Shown here piece after piece: positions 1 through 64,000 of a DNA stretch of 64,000 bases. This DNA comes from Trichosphaerium sp. ATCC 40318. Lineage: Eukaryota > Protista > Tubulinea. The translations under genes and the position numbers were made by a program. The DNA lies in NCBI GenBank assembly GCA_038496445.1, contig JALMLS010000452.1, positions 4,139-68,138 on the forward strand. The letters run 5' to 3'. The stretch's first letter is position 1; each line of letters opens with the position of its first letter. Under the pieces are notes generated by a model. That model was not told the DNA's origin. It saw only the letters and a list, made by a program, of their open reading frames with translations, and made no database searches.

Positions 1-514
1 TAGTGGTCATAACTAGCAAACAGGATCAAAACACTAGAACTATTTCATTAAGTGCAAGGGCTTCAGGCTCCAAAGAATGACAGGGAGAACATGCTGTTCT
101 CATGAATTGGGGGCAAGTTGGTATAGTTACCGCATTCATTTACCTATTGTCGGTACTACAAGGCCGGCTGAATGACCGACCTCTATGGTGACCCTTGATG
201 CCGGCTGGTTCACCGGCATCAACTAGCTTCCCATCTTTGTGGTTCGTGGTCAAGTGGAACAAAAAATTTATCGATACAAAAGTTTATCGATAATCTGAGT
301 CAATTCCATTGTAACAAGAAAATCGAGAAGAGTTGCTGTGGCGTTGATCACTACGCTTAAAGTTTCGATTTTTGGTAAAACGGCGTTGATTAAAGTTGTT
401 GCGCCGAAAATTATTGCCAAAGTTGCAGTTTTGATTGTCATACCGTTGATAGCTTCTATTAGGCGCTATCAACGGTTTGTTGGCAAGGAGCCGCCAATAT
501 TTTCCATCCAGAAC

Positions 515-665
515 ATTGTGAGAGTTGATGTTACGTCACTATGACAACGAGAATGACACTTTGAACAACCGATTTTTACTGTTTCTGTATCTTGCGGTGA
601 GGCTTCAACCGATCAAATCGTATAATAATGCTATCAGTACGGTAAATTGAAAAAATCTGATTTCA
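515..665. repeat. Dispersed ~150-bp repeat; inverted copy at 63424-63591 (possible BED-finger/hAT transposase relic)
   Basis: acgtcactatgacaacgagaatgacactttgaacaa...ggcttcaaccgatcaaatcgta...ggtaaattgaaaaa(a)tctgatttc is found reverse-complemented near 63.5 kb. The minus strand reads VKIGCSKCHSRCH (CxxC); the BED call is weak. Confidence 0.75.
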
Positions 666-1361
666 ACCTGTGAGAGTACTGCTCATACGTATTTCTACGC
701 TTACAGAAACGTTTGATAGCACTTTAAACAAAAACTATGCTGTTTTACAGTATTTAACTGTTACAACGCAACTGAGGTGTTTTGTGTTCCTCACATGCGC
801 TAGGAGAGTACATTCATGTTATTTTTATCCCATTTCAGCCTAAATGATCAAGCAGTGTTCGAAATACTACGAGCGTCAAAATAAAGCACAAAAACGAAGG
901 ACAGACACATATTGAGACTTAAACTGAAAACCAGCGATAGCACACAACGATTAACCCAAAAGTTTACTTTTCCGCTTGCGTTAAACATTGCAAGAGCGAT
1001 GTATATACTGTATGCGTTTTTACCCCGTTCTAATGCGAGGGCTGTAATACTTTGACTTGCGCATAGTGAAAAGTGATACGAACGCAAAATGCAGAGTTTT
1101 GGTGAACATAGCTTGTGTAAGGGCGAATACGCTTTGTTGAACAACTCTATTTATCGCTCAATGCAACCTCAAAACAAAATAGCTCACAAGGGTTTGAGCG
1201 ACAGCCTTAAAGAAGGATCACGCCGGTGTTTTTGTCTAGATACTATGCTACCGAAAAAACATGAGAAAAGAAGTTGCACAAGAAATTAAACTAAGTTACC
1301 TTTTTGTTGTATCGACGCCAGGTAGAGTATTGAGAGAGTACAGGTGATGGAAAAAGACTAA

Positions 1362-1530
1362 AAACCACAACGGAGCTGCACGAGGTAACAGTAAACCCTT
1401 ATCACCTACGAATGGGATACCTCTACAATAAAGGCTAAACAGAGTTCAGCCAATACTCCATGTTGTTGCAGCGTAGTTCTTTCCTCCACAAGAAGCAAAG
1501 TCATGACTTTTCTTTAACGGTAGTTTTTTG
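1362..1530 (+). repeat. 169-bp near-identical direct repeat; second copy at 58953-59121
   Basis: aaaccacaacggagctgcacgagg...ttaacggtagttttttg matches the second copy except for about 2 nt. Upstream ~400 bp is homologous but much more diverged. Confidence 0.9.
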
Positions 1531-1872
1531 GCAAAGTACTTTTTTTTAATTGTACTTTTGTCCACGTTTGATTTTCTGTACTCTGTTAGTGCCCACCTCT
1601 AGCCAACGTGCACACTACGTGTTCACTTTCACTTTTAGTAGTTGTAAACATGTCCGGTTTCAAGAATGACTGTATGCTTTATACACTACTACGCGCATAG
1701 AGTACTACTATGACAATTAGAGCGGCAGCAGTGGAGTTTTAAGTAAAAGGGAAAAAACAACTTTTTCTGTGCTGCTCAATGCCACACAAAGTTTTTCAGC
1801 GCGAATAGCTTTCGCAAAACATGTTTATGATGATCTAGTTCTATTTGGGTTACAGTTAACCTCATAGTACTC

Positions 1873-3250
1873 TTGGTACTGGCGAACGGAAGATCTACGT
1901 CTATACAGCCAAGTAAATTAACACCCATTGTAATTATGGTATTACACTCTATTGTGACCGGCACGCAAATAGAATCTGTCAAAGATATCGAATATGTTCG
2001 TCGGTCAATAAACAACGTAGGCTTGATGGGCAAAATAAGATCGAACGCAACAAGAAATCTACCTAAAAACCAATTGTTCAGGACATACCCAAACCAATCA
2101 GAATTAGTAGTTCAATATCAATGCCATAAGTTTCGTGGCATACGTAAATGCTTGGCGATCTTCTTAGATGAGCACAAACCGCATATCTTTTTCTTTACTG
2201 AACCTGGATTACGTGAACAACCGAGGAGAAAGTTAAAGTCAAACATTATAGAATGATACCAGACTATGAATTCTATGCATTCGGCTATTCAGGTGCTGAA
2301 CCAACAAGCACTCATCTGAAAATAAAAAAAATTGTAAATGCGTGTTGTTCATCATGACATTGCTTTTTGTACTTCATCGAACTGCAAACGGTTTTCTCTT
2401 CCTAGTGATACAGCATGGCCAAACGCCACTCAAATAGCGTCGTTTATATCGCACCTTGATGGCAAAGTTATACAAAAGAAGTGATGCGGCTTAGAGACAT
2501 CTGCTACATGGAACCATTCCTACAACTTTTCTTGTAGTTTCCTACAACTAAAAGAGACTACCCTTAATTTCACTTCTAAGCATGTTATTCACGTGTCAGT
2601 ACAGAGTACTGGTCAACGCCAAGATATATGGTGCGCAGTACTCACAAAAATACTTTACAATCTCTTCTCCTAATGGTGATTTAGGAACACTGTTGACGAA
2701 TGCCATTATGCTCAACATGAAGTTTCTTACCCGAAGAACATAAGACAAAGAAAACATGTTTTTGACAGTTGGTCCAGGTAGTAGAACATCTTATTTCTTG
2801 ACTTTATCAGAACTCACGAGGCTCTTATCACCGTGTATTGTATTGGTTATTCTATCTCATGCTCAGGGGCTCTTCAACCACGTACTGAAATACAATTATT
2901 CGAACTTACAACTCTTGCAGTGCGTATTGGAAGGAAATAACAATACAAGTGACGTCGGCGTACCAAGTGTGTACTTGGTATCTACTGCTCTAGACTTTAA
3001 AAAACTAGGTTAATTTACCGGAATTCTTGGCGGTTTCAACACCAACATAGATATTAGGATCCGTACTGTACTTGCTCCTGCAATGCGTAACGCGTTGATG
3101 GCATTAACTTGCTATGTGAGTTGGATCGAATGCCACAAAATTAATGAATGGGTTCACTGTATTGAAGCCAGGCGTTGATCAATGGGTTTACTGGAATGAA
3201 CCTCAACATAACTTCGAATCAACATAATCATGGCAAGAGAGCTACTATGG
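1873..3250 (+). mobile_element. Degraded non-LTR (LINE-like) APE endonuclease relic
   Basis: LVVQYQCHKFRGIRKCLAIFLDEHKPHIFFFTE resembles an EEP/APE N-terminus. IPDYEFY and ILGGFNT (cf. ILGDFN) fragments follow, with many stops and frameshifts. Confidence 0.4.
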
Positions 3251-4086
3251 ATCTATTGTTATCTACAATGAGTGAAGAGTATGTATGATCCGAAATATGT
3301 TCTTGCTTGTTTTCATTGTGTTGGTTGGGAGAAAGTGACAAAATGTAGATAAAGCCACTTGTCAAAATGATTGCTCTTGTTCCAACCAATTATCTACAAG
3401 TGTATGTGCTCACAAAGACATGTGACTATCTTAAAACAAATCTTATGAAATGTCCCTCTTAAGGAAGTGTTCAGAAAATAACTACTGCAATATTTACGCA
3501 ATGATCAAAAGATAAAATTGACAAAGAGACAGCAAGACAGATATGTCACAGTGTGCCCTATTTCAGAACAAGGAACCGTAGCAAACAACCAGCATTTATG
3601 AATGAGACATGAATCTTTAAAGACAAGCAATTTAACAAACAATTCCAAACAGTGATACTAAAATACCTTACATTAAAACCAGAGGATTCCAGAGGAGAGA
3701 CTGTGCACTATGCAATAACATGGAGAAATCACGGGTTTTTTACAACAGAACTAGATGCTAGCTCACATATGACATACAATACGTAACGAATGGCTTGCAG
3801 TATAGCAAGGATATACAAAACTACTTTTGATCAAGTATCTAATACCGCAAGACTGCCAAAAATAGAGGATTCGGGAGACATAATCAATTCCAATAAATTA
3901 AAAAGTTGAGCCAAGACCGTAGTAAACTGTTGCTCAAAGATGACACAGTCACAAATGAACAGTGCAACAACAAAGCAATACAAGTATCTAATGAAACAAA
4001 AAAATAGACATGCAAGTTAGTATCTTTTGACAATTCGGACAGTGAACTGAACCAAACAAATTTTATTTACAAGCATATTAGCTAGT

Positions 4087-6926
4087 TCAAGCAACTACAA
4101 TATCGAAAGTATTGTAATTTTCACCTCTGGCTTCAGGAAAACAATCGCCACAACAAGTATTCTTCGTCTTACAGTAACAATTAATAGATGTCTTACTACC
4201 CGAAGTAATACTTCCTTTGTATGTGGCAATAAAAGAAGTGCAATCACTGTCCTTCGATGCTAAGAGAGCACATTCTGATGAGAATAATTCATACTTTTCT
4301 TTCCTTCCATTCATGGCAATAGGCTTAAAACACATCTTTGCAGCAGCTTCATTTGTAGCATTGCAGCTGTGACTGTCATTGTTTGAATAAAAACGTACAC
4401 CATCACATGTCGTTCCATTTTCTCGAGGTACAAGTGTTGGAGGTTGATGGCTTGTAAATGTACTGAGAGGCTCATTATCACAATGACGACAATCATCAGA
4501 TAATGGCCAAGTAGGCACACGTGACAGAATCTTATTTAGATTCGCAGTATCGCAATCTATACACTTATCTCCGTGTCTCCAATCAACAATATGCTGTGAA
4601 GGTGGTACGAATCCTGAGTTGTAAAGTGTGAGTACTTGATGTAACTAGCATTTTGTTGTACCTGGGAATGAACGTCCGCTTCCTTTCATGTAACAAGTAG
4701 CAAGATACGCTGGATCTTTAGGGAATACTATTTCCGTCTCTCCAAACGTATCAGAAGGTTCACGAGCGTCAACGCTGAAACAGACGTAAACGTCACTTGC
4801 GGACTCTGTTAATGCTGTAAAGTTGAAGTGCTCATAGCACGAGTTATCTACTATACCAACTTGCTCAGAATAACGCGATGCAATGGAAAGAGGCATCACT
4901 GCAAGTCCACTACAAGTGGTAGAGCTTGGCTGGCAATTGCGAGCGCAATAAGAAATGTCATCATAAATACGAGAACACTGACTTGCTGTACTTTCAGGGA
5001 AGTAACAATGATCAGCACGACTAACAAAACAGTTAGGGGTGGAGACTAACAATATGAAAAAGAAAAAGTTGAAAAACAGGTCTCGGTTAGCGCACGTGAA
5101 TGTAGCTATTTCTTCCTTAACACCATACACTTCAGCAACTTGACTAGATACATAATCAATATCAATACAATCTCTGTAACCGGCCCAAATCCAGTGAATA
5201 ATATAACTACCATATCCAGCACGACCCGGAATCTTAAGTTTAACCATATCAGCATCATGTGGTCTATGAGCTGTATGTTCTGATTTAAATATAGCTTCAA
5301 TCCAAGGCATATCAGCGTTTTCATACTCCGCATAGTTGCTCTCATGTGTTCCGTTCCTATATACTAATAATCGAGCGTCATGTTCCCACGTCCCGAAAGC
5401 GTCAGGCCGAGGCATAAAGTTACTGTCAGTGGACTGTATCTCATTAATGTACATTGCTTCCAACTCTGCGTTGTTAGAAAAGTTGCGAGCAGTGAACTAG
5501 TGCAATGAGGAATAAAGCTAGTAGCAGCGAGGTTGTATTGCGCTTGTTGGACGATGATGAAACACCAAACACTGCTAAGCAGATCCACACAAGAGAAGCG
5601 ATAGATTTTGTAGCCGGAGACTCTTGAAGTGGGTTTTCGAACGCCTTTGTAGGTGCATTTGTTGGATTTAGGGTATCGTCTAGTACTACAGGAGCATTCG
5701 TAGTTGATAAACAGTTGCAGAAGCGAATACTAGTAGAGTTAGAAAGAAGAACAACTATTACAAGACAATATAACCAAAATAGCACAGTTATTAGTACGTA
5801 CGCTGTAGCTGATGTTGCGTCACAATCTATACGTGTATCTGAGCGTCCATTAGCTCCACATCGCGTATCATCATAGTAGCAGAATCCATCATCAGTTTGT
5901 AGAGGACCAGTGTTGGCACAACTACTGAGATACGGCAGTTTACAAAGAAATTGACCAAGTTCTTCGTCTATACGATTCACACTATTAACACGTTCCATTG
6001 ATACGACATCACAAAGTAGCCCTTCTTCAACGCATCTTCCAGTACACGATTGGCCTTTCTACACAAAAGAAATGAGCCATGACTTAAAATCAAAAAGATG
6101 CTGAGTTATTCAAATTTTGTTGTTCGTACCGCTGCTGTATACCAACCTCCATTATTAAGGACGGCAGTCGATTCATCGAGATAGAAATCACCATCTTTAT
6201 TTGGCCACCAAAAGTCTCCTTTGTTGGCATCACCGCTCTTAATCAGACAACGGAATGTTACTCTTCCTGTGCCGGCTGGTGGTGCAACAAATTTAAAAGT
6301 CGACTCTAAAGGCTTCACTACAGCGTTCTTATGCATTACAGTGCGTTTACATTGATGACTCTCATCCCAAGGAAGATAGTAATGAGCTATAAAAAAGATT
6401 GTAAGCAAATTAAACGAGACAAACGAAAACGATGCAAAAACTACAAAAAAACACAACAATTTCAAAAAATGAAAAAAAATTCGTAAAACGTGCCTGGAAA
6501 ATCTTTAGGTAATTTCCATTCTCCTACGTGTTCTCCGTTTTCATTTTCTGCGTATAACATCATTCCACGGTACTTTACCGCGTAATCAATAACAAGTACG
6601 GTTAAATCCAATACGCTTCCAGGTATGTAGCTTGTGTCTGGCGACTCTTCGCTGCCTGAGAATAACTTGTATTTGTCTGTTCTTGTTGTTTTAGTTGCCC
6701 AAGGCATTACTGGCTTTGGGTCCATTTCGCATGCAAACCTATTAGCTACTTGTACTTCAACGCCGTTTTGTGTTACTGTTTTTAGCGCCCATTTATCTGG
6801 TTCACAACCCCAATTTGCTGTCGCGTTGCATGACGTTACGATAGCTGTACTTGAGCCTGAAGCGGCATGCGATATATTAACAAGGACCCCAATGGCTAAA
6901 AGCACACACAGTTTAACGTTGTACAT
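4087..6926 (-). CDS. Secreted multi-exon protein: signal peptide, Reeler domain, Cys-rich region, internal hydrophobic pair, LPMO-like C-terminal strand motif; frame break near 5480
   Basis: Signal peptide MYNVKLCVLLAIGVLVNISHA. Reeler motifs YIPGSVLDLTV..YRGMMLYAEN..VGEW and HKNAVVKP..FVAPPAGTGRVTFRC. Later LKIPGRAGYGSYIIHWIWAGYRDCIDI. GT-AG introns join the ORFs. Confidence 0.7.
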
Positions 6927-7939
6927 CTATTAATGCGTAAGAAAGAGTTTAAAGAGGGTTTGATGGTAAAACAAGCAAAAACTGGCTTCACATATAAGTG
7001 TAAGTGTATGCGTACTCTACTATACGGAAATGTATAAGGGTTTATGATGACTTGCTGTATTTAGGTTTTTTGTTTTAAAATGTGAATAATCAGAACTTTG
7101 ATGCGAGTTTTCGTGAAATTCAAAGACAGAAAATGGAAAAAGGAGGAGAATGACGCTTCAGAAACAACAAGCGATTGGTAGCACTGAAATGAGAACCTAT
7201 AGCAAAAACTGCGAAGAACTATGTAAGTGTAGAAGCTAAACGTCGTAAATGAATGGTTTCTGAATGCTATAATGCATATACTAACAGAACCTAAAAATAA
7301 AACGCCGTTTCGTTGTGTAAACATTTTAATCCGATTTTTTTTTTTTGAGCTCGTTAACGAACACCACTGAATCAGTGGTGTACAAGGGCTAATGTAAATA
7401 ATAGGTGCCAAAAATAGATATGCCATAGCCCGAAAACAGTATTTTATTCTATGGCGTGCAACACTTGTTTTTGTATTGTTTCAAATCAGTGTGTTTGCAG
7501 ACCATCACTCCTTTTACCATTGTAGGTTCTCAAAATAGTTAAAAAAAGACATGGTTTTCATTAGCTAGTTATGTTACAACACTTAAGAATGTTTGTATGT
7601 CTAGTCAAAGCTGACAACTAAAACGGAATTGACCCAGGATATTGATAAAAAAGAAAGTTGACATCCCCATTTTCGTCATTACTCATTGCCTAAACTTTCC
7701 ACTTATATTTGACAATAGAGCTATTACAAAGCCTCCACCATAGAATGTACTATGCTTAAATTATATGACATTTAAATAGTTACACTTTTAACGATCAGTA
7801 CGAGAACTATGGTACAAAATAGTCAAATAACAAGAGCAATAGCCTGGGTTATTTGAAAACCTGCCGTGCGCACGTTCCAGTACAATATTCTACTTGCAAC
7901 CTGTTGCATCAGCGCCTATGTCAACAGAGTATACAAGCG

Positions 7940-8640
7940 ATAACGGCAATCTTAGATATTCCATCAGAGATAATAGCTCATTTACTAAAGTTTGTTCATG
8001 GTTTTGACCGATTCAGTGTTTCTCAGAGTTGTAAGCTACTATCAACCGTCGTACATCAAGTTATTGGCTATGTAACTATCTGTAGTAGATGATCATATTG
8101 TTGTATTTGTCTTTGGCAGCCCGCTGTTAAAAAACACCAAAACACTTTTCAGACACCAACTACATAACCTCGCTCTTGTCAATGGTGTGAAGCATCTTGG
8201 ACTTAGAGGAAACACTCAAATAACCGACCACGGATTGATGAGCATACTTGCTTTTCGTCAATGGATTTTTGGGATTGTCCACGTGTCACAAACAATATAT
8301 TCAATCTGTTTGTGGGATGCAACATTTAACTTTAGGATAGTATACTGAAATAATCCTTGAAGCCTTAGTAGCTATTGGTGGACATCTAAACTATTATCAG
8401 TTTCGGTCGAGATAGAAGTGCATGGCTAAGCATGCCCGTATTGAGAGGATTCGCCACCCAAGTTTGAAATTGAATACTTGTAAATCAGGAACATTCAGAA
8501 CATTATAAATAGTACTATTTATAACCAATTTGATCGATTCATGACAAGTTGCATCGTGGCTAATATCGCCAAAACCATTGCAAGGAATTTCGCGGAAAGA
8601 GTAATTACAAGGAAAAGAAAATGGTGAAAGTAGTTCACTA
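7940..8640 (+). pseudogene. F-box/LRR (FBXL-like) pseudogene
   Basis: F-box-like ILDIPSEIIAHLLKFVHGFDRFSVSQSCKLL, followed by LRR fragments (HLGLRGNTQITDHGL, DFWDCPRVT) broken by frameshifts and stops. Confidence 0.6.
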
Positions 8641-9942
8641 AAACTGAAAACTCTAAAAAAAAAGCAATGGAATGAGCCAGAAAATGACAAAGAGTATCAG
8701 CACGGTCCTCGAAACATGGTAAATAAATCCCCATACGCCTGCGTTTGCGAAACTGACTATTTTAAAGACATTTAAAACAAGATCTGCTTATTGCACAGCG
8801 CATGGATTAAACAAAAATGTCGTGACCTTGTTTTCTTAAAGGGTATCGTTGTAGGAAGCCGTGTGCTAGTGCCTCGGATTTCGTTTGCAGATATCTACTA
8901 GTTTCGTTTATGATGCTGATGTAATTTTTAGGTACACAGCACACCTTGATTCAGCGCTAATATGGGTTCTTAACGGCATGTCTTCTCTTTTTTTTTTTTC
9001 TTCAAATGTTAAATTTCTTTTATCTACAAATGCCTAATTTTGACGATTACGAAGCATTCAATTCTATGACCAAACTTGAGTATATGGATTACGTAGAAAA
9101 AGGAGGGGCTAACCTCCCACATTTAACACGAACAAATGAAAGTACGTTTTGCTCTTTTTTTTGTTTTGCTATTGAGCCAATGATACGAGTTTCTAAGCTT
9201 TTTAGGACCGTCTTGTCTCATTAGATTGTATTGTTAAAGCAGGTAAACATATTTACATAAAACTATTGAGTGCAAATGGGGATCAGGTACGAGAATAAAG
9301 CAAAAACCTTTTTTGTTAATTTTATTTACTTACAAAAACTACTTAGCAAAATATTGATACTGGATATCTTATATGCCACTGTGTTCATACTGGAGTTCAA
9401 GGAAATACAGCAGCTGAAAATCGTTCTGATTATGGTATGAAAATCAGAACTGTCTATCATCAATCAGACAAGGCATAGTTTCTCAGTTTGATCAAACCTA
9501 ATAAATAAAAATTTTCAACAAATAGAATTTGATGTACACTTTTTTCAAGCCATACCAAGTCACACATGATTTTGCTGACTCGAAATTTCACGAACTTGTA
9601 CTTTTGGTATGTATTGTTGCGTAGCTACGATTACATTGGTTTTTTTTACTCGATAGCAGAATATTTCTCGAGAACTACCTGAAATTAAAATGGGGGCTCA
9701 GTTTTTTATCCAGATTTTTATCTCCAATACTTCGCTAACAACATCACGTGATCAAAAAAAACCTCAAGGATTTGGATTATTCATACATCGCATAGATAAT
9801 AAACAACTATCAAGCGCTTTCCATAATTACAAAACGAAGGCATTTTTACTTTGGCGAACAATTTTCTTATTAGAATTCTTTTGCGTTAGTTGTCGCTAAC
9901 CAAGGCAACAAATGAATCTACAACAACAAGTTCAACACATCT

Positions 9943-10524
9943 ATGGTAGAGTATAGAATAGTAGTCTTTGGTGTTGGCGGTGTTGGTAAATCAGCTTTAA
10001 CAATAAAGTTTGTTCATAATTTCTTTGTGGGTAGCTACGATGCTACAATAGAGGACGGATATAGAAAGATTACAACCATTGATGGAGAAAATGCAGTTAT
10101 TAATATTCTCGATACTGCCGGTCAAGAAGAGTACTGCGCGCTTAGAGAGACGTATATGTGTTCATCAGATGGTATATTATTAGTATACGATATTACAAAC
10201 CAGTCCACGTTTGATGATTTGGAGGAATTTGTGAGGCAAATACAAAAAACAAGAGGGATAGAAAACTTACCTTGTGTTGTTGTTGGAAACAAGTGTGATT
10301 TGTACAAAGATAGGCGTATTGATACATTAGATGGTAAATACTTTGCTACACGTTTTAATATGCCTTTCTTTGAAGCTTCGGCAAAGAGAAATATTAATGT
10401 AGAAAACCCATACTTTGAACTTGTTAGGGAGATAAGAAAAATAAGAAAAAATGCCGATGAAGAAAATACGAAAAAACCAAGAAAGAAAAAAAGATATGTT
10501 AAGCGAAACTGCTCAATAATGTAG
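9943..10524 (+). CDS. ras: Ras-subfamily small GTPase, intronless
   Basis: GVGGVGKS, YDATIEDGY, DTAGQEE, NKCD, EASAK, polybasic tail and CAAX box CSIM. Confidence 0.97.
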   Translation: MVEYRIVVFGVGGVGKSALTIKFVHNFFVGSYDATIEDGYRKITTIDGENAVINILDTAGQEEYCALRETYMCSSDGILLVYDITNQSTFDDLEEFVRQIQKTRGIENLPCVVVGNKCDLYKDRRIDTLDGKYFATRFNMPFFEASAKRNINVENPYFELVREIRKIRKNADEENTKKPRKKKRYVKRNCSIM

Positions 10525-10997
10525 ACTAGAAATTCACCAAGAGTTTGTAAATAATGATTCATGTATATAAACAGTAGTTACAGAAAGAGGTCTACTACAA
10601 TATGCGAGTCGCACGAAAAAGCAAACAGCTTCTTGTTGATTCACATCAACACAATAAATAGTTATATCAAACCTTAGTTATAGTGTAAATATATATGTAC
10701 ACCACACATCACAACAATCACATGAGCTGTTGGTATTCACGAACAAGCAAAACTTAGGTCAATAGTTATCTTTCCAGCAGAAACTAGATTGATTTTGCTA
10801 CAAGTCAAACAACTTTAATGAGACAGACAATGTTATCTTTTCGTACTGTTGCACTAGTCACTTACAATATAGGTTGTTTATTTCGAAGCCATTAAAAAAA
10901 GAAGCTTACACAGAGTTTGTCTTTGAAATAAACAAAGATTAAAGCTTGAATAAATACAACATCTCAAGCGTTTTTTTTTTTTTTGGTTTTAGTTTGA

Positions 10998-13669
10998 CTA
11001 ACAAGAAGTTGCCAACTCTACTGCATTGTCGTTTTGTGATACATTTCCTGATGCCGTTTCACCTGACTTTGTATTTTCAGATGTCTTTCTTGTCTTGCTT
11101 ACAATCTTAACAGACCCACAAGTAATAGTATTAAAAGCCACTCGGCAATACTGCGGGAATTGGGGCATAACTAATACAAAACTAATTAATACAAACTCCC
11201 ACCAATGCTACGCGTACAAAAAATGAAGCAAGCCGCAAGCAAGCCTATAGAACAGTTTGCTAGAGTCCCTATAATTGAAACTGGTCTACTAACACGGAAT
11301 GGGAATACTAAAGAGATGATATAAGAGCAAGCATGTGAAAGTTACCGTACTATCAGCACAATTAGTACCACCTTGGGCTTCGCATATTGCCCAAGTAGCT
11401 ACTTCTTCATCGCTGACTTTACGCCCTAGTTCAAAGGCTGTATTTTGCGAAGCAGTACCAAGACCACCTAACCAAACCTGGAGAGATAAGTCAATATACA
11501 TGTGCGTAACAAAAACTCAACATACCATGCCAAGATAAATAAGTTGTGTGACTTGAATAGTAGTGTAAGCGCTCACACGTTTACGGCTCGAATGTTTTAA
11601 CAAGTGCTTAGCCTAGGGTTGATAAGATAACAAAATACCACTTCAAAACACGTGATTTCAACTTACCCTTCTTAGTTTCAAAACAAGTAAAATAATATTC
11701 ACTGTTTGAACTACAATAGGAAGGATCACTAGAATGGAGGTTGAGCAAAGGATACCAAATGCTGGTTAACGTACTTGGTAGTTGGAGGAAAAGAACATAC
11801 AGTGTTGTAACTGCCCACTCCGGATAGTCACTTGGTTGAAAGTATACTATTAAAACACACTTTAGATGTTGGTTGTTGATGTATTGACAGGCTTACCGTG
11901 ACATCCACGTACACATCCTGGCATGTTTGCGAAGTATCCGTTTATTATCCACGTAAGAGCTACTATTGTAGGATACAACGCAGCAACAATGAAGCTTGTA
12001 ATCCTATTATGGAATGTTAAAAAGTGGAAACAAGTTGCTTTTTTCTCATAGTTGAAACAACGTACATGTGCCAAAGCCTCCATTTAAAATCCAAGTTATA
12101 TATTGATACTGTAATAATTGTACCATAAACTGCCCAAAAGTGCAAGCATAGGTAGTAAGGGATGTACATTAGGAAAGCTTCGAAATAAAATGTAAACACA
12201 GCAATCAACAAAGTTGAAAGAACTATACCTGTTACTGCACATGGACGTGCACCAGCTGCATGTCGTGGTCGTTGTAGCCTAAAATACCCACGTTCGTGGC
12301 ATTGGTGAAAATCAAAACCAGCAATGAAGTAGCCAAAAGAAGCAACAACTGCCATCCTGTTGTTCGTTTTAGAATATAAAGTGGAAAGTAAAAACGTCTT
12401 TAGAACCGCACCAGCAAGACACAAGAAGCAGATTAGCTGGGAAACGTGTTCTATAGTGTGTGAATGATAGTATTGTGCACGCAATAAACCCTAGAATTGC
12501 ACTGATGGGAGCAAGAGTTAAATGAACCTGTTTTTTAGTTAGATTGATACTCTTGTAAAAGAAACGTTGTAGGGAATTGACTGCGTACCCATTTCTCGAA
12601 ACCACATTTTAAATTTGACCAAGGACATGCAAGTCTGCAAATATTTGAGTCTGGATCCCATATTGTTGGGTGTGTACAATCACGTGTACCAAAAGAAACA
12701 GTTTGGGAATTACAATCAGAGTTATTATTAAAAATAGGCAGTGTTAGAGCTATAACGCATATTAGTCCGTTTATTATGCAATGAAAAATATCAGTGTTTT
12801 CAGAAATATAAGGTTACACGAAAGAGAGCAAGGAAAAAATTGTAGAGAAGGTAAAAATAATTAAAAGTTTTCGACTTTTACGCTCTGTAAGGAGTAAAGA
12901 GTTCTATAACAATCCAGAATTATTGTATAATTATTATTATACAATAATCTAAGCGTAAACTAGTAGAACTTTGTAAATGTGTAAGTTCTCAATAACGAAA
13001 TCTTTATCAACATAAAACAATAAAAAAAAAGGTTCAGTGAATTGAACTTTTGAGTTCGCATCGTTTTAGTTTACGCGTGGCGTACTTGTAGCTCCAATAC
13101 TTAAGTTTTCTGTTTCACTACAATTAGGCGCTAACTCGGGAAATATTTGGAATGCAAGTGCACATTCCGTGAGTACTCTTTCGCATGTTGCAGTACACGC
13201 ACTAGCTGGGAAAACTCTAGTAGTACCAGGGCTACAATCGCCAATCCTGTTTGTTATCAAAAATCAAAATAAAAAGATGCTAACGTTACCTAAAGAGCCT
13301 TTTACACGTCATTTCCTTTATAGCTAAAGCGCAACTATACATTTTAAAGCGTAAGAACAGTATTTAGTTTGATTGCAGTTTTATGTACCTCTGACTGACG
13401 TATGTCGAATAAATAGGTATTAACTTGGCGCTTTCAGCGTATAAGGCCTCTAACTGAGTAGCAGAAAGAAATGTATCTTCTATTGACCCAAACGATGTAT
13501 TTGTGTTCGGTACTAATGTACTCCTATTGTAGTAGTTGCAAATATGATCTTGTGGGAAATCATTGCACTGGTAGAAAGATTGACACTCTACTGCGGCTAT
13601 AAAGCATAAAATAGCCATAAGCGTGCGTACACCCATACAAAAGGTACTCCTTGAGGGCGTACGCGTCAT
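10998..13669 (-). CDS. Frizzled/Smoothened-like 7TM receptor (multi-exon)
   Basis: Signal peptide, Cys-rich Fz-like segment (ACTATCERVLTEC..PNC), TM segments (YRTRFPANLL, RPCAVTG, FIVAALYPTIVAL), extracellular WAICEAQGGTNC typical of amoebozoan Fsl-type receptors. Stop TAG at 10998. Confidence 0.7.
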
Positions 13670-14439
13670 CGTAGAGTTGTGAAGAGAAAGTATTTCCTTT
13701 TTCGTAGGAGTTTCCTAAAAATGATCTCGATTCAGTATATTAATTCGTATCTCGTATAAACTTGAATGATGTAAAGATGCCCGGATTTATTCTATCTCAA
13801 TTATACTGAGATTCCGTAGGCATCTCATACTAAATAAAATAGTATGAAATCTCCCGACTAAATACTTGTAATAACTGTAAGTAATACTAAACATAATTTA
13901 ATAACTAAACTCGGGTTACACCTTCTCTCCAATCACTGACTAAGTACGTCGTGATATTATACATATACTAACTAGGTAGTAAAAGTACGTGACGGACGCT
14001 TTTACAATGATCTATCATTTTATCTCCGTACTTCATACTATGTAAGGATGTGATCGCCAAAAGTGCGAAATTTCTGAAAAAGCGTCGATACCTAGTTGCG
14101 CTCATAATTGACTTTCCAAGTTTTACCTTGTACATATCTGTTCGACTTACTTCAGTCAGAGGTAGTAGGGAGCATGACTTGTGGCATTACAAACAGTGTT
14201 AAATTTCAACGTTCAATTAAAAAACTCAGCACCTTACTACGAAAGGTACCCGAAGGGGCAAGTAGTTATTCGTGAGCATTCAATTTGTGTCAATACAAGT
14301 TTGATAAGTCTATGCGTACATTTAAGTCTTTTATCAAACGCAATAAGCATGACGTTTCTTAAAATAGTAAGTCACCACTTCAAGTAGTAAATGGCTTAAA
14401 AACAAACGCAAAGCACTTTTAGAAGCGTGAGGTACTCTC

Positions 14440-15811
14440 ATGTCTTCATCGGAGTACGTATTACACGTGTGCATTATTTACACTCTTTTATCCGTTTCTT
14501 GCGCTCAAATAACTATCACATACCCTGATGAGGTATCTGGAGAATATACAGCAGTTATAATGCTATTTGGAACTAATTTAGACTTCCAACCTTTCACCAC
14601 GTACAACACAACAGCTGTTCTCGGAACAGTTTCAGATAAAAACGGCTCAATTGTAATTGCTACTCAGAATTCTCGACATCATTACATCGAATGGCTTGAT
14701 CAAGGTGCTCTGGGTATTATAGAGGCTAATGGCCGATCCACACCTTCGTATGCGTCTTTTTTTCAAGAAAGAGGTGATCCAAGAGTAGCAATAAAAGTTG
14801 TTGTATCGTCATCAGATTGGATTGATAAATGTTTTGAAAATGGGATTACGAACTTGACACTTTCTATAAAGAGTCAAGAAAACTGTTACAGGAAGTTCCA
14901 TAAGTCTGTTTGGCCATATATTATATTCATTATTCACTTTGGTATTCACATGGCAACATTGAGTTATTTTATTTGGAAGCTCTATTTTGTTGTAAAATTC
15001 GGTCTCTGCAAGTTTCAAATTACTGCCATTACTATTACTCTAGAGACTATAGCTTGTGTATTGCGTATACCTCCATTACTAGGCTTTACAATACTTCCAA
15101 TGTCTGTACCTTATTCTATATTAGCTTCATCTGTTTCTCTAAGCTTTGTCTTTTCTTCAATCACAAATTTATTAATTATACTTTATTGGCATGAGATACT
15201 CTTAAATACGTCAGTACAGATAAATCTGTTCTTATCAAAGTTAAAGGTACCTTTCTATATAATCTGTCCATTACGTACGTCTTTTTTGGTCACGTGCTCA
15301 ATTCAACATGTCGCTCACTTTTGGCTTTCTAGTGCTTATATTTGAACTCGTTAATAGCGCCACTGTCTTGATAAAACCAGAATCTATTGCAATCATATCA
15401 TTTATAAAGAACGGTGTATACTCCCTCGTAACTATCACTCTATTTATATATTGTTTGAGTGTTAGTATGCAGATTTTAAGAATTACTCGTACGTTTCAAG
15501 ATAAGAAAGTATCAAGAAATGTAAGCATACGTATGCTACAGAATATGGGTGCTATTACTTTGATCTTTGTTTTCAGTATTATGCTTATATTCCGTGTACA
15601 ATATCTCTTCCCTTCTGCTAATTCATTGATGTGGGGTTGTATATACGCATCAACTAACCTTCTTGGTATCATTACAGTCTTGAGTTTGAAAGTTAAAAAT
15701 CCACTAAGCCATTCATCCGTAAGATCAAATGCTTCATCATCAAGAAAGCCTACAACATTACATAGTTTTTCTTTGGAAAATAAAGAAAAAGAAATGGCTA
15801 TCATGCCATAA
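14440..15811 (+). CDS. Signal peptide + possible PA-like ectodomain + multi-TM membrane protein
   Basis: ORFs 14440-15345 and 15308-15811 are joined by a gtacgt...ttctag intron (~15275-15332). About 6-7 hydrophobic segments and a Ser-rich tail. Confidence 0.7.
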
Positions 15812-16364
15812 AGCACGATCTAGAAATACGATAAACAATTTAGAATAAACACCTATATAAATTATCCTTTAATTCCTGCTTTAATAGCTTCTATACTGTT
15901 TAAGTGAACTACACTATCAGCAACTGGTTTCTATGCAACAAGTGTAAAACCACTTCTGTATTTTTGGATTGATCGTTGCACATGGCCACGCTCCTTGTCA
16001 GTTGCAGTATCTGTTGGTCAACAAATCCTTGGGAATTTTGGGTTTTATGTAACTTGATTCATGTGTTCATTACTTTTTTATTTTTAAGTGCGCACTATGA
16101 GCAGCAAGAGTCTACAGGCTCTATGAAGAATAGAGCTATACAGAAGTGGTACGAGCAAACAAACAGTGAGAAATCAGGTTTATTTGAACTTCGACTTAAC
16201 TAAAAAAGAGTTCCTTGAATTGAACATATGTTACTACAACAAAGTTGTTATTGAACTTGTTGCGAAGGTTGTTGATAAACGTATTAGATATTATTATTTT
16301 TACAGAAAATACTTGGTTATATATCACAACTCTTGTCATTTGTTATTGCTATAAACATACAAGA

Positions 16365-18363
16365 TTAATTCAAAATTTGATCTGCAATTTCGCCAAAAGA
16401 CGCATACTGTAAGAATGGGGTCATTGAAGAAAGTATCTCTGTTTCAAAAGCTCTATGTCGTATTCTGCTTCCATTTTTCTTAGCATACTATTGGAAAAAG
16501 TTATTAATTACGAAGAGACCAGAACAAGAAGCAAAAAAAAAAAAAAAAAAAAAAAGAAAAACCCCATCATAACGTACGCTAAATACACGACCAACAAATG
16601 GGTAGGGAATACATAAAGGTTCTATAAAAGATGACACTACTTTAGCACTACGTTTTTGTCCACCATGGTATAATATAGCCCATATATCAGTTGCACAAAA
16701 TCCAATTGAAGGAAAAAATCCTTTAGCATTTAAAAAAAAAGGAATAATACTCTTTCCCTTTTCAGCAACTTTTAGAGCTTCTTCTGTGTGATTTAACATT
16801 CCCAATACACGTGCACATACCGCATAAGAGACGAATTGTGAAACAGGAGATTCTGGCATACCATCAACAAGACATTGAATCTCGTTGATGTACTCTAAAC
16901 ATTTATCCTCATGTACTTCGTCTTTCGTTTGTATCCACATTGAAACCTAAACAAAAATCATAAGAGATCAACACCATCATAAAAAAGTCACCACATTGGC
17001 AACGTACTTCTGTATCCAGTAGAGCCTCATAAACCTTTTTGAGTAAATGTAAATTAACTCCATAATCTATATCTCTTCGTAAAACAACCAATCGAGCTTG
17101 AAGCTGTTGCCTAGCAAAAAGACGATCTAACATAAACTGCTCTGTTGGTTTCGTGTGTTTATGTAAAGTCACTCGTAATCTTAGAACGTTTATACCCTCT
17201 GGTAAACCACCTGTACGCGTACGACCTTACAAGACAAGTGAGAAACAAAATAAAAAATCAAAGACTTTTTTGGTTGTACCATATTTACATTTATCAGCTG
17301 CGCCCTTAAGCTGTAACATATCATCAGCCAGTTCCACTAAATCCAATCCTTGAAGAGATTCACATGCTCCAATTAAATAAGATGCCAGAATAACGAGACC
17401 AGCTATGTACACGTGAGATGAGAATCCAAGGACAAAAAAAATGATAAAGTAATTACCTGCTGTCATTAAAGATGGTTTTTTCATTACTTTCTGCATTAAC
17501 TGAGCGTGAGTCGCAAGATCCTTTGCGCGTTTTGTATTACCACAATAATGTTGTTGCAAAGCAAGCATTGTATAAACAAGGAAAGTAGATGGAGTACCTT
17601 ACAAAATGAGACCAAAACGCCGAAGAAAAAGAAATGCACATGAAAAAAAAAAACAAAACACTCACTCTCGTTCCTATGGAACTCTTCAAGATTAACAGGC
17701 ATATGCAATATAGGTAGCTCAGATCCAACAAACCCTTTAAAAGCATTTATACACATAACAACTTCACTAGCACGTCCGAGATACGAGTCAACGGTCGCTA
17801 AAACGCTCTAAGCTTAGTGTTACCTCTTTTTCTTTTTTTTTTGAATGGAAAATTTGAAAGAAAAAAATGACACGTGCGTTACTTTCTAGACAATCAGCTC
17901 TTCTTTTATGCCTCGATGAAGACGAATCAGACCCTGATTTTGATATGGCTTTGTAATAACCTAATTGTCTCTTGAAGTTACTCTGTCGGCGCTTTTCATC
18001 TTTGAGACTACGCTCTAGGAAATCAATCTGGTTCTCTAAAACCGTACGTGTTGTACCTGTTAAACAAAAAAAAATTAACTAATTACGTCTCTACACAACG
18101 TTTAAAACACCTCTACAATTAATAGTAACGTTTTTAATCGGATTTAGCAACACTCCTATCGTTTTAAAGTAGTTTTTTAAAACTCTTACCCTTACGCCTT
18201 CCCCTACGTTGTGGCTCAGCGTAGACGCATGTAGTATTGGATTTGACACACCCAGCTATTACTGTTAGTTAACAAAAGATTACAATAGTACAATACCACA
18301 AGGGCTTTCATTATTGCATTTTAAATGCCTTTTTCGACACGCAAGACAAGATGCTTTACGCAT
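16365..18363 (-). CDS. Zn2Cys6 (GAL4-type) transcription factor
   Basis: Spliced N-terminus MRKASCLACRKRHLKCNNESPCAGCVKSNTTCVY..RRGRRK fits C-x2-C-x6-C-x5-C-x2-C-x6-C. Helical C-terminal exons end at TAA 16365. Confidence 0.85.
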
Positions 18364-18729
18364 GTATCACGAAATTCAAAGGGGAGCAATAATTTGGCCG
18401 ATGGCCCACTTTATTTCACGCTAGAAAAGAGTTGACGATTGCAGGGCACAAGGTGTAGAAAATGAAAAATAATGAATTCTGACGCCCGACCAGAAAGAGT
18501 ACCAACTCGAGTTTGTTCTATCCTGGTTATTGGTTGCAAAAAACTCTACAACATGTGCCGTATTTGTACATTATCTCGTTTTAGTCAATAGCTGGTATCT
18601 GCTGAAGTGAGAGACAAAATATAGCTGCACATTAATATAAACGCGACAAATAAACTGAAAAACTGTAAGCTCTCAGAGAGGCTACTTAATTCTTTTTTTA
18701 TGGTTTTTACACTTTTTTTGTTTTTGTAT

Positions 18730-19744
18730 CTACATTTCTTTTGCTTCTTTTTTCATTTCTGTATTTTCTTTTGCCTTGTTAGCTATTTTATCAATATCAA
18801 GGGACGAGGTAGATCCTGTTTTTTGCTTCTTGCGCGCTTGTATATCACGCTGAATCTCTCTAATTGTACGCTTGTCACGACCTGATGCTTTGCACTCTAC
18901 AAGACCACCCATCGCTTGTTCTAGCTCGAATTGAGACTTCATTGACCTTGGTCTCTTTTTTCTTGGTTTGTCAACAACTGTTTCTTCTGTTTTCGTCTAC
19001 AATCAATATTAACACAATAAACAAAACGTAGTAATTGAGTACAGGCAAAAGAAAGCGATTTGAAATGAACTGAAATAGCCATAAACTCAAAGTCTTCTTA
19101 TTGCTTTAAAGCAATAATATGGTAAAGACATACTGCTATTAATACGTACTGGGGCGGTTGTGATTGTTTCATGCTTTTGTAGGGAGTAAGGGATACGCTT
19201 TGCGGGATTATATTTCTCCTTTAGACGCGTTAATTCCTCATCAGAAGGAGCGTGGTTGGGTTTATAGATATACAGAAATTTATCGATCTCATCTCTACCA
19301 AAAGAATGCGCAACGCAACCGTGTTCCTCAGCAATATCATATCTACAAAGAATATGAGAATAGACGTTGTTAACGATAGATTTTTTATACAAGGTCAAAA
19401 ACCTACTGAAGAGCGCGCGTCCATTACTGTGGCATTCACGCATAATATTGATGAGTTGTTAACGTACATTATTAGTCGTTCCCACTTGAAAGCCGCAGGA
19501 TAACGCAAGCGGTTATGTTCTGTTTGTGTGACGAATTTTGTAACGTGCTCCTCGACTTTCTCCCTAAGGGTTTCTACTTTCTTATCAAACTTTGCCTTCT
19601 CCTCCTTCTCCTTTTTAATGCGCGCTAGGCAATATGACTACCAATTGGCGAAAGGTTTTGTGACTATTAACCTTTTTCCTGCTCAGACAGCTTTGGCTGT
19701 GATTTAGCATTCTCAGTGATTTTGTTCAGTAGAGAGTTGAGCAT
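18730..19744 (-). CDS. SPAG7: R3H-domain protein, SPAG7 homolog
   Basis: MLNSLLNKI, ERLIM|YDIAEEHGCVAHSFGRDE, APSDEEL and RDKRTIREIQRDIQARKK match the SPAG7 pattern. Confidence 0.88.
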
Positions 19745-19856
19745 TGCGCCTAGTTTGAGCGGAATAAACAATTGACAGGCATTTTTAGTGTCTTTTTTCA
19801 AAAAGTCCATCAAAGTAGTAGTTACAGTCAGAGGATCGCGAAATGTACAAGGTGTG

Positions 19857-22800
19857 ATGTCAGTGGTACGTACTATTTATGGCGGTGCCAATCTTTACCA
19901 ACTGTAACTGTTACAACAGAAATCGCTCAGGGCTAGGTTAAATAAACTATACGACGCGAAGATACCTAGTATTGTCGCTGAAAAGCATGCCGTTGAGTTA
20001 TTATTGCGTTTAATAAGCCAGAATCGCATAAACCTCTACTACACCTTAGACGGAAAGGAGTACATCACAGAGGAACATTTAAAGAAGGAAATATACACAG
20101 AAGTATTACTTCGCGATGGTACTCCATTGACGATACACCAAAGCGCCTACAAATACACCATATAGGTCGTTTAGCCACACCAGAACTCGCTGACATTCTA
20201 AATATTCCCCAAACGTCTCTTGAAGGTCTGGTTGCATCAATCGTAAGCGAAGATGAAGAATTTTACTTTATTAATCATGAGTGCATAACAGAGTACGTAG
20301 TGCGTCTAACCAAACCGTTTTTTTTCAAAAGGGAAACCTACCACGTGATTCACAAAACAACATTTTTGTCTCGCTTTTTTTTTTGACTTTCGTTTGATTT
20401 CTCAATATGTGATAGGGCTTATCTATCTGGTATTTGTCTTGAAGTATATGAAGCACTACAGAGTGTTCAGTGCTTAACAATAAGCTCTTTGGCTCAAAAA
20501 TATGTCTTAAATTTTGATTTTTTGAGTAAAGTATTCAGAAGAAAGATTACTGCCGGTGAACTCGACGCAAAGCTTTTAAATGATGTACTTTACACTGACG
20601 CTTATGTCAGTGCTCAAAAGGGTCTACTAAGAGGTATTTTAGCTGGTATAACTAGGTACAGTAACAGTCAAAACGAAATTTCTTATTCGGTTTTTCGACC
20701 TTTTTTGATGCGATGAAACTCATTCTTTTGCAGGCCTACAACAATAACATCACTTTCACAACAACATGAAGGCCTTGAATTACAGTTGATACATTGTACG
20801 TTTTATTTTTGAATTTCCACATGAAGTTTGATTGACTTTTTTTTGTTACCAGCAAACTTGAAAGCTCTGGAGGAAGAAGGTTGGATATTTGGAGAACTTG
20901 CTAGCTCGTACAATCTATATATTCCTTCAGTATGGCCTGAAGCACAAAGAGCTTGGGTAGCGAATGTGTACAGCGCTAATAATTATATTGGTAAGAAAAC
21001 TAATGGATATACAAAAAAAAAAAAAAGCGTTAATTTTTTCAAAATGTTAGCAGAAAACTGACACTTTGTAGATTACCAAATGCTCGAAAAAATAGGAATA
21101 TCAAGCCTGAGAGTTGGATGAAGAAGGAATATCCGAAAGGAATTCCACTTAATAACCTTTACGCTCATCCAAACCTTCTAATTGCGGTTGATGGCGAAAT
21201 TCAAGCGATTGTTGAAGGAAAGTCATATGGTTGTTTAATGGTTCGTCTAGTTGTTTTTATTTTCGTCATCACTACTGAAAAACGTATTCTTCCTACAAAG
21301 GAAGAAATTCCTTGCAAGGAGAACTTAGTGTCATTTTTTCGAAGTTTTTTTGCAATTGCTAACAATGTTTGTTTTCTAGAACCACATGCCAGTTAACTGT
21401 GAGGAGGATGATGTATCTAGATTATTAAGATATAGTCAAGTTATATCTGAAGAGAAAGGGAAAAGCCTAGAGGTTTTTGATGATGTGTATATTGTTTCTA
21501 AAGGGTTCATGGAGAAGCTTAAGGGTCAGATATTCCAACTCGCTTACGGTGAAGCGAAAAAAACTTTGTTTCAAGCGAATGCAAAAACCGTAAGTGTGTC
21601 ATTTTAACTGCGTCAAATCATGTATGTACTAATAGATAATACATAGAAGAAATCATCTGGTGGGTCTAATGAGCGTGGGGTGTATAAAGAGGCGATAATA
21701 TCTTTTTTAAATGAAAAATATGAAGAGATGGATACACGTTTGATGGATCCTCTAGCGATGATGTATATAGATTACTACGCTAAGAGTATTATGGAAGAGA
21801 GATCAAAGATACTTTTAGGAAATCAAAGCGAAGGAGAGACTCTTAAAAAGCTACAAAAGAGAATAGATGGCATTTACATAAACTATCAAATGTTCGAAAA
21901 AGCATTGACAACAATAACAGACGGTAAGCCGTATTATACTTTCTCCTTCAGCTTCTTTTATGTTTCTATTTTATATATCTATATTACGGGATTTAAAACA
22001 GTATAGTTAAAAGCTTGTTGCTAGCGTGAAGGTGTTTTTTTTGATGTTTTTCTGAAGCGTATAAAACTTTTTTCGATTTTATTTTAGTTTGAACCTAAAA
22101 ACTGATACACTTTTGGTTTAGATGAAGACAGAGCAAGTTTATCAATGTATTTACTATCAACATTATGTAAAGATCTTACATTGACCGTTGTCACTATGCA
22201 AGCTGTATTCCATCGTGTACCTGATCCGAACGGTGCTACAGACGTTCATAAAGCGAAAAAGTTGGTAGAGAACATTCCAGTTGTTGTTGAAAAGGAAGGA
22301 TTATTAACACTTCTACAAGCACTCAAGTGGGTACGTATTGACTTTGTTTATTCGTTGAGGATACCATAAACTTGAGTGTGCTAAGAATGGCTAGAATCTA
22401 AATGATTGGTTCAGTCAACTAGAGGCTGTAGCGAAGCTAACTAAACTATTTTTGAAAAAGATCGACAAAAAAACTATGAAGTAAGCAAGAAAACAAGACA
22501 TTTTTATCAGTTTTTTTATTTTTTTTTTGACTTTGTTTCTTGAAATACTCCCTTGCTTTAGTCTTATTTTTAATTTAATTTAGGGCTTTACTATCTATAA
22601 AGTCTAAACAGACTATAGCGCAGCTTAAAACTGAAAATGTTGGAGAGAGGGTTGTACTTCTCGTTTTGAGTTACCTCCATAGTAAACACTTAAAAGTTGT
22701 ACCATATGCGCCTCCTGGTGCCAACGAAATACTCCTCAAAGCGGTCAGCGAGAAGCTGACGGACGGAGAAATACAATTACTAAAAAAAGCTATTGAAGAT

Positions 22801-22857
22801 CCTACACCTGATCTTATAGGAGAGGTGAAGAAACTTGTAAAAAAGCAAACTAAATAA
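19857..22857 (+). CDS. UFL1: E3 UFM1-protein ligase 1
   Basis: EKHAVELLLRLISQNRINLYYTLDGKEYITEEHLKKEI..RDGR is the UFL1 N-terminal signature; also YVSAQKGLLRGILAGITRP. Multi-exon. Confidence 0.88.
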
Positions 22858-23099
22858 ATTAAAAAAAAACATTAAACTACAAAAAAAAAAAAAAAAAAAG
22901 AAGCAATGACGACGAATTGTCTTTGCATCTCAACAGCGTCTGCGAATTCATACTTCTATATATTTTATTTTATATACTATAATACAAGTGTTTATTTTCA
23001 CTGGGAGGAGTGTAAGGTAAAAACTCCTCTGTGGCACGAGGCCACGTTCGAAAAAACGTCCGGATCTGTTGTCGGAACATTAGAAACAACCAAATCAGA

Positions 23100-25020
23100 C
23101 GCCATTTCTTAATCAAGTATACTATACGATCTACAGCTTTATCTATCTTTCATATACTGTCATCTACGTCAAGAAGAACTAGGGTAAAATCCGTTAAAAT
23201 GTACGCAAACGTCATACCTCGATTGGGAGGTTTTTTGAGGGATTTTTTTATTCATAAAATAAAAGGACGAAAGAGCTTCAGGTTTGTACCTCATTGGCAT
23301 TGGTTATACCATTGTATAATCTCTGCTTCTATACGGTAAAGGAAGTGTAAATGTCTATTACTACAATGAAGTTCTGGTTGAGGACACATACTAAGCACGT
23401 GATGCTACAAAAAGAAATCGAATCGTAAGAACTTTGTTACATGATTTTTGGAAATGAAGGTATTGAGGACGGCTAAGAATTTCAAAAGGAAGAAGAAAGG
23501 GCCGACTTTGAAGTGCTTACCATGTAATTCGCCTTTTTCATAAACGCAACATATTGCTCACTCATCCGTTTATTCGGTGGTGTATTATTATGCACCCAGT
23601 TAAATATCGTCCTCAGCAACCCCTTCAATGGCTCCATTTCTCTCCACTAATATACATGAGACAGAAGATAGGTTATAAAATACACTAGTAATTCAGTATT
23701 TCATAAAATTCTTTTTTTGTATTTTTTTTTTATTTCATTGGCTCCTTCTGTCTCTTCGTTCGTACTTTACGGAATATCATCTTAGCCACTTCATTACGAT
23801 CATCAATACCTTGTGGCGCTCTTTGAATAGTTTGTGTTGCTGTTCTAATAGCTACTGGCTTTAAAACAGTACGAAAAGCGCTAGCTGTCTCTATGTTGCT
23901 TATTGATAGGTTTTTCATGTGGGACGTGCAGCTGTCTTTGTCTTGGTTTGACATTGTGATAGTGTATGCGCCGTCGCTGCCTTTCAAAGAGTGTGAATTA
24001 AAAAATTGAGAAACCTAAGAAATACTTATTGTGTTGAAAAACGCTACATTCGCGTACAAGGCGCATTTATAGCCAAAAGTATCTTCTGGTAAACCAGGAT
24101 GGGTTTCCGCCGTATTAGTATTAGTTGGAATGTTACTCGCGTATCGAGGTATCTGTTCGCGTTTAAACGCGTGTGGAGAGGTTTCCGAAGGGTTTTATTA
24201 AAAATGTACCATTTCCTTTCAGTTTTTCCGTTATTGCTGGTTTTAAACGCAGAAAGAGACCAATACCAATATTAACCTCGTTTGCGATAGTTTTAAGGAG
24301 AAATAAAAATATCACGCGAAAAGCGCACAGTTTTCGCAAATTTTCTCCTTCGCTCGTCACCCAAACCAGAAATCGGATCATTCGCTTTTATGCGCGCTGT
24401 AATAACCATTCCGGAATAAAAGGGAAGAAACCTTTCGTTTTGAGGAGAATTTAGCTTCTAGCAATGTGATAACGACGGGACACCTATGCAGTGCGTCAAA
24501 AAACGATATAGCGTATATGTGTTCACAAAAAAGCGAATGTCAAACGCACAAAGTAGTGTTTTTTCGCAAAAAGATTGCGAACATTTTGGCGTCAATTCAA
24601 CGCTATGTACGTAATTTCAAGCGTTCTGTATACTTAGAGCAACATTCTTACATACCAGCAGAACCTTAATAACGTTGTTACGAGGCTGCCAAAACGGTTC
24701 TCGTTTCCTAGTGCTAGCAAACTATTCTTACGTCTTCTCATTTTTTGAAACTGTTGCTGCCGCCATCATACGTACTATCTGTCCTCTATGTGGCATTGTC
24801 AGTAACGAATCTTCTCTACAAGAAGTACCAAAAGGCAGAGGGGCACCTGTGGTCGTTGGGATTGCTGTATTATGGTGGTACAGCGTGGTTAGAATTAACG
24901 TAAACATAGGCGAAATCTAACTGAAATTTGTTGGGTATTTCAGGTGACCCTTACCTCTTTTTTAGACTTCTCAGGAATCTATGATTGATGTTTTATGTAT
25001 CTACGATATGTCTAGTGTCG
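23100..25020 (-). other. Probable uncharacterised multi-exon gene or pseudogene
   Basis: Exon-like segments flanked by GT/AG (e.g. WREMEPLKGLLRTIFNWVHNN.., ORF 23730-23987). No recognised domain. Confidence 0.3.
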
Positions 25021-25648
25021 ATAAAACTGCTTTTTAGATCTAAAAGGGACAACACACATTGTAACGAAGACTAAGAAAAATTTTGTTTATTTTTGTAAAG
25101 TAGCTGGAAATAGTCAGTTACAATGTGGGCTCTGGAACCCTTTTAGAAACGCTGGAACAAACATACGCACCTCTTTAATATATAAAGAAAGAACACAAAG
25201 CATGTGAGTTGTTGTAAGAGTCAGACAGGCAACACCGCAAGAGCAATAGATGAAGTTGTTTTGTTGTCTTTTGACATTGCTTTCAAAGCCTTCGTTGCAG
25301 GCTTGCGGCATTAGCTATAACTTTTCATTACATAAACTAAGACTAACCGCAATACCTCGGTGAACAAGGTTTTCGGAGTAGGTAGTATAAGAGTTTACAA
25401 GAAGCCATCAACGTTTGTACCTTCATGAAGGTTTGCCACGTTTCTGCGTACAACTTTTTTTGTTTATCTCCTTTTAATGACATCACACAAGAACGCTAGT
25501 GATTATACCGACAGGTTTTGTATGAGCGTTAACCAACACTATACAAACCATCGTTTGAACACAATCAAAAATAGTGTGATGAGGCTATAAGCCTCTTTTT
25601 ATTTATGTTTTACAAAACCACAATCAAACGCTAATGATTCTCAAACAA

Positions 25649-26810
25649 TCAGTTACAAAATTCAACCCAAGAATCCAAGCTGAGCTTCTTCTTTATACCC
25701 CTATAATGAACGTTAAAACGTGCTTTAATGCAAAAAAGAGGATAAGATCACGTGAAAGAGATGACGAACGACGTACGAGAATTTGTTTTTCTTCGCTTCT
25801 GGGCAAAACTTTGATGTGTTCTCACTATATTCACACTCGAATACAGCTTTTCCTTGAACAATAAAAGGATCGTACGTGTTGCATTCGTTATATTGAAAGC
25901 ATTGTTCATTAAGACACCAGTCAAAGTGTGAAACGAGATCTTTGACTTGGTCATTGTCATTTTTAAGGCCAATAGACATGTTTCTCTTATGAACTTGCTC
26001 TGTCAACCAGATATTATACTTTAGTTGATCAGCATATGTTAAAGGAAAGCCTAAGTTTACATTACAAAGGAACCAAGGACAAGAAAAATAGTTGAAACCT
26101 AACATAAATGGCAACGAATAGTTCGGTGGTTTTTTTTTCTAAATTTGTCCGAGATGTCACGTGTTTGCCTTCAGCGAACATCCTTTAGTTTGAGGATGCG
26201 TTTGATAAAACATACCAGATGGGTTCGTATAACCATCAATATTATCAGGCTCAATACCATCACAGTTCTTGGCAACAGCCATATCGAATCTTTTTTCCAT
26301 GATTGGTCCAAGCACTTCAATCTAAAACACCTTTGTAAGTTATTACTTATCTCCCGCCACCACAGAACTCACGTTACGTATATCTAACCACTTTTCTCCT
26401 GGCCATCCGTTATCCTTACCTTTAACGCTTTCTGGAAAGGTAGACGCGTCTGGACGCCAATTCTCCCAAGAACCAACGTCAATGTAACAAACGACGTAAC
26501 GTCCTTTTTCGTGAAGTTCTTTAATCAAACTAGCGTCATTTGAGAACATATCAATATCATACATATCCACTACAACGAAGTTGACAAACAAGCGAGATGA
26601 CACAGCAGAACAAAAAAAAAACGAAAACAAAATTACCGTTAACACTAGTATTAATAGTGCCTTGAAGTTGCCATTGCCACGTGGTGCCAACCGGTAACGG
26701 TTTCCATCTACTTAAAAGTTAGCAGAATAGTTCGTTTTTTTCTTTCAATGTGGTTACGCTAGTGATAGTGCTAAAAGAACAAGAAAGATCAACAGTACTT
26801 TACACGTCAT
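25649..26810 (-). CDS. Secreted GH114 endo-alpha-1,4-polygalactosaminidase-like hydrolase
   Basis: Signal peptide, WQWQLQG, YDIDMF, VCYIDVGSWENWRPDA, WPGEKWLDIR, CDGIEPDNIDGY, IGLKND, LNEQCFQYNEC, KAVFECEY. Confidence 0.92.
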
Positions 26811-27391
26811 TTGATGCTTCTTTACTCGTTATCTAAAAGATAGTGCCTTAACTGCAAGCAAACCACGAAAAGTTGACCTTACTTGCTAGATGCGTTAGAC
26901 ACAGCCGCCTTGAGATTCATGTGGTAGTGTTAGACCTTTGGTGCTTTTTTACTTCAAATGGAGTATGTAATGCACACACGTACCTTCTACGCGTAGAGAA
27001 TATTGTTTAGAGTATTTAAACTTGTTTTTAGGGAGTAATCCACTTTTTTGAACCAAAAAACGTTGTTCAACATGCATAGCTTCAGTTTTCACATAAATGG
27101 AACTGTTCATGTGTCACGTAATACTCAGACATCATAAAAGAGTGCACTGCTTTAAAAATTGTTACTTTCCCGTTTAGGCAACAGCAAGACCGTAACTTAT
27201 GCTACTAGTTTTTTTTGCCTCACCGCATCTTATTCCACATAATCCTTTTAAAGTGTATGTTAAAGCTATTAAGCGTTTGTGGCATGCTTACGTAATCTGG
27301 CTCTACACTTCATGACGTTGAAATCGTCTGTACATTCATTCCCACAACCATTTTTTTATTTATTTTGATTATGTTTGTTTTTTGTTGCGTT

Positions 27392-30300
27392 TTACATTGT
27401 AAGTACATTAGGTAATGCACCGTTAGACTCTCCAGCAACAGAAGTATCAGTATCAGGTATAAACTCAGGATTTGGTTTTATAACACCATTATTCTCAACG
27501 TCTATTGGATAACGCATCAAATGACCTGACATCTCAACTACTTCATCTCCAGCAAATAACTTCCAGTTAGCATCAGCATGATTGTTCATCTGTAAAGAAA
27601 GGGAGTTTGTATTAGTAACTGGAAGAGGAATCAAACCATTCAAGGCACGTACTTTATCAACACATTCTTTCGTTGTAGGATCTACATAAACAGCACCAGA
27701 CTCAGCAAGATGTTCAGACCAAAGAGACATTCTGAATTTATGAACATCACCACGTGGTGCACTAGAATCTAAACACGGAACAAATCAATCTCTAGCTAAT
27801 AATAAAAGGTAGCGTACCTTTCCACATTGGTTGGTAGCAACCGACGGCAATCTCGCTAACAAAACAGTCAGGTTAACTGAAAACAACAGGCGAGAGAAAT
27901 AAAAATTTGAATAAAAAATCTATGACTTACGTATCTCTAGCACCATCCATACTACGTTGGTTAATGTTGGCAGAGCCAACGATGATATATTTATCATCTA
28001 CGATCATCATCTTTGAATGAACGTACACCTGGAACCTTCTACTCTACAAGGGAACAGTAAGCACAACACGATCTGTCTTCAGGATTTTTTGTAATCGCCA
28101 TATGCCTGAGCTGGCCTCTTCGTACTCAGGCTATGTTTAAATTACGTACTTGGGTGAGTGTAACTTGCGCTTTATCTAGTGTATCTTCATTATCGATAGG
28201 ACCTCCCTGGGATCCATCCATAGTCTCCCTATTACCCAAACAATAAAAGTTGAGGTAATCCTTAGGGTGTGCGTCAATAGACGCTTCTTCAATAGCATCA
28301 GCTACCATCTTGTACATCATGGCTAATCACAAAAAGTAAGAGACTAAGAATACCCAAAAACATGGCCAAAAGAGTGGTTTTCGAAAACAAAAGAAAAAAC
28401 CAACATTGAAGAGTTAATCTTTAAGATTTCAACATTAGTAACACATACCTTGAGTCTTATGCTCCCAGTGTAGGATCTCCTGGATAGCAGAATCCTTAGG
28501 TACGCCCTCAGGGTACATTGGAATAACTAGACATAAATCAGTGGTTGTTACACAACCAAATAAAATCGTGTACAATTTCGTTTACATACCGATATACACT
28601 TTGAAGTCTTCTCCTTTCTTGATTGCATCAACGATTCTTTTAGCAATAGTATAAGGGATAAGTTGCTCACAACCTGATTGAGGATCAAGCCAGTATTGGG
28701 AACTACCCAAAAAGTACTGGTTCTCAATATAAATGAACTTTTCAGCCTTTTTAATGACATCTAAGTAAGCTTCATGAATACTGCTTTCAACACCTTTTGC
28801 AAACAGTTTAGCTAACAGCTTCGAAAAAAATAACTGTTATATCGACTACCTTGCATTACAGCACTAAATTGATCAATAGAACGGAACATTTGGACACTCC
28901 AATTAGTAGGGTCTAATAAAACAAATGAGAAAAGAAGAAGGCAAAAATTTTGTACCAGTGTTAACATCTTCACTCACACTAATGAATCTTTCATCAAACT
29001 CAATCTACATTAGGATTTAGTTTTGAAAACAGACTAAAGATAGAGAACGTACATCAATCAATTTGTTATGATGTTTCTCTTCTGCTTGTTTTCTCCAGCG
29101 TTGAACGAAATTGTCCATAATATCACGTGCAATAGGACCTTCTAACTAAACACAAACAAATCTTGAGTATACAAGTGTACGCTATCACGTGAACCAAAAA
29201 GCATCATTTACCTTGGTATGAATATCTTGCCAAGGTTGTCTAGGACCATAGTCGCTTTTAATTGTAGGCCAAGTCTTTGATCTAGTTAGTTTCTAACTCT
29301 TCGACAAAAAAAAGCAAACAACATAGTTGTCGTACTTGATAAAAATCACCGCTGTGCTCGCTCTTTAATGAACGGAATAGTGATTTACTTGGTGTATCCC
29401 ATCTACCATCACTATGAGAATTATTAGAAAAGTTGTCACCATAATCAAGGCTCATTGTCGCACGTTATATCCTAGTAACAGTCAGATAAAACAAAATTGT
29501 AAAGATCAACAAATAAAAAACTTACCAGTCCTCCTACATAAGCAATGATACGTCTCTTGCCTTCGTGTTTTGGACTCTCTTCATCACAAGTAATAGTTTT
29601 CTGGTGATGAGAGAATATAAAACGAGATGAGACTTGAGAACCAAGGCGATAAGATAGCTGACAAAGAACTTTCGTGTCTTTAAAGTAGGTTTCAGTCTCT
29701 TCATCATGAGTACCCATAATACCATCATACAAGAAGAGCCTGATGACAATGGTAAGTTGAATTGAATGAACGATATTAAAACGCAGTTACAAGAGTACCT
29801 AGTATGCATACTAGTAGCTTCATTCCAAACATGAATAAGAACTTTGACACCTTCATTTGCCTTCATGGTGAGTAATTCACCAACAGTCATACGACCAGGG
29901 TACTTTCCTTTATCTCCTTTTTGAAATGATTAACAACAAACCATCATTTATAACTGAACTAAAGATGAGTTATGGGTACCTTCACGCCACATTGGTTTTT
30001 TACGCAGCAAACTTGTGTTTACATTTACGGACCTACCACAAAAATTAAGCAACAATAAAACTTGTCCTAGCGGCAAATGTGTTATAACGAACCATCCAGT
30101 GATGTAAATAAAAGCTTTGGCATTTAGCATAGAACTGTACATATCTTCAAAAGTACTATGAGGGTGGTACTAGGATAAAACAGTTTAGTTGTCAAGCCAA
30201 CCAAAAAAAACCGCAAAGGAAAAAATATAGAGAAGTGACAAGCAGTCGTACTGGCTCAGAATCTCCATCAGCTTGGTAAATAGGAGGAGCACAATCTTGT

Positions 30301-31083
30301 TCATCGCAATGAGCACTTTGATATAATCTAACATTACACCCTTCTCTCACAGGAAAGCCGTTTGAAATCTGAAAGGAAGAAAACATCAGTTTATGTTGAT
30401 TTGCACCAAAAGTGATGAGAATTTCATATAAGGGTCTTTAGTAAACGCTCTACGCACTGCAATCTCATCGTGGATGTATTGGATAGTGAGGTTGATGCGT
30501 CCACCTTCGTGTTTCTTTTTCTTCGTTTGAAGATCAAACCAACCTTGGATTATCTTTGCTATGATAACAGTGAGCGTAGGGTAGCTATAAAATGATAAAA
30601 ACACTTCGAAGTGGAGAAACGACAGTAGGCAAACATAGAACAGAGAAATGATACTTCGTAGCGCGTTGATGCGTATTTTAGCTAAACTAGCGGAGAAGCT
30701 AAAGTACCTTCTACAATTTGTTCCATTGTGAACGTTATATGGCCGAGAGAGTCATCGCGACCAACGTCATCATCATCGTATACTTCAAAAGCCAACGTTT
30801 CGCATGATGCTTTAGCGGGAATGTTGAATACTTTTGTATAGTTAATAACACTTGTTACGAGCGATAGAAAGTTTTTTATAAAGTACTGGTTTCGGTGTTT
30901 ACCTGTGTCCCATATTGGGTTTCCAGTGTTGTTTTTTATGTCTGTTTTAGCCTCTGTGTGCCCATCAACGACTATCTTGCAATAAGGGTCGGAGTGTCCG
31001 CCACCGAAACCGTCCCTGTTCGGTAAATCTACACAACGTTCAACGCTTATATAAAAGCGACCATTAGACTCCGCCAAGCTCAT
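27392..31083 (-). CDS. PLD: C2-domain phospholipase D (plant-type architecture)
   Basis: N-terminal C2 (SDPYCKI, NPIW), FIYITGW, HKD1 [43 protein letters not shown]2 [24 protein letters not shown], and C-terminus LPNVLT. Confidence 0.95.
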
Positions 31084-31161
31084 TTTGTAACGTCAGTTCA
31101 GAATAAATCGAGACTTAACGGTAAATTAAGATTTTGTGGTTTTTTTTGTTGTTGAGCTGTT

Positions 31162-34100
31162 ATGGAGAAACGTCGAGTTCTAGACCTCGGAGAATTGGCT
31201 AAGGTCATCCGAAAACATCCAAAACAGCATTACAATGATTTTCTGGCGAATTTACGTCTTTATCAAACACAACTACAGGTTTTCTTGTTAAATCCCAAGA
31301 ACAAGGATGTAAAGGCGCTTGTTAAGCTTATAAATTTTCTTTCGAATGTACGCAATTTTTCTCACTTGTAAAACTTCAAACGACGCATTATTCGCGTCAT
31401 TTGGTCCGTTTACAGTAATTGTAAGGTGTTCAACAATTCAGCAATCTTGACGCCTCAAAAATTATTTACACCAAATTAACGCATACCATAGGTCGCCGAT
31501 TGCTACCCAAAGGATCTCAAGGAGTTTCCGAACCAGATTGGACAACTGCTCGAACAAAATTGTATGCTTCTTGAAACAAGGCTTCGCCATGCGCTCGTTA
31601 GGTGCTTGTGCTTGCTACGTAATCGTAATTTGCTCCCTGCATTCCCGTACGAATAGATTCTTTACATTCTGTCAAAACGCAGCCTACAAACATAAAATAC
31701 GCCATAATAAACAACCTCATCACTAATTACTTTCTTTAGTGTACTTGAGCTATTCTTCAGACTGTTTCCAGTTCATGATAAACAAATGCGTGATATTATG
31801 CGTGGACACATCACTGGCGATATATCTAAGATGGGTACGCCTTTTGAGCAACAAATAAATACAAGAAATGGACACAAAAAAATAAAGTCCAGTCTGAGTG
31901 CTCTTCATTAACACGTCCTAGCGCGCAAATCATCGGATCAACAGATGAAAAAATTACAAAATTTCTTGAGTAAAATCCTTCAGAGCGAGCAACACATCAG
32001 TACGTATCCTACAAGTTCAAACAAATACATTGAGCGATTAAAAAAAAAACAATCCAAAAAAATTGACAATTGTCAAAGAGTAATCTCTTCTTTGAATTTT
32101 TGCCTATTTTTCGTTACATGACATTAACTGTTACTCTCAGGTGCTCGACAAGCATTGCAAATATTAAAGGATTTGTTTAAGAGAGGTGTATGGCGTAATG
32201 AACGTAATGTCAATGCGATTAAGCTTGGTGCTTTCTCAAAAGATACAAAAGTAATGGTCAGCACTCTTAAGTTCTTCTTGAGCGCTTCTGGCGAAGAAGA
32301 ACCAGCAAAGAAGCCTGTACGTTCTACGCCACTACTCTCATCGATTATGTATCAATATTCAGAGCCACTATGTCGACCTACAACTCAATACTACGCTAGC
32401 TGACATTTTCTTTTAGGAAATCTTATCAGTTAAGGACATTGAACGCCTTGGTTTAAGAAAAGGTATTGCTGGTAAAAATAAAAAGAGACGTAGAAAGTAT
32501 GCCAAGATGATGCACGAACGTAAAAAGGTACACATGAGTTTTATTGAAGTCAAAAAGGAAGAAAAACGTTTCATTCTCCAAAAAAAGACGTGGAAAAAAC
32601 CAGTTTTCTGACGTACTACAATCAAGGGTCTTGAAGCTGTATTCAACTGGCAAACAAATGAAACATTACATTTCAACCAAGCCGCTGTCCGAATGATTAA
32701 TGATCCTCAAGGTACTTCAGTAGGCTTGGTTTGTTTTTTTTTTGCTTATTTTTTTAAAGAGTACACTGCAAAGTTGTTTGCTGCTCTAAGGAGATCTAAT
32801 GAGCGTTTTGAAGTAAAGATATTATATATGAATATGGTATCTCGTATGTTAAGTGTACACAAAGTGCTATTGATCAAATGGTACCCATGGTTGCAGAAAT
32901 ACGTCATTCCAGGTCAAAAACGTAAGAAAAAACCTTGATACCTTCTGGTCACAAAACTCACTTTCAATAGATATTACTGTACTATTGGGTATTGTAGCAC
33001 AGTCTTCACATGAAAGAATAGATCCAGAAGTTATGCAACCTCTGTTAAAGCAAGTTGTGTGTCAATTCATTGATGAAAAGCGTCCAGACGTTATGATTGC
33101 AGTCGGGTATGTTTTTTTTTTGGTATTTTTTGTCTGAGAACACGTGATAACATTTTTAATAGATTAAATACAGTGAGAGAGATGTGTGTACGTGCACCAT
33201 TACTCATGGATGAAACATTATTGGGTGATTTAGTTCAATACGCTAAAAATAAAAATCAACGTGCGTTTTGATTTTTTTTATTTTTTATGTAAGTACTGTA
33301 CTTCATCTCTGACGTCATTGTTTTAGGTATTAGCGCTGCAGCTAAATCCTTAGTAACACTATTTCGTGTCGTTAATCCTTCGCTATTGCCATCAAGGCTC
33401 AGAGTACGCTTGACAGTGTTTTTTTTTGTAGTTTAAATCTATTAAACTCTGTTTAGAATAAAAAGAGCGATGAGCGTTATGATGATATGAAAGACTTCGA
33501 ATTTGGTCAAGAAGAGAATAAAGGAGAGCGTGCTATCGATGGTATCGAACTATTAGAGCATTACGAACTCATGGAAGAGATCAAAAGAGGTAAAACTACT
33601 TAGTTTTTTTTTTTTCTGAAAAGATTCCGTTTTTTGTTTCCTTCAAATCAGCTCCAAGGCTCACAGTGTGTTTAGAAAAACAAGCGCTTATTGAAGATAG
33701 AAGAAACGCTAAAAAAGAGGGTTTCTTGAAGAAAAAGGCGGAGAAACAGGCTGAAGGCGATGAAAACGGTGTAGCTGATGAGAATGTTTCTATGATACGT
33801 CCTAAGACAAATAAAGAGTCTGTAAGCGACGCTATTGATAGAGTGGTCGCTAATTTCGACAACAAGAGGAAAAAGGGGTACTACAAGCGGTTTTTTTTTC
33901 AAGCGAAATACAAAAGAGCTTTTTTTTTTTTTGAAATAATTTTCTGCTTTTGGTTGTTTGTGGGTTTTTGTGTTATCCACTCGGTTTCTAACTTCATTTA
34001 GTATCATGTCAACATCACGTGTAATCTATGAAAGAGATGATGAAGTTATTGGAGATGCTGTTATTGTTAATTCTGATGAAGATAGACTTGGCAATGATGA

Positions 34101-35184
34101 CTTTTTTGTCGAGGACAAAGGTCCAACACTTGTTGAAGAAGATGATGAAAGCGAGGAAGAAGTACAAGAGGAACAAGAGAGAGCATGGATACCTCTTGAA
34201 CAGAGAAGAGTACGTCATAATACTGCCAGTAATCTTTTTTTTGACAAACTTTTCATTTGCCATTGCTATTTGGAAAATCGCGTTGACACTCTTCGTAGAT
34301 CCTCACAGACGAAGATTTGTCTAAAATTAAGATGCTTAAAGAGCTACAACGAAGGAAAAAGATGGCAGCCAAGGGTAAACTCAATAGCACACAAGCGAGG
34401 TAAGAGGTCACTAAGAAAGTTATGCCTACTTTTTTTTTTGGCAGTAAAAGACGTACTTTCTTTATTCTCTTTTTCCTCTTTGCTGTGACTCACGTATAAT
34501 AGAATGGAAGAAGAACTAGCAGCTATAAGAGAAGAGCGTCAGCGTATTCAAGACGGAGAAGGTATGTTTATTTCTCCTTTGGGCGAGTGACACAAGCGTC
34601 GAACTTTTGGTTCACAATCTTTTTTTTGTGTTTTTGTTTTGGCTTCTTTTCTCACCTTTTTGCGTTTCCAGATGACGTCGATATCGACTTTGAAACAGTA
34701 GTAACACGCCAACAAAAAAGAGAGAACACAGCGGAGATACGTGCTGCTAAAAAAGAGGAGCGCGAAGCCAATAAAAGAACAAAGCAGAGCGGTTTTCAGT
34801 TTTCCTCCACGAACCAAGTACGGTTTTTTCTTTTTTCTTGAAAGCCATCAATCAATGCGATGGCGTCCGTTGTGCGAATACAAGGCTAACATTCTCTTAA
34901 AGGATAAAAAAAAGAACCATCAGTACACGATGATAAAACACAGTCACAAGGTTAACAATAAGCGAAAGAATGCTCGTATTGATAACAGTTCGAAAAAAAG
35001 AATAAAGGTAAGTTCAAGACGCATTTTTATTTTTCCTTTCAGTTTTGAGGCCCTGTGTTCTCTTTAATCTCGACTTTGTGTTTCCAATTATGTAGCCCAT
35101 GTACTTACACACCTATAGAGACAATTTGGCGGACACACAAAGAAACGTGCGTTTGGTGCTGGTCCAAAAAATCAAAATCATTGA
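31162..35184 (+). CDS. SDA1: SDA1/SDAD1 60S biogenesis/export factor
   Basis: CYPKDLKEFP, LRHALVGALCLLRNR, DLFKRGVWRNERNVNAI, FNQAAVRMINDPQ, AQSSHE, GLNTVREMCVR, ILTDEDL, FSSTN. Many introns. Confidence 0.9.
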
Positions 35185-35999
35185 TAAGACTGTTGTGCAC
35201 ACCTATTGGGAGCCTGTCTTCCCCATTTTAATCCAATTTTACTATCGTGGCGTTATTATTATCAGTTCAAATTGCACAATCGCTGCAAACGAGTCTCAGA
35301 AAGAGAGAAATGTAAAAAAAATAAAAAACATAAAACTTTCACCTTCCTTGGAGTTTTTTCGTTCACACGTACTGCATAGAATCCAAGACCCGAAAAACAA
35401 TCATTTCTATCTCTTGAACAAAACGTGACAAAATTATAAATCACGTGATAATTTTTTTACACGGCTAGCTTCAAATAGTAAAGAAATGCTTCTAGTTCGA
35501 TAAAGCGTGTGTAACTAAGGTGAAACCGACGCTGTTTTTTTCTGTCAAGGCGAGCCGTGCACAGTGCTTAAGATATTTTCTGAACAAAAAAATCAATAGC
35601 GCTCACATTAGCGCAACAAGCTTTATTCAAAAAAACTTCTATTCGCCCACATACACGTGGCTAGATGGACGTACGCTGTTTTTTTCTCGCTAATTTTTTT
35701 TTATTTATTTTGATGTATCGTTATTGTTTTGTTCTAATTTGTTTACAAGGTTAAACTAGTCTATGTTCTCTTTCTAATAGGTTCGTCCAAAACTAGTCGA
35801 ATTGCGCTGATAGTGATATATAGGACTATTAAAATTAGTATCAACACAAACTACATACACGTGGCTAGGTACCTCCTTAAGTTCCTAAGGGTTTTTTTTG
35901 TTTTTTTTTTTTGCTGGTGGGAAATTTCTGGATTCTATCTTTCATGTAGCTCGCATATTTTAATCCTCCGATATTTTTAAACGCACGTATGGTGTATAA

Positions 36000-38900
36000 A
36001 TAGAGAGCTGAAAGACGTGTCTTATAGTTTGAGTGTTTTTGGTAAAGACTAATGCCAGAAAAACTTTTCACGTTATCACATGATTGTTTTTTTTTAGAAT
36101 TGCCGCTTTGTCAAGCCCCAACGAACTTACTATTACGCGGAATTTTCCTTATTTATTTATAGGGACTGACAGTAATAATGCAGCAGTGCCAAGCAATTGG
36201 ATGTGTACAGGACCGTATGTGCACCTGTTGACTTTTGGTTAAACCAAAACTTTCCGTTAAACTGTTTTTAATTTTATTTTTTAGCGAATGCGTGAACTCC
36301 GGTGTTCCTACAGGTGGAGCCTCAGAAATAGTTTCTTTTCAGAGTTGTACAGATCAAGTTAATCTGATACTTGTAAGTGGACCGGCTGATGTATTCTGGG
36401 GAGTGCTAGATGCATGTACGTCTGTTAAATCACGTGAAACGTGAACTTTAGATTATTGACAAGAAACTTCAAAAAAACTAAAATACTTTTAGCTGTTGAC
36501 TCTTGCGCCAATATTACTTTCTTTGAAGCAATCGTATCTATTAGAGGTGCCACGCCTGGGACAATAGAACGTGTTACATTCTTAACCACTGGCGATTTAA
36601 GAGAAAATCAGCTCACATGGGTAGATAACCAGCCTTTTAACCCAAGAGCTCTGATAGTGGATGGTGCAAGAGCAGTACGTTCGAAAAAAAAATAACACGT
36701 GCACATTTCTTTTTCTGATGTTAACGGTTTTTTTCCTACCTTAGGATTTTATTGTTGTCGCTCCAGAAACTGATATTCCATTTGTTCAGATGGGTTTCTT
36801 GTACGAAGCGTTTCATTTGACATAGTTCCTTTTTTTTATTATTTGAGTTCGTCTCAGAGTATTTCCTCACAACTTTTACTAGTACCACAACGGTTCGGTT
36901 AGAAAACTTTCCGGCAGCTCCTACTCCAGGATATAGAATCAGAGAACTTGTATCAGATAGCAGTCCTGGGTTAATATCTAGATCAGCTGTCATGGTTGAT
37001 GCGACTGTACAAACGAGTTTAACTGTTGATAATATAATTAAAACAAATGTTGAAGAATTATCTCTTGAGACTTTCATCCAACCACTCACGTAAGTTTCAG
37101 CCATGTTATTGGTAAGTCATTTTACTTACATTCTGGAAACTTACTAGGATGAACATTGGAAATATTGAATGTGTTGAAGGTGAGTATTTCGTTGCGTTAA
37201 CTGAAACTGAACAGCTTTGTTAGGACAAGTAATTATATCACCAACAGCATCCCCAAACTTCCTTACAGGAGTTGTTAATATATCTCCGGACTGTATTGTA
37301 GCTCTATCTGAAGATTCGTCCAATCCAGGTGATTGGGAAGTAAGCGGTAGCATCACAGGACCAGGTAATCTTTTAGCAACTTTTTTTTTTTGCTCGTATT
37401 TCTCACGTGTTTTTTTCTTTCAAAAAAGGCACTCTCGAAGTCTTTGACAATATGGCATTCAATGGGCAGTTAACGAATGTTCCTATAATCGCTGAAAGAA
37501 GGGATGGTATCGAATTATCTTTTAATGACATGTGCAATGGTGTTTCATTGAGGGGTGACGATTTAAGAGCAGTTGACATTACTTTGAGGTTTGAATACAC
37601 TAATACGTTGTTTACTTTAGATATTAATGTTTATCCCTTCCTAGTGGAAGTTGTGAGTTCACGTTCTTGGATACCTTAGGCGATACAGTTACAATTACTA
37701 GCGGAGGAAACTTCCGAGTTGACGAACTACGAAGAGGAACTGTTGTTGTGAGTAACAATGCTGCCCTTACAGTCAAGGTACATATCTTGTATGGCTGTGA
37801 ACCCCTCACTTACATTATCTTTAATATAGAGCGCACAATCTACACCTACTGTTACACTTTCTGCGAATGCAAATCTCAACTTAGATGTAACACGTGAGTT
37901 ATTTATATTTTTTATTTTGAGTTTTGTTGACAAAATGCATTGTTTCTTTGTCGTCTTACTTTGTTTAGCTACCGAATTATCCATCCCTACAGACTTGATA
38001 GTAACACCATCAAATGGAGCAACCATATCGTTCCTATCAGGAACTGTGAACGTGTTGTAAGTTTTTCTTGCTCTTCAGAAAAAAGGATTTGTTGACTTTG
38101 TGTTTAGAGGAGCTGATCCTTGGAATGGTGCATCTGTAATGTTAGATATTCAAGGCGGCTCAGGGTGCTTTCAAGAAGCTCCAACCCTTCCAATGTTAAC
38201 ATTAACAAATGGAGAAATTTCGAAAGACTTTACAGTAGGAGAAATAAAATTTATCGGAGGAACCGTTCTAAATTCTCAAGTACGCTCACGTTTTTACCTA
38301 AAGCTAAGTGACAATTCCAGATAACTGTAACGTCAAGCGCAGACTTTGAAGTTGAAGCTCTATTTAACAATGTATCCGTTACGATCACTCAACCAGTACG
38401 TTAACTAATAGTAGTAAAAAAAACCCCTACAAGTTAAAAAAATCTTGTTTGATCTTTGTGTTTACGATCACGTTTTAAACTGGTTTATCAAGGCTACAGC
38501 AACTTTTAAATCTGGATCTATAATAAACACGCACAGTGACCTTTCAAGAATTGTTATTGAAGGCACTGCGACGGTAGAAGGTGATGCTCAAGTAAATGGA
38601 AACGCCATTGTTGAAAATACGGCTACCGGAAATCTCATCCTCGCATCTACTGCAAACCTTGCAGTACCAAACTACACTCAAACAGGCACTCTTACCGTTA
38701 ATATTGATGGTACCAACTCAGGAAGCATAACATGCAGTACGTACACAAACACAATAACTTTTTTTTGTGAGCGAGTTCTAGAAACACGTGATTTTTTTTG
38801 CTCTTTTGGACCTGTTTATGAATACTTTTATAACGTTTTATTTTAGGCGATACCACAATGTTAGGTGGTAACCTAAACCTTATAGCAACAAACGCGCCTG

Positions 38901-41900
38901 AAACAGAAACAACGTATACTATCGTTGATTGCTCTACTGGAAGCATTTCGACACAATTTGCTATGATTGACTTTGATAACAGCGTTTTTGGTGGTGTGGA
39001 GCAAAACGTCGTAAATAACCAGCTTATCATCACTGTAAGACCACTTGGTCAAGCAGTATGCCAACCGGGTGATGTACGTTGTAGGAGGCGTTGTATTAGG
39101 AGGATTTAAAACAATAACAAAAATAATGTTAAAAAAAGCTCTCACAACTTTATTCACTATCTGTTAGCGCTTTGATTTCAATACACCAGGAAAATATCGA
39201 CTATACAATTCTCTTGTTGGAGCAGTAGCACCACCGGTACTAAAAATATTATTAAACTAACCGACTTTTATTTCATTGAACAAACTTTGATTATAATCAC
39301 GTGAATATTTTGTAACGTGATATTTTTATCTTATTACTATTTTGCGGTTAACCCTTATTTTTGAATAGTTCTATGGCTTACGTCTAGATGGATTGCTTGA
39401 TAAGAAGCATAAAGAGGTTGCTACATTCAACTTCATTGCAAAGGGTTCCTTTGTTACATTAGAATTCAATGGGACTCATCCACTAAGGATTTCTGTGCGT
39501 ACCTCTTTGTTTGTTATTTTTTGAGTGTTGATCATGTGATAGACGTGATATTTTGAAGTTTTTGTTTAATTTAACGTCAACTTTGTGATTTTAGGCGCTA
39601 GTTTGCTTACCTTATTGATTCTAGGGTAATGTATGGGGTGGTGAAGTAAAGAAGAACGAGTTCAAGAAGCCTCGCCGCTTTTACGTTGATTTTACGTACA
39701 GGAGCATAAAATTAGAACCAGGGAAGGTTATTAACCCTGTTGATATGATATCAAGTGGAAGAATTACCGACATTGAGAAGAAAGAGGTAAACTGATTTTT
39801 ATTGACTTAACTTTGTTTCTCACTTAAGTTCTTCAACCTTTTTTTCGTGCTGATGGTTTTTATTTAGTCTTATGCACTTGTTGTGTCACCCAAATCTCCA
39901 CCTCAAAAGGCTTTCATTATTGAAAAAGGTGCGACCCTTTTAAAAACGTGCACAGTTGATTTTTTTAACTCATTTACAGGTATAAAATTTATAACTGGTA
40001 CTGGCTGGGTAGATCATAGCGGAAAGCCCCATGTTTACGCCTCTGATTGGTTATTCACGCTTGGAAGATGTACTGAAAAGGAACTCAAACCAACGTGCAT
40101 TGGTGGCCACTATGATCCTAAAACACGAACGTGTACTTGGTACGTTTTTGTCATCATGTGACATTTTCTTTTTATTTGATTTATTAATTATTCTTTAAAG
40201 TTCGAATAAAAAGTGTCAATGTATTGGTACAGGAGATTGCTTCTGCAAACATTCTTCCTCTTGCTTTTGTGCTCCAGCAGTTAATAGCTCTTGTTTCTGT
40301 GAGGGAACTAAGGAATGCAAGGCTTTTGTGCTTGTACGTTGTTAAAACGATAATGAGTTACTTTCAACTTACTTATTTTCCAGGGCGATGGTTTTGTTAA
40401 AGGTGGTGAAGCTAAAAAGATAGAGGCCGTTGTAGAGGCAGGGTTTGTTAATTGTGAAGACAGCGATAAATGCTCTTGCTCATCTTTAAATCCAATATCA
40501 GCGTTTTGTGAACAGGCACGTGCTTTTTAGCTTGTAAATACTAATATTACCTCAAAGGGTTCTGTCGAAACCAAAAAATGGGATTGTGATATGCCAAATG
40601 AATCTCAATGTCGTAAAGCGAAACCATTAGTCACACATAGGTTCAAGTGCTTTAAAGAGAAGTCAAAGAATAAATACGAAGCAATATTTGTGTACACGAA
40701 TACAGGCAAAAAAGATGAAAAAATAAAAATCGGTAAAGACAACAAGTTTGAACCAAAACCAGAGGTACGTAGGATAGGAACCCCATTATACTGTACTTTT
40801 TAAAACTAACGACAATTTAAAGGATCGCCACCAACCAACAAAGTTCAAGCCAGGAACACATGAAGTTAAGGTACTGTGAAGTCAAAAAAAAAAGTGTTTT
40901 CTTCATCTCGGTTAAAAGCTCAAACTGCAACTGACACATTGCGTTAAGATTGAATTAAAAAATAAAAAAACAGTGGTATGGATATTAAACGGAGATGCTG
41001 CGACTGTTTCTTTTGACCCAAAAGATAAGTGTCCAGGTAAGGGGACAAATTTCGTTTATTGTTCAAACTATCTGACTCTCACAGGCAAACCTGTTCCTCC
41101 ACGTGTAAGGCCTGTATTATTTTGTGTTCGCAAAAGAATATTCTTTTCTGGATATGTGGCATATTTGGGTTACGAGAGCACATACCCTACTAACACGTAT
41201 ATCCCAATCGGGAAGAAAAACAGATTCTCGGGTAAAAAACCAGACATGGGACAGCCAACTTTGTTCAAGCCTGGAAAGTCAAAACCTTACCCTTGGGAGG
41301 CACGTATCTTTATTTAACTACAGTTCATTAACTCTCTGCAATAGGTTCTACGTATAGGTACACTATTGAATCCTTGGGATGGTAAGAAAATGACGTGGGA
41401 GCTCGATGGATATGAATTAAAGTTCGATAAAAAGTCTCCACAATGCAAACTTTGTACGTTCGTTTTTTTGCAAGATTGCGAGCCCTTCGTCTTATGTATG
41501 TTTTAATTCTAGTTACGAATGTCAAACTTGTTATAAGGGTATCTGGTGATATGAATACCAAACTCAAAGGAGAACTTCTACAAAGTCTAAGTGACAAGAT
41601 GGTATGTGAAGCGATTTCCTATTTTTTCCTTATTCGTTTTAGCATATTGATCAAAGTCGTCTTTCTTTGGCGGATACCCCTAAGAGAAGCATCAGTGATC
41701 CAAAATCTGAAGGGGATGATTTAATGGAAGTTATACTCACAGTTGAGGATCTTAAAGAAGGAGAGCTAGGTATATCTAAAGAAGAAGCTCTTGAAGTTCT
41801 CGAAGATTTTATTCAGGTATCTTTTTATTGCAAGAAAGGAGTGAACAGCTCTAACCCCTTTTATAGAATGAGCACGATAGCAGCACAGATTCTTATATGT

Positions 41901-42279
41901 TAGGAAATGAAGATATTTCTGTTGTAGATGGTGAAGTATTACTTTCAGGAATAGAGCAAAGAGGAAACATACCAACTTCTCGTAAGCTCAGTGCATAATT
42001 TCTTATTTCACCAAGAGTTCTTGCTTATTTTTCTCTTCAGACGTACTCGCATATGTCATGGTACCTATGGCATTCATTGGTTTAATGGTGATAGTGGGAC
42101 TCTCTATACTTATCTATAGGTACTTTAATTCTGACAAAAACACTCATTACTTCAAGTTAATTTTGAATTAACGCTTTTTGTTAAAATTCAGAAAAAGAAA
42201 AGAAGAAATCAAAAATGCAGACCTCAAAAAACGGCTTATTACAAAACCCCAGTCTGGATACTCATTAAACGAAATGTAA
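36000..42279 (+). CDS. Large type-I membrane/surface protein (beta-rich repeats, Cys-rich segment, two ~90-aa tandem domains, C-terminal TM)
   Basis: Long series of spliced exons with beta-strand-rich sequence, CQCIGTGDCFC segment, TM VLAYVMVPMAFIGLMVIVGLSILIY, and a short tail ending at TAA 42279. The start codon is uncertain. Confidence 0.7.
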
Positions 42280-42379
42280 AAAGCCATTACTCTTGTTTTT
42301 ATAAATGAAAGTTGTTGAAATCTATACGTTGACAGAAAATCGTCACAAATACGGTCTTTGTTATTTTACATTGCTTACC

Positions 42380-43510
42380 AACTATATGGTCTTTAAGGCG
42401 TCTTCCCAAGCTATCTATCAATTTGTAATGAACTTGGTAGCCTTTTATTGGTTGTCCCTTAACTTGTCGGTGGGGTGCCTTTCATAAATAGTAGCTAGTT
42501 CAAAGTAATGCCCTTCCGTTAGGAATATACTTAATATTCCCACTTGCGTTGCGTTATGGTTGACCCACGATTCTATCGCTTATGGTGAGGATGGTCCACC
42601 TCATCAAGCTATCGAGAAAGCTATGCTCCCAGTTGGCATATTCATGAATATTCATTGGTGTATGGTGATGCAGAATTCTGTAAAGGAAGGACATGTCGCT
42701 TCACGTGATTTCAACCAACAAACTTACTTGCTGTTTTTTTCGCCACTAGCCAACAGAACACCAAAACGTACCGAAATCACTTTACTTATGTGTGATACTA
42801 CGCACCATGGCCATTATCAAATCCAACTGTTTTCTAGCACAAAACGGTTTGTTTTCAAAAAAGCGATATTTGTCACGTGCTCGTAAAACGCCATGGAAAC
42901 GTATAGCAGCACTTTGTGGGAGTTAGTATACTCGCAAACTTCACGACAGTTTACTGTCAGGTAAAATAGGTATGAATTTTTTTACTCATAAATACTAGCT
43001 ATGAATAATGAATTTTTTACTCATACTAGTGAATAGTGCTGTATTTGAATAATATTATTCACCATTCATAACGGAACTGCCAATTTAAAGAACCCTGTGC
43101 TATTATTTTCAAAATTGCATAAAGTTGAGTAAAGGCCTACTGCAGATTTTGTTTACCCATTAGTGTAAACTCTTGCTCAAAGGCTATTGATGGTGTGTAT
43201 TCAAATATTCAAATTCAAATATTCAGAGTTTGAGAACATTAGGCCACCAGCTGGCTACACTTGAGTTGTTGGGACCACTTACATAGTAACCAAACCTATG
43301 GTATTGCCAGGAGTGACAAGACTTAAGATGAGTGTTTTTTCATTCTTTCCTAAATATCATATGAACAATCATGCTTTATACTTCTCTAAGTGTAAGAAGT
43401 AGGTATGAGAGCACATAGTACTTTTGTAACGTACTGTGAAGTATCCCTTACCAAAGTAACCACCATCCAACAAACTTTGAAATTCCAAAACCAGCCTTAC
43501 AATACTGTAA
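42380..43510 (-). pseudogene. Decayed PARP-like ART domain (left relic), interrupted by a ~650-bp insertion
   Basis: Minus strand gives AYSIVKAGFG..LDGGYFGKG.YFT|gtacgt, KTLILSLVTPGN and LRGQPIKGYQVHY. These are homologous to the intact ART exons, share an intron position, and are frameshifted. Confidence 0.8.
42520..42625 (+). pseudogene. Isolated transketolase fragment
   Basis: LWLTHDSIAYGEDGPPHQAIE versus the transketolase motif THDSIGLGEDGPTHQP. No other transketolase exons nearby. Confidence 0.75.
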
Positions 43511-44100
43511 GCTGATTTCATGGACAATACATCACTGGTGACTGGACAAGAGTGTTAATGTAACATGGATTTGAACAAGAGTTACAAGGAGCAAATAATA
43601 AGGTTGATAAAACTAGAGAAGAGCTATGCAAACATGATCAAATTTCAAAGGAACATATTGTAACTGCATAAAATACTGCAGCGATGGACCTGTAACGGTC
43701 ACCATAACGACTAAAAGGTTGAGATATCGGCATGTAAATACTATTATTACCGTCGGTATCTTTGAATGGTCAGTGTGCTCAAATAAATCCATAACATCCT
43801 GCCAGTGACACAACAAATTTTCACAGCGAAAATACAGAAAAAAATAAGAAAGGTACCATTTATGGCAAACACATTCAAGTTCAGTTCTGATTTTTTCCAC
43901 AACAGATCTACATGTCAATACACGCGTTTTGTATTTTCAAAGAGAAAAAGATTTGTAAACATTCCTCGTTTTTGGCTCAAAAAAACCAGAAAGAAGTCAT
44001 AATATCTGGCTTACAACGCCGATTTTTTGGCTAATTGTTTGCACACTAATGTGACATGTACGTGTGCATATAAAACGCAAATAAAAATAATTTCTCCGCT
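43258..44100 (+). repeat. ~850-bp direct repeat (copy at 60931-61770); 42390-42510 also matches 60740-60850
   Basis: Long near-identical stretches (ttgagttgttgggaccacttaca ... cagaaagaagtcataatatctggctt) at an offset of about 17.67 kb. Confidence 0.92.
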
Positions 44101-44734
44101 CTCGATTTTCAAAAACGCACTCGCACGTGCGTTTTTTTTTACGTCTTAAACGACTTTGTAAACAAAATTCCAAGGTACTTTCCAAATGACCTTGCAGCGT
44201 TATACCATCAGCGAGTACATCTCTTAACGATTTGTAAAAAAATTACTTGTTTGTTGTTCGTATCTAAAGCACGTTTTAGCTTAGTAAAATTTCAAAAGAA
44301 AGAAAACACTGCCTACAAACGCGGTTTTCATTCAATTACATGATAACGAACCGGTTTTTGGTTTTGAGTATTGTATTACGGCATATAACGATTACACCAT
44401 GGTGCTTTTAAGTATCTTGGTATCAAACATAGATAAAGAGGTGTCTACGATGTGAGCTGTGTTGAACATATTTCAAAAAAAAACAACCAAAGTAACCTCA
44501 TAGGTCTTTTTCCGCGTAGGTTAAACTCTGTACTCACGTTAGGCCGATTTTTGAAGCCATTTATTCTGCTTCAAACGAAACCTTAGCAATGTTGTGCGGC
44601 AATATGTATCTGCGCCGGAGGAGCTATGTTGAACGCAAATAATGTACACCGAGCCGTAACACAAATAATTCGATGAACCATCGGCAAAACTTAAATCCAT
44701 TTTACCGTACAATCAACACTGGTGACAACGCTTC

Positions 44735-47700
44735 ATGGGCGGCCAACATAGCATCAAAGAATCATCAGAATTAAAAGGTAATAGAAGCGAATCTTTGATC
44801 TGCCTCTACGTTTATTAAAAGTTCTTCAATAGCCGAATTGGTAGAGCTTCAATTAGTTTTCAGTAACATTACAACAGGTACGTAGCCTATTCGAGTTAAT
44901 ATTTGTTTAATGTTTTACTAGCTGATGAACTAAGGAACAGTATCCGTAATCAAGCGATAGCCAATGATATTCTGCTCTATTCAGGTTCGGTGCCTAAATC
45001 TTGCTTGTAACCAATAAATATAGTGCTTCGTGGCCTAGCTAGTACTGCGATGATGTGCATATACCAGGGGGTAAACATTGAAGCTTCCTCGTACGACGGA
45101 CGCACAGTTTTACACGTTGCAGGTACCTCGGATTTGCGCATCACCAAAACGCACTTACTTGAACTATAAAGCCACAACGGGACACTTCAATATAGCTCAA
45201 ATATTAATCAACTCAGGCGCAAGCATTGAAGCCAGAGATAAAGACGGATGCACACCTTTACATCTTGCGGGTATGTTATTAAATAATGACTCCAATTTAC
45301 GGTTCTTAGCGAATGAAGGACATATTGAAGTAGTTCAAATATTGCTCAAGTCAACAGCGGATTTTGAAGCGACGGATAACCAGGGACGCACACCTCTTGT
45401 TTGCGCAGGTAATTGTAATCTTGTAACTACTACAACTAATTCGCACTTCGTATCTTAGCCAATAAAGGACACAAAAAAGTTGCTGAGATGTTACGCCAGG
45501 CGATGATAAGTACTGAAAAAGTAGGAAAGGATGGACGTACTACTTTACACAATGCAGGTAACTAAGTGATACAGGTGTTAAGTGGATTAACTTGATTCCA
45601 AGCCCGTAGCGGACAAATTACAATTGTGGAAATGCTACTCGACTCAGGTGTAGATGTAGATGCTACAGAAAAGAATGGATCCACACCCCTACATGATGCA
45701 GGTAAATAAGTTTACTAATAATAATTATAAAACGTGCGCTCACATACTATACCAGCGTTTTATGGACACGACAAGATTGTACAATTGTTACTAAAAGCAA
45801 ACGCAAACATACAAGCATCGAATATCTACGGACACAAACCGATTCATTGCGCAGGTATTGTCATCTTTCAAGTTTTGAGTTTAAGTCTTAAATTAGCTCA
45901 AAATGGGCACAGTGAAGTTGTTGAAACATTAATCAAATCAAGTGCGAGCATTCACGCTACAGATAAAGATGAAAACACAGCTTTACATACAGCAGGTATC
46001 CTAAACTTCTACATAGTGTACTAGTGACTTTAATTCACAAAACTCGGTAGGCATCGAGGGACACAGTGAAGTTGTCGATATCTTAATTAAAAATAAAACC
46101 AACGTTGAAGCTGTAAACATCCGATTGCAAACGGCTTTGCACTGTGCAGGTACCTAAATTACTAACCACGTAATGTTACTACTTTGTTTAGTGTATAACG
46201 GGCACACTGAAGTAGTTGAAGTGTTGACTAAGAACAGCGCCAACATTGAAGCTAAAGATAAAGATGATTGTACTGCTTTACTAGTTGCAGGTAATATTGT
46301 GAGCGTGTACAATAATTTAACTCCTATTAGCCAGTATGGGCCGTGACATAGCTGCTAGTATTTTAATTAATGCTGGAGCTAACATTGGAGCCACAGATAA
46401 AAATGGATTGACAGCATTACATCTTGCAGGTAGTTTTGCCTTTTTGAATATAAGCTGATTTTAGCCTAGCATTATCCGGACACAACCCAGTTTTGCTGAC
46501 TTTATTGAAACAAATTAAAGTCATTTCAATAAGCACAACCAAGTGGCAAACAGTTTTCAAACAGATACTTAAACATGTGGTTGACAATGATACTGCATTC
46601 ATCAGTGTGTTTGAAACTCTTTTGACACAGTTTCCAAACGATCATCAAAGCCGCAAACTATGGCTATCTTGTGCACACATGAAAGAGATGCACTGGCGAC
46701 TCAATCTTGCAAAATGGCTGCAGTACTTGGTAAATTCTTAACTCAAACATTCATACTAATATAATACAAAGCCGACCCATTCTAGTTTTAAAGTTGCAAT
46801 GCAAAAAGGCATTTGCCATTTGATTTGTACATACAATCCCATGTTTGTACAGTCTTCGGTACAAACATAAAATACAAGCATACGTGTACATTAATTTGTT
46901 GTTTTTATATCAGAGCTTTTGGTTACAGCAAGGAGAGCTGATGGAAGGAATTCTATCCGACTTACCAGATGACATGTGGAGTAGTACTACACAAACTGGG
47001 TCTGTTGTTAAAATGTGTGTAAAAGAAGGATGGTGTACAAATTCTCTTCAAAAAGTACCCAAGCAAGATCGTATGTGGTTAGTGGTATAAGCAAACGTAT
47101 ATTAACTCTTTAAAGTTTTTGAATGCCGTGATTGTGTTAAAAACACACGTGGATTATTTTTGTGCGGTTATTGTGTTACTCAACATAAACACAAACAGGT
47201 AATTTCCCACGTACTACTACTTGTTTATGTGTGTAGAACCTGAAAAAGTACATCAGCGATCCAGTTGTTCGTTGTGAATGCAAGGATTGCAAACATGTCA
47301 TTAATCCTTTCTCTCCCTATCAAAGAGTTGTAAACCCTACAGCAGGTAAAAAAACACTGTTAGTTCAATAACACTAAAGCTTGAAGGATTAAAAAGTGAG
47401 ACGTCATGGGACTTAAATCCAAGATTACATTATGCCCACACCTGGGATAGATCCAACAGCAAGTGAGTAGTTACACTTGTATTTATTGACTCATGTTTAA
47501 CTGTTTTTGTCAAACAAAAAAGGGGTACAATTGAAAAAGCAACGCACTATAGAACACTGAATCTTCTTGATTCAAATAAAAATGATATTGTAGCCAAGAG
47601 AGAACTACAGTTTCTTCACCGACATATGTCAAAAATGCACGGCTATGATGAATATGATGTTGTAGAAGCTCATCTTGTTTGCAATGATATATTGACTCAA

Positions 47701-48855
47701 AACTTTGGCACATACAATACCATGCTGAAGCAAAGACACCAGTATGTTTGTAATTATTACTACCAGCGAATTCATAACATAGTTGTTTTAATTAGAGACC
47801 TACCAGACACATGGAACAAAAAAGATCACAAGCATAATAATCACAAAAATAGAGTTGCCAAACATGCTGTAAATCTCATACAGAACTCCAGTTGTATCCA
47901 TGACGTTTCTGATCAGGTACATTTTATACCTGTGCATTGTTGACCCAATAATCAGCTACCAGCTGTATTAATGGTTCATGGAACAACTCGTGAAGCCGCT
48001 TGGAGTATTGTAAAAGCTGGATTTGGAGTGATAAGTTCATTGGATTCTGGATACTATGGACAAGGAATCTACTTTACAGTACGTGCTTTTAAAAAAGTCA
48101 CCATTGACAATCTTACTTGTTTTTTTTTGAAATAGCACAGCATTAAGTATGCCTGTGCATACGACACATCTGGTGAAGATAAGAAGACACTCGTGCTTAG
48201 TTTGGTAACGCCTGGGAATGTATATCCTGTACACAACTGAAACCAATCACACTATTGATTTGTTTATTTACAAAGCATTGATAGGTTACAGAAAACCCTC
48301 AAGATAAAGCCAATCTTGTTGGTAAGCCAATTAAAGCTGGATATCAAAGTCATTATGTATTGGTAAACAGGAAAGGACAGGTGTTAAGCCAAGATAAAAT
48401 AAATAAGGCAGTATACGATGAACTGGTTGTAGCTCAAGGTAGTGATTACAATTGATGTACTTGTTGACTAAGTTGTGATTTTAGATGTACAGACTGTTGC
48501 TCGTTACATCATCACAGTTGTGCGAAAACCAAAACAACAAACAAAAAGAGCAAAGAAATCACCTGCAACATCAGAGGGTACTGGTGAATCTGGTTCTGAT
48601 GACTTGTCTGATTCTGATGATTGTGACAACTTTACCTATAAGCGGTACAAAATAAGTGTGCATCAATCACTTTCCTTACTTACTTTTGTGCAAAGACAAT
48701 TATGGGCCTCTAGCTATTTGAATGAGCCTCAAATACAACAACCAACCACACATGACAAGCTACTACAAGCGTTGGAAGAAAACAAAAGATTAAAACAAGT
48801 TCACATGAGACTTATGGAAATAACACAAACTAATACAAAAAAAGTAGTTAAATAA
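44735..48855 (+). CDS. ANK-UBR-ART protein A (10 divergent one-exon ankyrin repeats, UBR-type Zn finger, PARP-like ART, acidic/coiled-coil tail)
   Basis: MGGQHS start. 99-nt ANK exons at 45024-46429. Zn finger CVKEGWC..FECRDC..LCGYCVTQHKH..CECKDC. ART motifs VHGT..GFG..GYYGQGIYFT..YACAY..YDELVVAQDVQTVARYII. Confidence 0.9.
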
Positions 48856-49060
48856 TAAAACAGGTTCACTGGTACAGTTACAACAAAACTACAAGTAATA
48901 AACTCCAACAGGGTGCCTACGCCATGACTAATAATACAGTCAATCAAAGAATTTGTAAACAAATATAATCCTTGAATTTGGGAAACTTTACCTGAGTTAC
49001 TTAGTGTTTACTTTTGAATAAAAGTTATTACCAACAGCAAATAAATAGTTGTTATAAGTA

Positions 49061-49146
49061 TTATCTGCAAACGGACTTATGGGTAACAACTTTATTGATG
49101 TGTTATTATTCGATAAGATTTGACCCATAAGTCCTTTGCCAGATAA
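49061..49146. repeat. Hairpin (24-bp arms) at the axis of the inverted gene pair
   Basis: ttatctgcaaacggacttatgggt pairs with acccataagtcctttgccagataa. Weaker outer pairing at ~49018-49030 with ~49176-49189. Confidence 0.85.
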
Positions 49147-49372
49147 TCTAAAATTACCAAGATGTTGGTTGGCAAATAATACTTTTATTTATTTTGTTTT
49201 TATTTAATTACCAAGATGTTGGCAAAACAAGGATTTTGGTAAAAAAACCACAGAAAGAATGTATTTCTAAACATGATGCACCCAAAAAGGATAAAGTGTT
49301 TATGTTTTAGTTTGTTGTAACAGTATTTGTGGTGCACAAGTGTATGTTTATAATCTAGTTACTTTTTGTTTA

Positions 49373-52300
49373 TTAATTTGATGTTATTTTCTCTAATTCT
49401 AGATTGGCTTGTTTAAGTTCTTCATTTTCTTTCAACACTTGTAGTAGCTTGTCATGTGTGGTTGGTTGTTGTATTTGAGGCTCATTCAAATAGCTAGAGG
49501 CCCATAATTGTCTTTGCACAAAAGTAAGTAAGGAAAGTGATTGATGCACACTTATTTTGTACCGCTTATAGGTAAAGTTGTCACAATCGTCAGAATCAGA
49601 CAAGTCATCGGAACCAGATTCACCAATATCCTTTGATGTTGCAGGTGATTTCTTTGCTCTTTTTGTTTGTTGTTTTGGTTTTCGCACAACTGTGATGATG
49701 TAACGAGCAACAGTCTGTACATCTAAAATCACAACTTAGTCAACAAGTACATCAAATAAATATATAATCACTACCTTGAGCTACAACCAGTTCATCATAT
49801 ACCGCTGTGTCTATTTTATCTTGGCTTAACACCTGTCCTTTCCTGTTTACCAATACATAATGACTTTGATATCCAGCTTTAATTGGCTTACCAACAAGAT
49901 TGGAGTCATCTCGAGGGTTTTCTGTAACCTATCAATGCTTTGTAAATAACAAATCAATAGTGTGATTGGTTTCAGTTGTGTACAGGATATACATTCCCAG
50001 GCGTTACCAAACTAAGCACGAGTGTCTTCTTATCTTCACCAGATGTGTCGTATGCACAGGCATACTCAATGCTGTGCTATTTCAAAAAAAAATAAGTAAG
50101 ATTGTCAATGGTGACTTTTTTAAAAGCACGTACTGTAAAGTAGATTCCTTGTCCATAGTATCCAGAATCCAATGAACTTATCACTCCAAATCCAGCTTTT
50201 ACAATACCCCAAGCGGCTTCACGAGTTGTTCCATGAACCATTAATACAACTGGTAGCTGATTATGTGGTGAGATTTTATCATATTTCAGATACAAACTAC
50301 CTGCTCTGAATTATTGTTTGTATGTAGGGTATTTTCGCCAACAAGTTCTGAACAACAACCTGCAACCTTTATTTTGTGATCGGTTGCCTGTTCCCAGTCA
50401 TTTTTACAAAACAATTTATGAAGCTCTCTAAATAACAGCTAAGCTTATTTGTAGTGAATTAAGCAAGTATACATACTGATGTCTGTGTTTAAGTACTGTA
50501 TTGTACATGCCAAAGTTTTGAGTCAACATATCATTGCAAACAAGATGAGCTTCTACAACATCATATTCATCATAGCCGTGCATTTTTGACATATGTCGGT
50601 GAAGAAACTGTAGTTCTCTCTTGGCTACAATATCATTTTTATTTGAATCAAGAAGATTCAGTGTTCTATAGTGCGTTGCTTTTTCAATTGTACCCCTTTT
50701 TTGTTTGACAAAAACAGTTAAACATGAGTCAATAAATACAAGTGTAACTACTCACTTGCTGTTGGATCTATCCCAGGTGTGGGCATAATGTAATCTTGGA
50801 TTTAAGTCCCATGACGTCTCACTTTTTAATCCTAAAAGGGTTATTGTCAAATATTGAAATATGACAATGTTGTTGTTACCTATTGTGGAGGGTTTACCTC
50901 CATGATTTGGTGAGAAGGTATTACTGACTATGTGATTGCAAGCTGTGCATTCACATTTTTTGAAACTACCAATTTGCTTTGAGAGCTTCTACCCAAACCG
51001 TTAGCAAATATAAATATAAAATAAATACGTGGGTTTGATTATGTTGAGTAGCACAATAACCGCACAAATACAATCCATATTGAGAACAATCATAGCAAGC
51101 AAACGCTGTATAATGTTAATAAAAGAAATACCAACTAAACACATACTATCTTGCTTGGGTACTTTTTGAAGAGAATTTGTACACCATCCTTCTTTTACAC
51201 ACATTTCAATAACAGACCCAGTTGTTGTATTACTCCACATGTCATCTGGTAAGTCGGATAGAATTCCTTCCATCAGCTCTCCTTGCTGTAACCAAAAGCT
51301 CTGATATAAAAACAACAAATTAATGTACACGTATGCTTGTATTTTATGTTTGTACCGAAGACTGTACAAACATGGGATTGTATGTACAAATCAAATGGCA
51401 AATGCCTTTTTGCATTGCAACTTTAAAATATGGACGTGTTGGCTTTGTGTGATTAGTGCTTAATTGTTGGTAAAAAAGGCATACCAAGTATTGCAACCAT
51501 TTTGCAAGATTGAGTCGCCAGTGAGGTATCTCTTTCATGTGTGCGCATGATAACCATAGTCCACGACTGCATTGGTCATTTGGAAACAGTGTCAAAAGAG
51601 TTTCAAACACAATAATGAATGCAGGATCATCAGCAACTACCTGTTTTAGTATCTTTCTTAAAGCCATTTTCCATTTGAAAGTGATTAATGAAATGTCTCT
51701 AGCTTGTTTCAATAAAGTCAGTAAAACTGGGTTGTGTCCAGATAATGCTAATATGAATTAAGTGACTTCAAATCAAGTATATATACCTGCAGCATATAAA
51801 GCAGTACGCCCATTGTCTTGTTTGGATTCAATGTTGGCTCCTGATTCAAGTAATATTTTTACCACATTATCATGTCCTTTAATGGCTAACAATTAAAGTT
51901 AATGTGAGTAGCAGATGTTGTTATGTTTAAACAGTATCACACCTGCAATAATTAAAGCAGTACGTCCATCATTTTGTTTGGCTTCAATGTTGGCTCCTGA
52001 TTCAAGTAATACTTTTATCACATTATCATGTCCTTTAATGGCTAACAATTAAAGTTAATGTAACAGATGTTGTTATGGTTAAGCATTATCATACCTGCAT
52101 CAATTAAAGCAGTACATCCATCATTTTCTTTGGCTTCAATGTTGGCTCCTGATTCAAGTAATACTTTTATCACATTATCATGTCCATACATGGCTAATTA
52201 AAGTGTATGTGAGTAACAAATGTTGTTATGTTTAAACAGTATCATACCTGCAATAATTAAAGCAGTACGTCCATCGTCTTGTTTGGCTTCAATGTTGGCT

Positions 52301-54988
52301 CCTGATTCAAGTAATACTTTTATCACATTATCATGTCCTTTATACGCTAACAATTAAAGTTAATGTGAGTAACAGATGTTGTTATGTTTAAACAGTATCA
52401 TACCTGCAATAATTAAAGCAGTACATCCATAGTTTTCTTTGGCTTCAATGTTGGCTCCTGATTCAATTAATACTTTTACCACATTATCATGTCCTTCAAT
52501 GGCTAACAATTAAAGTGTATGTGAGTAACAGATGTTGTTATATTTAAAAAGTATCATACCTGCAATAATTAAAGCAGTACATCCATCGTCTTGTTTGGCT
52601 TCAATGTTGGCTCCTGATTCAAGTAATACTTTTATCACATTATCATGTCCTTTAATGGCTAACAATTAAAGTTAATGTGAATAACAGATGTTGTTATGTT
52701 TAAACAGTATCATACCTGCAACAATTAAAGCAGTACGGTCATTATTTTCTTTGGCTTCAATATTGGCTCCTGATTCAAGTAATATTTTTACCATATTATC
52801 GTCTCCTTCAATGGCTAACAATTAAAGTGTATGTGAGTAACAGATGTTGTTATATTTAAAACAGTATCATACCTGCAATAATTAAAGCAGTATGTCCATT
52901 ATTTTGTTTGGCTTCAATGTTGGCTCCTGATTCAAGTAATATTTTTATCACATTATTGTCTCCTTTATTGGCTAACAATTAAAGTGTATGTGAGTAACAA
53001 ATGTTGTTATATTTAAAACACTATCATACCTGCATTAATTAAAGCAATACGTACATTGCGTATTTTAGCTTCAATGTTGGCTCCTGGTTCATGTGATATT
53101 TTTACCATTTTATCATATCCTTCAATGACTAACAATTAAAGTGTATGTGAGTAACAGATGTTGTTATATTTTAAACACTATCATACCTGCACCAATTAAA
53201 GCAGTACATCCATCGTCTCGTTTAGCTTCAATGTTGGCTCCTGATTCAAGTAATATTTTTACCACATTATCATGTCCACACATGGCTAACAATTAAAGTT
53301 AATGTGAGTAACAGATGTTGTTATGTATAAACAGTATCATACCTGCAATAATTAAAGCAGTACGTCCATTATTTTCTTTGGCTTCAATGTTGGCTCCTGA
53401 TTCAAGTAATACTTTTATCACATTATCGTCTCCTTTATTGGCTAACAATTAAAGTGTATGTGAGTAACAAATGTTATGTTTAAAACAGTATCATACCTGC
53501 AATAATTAAAGCAGTACATCCATTGTCTTCTTCAGCTTCAATGTTGGCTCCTGATTCAAGTAATACTTTTACCATTTTATCATGTCCATACATGGCTAAC
53601 AATTAAAGTTAATGTGAGTAACAGATGTTGTTATGTTTAAACAGTATCACACCTGCAACAATTAAAGCAGTACGTCCATTATTTTGTTTGGCTTCAATAT
53701 TGGCTCCTGATTCAAGTAATACTTTTATCACATTATCATGTCCTTTAATGACTAACAATTAAAGTGTATGTGAGTAACAGATGTTGTTATATTTAAAACA
53801 GTATCATACCTGCAGCAATTAAAGCAGTACATCCATCGTCTTCTTTGGCTTCAATGTTGGCTCCTGATTCAAGTAATACTTTAACTACTTTATCATGTCC
53901 TTTAATGGCTAATTAAAGTTTATGTGAGTAGTAGATGTTGTTATGTTTAAACAGTATCATACCTGCAATAATTAAAGCAGTACATCCATAGTTTTCTTTG
54001 GCTTCAATGTTGGCTCCTGATTCAAGTAATACTTTTACCATTTTATCGTCTCCTTCAAGGGCTAACAATTAAAGTGTATGTGAGTAACAGATGTTGTTAT
54101 ATTTTAAACAGTATCACACCTGCACCAATTAAAGCAGTACATCCATCGTCTCGTTTGGCTTCAATGTTGGCTCCTGATTCAAGTAATATTTTTACCACAT
54201 TATCGTCTCCTCCAAGGGCTAACAATTAAAGTGTGTGAGTAACAGATGTTGCCACGTTTAAAACAGTATCATACCTGCAATAATTAAAGCAGTACATCCA
54301 TAGTTTTCTTTGGCTTCAATGTTGGCTCCTGATTCAAGTAATACTTTTACCACATTATCATGTCCACACATGGCTAACAATTAAAGTGTATGTGAGTAAC
54401 AAATGTTGTTATATTAAAAACAGTATCATACCTGCAATAATTAAAGCAGTACATCCATGGTCTTCTTTGGCTTCAATGTTGGCTCCTGATTCAAGTAATA
54501 CTTTTATCACTTTATCATGTCCTCCAATGGCTAACGATTAAAGTGTATGTGAGTAGTAGATGTTGTTATGTTTAAAACAGTATCATACCTGCAATAATTA
54601 AAGCAGTACGCCCATATTTTTGTTTGGCTTCAATGTTCAATCTTGATTGTATGCATAACATTACAATAACATGGAGATTGTTGCTAGCTACAAATTGGGT
54701 TGATACTTAACTGTTGGCAAATACAAACCTGAGTAGAATAGAATGTCTTTTGCTGTCTCAAGAGAATGTAGTGTTTGTTTCAGCACATCACCTAAAGGAG
54801 CAGCGATGTTAAAAAAAGCGAACATGTTTAAACCAAGGGAGGTACATGTTGTAATATTGAGGTATTTGCATTGAAGCTGCGCCAATTCGGCTATTGAAGA
54901 ACTTTTAATAAACGTAGAGGCAGATCAAAGATTCGCTTCTATTACCTTTTAATTCTGATGATTCTTTGATGCTATGTTGGCCGCCCAT
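49373..54988 (-). CDS. ANK-UBR-ART protein B (19 one-exon ankyrin repeats, 18 homogenised; UBR-type Zn finger; PARP-like ART)
   Basis: Same MGGQHS exon as A. ANK exons at 51787-54687. Zn finger FACYDC..LCGYCATQHNQTH..CECTAC. ART VHGTTREAAWGIVKAGFGVISSLDSGYYGQGIYFT..YDELVV. Confidence 0.9.
51787..54640 (-). repeat. Tandem array of ~156-bp exon+intron units (18 full units plus the 3' half of a leading exon)
   Basis: Unit = ag|CC xxx xxx GGA CAT GAT..TTACTTGAATCAGGAGCCAACATTGAAGCC AAA xxx xxx xxx GGA xGT ACT GCT TTA ATT xxx GCA G|gt plus a ~55-nt conserved intron. 19 'acctgc' junctions were counted on the plus strand. Confidence 0.97.
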
Positions 54989-57769
54989 GAAGCGTTGTCA
55001 CCAGTGCTGATTGTACGGTAAAATGGATTTAAGTTTTGCCGACGGTTCATCGAATTACTTGTGTTCCGGCTCGGTGTACATTGTTTGCGTTCAACATATC
55101 TCCTCGTTCATATACAGCCTTTTCCCATACGTACGATGAGAAGATACGGAGATAATACATTATGGCGCAATACAACGAGCAAACCCAAAAATACGGTTCG
55201 TTTGCTTAAAATTATGCGCCATTTGCAGTTTTTGGCGGTTTTTTTTACGTTCCTTTTTAATACTACAACTACTGCCAAAAATTGGCTGTTCATGGTACGT
55301 GTATAGTATAAAGAGGATTAAATCACTGGTTTGCCATCAGATTCCATGGGTAACGCACGTTACGATAATGACATTATCATAACGAGAACAGCGAGTTCGT
55401 TGAGCAGGTTTATGCTCTATCTCGCCACGCTACAGGACATCATTTACTTTTTTTTTGAAAATCACGTGGCAAGATAGATTTTTGCTCGCTGTATTTGTTT
55501 ACAAGGTTTTTTTTTCTATCCGACGCTTCTATCACGTATCGTAGCAATTAAAATAGCGTAATGGAGCGAAAGATTAAAACATAAAGTATGAAATAGCAAC
55601 CAATTACGCCATTAAACGCTATCTACGCGCTAATTATATTAATTAGAGCTTACTGGTTACATTGCAGGTTTAAAGAGCAAACCAAGCGATTTTAGTTTTC
55701 ATTGCCTTTATTGTCGTAATACACAATACGTTCGTTGCGGTATGATATTGAGCTCTCTTCCAAAGTTATCCAAAGCTGTCATAAGGGCACAAGTACCGAA
55801 TGAATCAGAACTTTTGCAACAACTTTGACATAGTTGTATTGGTACAGCCTGCTACTTGTTTAACAAACTAATGTAAAAGCAGACTCTAAACCGTAGTGAA
55901 CTCGTCTCCAATGGTGATACAACGTAATCCAGCAGTAGCAATAAGATCAGAATTGCAAATGTACTGAAAATAAGATTCCTTTCTTGCAACACTCTGCTTC
56001 AGTCAATGGCTTTGGTCCGTACCCTGACAGTTAATACTTAATCAACTTTGAAAGATATACCAGTTGTCACTGACCAGTGCTCAGTCATAACACTAGACTC
56101 ATAGTAATTGATTAAGAAGCTACTTTATCAATAACCCATGCTCAAGGATAGTACGTCTTGTGTTACGTATGATAAAGTTAATTTGAGCTCACATCTTATT
56201 TCAATGATGTCCGTACTTGGAATTGATACAAATAGCTTTCGCGGTCTTTTTCAGGAACGACTCAGTCCAGTCTTTGTTTGTCGACACAACTTTAAGACCG
56301 AGTGATTAATAGCACTAGAAATAAGTGATTGTTTTTCTTTGCCATGTGGTGCTTAAATGTTGTTTTACTGCCAACCTATTGCCAACTAGGAAAGGTGTAG
56401 AAATAGCAAGAAAATAAAGGATGCATTTGAAACTATGCTTAATTGAAAAGACATGAGATTCTTTACGTTGTTATTTTCCTCATTTCACACAATAACTCTG
56501 CTTTTGTCCTGCGTAGCAATGACTATTGAAGTTATTGTTACAAGCGACTTACAATACGAAATTTTATTTCTCTTTTTATTCTTATATTGCATCATCTCTT
56601 CGGATCTCTTCGGATTATCACCATCCATATACAATAACAGAAAAAACAAATAAACAACTTAAAATCAAACGGGATTGCAAGTCACGTGCCAAGATGTCTG
56701 TACATCTCGAATTACTCTAAATGCTTTATTGTTTGTAAGTGGTTAAGACTGGTAGAATAAATAAGGCCGGCCAATTATATCCTACAATAATTGAAAGTGT
56801 AGAAAGTGCAAAGTTGCCTTGAATTTTACAAAACTCGCACAAACATTACTTATTGATAGGCACCAAGTTTATGTACGCTAAATGTTCTTTGTCTATCCTC
56901 TTGCTTACATGTATCTGTTCAGAGCGTTTCTTAGTATTTAGCGTGAATTTGGAGACTGAGAATTGTGCTATTTCTAACCAGAAAATTTGGTTGCACATGC
57001 TGAGTCAACGTCTGGAAAACTTGGTGAGATTACTGGTGATACTCATGGCGTTGCAAATCTTGTTGAAGGAAATATTATAAACAAGGTAAAGGACAATTTG
57101 GTGGAAAACTTAACAAGTCTTACTAATATCTTTCCAACAGGGTGCCTTTTAGCTTTTGGGACTGCCCCCGTAAAACTCAAACCATGTTTGTATTTTTTTG
57201 CTTGATATTATTTGGACCTATGCATCGAACAAAAACGAATTTCAAAGCCATTAGGAGCATGCAGGACTTAAAAAAAGAATGTTGTAACACCAACAAAATC
57301 TCACATTTTTAAATGGTTTAGCCGATTACAGATTTTGTAGAAGAGTTTCTTAGCCGTTGGCTTTGCCGGGACTGGACCACGAACACCTCTAATTCAATAC
57401 AATTGAACACTTTTTTACTTCACGGTCGCATAGCATGTGCAACCAAGTTTTTTCTTTCTGGTTAGAAATGATACCAGTTATCTTTTTAACTTATATTAAT
57501 ATTGTAGGTGACAGTACTGGAAAACTGGTGAACCAACATCAACTTCTGACTATGAAAAAATCTGTAAATGTCACGTGACACTGTAGTGTTCCTTTCACGG
57601 AAGTGTCATGAAAATGGCATTGGTAACAGCTATCCCAAAAACTTTGTGGTCTCATACCAGCGAATGTATTGGCTTTGAGATGAATGCTGCCATCGTAACA
57701 TCAGAACAGAACAAACAACAGCCAGATTTTCATTGCTTTGAAGACTGTCAACATGAAAGAAAAGAAGTA

Positions 57770-58040
57770 GAAGGCAACCTGATGATTCTATGCGATCACT
57801 ACGATGTATGGTTCCACTATAATGCCTCAATTGGGACGATAGACATTGAGGAAAAAGTCTAAGGCTGAACAATGGATTTGTGATTCTTGTAAAAAACATT
57901 TAACAAAAGTTACAGAAGGACGTGCTCACCTGACCACAGAAATGTTGAAAACATGACAAAAAGTATTGTACAAGGATATTGCCTCAAAAAGCAAGGAAAC
58001 AAAGATATACTCATTGATAGACTGACAAATCGACAAATCC
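57770..58040 (+). pseudogene. Decayed PHD finger and SAP-like motif (probably transposon-associated)
   Basis: MILCDHYDVWFH...WICDSCKK followed by GNKDILIDRL, with stops and frameshifts. Confidence 0.5.
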
Positions 58041-58952
58041 TGAGTGTTTAGAAAATAATAAAGCTCAAAAAATTGGGCTCCACGGAATGAAAAACCAGTT
58101 CTTCGCAACTTCTATTGTTCAGTACTTCGGAGCAACAACGGACGTAGAAAGTAATAAGGCTTGCTAACTCAAAGTGTGCTGTTAGAAAATTGCAAAACAA
58201 TAAAGCACATATTAGAAGTAGTTCGAAATTTGTTTGACATACGCCAAGCGTTTGTACTACTGATGTAATTTATCTACTTTTGTCCAGCCTGGGAATTATG
58301 ATTGTTGATTCCGTACTCCAATACGTTGTTTTACGCGTAAGGAAACGTTTTATAATACTCGTTGTCCCAAACTAGGTGCCATTACAGTCTTTAATAGAGA
58401 ACCAACCGCAAGGTAGTATTGTATATCGTAGACGTCTGTTGAACAAGGAAGGTCAAAACGAGAACACCAACACACTAGGAGAGTACTTTCATTGTATTTT
58501 TGTCCCATATCAGTGCAGTTTGAAACCACGATTGTTACACTGAAACGAACGATAGACCTAGTTGGAGCTTTCGCACGGCAATTGCCAGCCCGCTCCTATT
58601 TTCTACTTGCATTATGCACGAGCGATAGATTTTACATCCGTTGCTGGCTTATGCAAGGAGAGGCGCCTATTTGTGTTGAAACTAACAAAGTGATAGAGCT
58701 CTAATTGAAGCTTTCGTACAGAACATCACAGCGTTTTTTGATTACGTAAACACAGTTTGCGTAAGGGCAATTAGGTTTTGTGGCAAACGGCCATTTTATG
58801 GTTTACAATAGCACAATTGCAACCTCAACAGTATGCGCGCATGTTTGCAACGTCACAATAAAACAGCTCACAAAATTATAAGATGGTTTGAGGGAGAGCC
58901 TTTTTCAAAGGATCGCTCGGTGGTGCTTTGGCAGTATGATAGGGAAAAGAAT

Positions 58953-59121
58953 AAACCACAACGGAGCTGCACGAGGTAACAGTAAACCCTTATCACCTAC
59001 GAATGGGATACCTCTACAATAAAGGCTAAACAGAGTTCAGCCAATACTCCATGTTGTTGCAGCGTAGTTCTTTCCTCCACAAGAAGCAAAGTCATGCTTT
59101 TTCTTTAACGGTAGTTTTTTG
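58953..59121 (+). repeat. Second copy of the 169-bp repeat (see 1362-1530)
   Basis: Direct sequence match. Confidence 0.9.
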
Positions 59122-60719
59122 AATTCTTTCTCAATAAAAATTAGTTGCTTTTCATGTTACTAGTACTAGGTCTTTGCTCAGTAAATTCATCTTTCTACGC
59201 CGTGTGAAATATCGTAGTAGCTATCAGCCAAAGCGTAACTCGCCACGCCAAGACGATAAGGGTTGCTAAGCACAAGTACTCTAGCTGAGAATACACACAT
59301 TCCGTGCGTGTACAAGTAAATTAACTTTGGTCGCTCCTGCATTGCACTATACTGGTTATGTACATATTGCGTTAGTTGCATCGTCCCATACTTTTGATGT
59401 TATAGCTTTTAAAAAGTTCGCTATCAGTACACAACGACTAGCTAGACTTCTTGTGCCCAGCGATCAACAGTTTTTGTGTGCGTCTGTTCTTGTCCTAGGC
59501 TATTTGTTTTTAGAAAGTCTGTGGACTTTTAACACTACGTTTATTCCTCTGAATTGTAGTCGATTGCGCGCTAACTTGGTTACATGGTTAGAAAAGTAAC
59601 AAGAGAAATCAAATCTAACATTTGTCACATTCGCTCAGTGTTCTTTGAAATCAGACTTTAGTCGTAGTTTTATTCCTAATTAGTGCTATCGGTACTGCAG
59701 CTCTCCAATTGGATTGAAAAAAACCGCCTAGCACACTAGGTATTCACATCCTAATGTACATACCCGCAAAAAGGCATCGACTAAAATGTAGACATTTTGA
59801 CATGTGTCAAATTTTACGCAATTTTGGCTTAACATAACATCAAGTGTAACGTGACGCCTAAAAATACACATCATTGAAAGGAATAGGTTTGGTTTATACA
59901 TGAGAAAAAAAGACTTTGTACATCAACAAATACAGACCTTTCGCTACCTCAGGTGTTAGCAGTGCTGTAACTCACAAACGAAACACAGAAAAAGGGAGCC
60001 AAAAGTGAAGTCTTGCAATGTAAGCGAAATCGCAGTTTTTTATTAAAGATTTTGAAGCGTCTTTGTGAAGTCACCACACTTACTCCGCATTTTAGGACAA
60101 AAGATGGTTCTTCCCTATTTCCATCATAGATCATGCGAGTGGAAGAATATTATTGCTAGAGAATTTATTACATACAAGCGAGATATATAATAAATCTCGA
60201 TCATTGTTTGCAAAAGTAAGTTGCAGGTGAAATAATTTAATGTTCTGAGACTACTCATTTTGGTCTCTAAAATGAGAACAAGAAATAGCACTAGTTCTTT
60301 TAACAGCACGCATAGATAAGCTATTCTGTTTATAACTAAGGAACATAGAGTAACATCTACCACTGACACCAAACTATTACTTTTGGAGAAACTTTTGCAA
60401 TCTTTTTTGCCATTTATTCCTTGTAGAAACAAGGGAGAATACAACTCCCTGAATAGCGTCTGGTATAGTTCCAGTTATAATATGTACCTAATTTGTTCAT
60501 TCTATACATAAAGAATAGTATAGTATAGGAGGTGAAGGATACCTTTATTGACACAAAGACAGAAACAAGGTAGCCAATAAAAATTGCATCCATTAATTGT
60601 TGACTTTTTCAAATATTTTTCTGTATAGAAATACAAGTGAAGCTACCAACGCATAGAGCTCTATACTTTGAAATCCCAAACAGAAATATCATAAATTGGT
60701 TTTTGACATCGCTTACCAA

Positions 60720-61185
60720 CCATATGTCTTCAAGAGGTCTTTCCCTAGCTATCAATTTGTAATGAACTTGGTAGTAGGCTGGTTTTATTGGCTGTCCTCT
60801 TAACTTGTCGGTGCTTGTGCCTTTCATAATTAGTAGCTAGTTCAAAGTAAAGACTTGTTTGTGTACTTACAGGATATACATCCAGTACTGCATATTTTTT
60901 ATACTATTGTAAACTCCTGCTAAATGTCTATACTTGAGTTGTTGGGACCACTTACATTAACCAAACCTGTGGTATTGCCAGGAGTGACAAGACTCAAGAT
61001 GAGTGTTTTTTCATTCTTTCCTAAATATCATATGAACAATCATGGTTTATACTTCTCTAAGTGTAAGAAGTAGGTATGAGAGCACACTGTGTATTTTGTA
61101 GTGTACTGCACAGTATATCCCTGGCCAAAAGGTAACAAACTGACAATTAAAAAAAACCAACCTCACATTACTGTAAGCTGATTTC
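60720..61185 (-). pseudogene. Decayed PARP-like ART domain (right relic)
   Basis: KTLILSLVTPGN, VYP|gtaagt intron in the same position as in the intact genes, and DKLRGQPIKPAYYQVHYKLI (cf. LVGKPIKAGYQSHYVLV). Confidence 0.8.
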
Positions 61186-61770
61186 ATGGACAATAAATAT
61201 CCCTGGTGACTGGACAAGAGTGTTAATGTAACATGGATTTGAACAAGAGTTACAAGGAGCAAATAATAAGGTTGATAAAACTAGAGAAGAGCTATGCAAA
61301 CATGATCAAATTTAAAAGGAACATATTGTAACTGCATAAATTACTGCAGCGATGGACCTGCAACGGTCACCATAACGACTAAAAGGTTGAGACATCAGCA
61401 TGTAAATACTATTATTACCGTCGGTATCTTTGAATGGTCAGTGTGCTCAAATAAATCCATAACATCCTGCCAGTGACACAACAATTTTCACAGTGAAAAT
61501 ACAGAAAAAAATAAGAAAGGTACCATTTATGGCAAACACATTCAAGTTCAGTTCTGATTTTTTCCACAACAGATCTACATGTCAATACACACGTTTTGTA
61601 TTTTCAACGAGAAAAAGATTTGTAAACATTCCTCGTTTTTGGCTCAAAAAAACCAGAAAGAAGTCATAATATCTGGCTTGAAAAATCGATTTTTGACCTG
61701 ATTCTTTGCACACTAATGCGACATGTATATGTGCGTATAAAACTGCAATAAAAATATTTTCGCCGCTTGG
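60931..61770 (+). repeat. Right copy of the ~850-bp direct repeat
   Basis: Matches 43258-44100. Confidence 0.92.
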
Positions 61771-62859
61771 TTTTCATTGAACAAGAAAACGTTTTTACTC
61801 CAAAAAAAAAATAGAAGATGAACAAATTTTTGACTTCTAAAGGAGCCTCATATTGAATGAAACAAGCAACCAAAGCAAAGCTGTACACGGAGGAGAGCAT
61901 ATAAACTAGATCCAACTATTCAAACCTGAATGACACGGATTGCTATGAACATGTCATCGCCAACCAGCGGATACTACATCATTAAGGTTTAGACAACAAA
62001 TGGGTGGAAGCGTTCATGGTTGCTACAAAGATCACAGGCACACGTCATGTCAAAAAAAAAGTTGTTGCAAAATACTGATGGTTGTTAGTGCTCAATACTA
62101 GTAACACAATATATCGGGTATCCGCCGTGGTAGGGCAATGTACAGACTGCATGTTAGCTTGATTACAAAGTAACCACAGTAAATTACCAACAACAAAAAC
62201 AAATTGGAACGAAGCGGTGACGTCTATGAGACGTAGGGAAGCATTCTTTATGATCAACCGCAGACTAAAAATTTTTCGATCTAACGCCTTGTTGGCACTC
62301 TATTAATCTTCTACGTCGTAGATAGACAAAATAGCAGAAAAAACTGTTGTAGTACATGTTCTTTGGAGAGTAGAGTAGCGCATTGTGGTGCGTAAAGAGT
62401 TCTTTGGTGCCGTTTTCATGCCCCGCAGTGTTGTTGGTTCTGTTTAGCGCAAAAACAGTGTAATTCGTTATGATAATACTTTGTGTTCCCTATCGGGTTA
62501 AAAAATAGTCCGCGAAAACACGTTCTACATTACTGCAAACTGCAAAGAAAATAGGTATTGCCATAAGGGTTTTTCTTTGTTTTCACAACTTTATTTTGAA
62601 AAACCGTTTCGTACTTGTTTCGCTCTATCACTGTATGCTTTTCTGATGATTTCTGAGCGACATCTCGCCAAATCACTTGCTTCTCAACTACACTGCAGTA
62701 CTGACATTTGCTGCCAAGCACAGCGGTTCGAAAAGAAAAAAATTAGGCGCAGCGACAGCAAGCCTTTACGACGCTAACAAACCTCAAGCCTTTTCACTGT
62801 GATTATCTTTTATTTAAAACTGTTACATAACGGTAAAGTACCCATCAGTGACATCTAAA

Positions 62860-63345
62860 CTTTTTGAACTGGCTAAACATTCACGTTCTGTGACAGAGTA
62901 ATTCTTTTCTGCTGGTTGGAATACTCCACTGCGGTACACAATGACCTTTTCATCACCATCTATTGATCTGTGTGAGTACGCCAATGCCAACGTCTGATGT
63001 ATCTGTGAAAAGAGTAAATCTGTGCAGTCAGGTGCAAGTATTTGGAAACCAATGCTGTTTTAAGTGAGTCGAATGCACCATCATGAGGGTTGGACCAGTT
63101 CAATTACTTGTCTTTCTTAAGCATACTGGTGATAGGTGCTGCCATAGTATCTTAGCGTGCCCTTTATAAATCGTCTGTAGTAACCAGTTTTTCATAGGCA
63201 TGCACATGAGTCTGAAAAGTCTTTGGTAGTCGAGATGTTAGAAATAGCGCCCTGTCGATTCTACATGGCCAAGATGGTAGCGTATTGCTACCGAACTTGT
63301 AGCGGGAGCGTTAGTGCGGCCAAACGGCATCATTCGCATTGGTTC
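62860..63345 (-). mobile_element. Ty3/Gypsy pol relic (RT end, linker, RNase H)
   Basis: MMPFGRTNAPAT, GYYRRFIKG, AAPITSMLKKD, AFDSLKTAL, FTDTSDVGIG, AEKNYSVTERECLA; frameshifted. Confidence 0.85.
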
Positions 63346-63423
63346 TACAAGATTTTGAGTAGATTTTCGTCACGAAACTTAACGGCATTGATATTGAACT
63401 ACTAATCCTGAGTGGTTTGCTAC

Positions 63424-63591
63424 TGAAATCAGATTTTTCAATTTACCGCCTTTGGAGGTGTAGATAGCATTATTTGTACGATTTGATCGGTTGAAGCCTC
63501 ACCGTAAGATAGAGAGAAACAGTAAAAATCAGTTGTTCAAAGTGTCATTCTCGTTGTCATAGTGACGTCTAAATTCAACAACTCTCAGAAT
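63424..63591. repeat. Inverted copy of 515-665
   Basis: Reverse-complement match. Confidence 0.75.
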
Positions 63592-64000
63592 ATGGTACAC
63601 GTGACAGGACCATGAATATGAATATTGTTTAACAGGAGAAATTGTTGGTGGTGTTCTATTCCTTGCTGCCGGTCGTGAGACAGATGTTATACCTGACTTT
63701 TTATCTGGGTCATGTGCAACGGTAGCTGACACGATTGATACAGGTTGTAGAGTCGCGTAAAATCTCCTGTTTTTTTTACTGTGTACAGCTCATTGTTGTT
63801 TTCTTGTTTAGGTTTAACATCATTTTCAGAAACTATTTTATATATAACGTAACAGACTAACAGTGAATTATGGAAACAAACTACTTACGTTGATGGCGAA
63901 TGGGAAGGGGACTACAAGCTGTGGTACTCTATTTTTAAACCAAGTCCTCTCCTTCCTTTTGCCATTGATGTAGTTAGATCGAATCATCACTTACCATTTT

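Follow-up and report, generated by a model that had tools for sequence, protein, structure and literature searches.

A convergent pair of variable ankyrin–PARP genes from a large gene family of Trichosphaerium with a putative 'catch-and-tag' role

Can a protist gene couple a diversifying, repeat-built sensor directly to an ADP-ribosylating effector? The question is raised by two neighbouring genes, here called A and B, in a window of 64,000 nucleotides (the whole stretch of DNA that was analysed) from the marine amoeba Trichosphaerium sp. The original prediction described them as convergent paralogs in which membrane-anchored ankyrin repeats are followed by a UBR-type zinc finger and a PARP-like ADP-ribosyltransferase domain, and read them as a possible non-self recognition system that works with no NTPase switch. 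The observation is confirmed by the present analysis, and the interpretation is partly supported.

Gene models, transcription and the gene family

A and B are two intact, spliced genes, arranged tail-to-tail, and the ankyrin–zinc–PARP architecture is real in both, as judged from gene models and transcript joints. The features of the locus are:

42401–43524, − strand: decayed PARP-like family fragment upstream of A, with stop codons (tblastn)
44618–44853, no strand: left outer arm of the inverted repeat (5′ flank and exon 1), 96% complementary to 54870–55105
44735–48855, + strand: gene A, 26 exons, 980 aa; hand-built model, eight introns and an extra in-frame intron backed by transcript joints
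44735–44777, + strand: exon 1 of A, encoding MGGQHSIKESSELK, which fits the N-myristoylation motif M-G-x-x-x-S
45024–46429, + strand: the 10 ankyrin exons of A, each 99 nt and phase 1, diverged in sequence and separated by introns of 39–55 nt
46470–47070, + strand: linker exons 14–16 of A, present family-wide
47020–47345, + strand: Cys/His zinc module of A, made up of the end of exon 16 together with exons 17 (47116–47198) and 18 (47237–47345)
47523–48540, + strand: PARP-type catalytic domain of A, exons 20–25
48541–48855, + strand: tail of A, containing the in-frame intron; a basic stretch and an acidic cluster of Ser/Asp come before a short heptad-like end
49373–54988, − strand: gene B, 35 exons, 1270 aa; hand-built model, parts ordered as in A
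49670–50695, − strand: PARP-type catalytic domain of B, same catalytic residues as A
50880–51105, − strand: zinc module of B, the short variant, which lacks two residues of length and has H-x3-H
51787–54687, − strand: the 19 ankyrin exons of B, each of 99 nt; all but the first belong to a homogenised 156-bp exon-plus-intron tandem array

Both reading frames are open throughout, from the ATG at 44735 to the stop at 48853–48855 in A and from the ATG at 54988 to the stop at 49375–49373 in B, and all introns of the two models are of the GT-AG type and 38–60 nt long. A opens with the start exon and two short exons, continues with 10 ankyrin exons, the linker and the zinc module, and closes with the PARP domain, a basic/acidic stretch and a short coiled coil; the linker exons matched no family in a Pfam profile search. 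Paired inverted repeats of 95–98% identity join 44618–48799 to 49408–55105. No HGT motif was seen by tblastn in the decayed fragment upstream of A.

Transcript contigs confirmed ten introns of the pair. Introns 5, 9, 10, 11, 12, 15, 19 and 20 of A match joints in contigs from four runs exactly, and spliced contigs connect exons 9 to 12, within its ankyrin array; in B, the joint 50427>50477 was found. The contigs also added an extra 51-nt in-frame intron to the last exon of both genes (48645–48695 in A; joint 49511>49563 in B). These contigs are short and cross-mapping from paralogs is possible, but exon 21 of B (50427–50301), the sequence type of which differs from exon 21 of A, has no further genome copy above 81% identity and is covered by contigs (50329–50427) with zero mismatches. 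B is transcribed, and so is A. The two zinc-finger exons of A (47050–47249) had no coverage among the transcript contigs.

The pair belongs to a large family. Two family-specific exons match 105 and 116 places in the genome, corresponding to about 100 loci, some of which may be uncollapsed haplotigs or pseudogenes; this is not a conserved single-copy gene. By our own reading of the genome matches, neighbouring members are more often inverted (~17) than in tandem (~7). Both A and B are family members, as the original prediction of paralogs implied, but blocks in which they are 96–99% identical alternate with blocks that are closest to paralogs on other contigs. This mosaic rules out a simple recent duplicate, and the aligned sequences identify the pair as a recombination mosaic rather than a plain paralog pair.

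The proposed membrane anchor fared less well. Exon 1 of B (54988–54946) is identical to that of A, and the start MGGQHS of both fits, as a sequence motif only, the requirement for Met-Gly and a Ser/Thr at position 6. This start is found only in A and B; paralogs read MAEPQS, MTEPHI, MAEPHS or MAEQLA, the closest of them begin MAEP... or MAEQ..., and one copy (L009) is frameshifted. Membrane anchoring is therefore not a family trait. The polybasic run behind the catalytic domain may serve as a nuclear signal, something not expected of a membrane or cytosolic sensor. The coiled-coil tails of paralogs are much longer than that of A.

Ankyrin arrays and binding-face variation

In all 29 ankyrin exons of the pair (10 in A and 19 in B), a single repeat fills the 99 nt between two phase-1 introns; transcript joints verified the splicing of several such exons of A. 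A single A exon was recognized by the Pfam Ank profile with E = 3.8e-7. The same one-exon-per-repeat array was present in every family gene examined (about 25), with the number of repeats ranging from 2 to 19 or more among paralogs.

The expanded, hypervariable array that had been predicted for one of the two genes is that of B, in which Tandem Repeats Finder detected a 156-bp unit in 18.3 copies (51783–54637, 87% matches). The 18 near-identical units differ mostly at ankyrin binding-face codons, the variable exon positions being 2, 3, 5, 23, 24, 25, 27 and 32. Six DARPin-randomised positions, fixed before the test, account for 42% of the entropy of the array (permutation p about 0.001); the B array is homogenised yet variable at ankyrin contact positions. 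Divergence between units is 0.122 in the exons and 0.079 in the introns; contact-codon dN is 0.36, about 4 times (4.3×) the intron value of 0.084 used in that comparison. Seven other family arrays repeat the pattern, with contact dN 3.5 to 28 times intron divergence, in a test that compares repeats within one gene and so differs from the standard dN/dS test. The contact codons have high synonymous divergence as well (0.22–0.75, from few sites), and reshuffling of old variants, as opposed to positive selection still at work, may therefore account for part of the excess. Shuffling is also evident within the B array, as identical 36-nt C-terminal halves are coupled with different N-terminal halves, and neither exon half correlates with the adjacent intron (r = 0.00 and 0.12).

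The zinc module and the catalytic domain

The Cys/His module was found in both genes, as predicted, while the label of a UBR-type zinc finger is weak. In A the pattern is C-x14-C-x2-C-x9-C-x2-C-x3-H-x-H-x14-C-x-C-x2-C-x-H; twelve candidate ligands stand in UBR-like order, with H-x-H replaced by H-x3-H in B. The best Pfam match of the A module is zf-UBR (PF02207), and the ligand order of the UBR box is similar (C...CxxC...CxxC...H.H...CxC), but at 19.7 bits (E = 9.4e-4) the spliced module falls short of the curated cut-off of 25.2 bits, covering profile positions 2–57 of 69 and leaving positions 58–69 unmatched; exon 17 of A alone scores 15.3 bits. The B module did not match the zf-UBR profile, and a PDB sequence search with the zinc module returned no match, solved UBR boxes included. 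The module is limited to a subfamily of about 18 genes, in which the Cys and His positions are conserved, and we regard it as an accessory of that one subfamily.

The intact H-Y-E triad of the original prediction was borne out. In A the residues are H at 47977–79 (HGT), Y at 48070–72 (GIYF) and E at 48420–22 (YDELVV), and all three are intact in both genes. They are kept in all 18 and all 21 distinct paralog exons sampled, across which the catalytic exons are strongly conserved, and in a 62-sequence alignment of the wider branch Y and E are invariant and H is more than 90% conserved. Exon 22 of A alone gave 17.8 bits (E = 0.0025) against the Pfam PARP profile (PF00644), the curated cut-off of which is 26.7 bits. 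Scores above this cut-off come from relatives 51–93% identical, not from the A and B proteins themselves: P0189, a transcript-derived MMETSP peptide 93% identical to residues 673–970 of A, scored 35.7 bits (E = 8.4e-9), and the paralog P0001 scored 38.3 bits. The fold likewise comes from a relative, the paralog P0032, 51–58% identical to A and B. Its AlphaFold2 model (residues 95–425) had a pLDDT of 81, mostly above 90 in the confidently modelled C-terminal part, and its top 500 PDB matches were led by tankyrase 1/2, PARP1, PARP3, PARP12 and PARP4, with probability 1.0, E about 1e-10 and TM up to 0.7. From these comparisons, the domain is a PARP-type ADP-ribosyltransferase that looks catalytically competent. 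Profile searches of exon pieces and of spliced relatives revealed no SAM domain and no WGR or PRD domain.

Comparison with known systems and possible roles

Among the closest known systems are the tankyrases (PARP5a/5b, Clade 4). Their N-terminal ankyrin arm brings substrates to an H-Y-E PARP domain at the C-terminus, beside which lies an oligomerising element, and in structure the P0032 model resembles their catalytic domains most closely. Yet the fold-search alignments show no more than 16–19% identity, and true tankyrases have been reported only in animals (PMC2964712). Tankyrases carry a SAM domain between ankyrins and PARP, where the present family has its own linker, with or without the zinc module, and the coiled coil of A and B instead follows the catalytic domain. 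Tankyrases also have their ankyrins in a small number of conserved clusters, encoded by one or two genes, rather than in homogenised, hypervariable, one-exon-per-repeat arrays in ~100 genes. Ankyrins are likewise joined to a PARP domain in the ankyrin-type Clade 1 PARPs Dictyostelium ADPRT3 and C. elegans PME-5, a type found in Amoebozoa too (PMC4245714, PMC2964712), but these are low-copy and have WGR and PRD between the two.

The PARP branch to which A and B belong comprises 1215 clusters. The same domain stands at the C-terminus of LRR-EGF-transmembrane and Roc-COR proteins, which belong to this branch with catalytic cores 40–48% identical and with the shared motifs HGT, GxGIYF, GYQSHY and DE[LI]V; we found no description of either architecture in the literature searched. 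Two of six LRR-transmembrane-PARP proteins were traced to Arcella intermedia (e.g. UniRef A0A6B2KX99). In place of a cytosolic ankyrin array, the LRR-transmembrane proteins use an LRR/EGF ectodomain outside the cell, joined to a membrane helix, as their sensor arm, and the two Roc-COR proteins use a Roc-COR GTPase. The position of the branch behind such proteins fits a sensor-output role. In A and B every exon is accounted for and leaves no room for an NTPase domain, as predicted, but the Roc-COR switch of some relatives means that its absence is not a property of the branch.

A and B are expressed members of a Trichosphaerium family of ~100 genes that joins a variable ankyrin arm, by way of a conserved linker, to a PARP domain, and we think it probable that the family serves as a repertoire for ligand capture and ADP-ribosylation. 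The ankyrin groove would capture a protein ligand, the attached PARP domain would ADP-ribosylate that ligand, itself or a neighbour from NAD+, and the C-terminal coiled coil would render the protein oligomeric; the logic would be tankyrase-like, with a repertoire of binding arms replacing a single one. Because each repeat is a symmetric phase-1 exon, unequal crossing-over is easy. Gene conversion may keep introns and scaffold codons alike while selection keeps contact codons different, and recombination also exchanges entire blocks among family members, as is visible in A and B.

A narrower version of this explanation, which we entertain only tentatively, and which is the strong form of the original prediction, is a dedicated non-self or immune repertoire, in which the arrays detect proteins of pathogens or foreign cells and the PARP domain acts as a death or defence effector, for example by NAD+ depletion or modification of the invader, replacing the NTPase switch of an NLR. 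Several features point this way: the large clustered family with birth and death, the variable repeat number, the fusion of the PARP branch elsewhere to LRR receptors and Roc-COR switches, and the homogenised arrays with hypervariable contact sites. Fungal NLRs with conserved ANK, TPR or WD40 repeats also combine near-identical tandem repeats, variation focused at predicted binding positions, variable repeat number and large families (Dyrka et al. 2014, PMC4986451), but have a NACHT or NB-ARC NTPase, N-terminal effector domains and repeats that are not one exon each, whereas A and B have their effector, a PARP, at the C-terminus and showed no NTPase. In the brown alga Ectocarpus, LRR-ROCO and TPR-NB-ARC genes also have one repeat per exon between frame-neutral introns, with shuffled or duplicated exons and marks of diversifying selection (Zambounis et al. 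2012, PMC3341825); their repeats are LRR or TPR, their signalling domains Roc-COR or NB-ARC, and their lineage is another one. Against a dedicated immune repertoire stand the Roc-COR switch of some relatives and a single scan of viral contigs, which gave only one weak match and so showed no arms-race partner. That the family consists instead of ordinary tankyrase-like regulatory enzymes with housekeeping substrates, shaped by neutral segmental duplication and concerted evolution, appears unlikely. Ankyrin–PARP combinations are already known (the tankyrases and Clade 1 PARPs above), the catalytic exons are strongly conserved, and ankyrin surface loop positions are the least constrained in any family. 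However, contact codons in eight arrays diverge 3.5 to 28 times faster than adjacent introns, which relaxed constraint alone cannot explain because it cannot exceed the neutral rate; ~100 copies with differing arrays are unlike any housekeeping PARP, and SAM, WGR and PRD were not found. Least probable is a selfish family akin to toxins, in which variable arms would target an ADP-ribosyltransferase toxin that spreads by inverted duplication and acts in intragenomic or kin conflict, not in defence. Such transferases are common toxin heads of conflict systems (PMC3482391), and the excess of inverted neighbours and frequent ectopic recombination would suit it; but the pair showed neither an antidote-like partner gene nor a secretion signal or transposon features, and 25–34 spliceosomal introns and conserved 5′ flanks are typical of resident host genes.

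Returning to capture and ADP-ribosylation as the preferred explanation, the family looks like a fast-evolving 'catch-and-tag' repertoire. Its members probably recognise partners that change fast, for instance viral, bacterial or prey proteins or those of other Trichosphaerium cells; an immune or non-self role is a plausible candidate for the family.

Gene models and transcripts

The window region is eukaryotic, with a G+C content of about 36%, and inverted repeats of 95–98% identity pair positions 44618-48799 with 49408-55105. Models of the two genes in these repeats, A and B, were built by hand from the sequence and checked against transcripts; a naive automatic splice-path model crossed a stop codon and spanned both genes, and was dropped. 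The features discussed below are as follows.

44735-48855, + strand: gene A, 26 exons, 980 amino acids (hand model)
54988-49373, − strand: gene B, 35 exons, 1270 amino acids (hand model)
42401-43524, − strand: decayed PARP-family fragment upstream of A, with stop codons
60687-60812, − strand: decayed PARP-family fragment, with stop codons

The two genes are convergent, and all their introns are GT–AG introns of 38–60 nt. In both, a first exon of 14 residues (MGGQHS...) is followed by two short exons and then by the ankyrin repeats, 10 in A and 19 in B, each encoded by one exon of 99 nt with a phase-1 intron on either side. Next comes a linker of about 170 residues, which leads to a Cys/His module (the zinc module) and a PARP-like domain with the motifs HGT, GIYF and YDELVV, on the C-terminal side of which lie a basic stretch, an acidic Ser/Asp stretch and a short heptad-like end. 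The architecture of the original prediction, namely ankyrin exons, a zinc finger (here the Cys/His module) and an H-Y-E PARP domain in two convergent genes, was seen in both spliced models.

Transcript contigs from four public runs were compared over window positions 44650-50640, a range that ends before the B array (51787-54687). They behaved as spliced, with exact joints at A introns 5, 9, 10, 11, 12, 15, 19 and 20, and they revealed that the final exon of each gene holds an extra in-frame intron of 51 nt (A 48645-48695; B 49512-49562). Exon 21 of B (50329-50427) was present with zero mismatches and joined to exon 20, and its other copies in the genome are all at most 81% identical; B itself is therefore transcribed, which disposes of the possibility, raised with the original prediction, that it is silent. 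Zero contigs lay over the zinc-finger exons of A (47050-47249), which is uninformative either way. The exon junctions across the catalytic domain were independently matched by two MMETSP peptides, the paralog P0001 and P0189, which is close to A, and a spliced paralog peptide is present in transcriptome MMETSP0405, from the amoebozoan Trichosphaerium sp. ATCC 40318. Variant letters in the transcript contigs sit outside the contact positions (the ankyrin binding-face codons) and probably stem from paralogs, so they carry no information on strain polymorphism.

A stretch of about 150 nt ahead of the start codon (window 44560-44734 and 54989-55163; also loci L011, L013, L014 and L016) is 90–96% conserved across contigs within the subfamily, and may represent a common promoter or 5′ leader, or just a piece of the duplication unit. 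The MGGQHS start itself was seen in no gene but A and B; in the paralogs the protein opens with MAEP... or MAEQ..., one copy having a frameshift. Membrane anchoring would, from this distribution of start sequences, be at most a private trait of the A/B pair, and the membrane anchoring of the proposed sensor is not a trait of the family.

Variation in the ankyrin arrays and exchange between paralogs

The array of B consists of 18.3 copies of a 156-bp unit (window 51783-54637), and among its 18 homogenised units the variable exon positions are 2, 3, 5, 23–25, 27 and 32. Before the data were inspected, we had mapped onto the exon the six positions randomised in DARPins, following the DARPin consensus; in the 18 units these six account for 8.49 of the 20.35 bits of entropy (permutation p ~0.001). 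Non-synonymous divergence in the array is 0.36 at the six positions, 0.099 at other codons and 0.084 in introns, and overall divergence is higher in exons (p = 0.122) than in introns (0.079). These values come from repeats of a single gene, a comparison that falls short of a formal test of selection; at the contact codons synonymous divergence is likewise high, on few sites. Seven further family arrays, built of different units (151 or 156 bp), vary at the same positions, with contact-codon divergence 3.5 to 28 times that of their introns. The hypervariable array that had been noted in one gene is that of B, where the units are homogenised and variation is concentrated at the contact positions.

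Other subfamilies have independent homogenised 151-bp arrays, one of 19 units (L001, G000:C277:30400-33200), in which introns differ by 1.2% and contact codons by 34%, and one of at least nine (L007, G000:C41). Unit 11 of the B array (VIEGYDKMVKISHEPGANIEAKIRNVRIALINA; window 53030-53128, − strand) has several scaffold substitutions, yet is open with intact splice sites.

Within the B array, identical 36-nt C-terminal halves are combined with three different N-terminal halves, the distances of exon halves and flanking introns show little correlation, and units do not become less similar with distance along the array. This pattern is in keeping with recurrent conversion or crossing-over whose breakpoints lie in the invariant core.

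The relationship of A to B could be read as a simple recent palindromic duplication, but A and B are each other's closest relatives in only four blocks: the 5′ flank with exon 1 (96%), exons 15–16 (98%), exons 19–20 (97–99%) and exons 22–23 (98.5%). Several other blocks of A and B have closer relatives on other contigs than in the partner gene, and we rejected the simple duplication on this ground. Exons 2–3 and exon 21 of A are closest to a gene on contig C295 (98% and 97%), exon 14 of A to C283 (96%) and the zinc exons of A to C94 and C283 (89%), while exon 14 and the zinc exons of B are closest to C94 (93–95%). Furthermore, the A type (diverged repeats and a long zinc variant) and the B type (homogenised repeats and a short variant) both recur on other contigs. 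Judged from these sequence comparisons, A and B are different subfamily members, placed tail to tail, that swap short conversion tracts.

Searches of the 70.3-Mb assembly (the published genome size is ~70.87 Mb; PMC10521059) with two family-specific exons gave 105 and 116 matching places, and a conserved single-copy gene, the alternative named at the outset, is thereby excluded. Matches outside A and B are 41–96% identical, with nearly all E20 matches at 57% or more, and some of the approximately 100 loci may be haplotigs or pseudogenes. Ankyrin arrays with one exon per repeat were found in all of the ~25 genes inspected, with two to at least 19 units. Adjacent members are inverted more often than tandem (~11 convergent, six divergent and seven tandem pairs). 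One head-to-head pair (L018/L019, G000:C575:3500-12300) has equal scores and forms a near-perfect palindrome; its linker exons are only ~4 kb apart and its arrays must therefore be short, two ankyrin exons having been found in each. The two decayed fragments listed above, with SLLDGGYFGKGYFT and GQPIK-GYQVHY among their motifs, suggest that genes of the family have arisen and decayed around the A/B pair. Comparable fragments adjoin paralogs on C94 and C283 (loci L009, L011 and L012), and a 479-residue open frame with MORN-like repeats (YxxGxxxGxxxxW) adjoins another family member (L006, G000:C310, 8463-9899, + strand).

The catalytic domain and the zinc module

Evidence for the PARP assignment was drawn from single exons of A and B, from transcript-derived relatives (P0189, P0001 and the paralog P0032) and from local alignments. 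Against the curated Pfam PARP cut-off of 26.7 bits, single exons gave a weak match (17.8 bits), and open frames reading through introns matched in the HGT–GIYF segment only, below threshold. The spliced relatives lie above the cut-off, in agreement with the PARP-like domain of the original prediction: P0189, 93% identical to A residues 673–970, scored 35.7 bits and P0001 38.3 bits. An AlphaFold2 model of P0032 (residues 95–425; pLDDT 81, mostly >90 in the confidently modelled C-terminal part) matches tankyrase 1/2, PARP1, PARP3, PARP12 and PARP4 with probability 1.0, and a PDB sequence search with P0001 did not find a relevant chain. In a 62-sequence alignment of the PARP branch, the wider set of proteins that share this catalytic core, Y and E are invariant and H is more than 90% conserved. 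The predicted H-Y-E triad is intact in A and B, and the catalytic residues are kept in every distinct paralog peptide sampled in the genome (18/18 for exon 22 and 21/21 for exon 24).

Pfam scans found no SAM, WGR or PRD domain, so A and B are neither tankyrases nor ankyrin-type Clade 1 PARPs, whose architectures have been described (PMC2964712, PMC4245714). Exon 21, directly before the HGT strand (A 47796-47916; B 50301-50427), occurs as two unrelated sequence types, and the type present in a paralog is independent of the remainder of that gene; that of A is 97% identical to the C295 gene and that of B is unique (≤81%).

The Cys/His positions of the zinc module are conserved, but only within a subfamily of ~18 genes; more distant members pass directly from exon 16 to exon 19 and have no such module. 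Pfam and PDB searches used short spliced peptides of 84 and 78 residues. The A module scored 19.7 bits for zf-UBR against a cut-off of 25.2, the B module gave no zf-UBR match, and the PDB search found no solved UBR box matching the A module by sequence. Of the UBR-type zinc finger predicted for the two genes, the conserved Cys/His module stands and the UBR label is weak; 'UBR-like' may serve as a lead, not as membership.

The wider PARP branch and a possible recognition repertoire

A search with the catalytic core in a library clustered at 50% identity returned 1215 clusters, 615 of them with E < 1e-10. Eighteen long members were scanned with Pfam, and 14 of these are not Trichosphaerium paralogs. 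LRR arrays occur in seven of the 14, six of which are shown with a membrane helix before the PARP domain, and such proteins, two of which come from Arcella intermedia, often also have EGF, TSP1 or DUF4215 repeats. The others have Roc-COR (two), ankyrins (one), FG-GAP and/or EGF (two) or no N-terminal domain (two). Some relatives (P0033, P0035 and P0041) carry two tandem PARP domains of the branch, in P0041 after a Roc-COR module. A giant-virus origin is unsupported: in one scan, the only match among viral contigs was weak and partial, and A and B have 25–34 spliceosomal introns. We found no description of the LRR, Roc-COR and similar architectures of this branch in the literature searched, and the Trichosphaerium genome paper (PMC10521059) mentions neither ankyrin nor PARP.

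A and B are members of a large, expressed and recombining family of ankyrin-array PARP genes, with conserved catalytic residues and variation on the binding face. In the mechanism that we propose, the arrays would bind diverse protein ligands, the PARP domain would ADP-ribosylate the bound ligands, in the manner of tankyrase and its substrates, or would itself signal, and a coiled coil would oligomerise the proteins. That the ligands are non-self is speculative, but parallels to the repeats of fungal NLRs (PMC4986451) and to the exon-per-repeat receptors of brown algae (PMC3341825) make it plausible.

A broader proposal, which we offer tentatively and regard as rather unlikely, is that in Amoebozoa the PARP branch serves generally as an output domain of receptors, behind LRR ectodomains, Roc-COR switches and, in Trichosphaerium, ~100 germline-encoded ankyrin arrays diversified by exon-level recombination, the last forming an innate recognition repertoire of an undescribed kind with no NTPase switch. 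Read in this way, the branch would do by ADP-ribosylation what receptor kinases and NLR effectors do elsewhere. The design is a different one: the Trichosphaerium repeats are ankyrins, one exon each, and the enzyme joined to them is a PARP instead of an NTPase.

The immune systems of animals, plants and fungi are known to include fast-evolving binding repertoires, brown algae have candidates, and the literature searched describes none in Amoebozoa. If the proposal is true, the family would add a third independent case in which repeats are homogenised while their contact sites are hypervariable. It amounts to a natural DARPin-like library of ~100 ankyrin scaffolds, the variable positions being those that protein engineers randomise, and the association of the branch with LRR receptors and Roc-COR proteins may point to unexplored ADP-ribosylation signalling in protists. 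Even if its role is a housekeeping one, the family would still be an unusually clear protist case of concerted evolution and mosaic gene conversion.

Follow-up and report, generated by a model that had tools for sequence, protein, structure and literature searches.

What would make the coding parts of a tandem array less alike than the introns between them? The question is raised by a gene (gene A) in a 64,000-nucleotide stretch of contig JALMLS010000452.1 from Trichosphaerium sp. ATCC 40318 (the window, meaning this whole stretch, to which all coordinates refer), in which 18 closely similar exons, each encoding one ankyrin repeat, precede exons for a putative PARP-like domain.

Layout and expression of the gene

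Gene A occupies window positions 49373-54988 on the minus strand, with an intact 1270-aa ORF over 36 exons and GT-AG borders at all introns. The protein opens with a myristoylation-like leader, runs through about 20 ankyrin repeats, a linker and a Cys/His-rich segment into a divergent, PARP-like putative ADP-ribosyltransferase domain, and closes with a charged tail. Its parts, and its paralogue gene B, are as follows.

54946..54988, minus strand: exon 1 of gene A (gene model), encoding MGGQHSIKESSELK, with an MGxxxS start that is N-myristoylation-like
54846..54890, minus strand: exon 2, short helical leader (gene model)
54729..54791, minus strand: exon 3, leader (gene model, with an RNA joint on the exon 2 side)
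54589..54687, minus strand: degenerate N-cap ankyrin repeat exon, the 19th repeat exon (99 nt, phase 1-1)
51787..54530, minus strand: homogeneous array of 18 units, each a 99-nt exon (33-aa ankyrin repeat) plus a GT-AG intron of 53-58 nt
53030..53128, minus strand: unit 10 of the array, an aberrant repeat with intact splice sites
51485..51747, minus strand: C-cap half repeat (ALSGHNPVLLTLLKQ) and linker domain, the introns on either side confirmed by RNA joints (51747 to 51787 and 51442 to 51485)
50880..51105, minus strand: exons 51029-51105 and 50880-50988, both Cys/His-rich, which may encode a zinc finger (translation, RNA joints)
49775..50256, minus strand: PARP-like catalytic exons (50134-50256, 49984-50076 and 49775-49928), with H (VHGTT), Y (GIYFT) and E (YDELVV)
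49373..49722, minus strand: last two exons, containing the stop codon and encoding a basic/acidic tail and a coiled-coil-like end (gene model and RNA)
44735..48855, plus strand: gene B, an inverted (tail-to-tail) paralogue with N-terminus and C-terminal domains as in gene A

Gene A is transcribed and is of protist type. RNA contigs from three runs back 13 introns in its 3' part as well as the intron that follows unit 18, and for the intron between exons 2 and 3 (54792-54845) a joint is present in contigs of runs X2 and X3; the reading frame through the N-cap exon survives solely with the acceptor chosen. Contig coverage across the array is patchy. Individual units carry RNA contigs with 0-1 differences (records 19 and 20), and exon-exon junction sequence was also found in RNA. 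The only within-array exon-exon joint listed (51885 to 52716) skips 830 nt; its short side of 22 nt is common to several exons and accounts for the joint, which therefore carries no weight as evidence of exon skipping. Introns of 53-58 nt suggest constitutive, intron-defined splicing. A run X3 contig from a related organism carried a different repeat C-half at 54532-54628, at most a hint of repeat-number polymorphism between individuals. The MGxxxS start was presumed to be N-myristoylation-like from the known N-myristoyltransferase consensus.

The C-terminal part is weakly suggestive of a PARP-like H-Y-E domain, in that the translated exons place VHGTT, GQGIYFT and YDELVV in the expected H-Y-E order (the E being read from translation without a structure or profile match). 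With exons scanned separately, Pfam PARP (PF00644) matched a 41-residue exon (E = 1.2e-3; 18.9 bits, below the 26.7-bit cut-off), and of the 100 named Atlas clusters lying nearest, 66 are PARP (best score 0.87). A phmmer search of the PARP-like exons against the PDB returned no PARP match, exon 49776-49928 having none at all; TALE repeats returned in that search for exon 50134-50256 were spurious summed matches. The linker region (51485..51747) had no Pfam match, and the sole phmmer match of the linker exon (51485-51745) among 1.84 billion representatives was P0001, a 1611-aa low-complexity repeat protein in which weak stretches had been summed; it was judged spurious, leaving no true homologue in that set. 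No RNA family was found by Rfam over 44-56 kb of the window, nor were related loci recovered from metagenome contigs by protein scan and DNA scan.

Ankyrin register and the placement of variable residues

Tandem Repeats Finder recognized a single array at 51783-54637 (period 156, 18.3 copies, 87% matches). Parsed on the minus strand, it resolves into 18 exons, all exactly 99 nt long, each with an ag acceptor, a gt donor, phase 1-1 and a split Ala codon (G/CC). The sequence-only reading had assigned the array to 51787-54640; the array itself stands, and the top of that range (54589-54640) belongs to the degenerate N-cap exon. Pfam Ank models (Ank_4, Ank and Ank_2; PF00023, clan CL0465) matched 17 of the 18 exons scanned singly (best E = 1e-6), and for a single exon the summed E values reached 1e-37 with ankyrin-R and 1e-36 with DARPins. 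The register to both is free of gaps (pattern GH..V.VLL..GA....D..G.T.L), with exon residue 1 at canonical position 12 and framework residues G4, T6, L8, A11, A12, G15, LL23-24, G27 and A28 in place. Since the exon border cuts through helix 1, a lone 33-aa exon does not make up a structural unit. TPLH at ankyrin positions 6-9 is typical, not obligatory; it is absent here, the units reading TALI (position 9 is I in 17/18 and Y in 1/18). Unit 10 departs most visibly in its framework (L23S, L24H, S26P, G4V, T6I), with 16 nonsynonymous and one synonymous codon differences from the consensus, and is flanked by ordinary introns (four differences each). The repeat consensus proposed earlier agrees with the translated units and per-column residue sets, apart from small gaps: Y at 16, N at 10 and I at 1 (all from unit 10), and V for A at 12 (two units).

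Positions randomized in DARPins are 2, 3, 5, 13, 14 and 33. Ranked by entropy, the most variable canonical positions of the array are 14, 10, 13, 3, 1, 2 and 5, followed by a second tier of 16, 18, 19, 20 and 22; helix 2 shows conservative two-state changes. The DARPin set, taken a priori, holds five of the top seven (hypergeometric P = 5e-4), and its position 33 is effectively invariant (K in 17/18, E in 1/18). The ANK-N5C library (PDB 4O60 and 4QFV) randomizes 2, 3, 5, 10, 13 and 33, which together make up one uninterrupted binding surface in its crystal structure (PMC4308713), and with its position 10 the union of the two sets contains six of the seven. This bears out the claim that variation sits in the beta-turn and helix 1, largely at DARPin positions. 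By register to solved designed ankyrins and the ANK-N5C work (PMC4308713), on which surface placement rests, the variable residues would line a binding face and would not be scattered over non-binding surfaces.

The codon pattern was also described correctly from the letters: the seven hypervariable codons require at least 13, 9 and 3 events at codon positions 1, 2 and 3, respectively, and the third base is never altered in codons 1, 3, 5 and 10. Variation at position 5 (C/R/H) tracks the CpG-transition spectrum.

Rates of change and their candidate explanations

Mean pairwise identity between units is 87.8% for exons and 92.2% for introns, and exons more diverged than introns provide an unusually clean internal test of positive selection. 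Between repeats, amino acid identity averages 74.6% (77.3% without unit 10). When sites were pooled, the non-degenerate ones in the six DARPin codons had a diversity of 0.316, against 0.073 at intron and 4-fold sites (permutation P = 3e-5). Intron diversity (0.076) is in line with that of 4-fold sites (0.053-0.060), and at core non-degenerate sites diversity is 0.02-0.04 (0.039 in the pooled comparison); core codons and introns are nearly identical, as the sequence-only reading held.

Parsimony on the unit tree counted 39 nonsynonymous and two synonymous changes at the six DARPin codons, a per-site rate 4.5-4.9 times that of introns (58 columns) plus all synonymous sites (P about 1e-10), with the core at 0.58 times the neutral rate; the selection tests use one tree or pooled pairs though units recombine, which inflates counts of change, equally at silent sites. 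Maximum-likelihood codon models gave an omega of 4.3 at the binding codons (likelihood ratio test, P = 2.5e-6), rising to 5.2 with introns as the neutral reference (P = 2e-11; 4.7 without unit 10, P = 1e-9), in which case core codons were at about 0.5. A four-class fit gave 2.4 at DARPin codons (P = 0.006), to be read as a lower bound given its poorer convergence and a negative likelihood ratio test statistic for one class. As an internal control, the C-terminal exons compared exon by exon between genes A and B gave dS = 0.128, dN = 0.054 and omega = 0.42. The diversifying selection proposed earlier is supported by this excess over introns and synonymous sites. As the repeats compared are paralogues from a single haplotype, binding specificity itself, and any arms race behind it, are what we infer from sequence.

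The expressed gene A probably joins a fast-evolving recognition domain to a PARP-like enzyme. We consider it likely that one unit was recently amplified in tandem and homogenized, with positive selection at the ankyrin groove residues, in a PARP-like gene. One 156-bp exon-plus-intron unit would have given rise to the 18 repeats, with homogenization continuing and neutral divergence at about 8%; selection would have driven replacements into the beta-turn and inner-helix residues lining the concave groove of the solenoid, such that each of the 18 repeats may offer its own set of binding residues on an otherwise identical framework. The groove might bind one or more fast-changing or long partners and deliver them to the PARP-like domain for ADP-ribosylation, and the symmetric exon-intron units would favor unequal crossing-over that changes how many repeats there are and how they are ordered, as happens in the repeat domains of fungal NLRs.

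An unlikely alternative history is that the genome holds many arrays among which ectopic conversion or unequal exchange shuffles old half-exon cassettes, the excess then being long-lived variants and not new substitutions here. Half-exon haplotypes do reappear in novel combinations: three units carry ENYGC, two carry RDDGC...G, and two carry AMCGHDNVVK followed directly by a V/I difference. There are also two intron types, which show partial linkage to whether position 5 is C or R. Gene B has about 10 one-exon ankyrin repeats, mutually diverged, and patches of 100% identity between the two genes (exon 1 of gene A with 44735-44777 of gene B) show that conversion acts here. However, all 18 repeats are unique, with 17 distinct N-halves and 15 distinct C-halves, and old variants kept solely at the binding face would still need selection favoring diversity, so that the history would be altered more than the conclusion.

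It is also improbable that surface residues merely drift under relaxed constraint while purifying selection or gene conversion holds framework, synonymous sites and introns alike. Natural ankyrin repeats generally vary most at these positions, and designed libraries were chosen accordingly; the remaining 27 codons pooled have an omega of about 1, i.e., they are not strongly constrained; and within the six DARPin codons alone, where synonymous sites are few (own pS 0.22), the Nei-Gojobori (NG86) ratio is only about 1.3-1.4. But drift cannot outpace the neutral rate, which the binding codons exceed both in the parsimony counts and in the intron-referenced models (omega 4.7-5.2). The concordance of intron and 4-fold diversity makes hidden constraint on both unlikely, and escape from conversion would have freed third positions in the variable clusters too, which stay fixed.

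Since all units are symmetric phase 1-1 cassettes with identical introns, many in-frame receptor variants could arise by exchange or skipping across a family of such genes. That the cassettes constitute a diversification device, in which unequal exchange (meiotic or somatic) or regulated skipping feeds a combinatorial ankyrin repertoire into an ADP-ribosylating effector, seems to us a long shot; if true, it would mean a unicellular eukaryote with combinatorial ankyrin recognition, for example in defense or self/non-self discrimination. Least probable is an array that is a chimeric or collapsed assembly of several paralogous arrays, or whose exons are absent from mature mRNA: 156-bp tandem units at 88-92% identity are difficult to assemble and the RNA depth is patchy, its one listed internal joint resting on the 22-nt shared side, but length, phase and splice sites are exact in every unit, the frame stays open across all exons, and RNA shows near-exact contigs on single units, the intron that follows unit 18, and the junction sequence.

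Comparison with known repeat systems

The preferred reading, of a recently amplified array under positive selection at its groove, can be set beside four kinds of repeat system. Tankyrase-type PARPs combine ankyrin clusters (five conserved ARCs) with a SAM domain and a PARP catalytic domain, the ankyrin array recruiting substrate. Gene A resembles them in its long N-terminal ankyrin array and, at the other end of the protein, a putative PARP-type domain with H-Y-E-like motifs. It differs in that its repeats form one homogeneous array in place of five conserved ARCs, its PARP match falls short of the cut-off (18.9 against 26.7 bits), its linker and Cys-rich regions are without detected homologues, and no SAM domain was matched by Pfam in any piece of the gene. 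Tankyrase repeats are ancient and diverged, with strong conservation across species, in contrast to the homogenized and hypervariable ones of gene A. Arthropod Dscam exon clusters and the LRR cassettes of lamprey VLRs are similarly tandem, frame-compatible modules contributing one binding-surface unit each; the likeness lies in array layout, with no sign seen in gene A of alternative or mutually exclusive exon use or of somatic assembly.

With the designed libraries (DARPin and ANK-N5C) the array shares a constant 33-residue framework and variation at beta-turn and helix-1 positions. In contrast to them it occurs in a natural gene, with K fixed at position 33, variation at position 1 (where the designs keep a conserved Asp), TALI in place of TPLH, and Cys and Gly, both excluded by the designs, among the residues at its variable sites.

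The closest precedent would appear to be the internally conserved repeats of fungal NLRs. In that group (Podospora Pa_3_8560, nwd/het-e family; Dyrka et al. 2014), ANK, TPR and WD repeats have a high degree of internal conservation (by the 2014 criterion, 85% identity or more across 100 aa or more), a few concave-face positions of the ANK domain (inner helices and beta-hairpin) experience positive diversifying selection, and concerted evolution with repeat shuffling has been proposed as a generator of diversity (PMC4986451). Near-identical tandem repeats and positive selection on concave-face positions (here placed by register, omega 4.3-5.2) are common to both. Gene A differs in having one exon per repeat with a homogenized intron, in carrying its repeats N-terminal to a PARP-like domain, in a host that is not a fungus and in an amino acid identity between repeats of 75-77%, under the 85% criterion; no NACHT or NB-ARC domain was matched by Pfam in any stop-free piece of the gene, whose 1270-aa model is taken up by the leader, ankyrin, linker, Cys-rich and PARP-like parts. 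The proteins of the source genome are without close relatives in the databases searched; a Ras-like ORF matched nothing above 57% identity. Should the family turn out to be polymorphic among isolates, it would become a candidate system of recognition or defense in a poorly studied eukaryote and a natural catalogue of the residue sets that an ankyrin groove tolerates. A constant scaffold with diversified binding residues, known from fungal NLRs and copied in DARPins, would here be found in a different architecture, with one-exon repeats, homogenized introns and a PARP-like effector in place of the NOD module.

Gene model and array anatomy

Gene A, the minus-strand ankyrin-array gene, was modeled from RNA contig joints (three runs) together with the reading frame, giving 36 exons from 54988 down to 49373, an ORF open for 1270 aa, and GT-AG borders at all introns. 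RNA contigs backed 13 introns of the 3′ part and one leader intron, and they backed the intron that follows unit 18 (51748-51786; units 1-18 are numbered 5′ to 3′ along the gene). RNA coverage within the array was patchy, and the sole listed exon-exon joint there was unassignable to one exon pair. In this joint (51885/52716), a contig from RNA run X1 linked the beginning of unit 18 with the end of unit 12 and skipped 830 nt; because its short side is 22 nt common to several exons, it may be a repeat-collapse effect rather than exon skipping.

A single array was registered by Tandem Repeats Finder at 51783-54637 (period 156, 18.3 copies, 87% matches). It comprises 18 minus-strand exons of exactly 99 nt each, running from 54530 down to 51787 and separated by introns of 53-58 nt whose acceptor is always ag and whose donor is gtatga or gtgtga, except that the last unit is followed by gtatat. 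All 18 exons are of phase 1-1, with the Ala codon at repeat position 12 split G/CC, and 17 of them matched Pfam ankyrin models when each exon was scanned alone. The repeat consensus and residue sets proposed in the sequence-only reading were reproduced almost exactly by the 18 translated units. The exon directly downstream of the array opens with a C-cap half repeat, and the N-terminal end is capped as follows:

54589-54687, minus strand: 19th, degenerate repeat exon, serving as N-cap (gene A model)

At 54532-54628, a contig of a related organism, organism B (RNA runs X2 and X3), has 37 other letters instead; reverse-complemented, these encode K-N-N-N-E-S-T-A-L-I-D-A, a repeat C-half that keeps the framework but differs in its residues at positions 1, 3, 4, 5 and 10. 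Introns of the array (51943-54431) fall into two types, ...AAATAT...ACATACAC and ...AAACAT...ACATTAAC, which alternate in places (units 5-8, then again units 11-14) and show a partial association with C or R at repeat position 5. An older repeat of two units (312 bp), scrambled afterwards by recombination, may lie behind this pattern.

Variation at the putative binding face

Because one array exon aligned without gaps (phmmer against PDB) to DARPins, ANK-N5C proteins and ankyrin-R, exon residue 1 was assigned to canonical position 12. Canonical positions 14, 10, 13, 3, 1, 2 and 5, in falling order of entropy, were the most variable, followed by a second tier of mostly two-state and mostly conservative sites: 16 (H/D), 18 (N/K), 19 (V/M), 20 (V/I) and 22 (V/I). 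Five of the seven top sites belong to the a priori set randomised in DARPins {2, 3, 5, 13, 14, 33} (hypergeometric P = 5 × 10−4), bearing out the claim that variation concentrates there; position 33 is invariant in this array. Position 10, likewise hypervariable here, is among the five randomised positions of the second designed library, ANK-N5C (PMC4308713). Position 1, a conserved Asp in designed ankyrins, is variable in this array.

Introns of the array itself served as the neutral reference for selection tests. In pairwise comparisons of units, introns were on average 92.2% identical, exons 87.8% and peptides 75%, so that exons diverged more than introns in the comparison proposed earlier. 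Diversity per column was 0.076 in introns, 0.053-0.060 at 4-fold sites and 0.02-0.04 in core codons, against 0.316 at non-degenerate sites of the six DARPin codons (binding codons above neutral, permutation P = 3 × 10−5). Parsimony on the maximum-likelihood unit tree counted 39 nonsynonymous and 2 synonymous changes in these six codons, with the caveats that units recombine, half-exon haplotypes reappearing in new combinations, and that position 5 changes (CGT, TGT, CAT) track a CpG-transition path. Their parsimony rate per site was 4.5-4.9 times that of introns plus synonymous sites (P about 10−10), and that of core codons was 0.58 times. The dN/dS test called for at the outset also favored the claim, a codon model with a priori partitions giving omega = 4.3 at the six codons (LRT = 22.2, P = 2.5 × 10−6), although silent sites inside them are very few (own pS 0.22). 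With introns as the neutral class, omega was 5.2 (LRT = 45), or 4.7 (LRT = 37) without the aberrant unit 10, and a poorly converged four-class fit gave omega = 2.4 (P = 0.006). Third bases of the seven hypervariable codons changed least, in agreement with the sequence-only reading (minimum events of 13, 9 and 3 at codon positions 1, 2 and 3); they are constant in codons 1, 3, 5 and 10, several being 4-fold degenerate, which argues against clusters that merely escaped gene conversion and drifted.

Unit 10 (53030-53128) carries 19 nucleotide differences from the consensus, with 16 nonsynonymous codons and 1 synonymous, including framework changes L23S, L24H, S26P, G4V and T6I. Its splice sites are intact and its flanking introns ordinary. 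Because the unit is evolving faster than neutral, it is not a pseudo-exon in decay; it may form a hinge or break in mid-solenoid, or may have been acquired from a diverged paralogue.

The inverted paralogue and the non-repeat regions

Comparison was made with the tail-to-tail paralogue of gene A:

44735-48855, plus strand: gene B, inverted paralogue with both ends the same as gene A (paralogue comparison)

Gene B holds about 10 ankyrin repeats. Since these occupy one exon each and are mutually diverged, the one-repeat-per-exon layout is ancestral and the gene A array is a recent amplification of a single unit type. Two exons of gene A (51356-51442 and 50756-50831) are 100% identical to exons of gene B (46786-46858 and 47387-47462) and sit among neighbors of 82-96% identity, a mosaic that points to gene conversion between these paralogues. 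Between their C-terminal exons, dS was 0.128 and dN 0.054. This provides an internal control, as the effector half is constrained (omega = 0.42) and the binding face of the array changes faster than neutral.

The gene A protein begins MGGQHS, a start that may represent a myristoylation-like motif. The first exons of genes A and B (54946-54988 and 44735-44777) are 100% identical and encode MGGQHSIKESSELK, which fits the N-myristoylation consensus (Gly2, Ser6); both proteins may be membrane-anchored. Behind the repeats lie an 87-aa linker, a Cys/His-rich stretch and a PARP-like region. The linker had no Pfam match and no true homologue among 1.84 billion representatives. In the gene A model translation, candidate H, Y and E motifs of the PARP-like region occur in the expected order, and PARP clusters made up 66 of its 100 nearest named Atlas matches; its match to Pfam PARP was under threshold (E = 1.2 × 10−3), and PDB sequence searches gave no confirmation of PARP.

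Elsewhere in the window, an intronless ORF of 193 aa (9943-10524, plus strand) encodes a Ras-family GTPase whose best database identity was just 57%, indicating that the protein collection searched represents neither this genome nor its close relatives. P0001, a 1611-aa database protein of near-identical Cys/His/Ser-rich repeats of about 66 aa, surfaced as a spurious match and was rejected as a homologue; its sequence resembles a tandem array of another organism translated antisense or in the wrong frame.

Interpretation and known repeat receptors

The best reading is that the homogenised ankyrin scaffold is a recognition module whose groove residues are under positive, diversity-favoring selection and which is coupled to a probable ADP-ribosyltransferase. 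It is possible that old cassettes were imported from sister arrays, though selection would still be required. The perfect frame and splice sites, together with the matching RNA contigs, make an assembly artefact unlikely. Given the rate excess at binding codons, neutral drift of surface sites is rejected as an explanation of the variation. Among known systems, this proposed module can be set beside a fungal NLR family of internally conserved repeat receptors (Dyrka et al. 2014, PMC4986451). That family has a NOD domain, whereas gene A is without one, and the gene A repeats fall under its repeat-identity criterion of 85%; gene A is further distinct in its exon-per-repeat structure and its effector.
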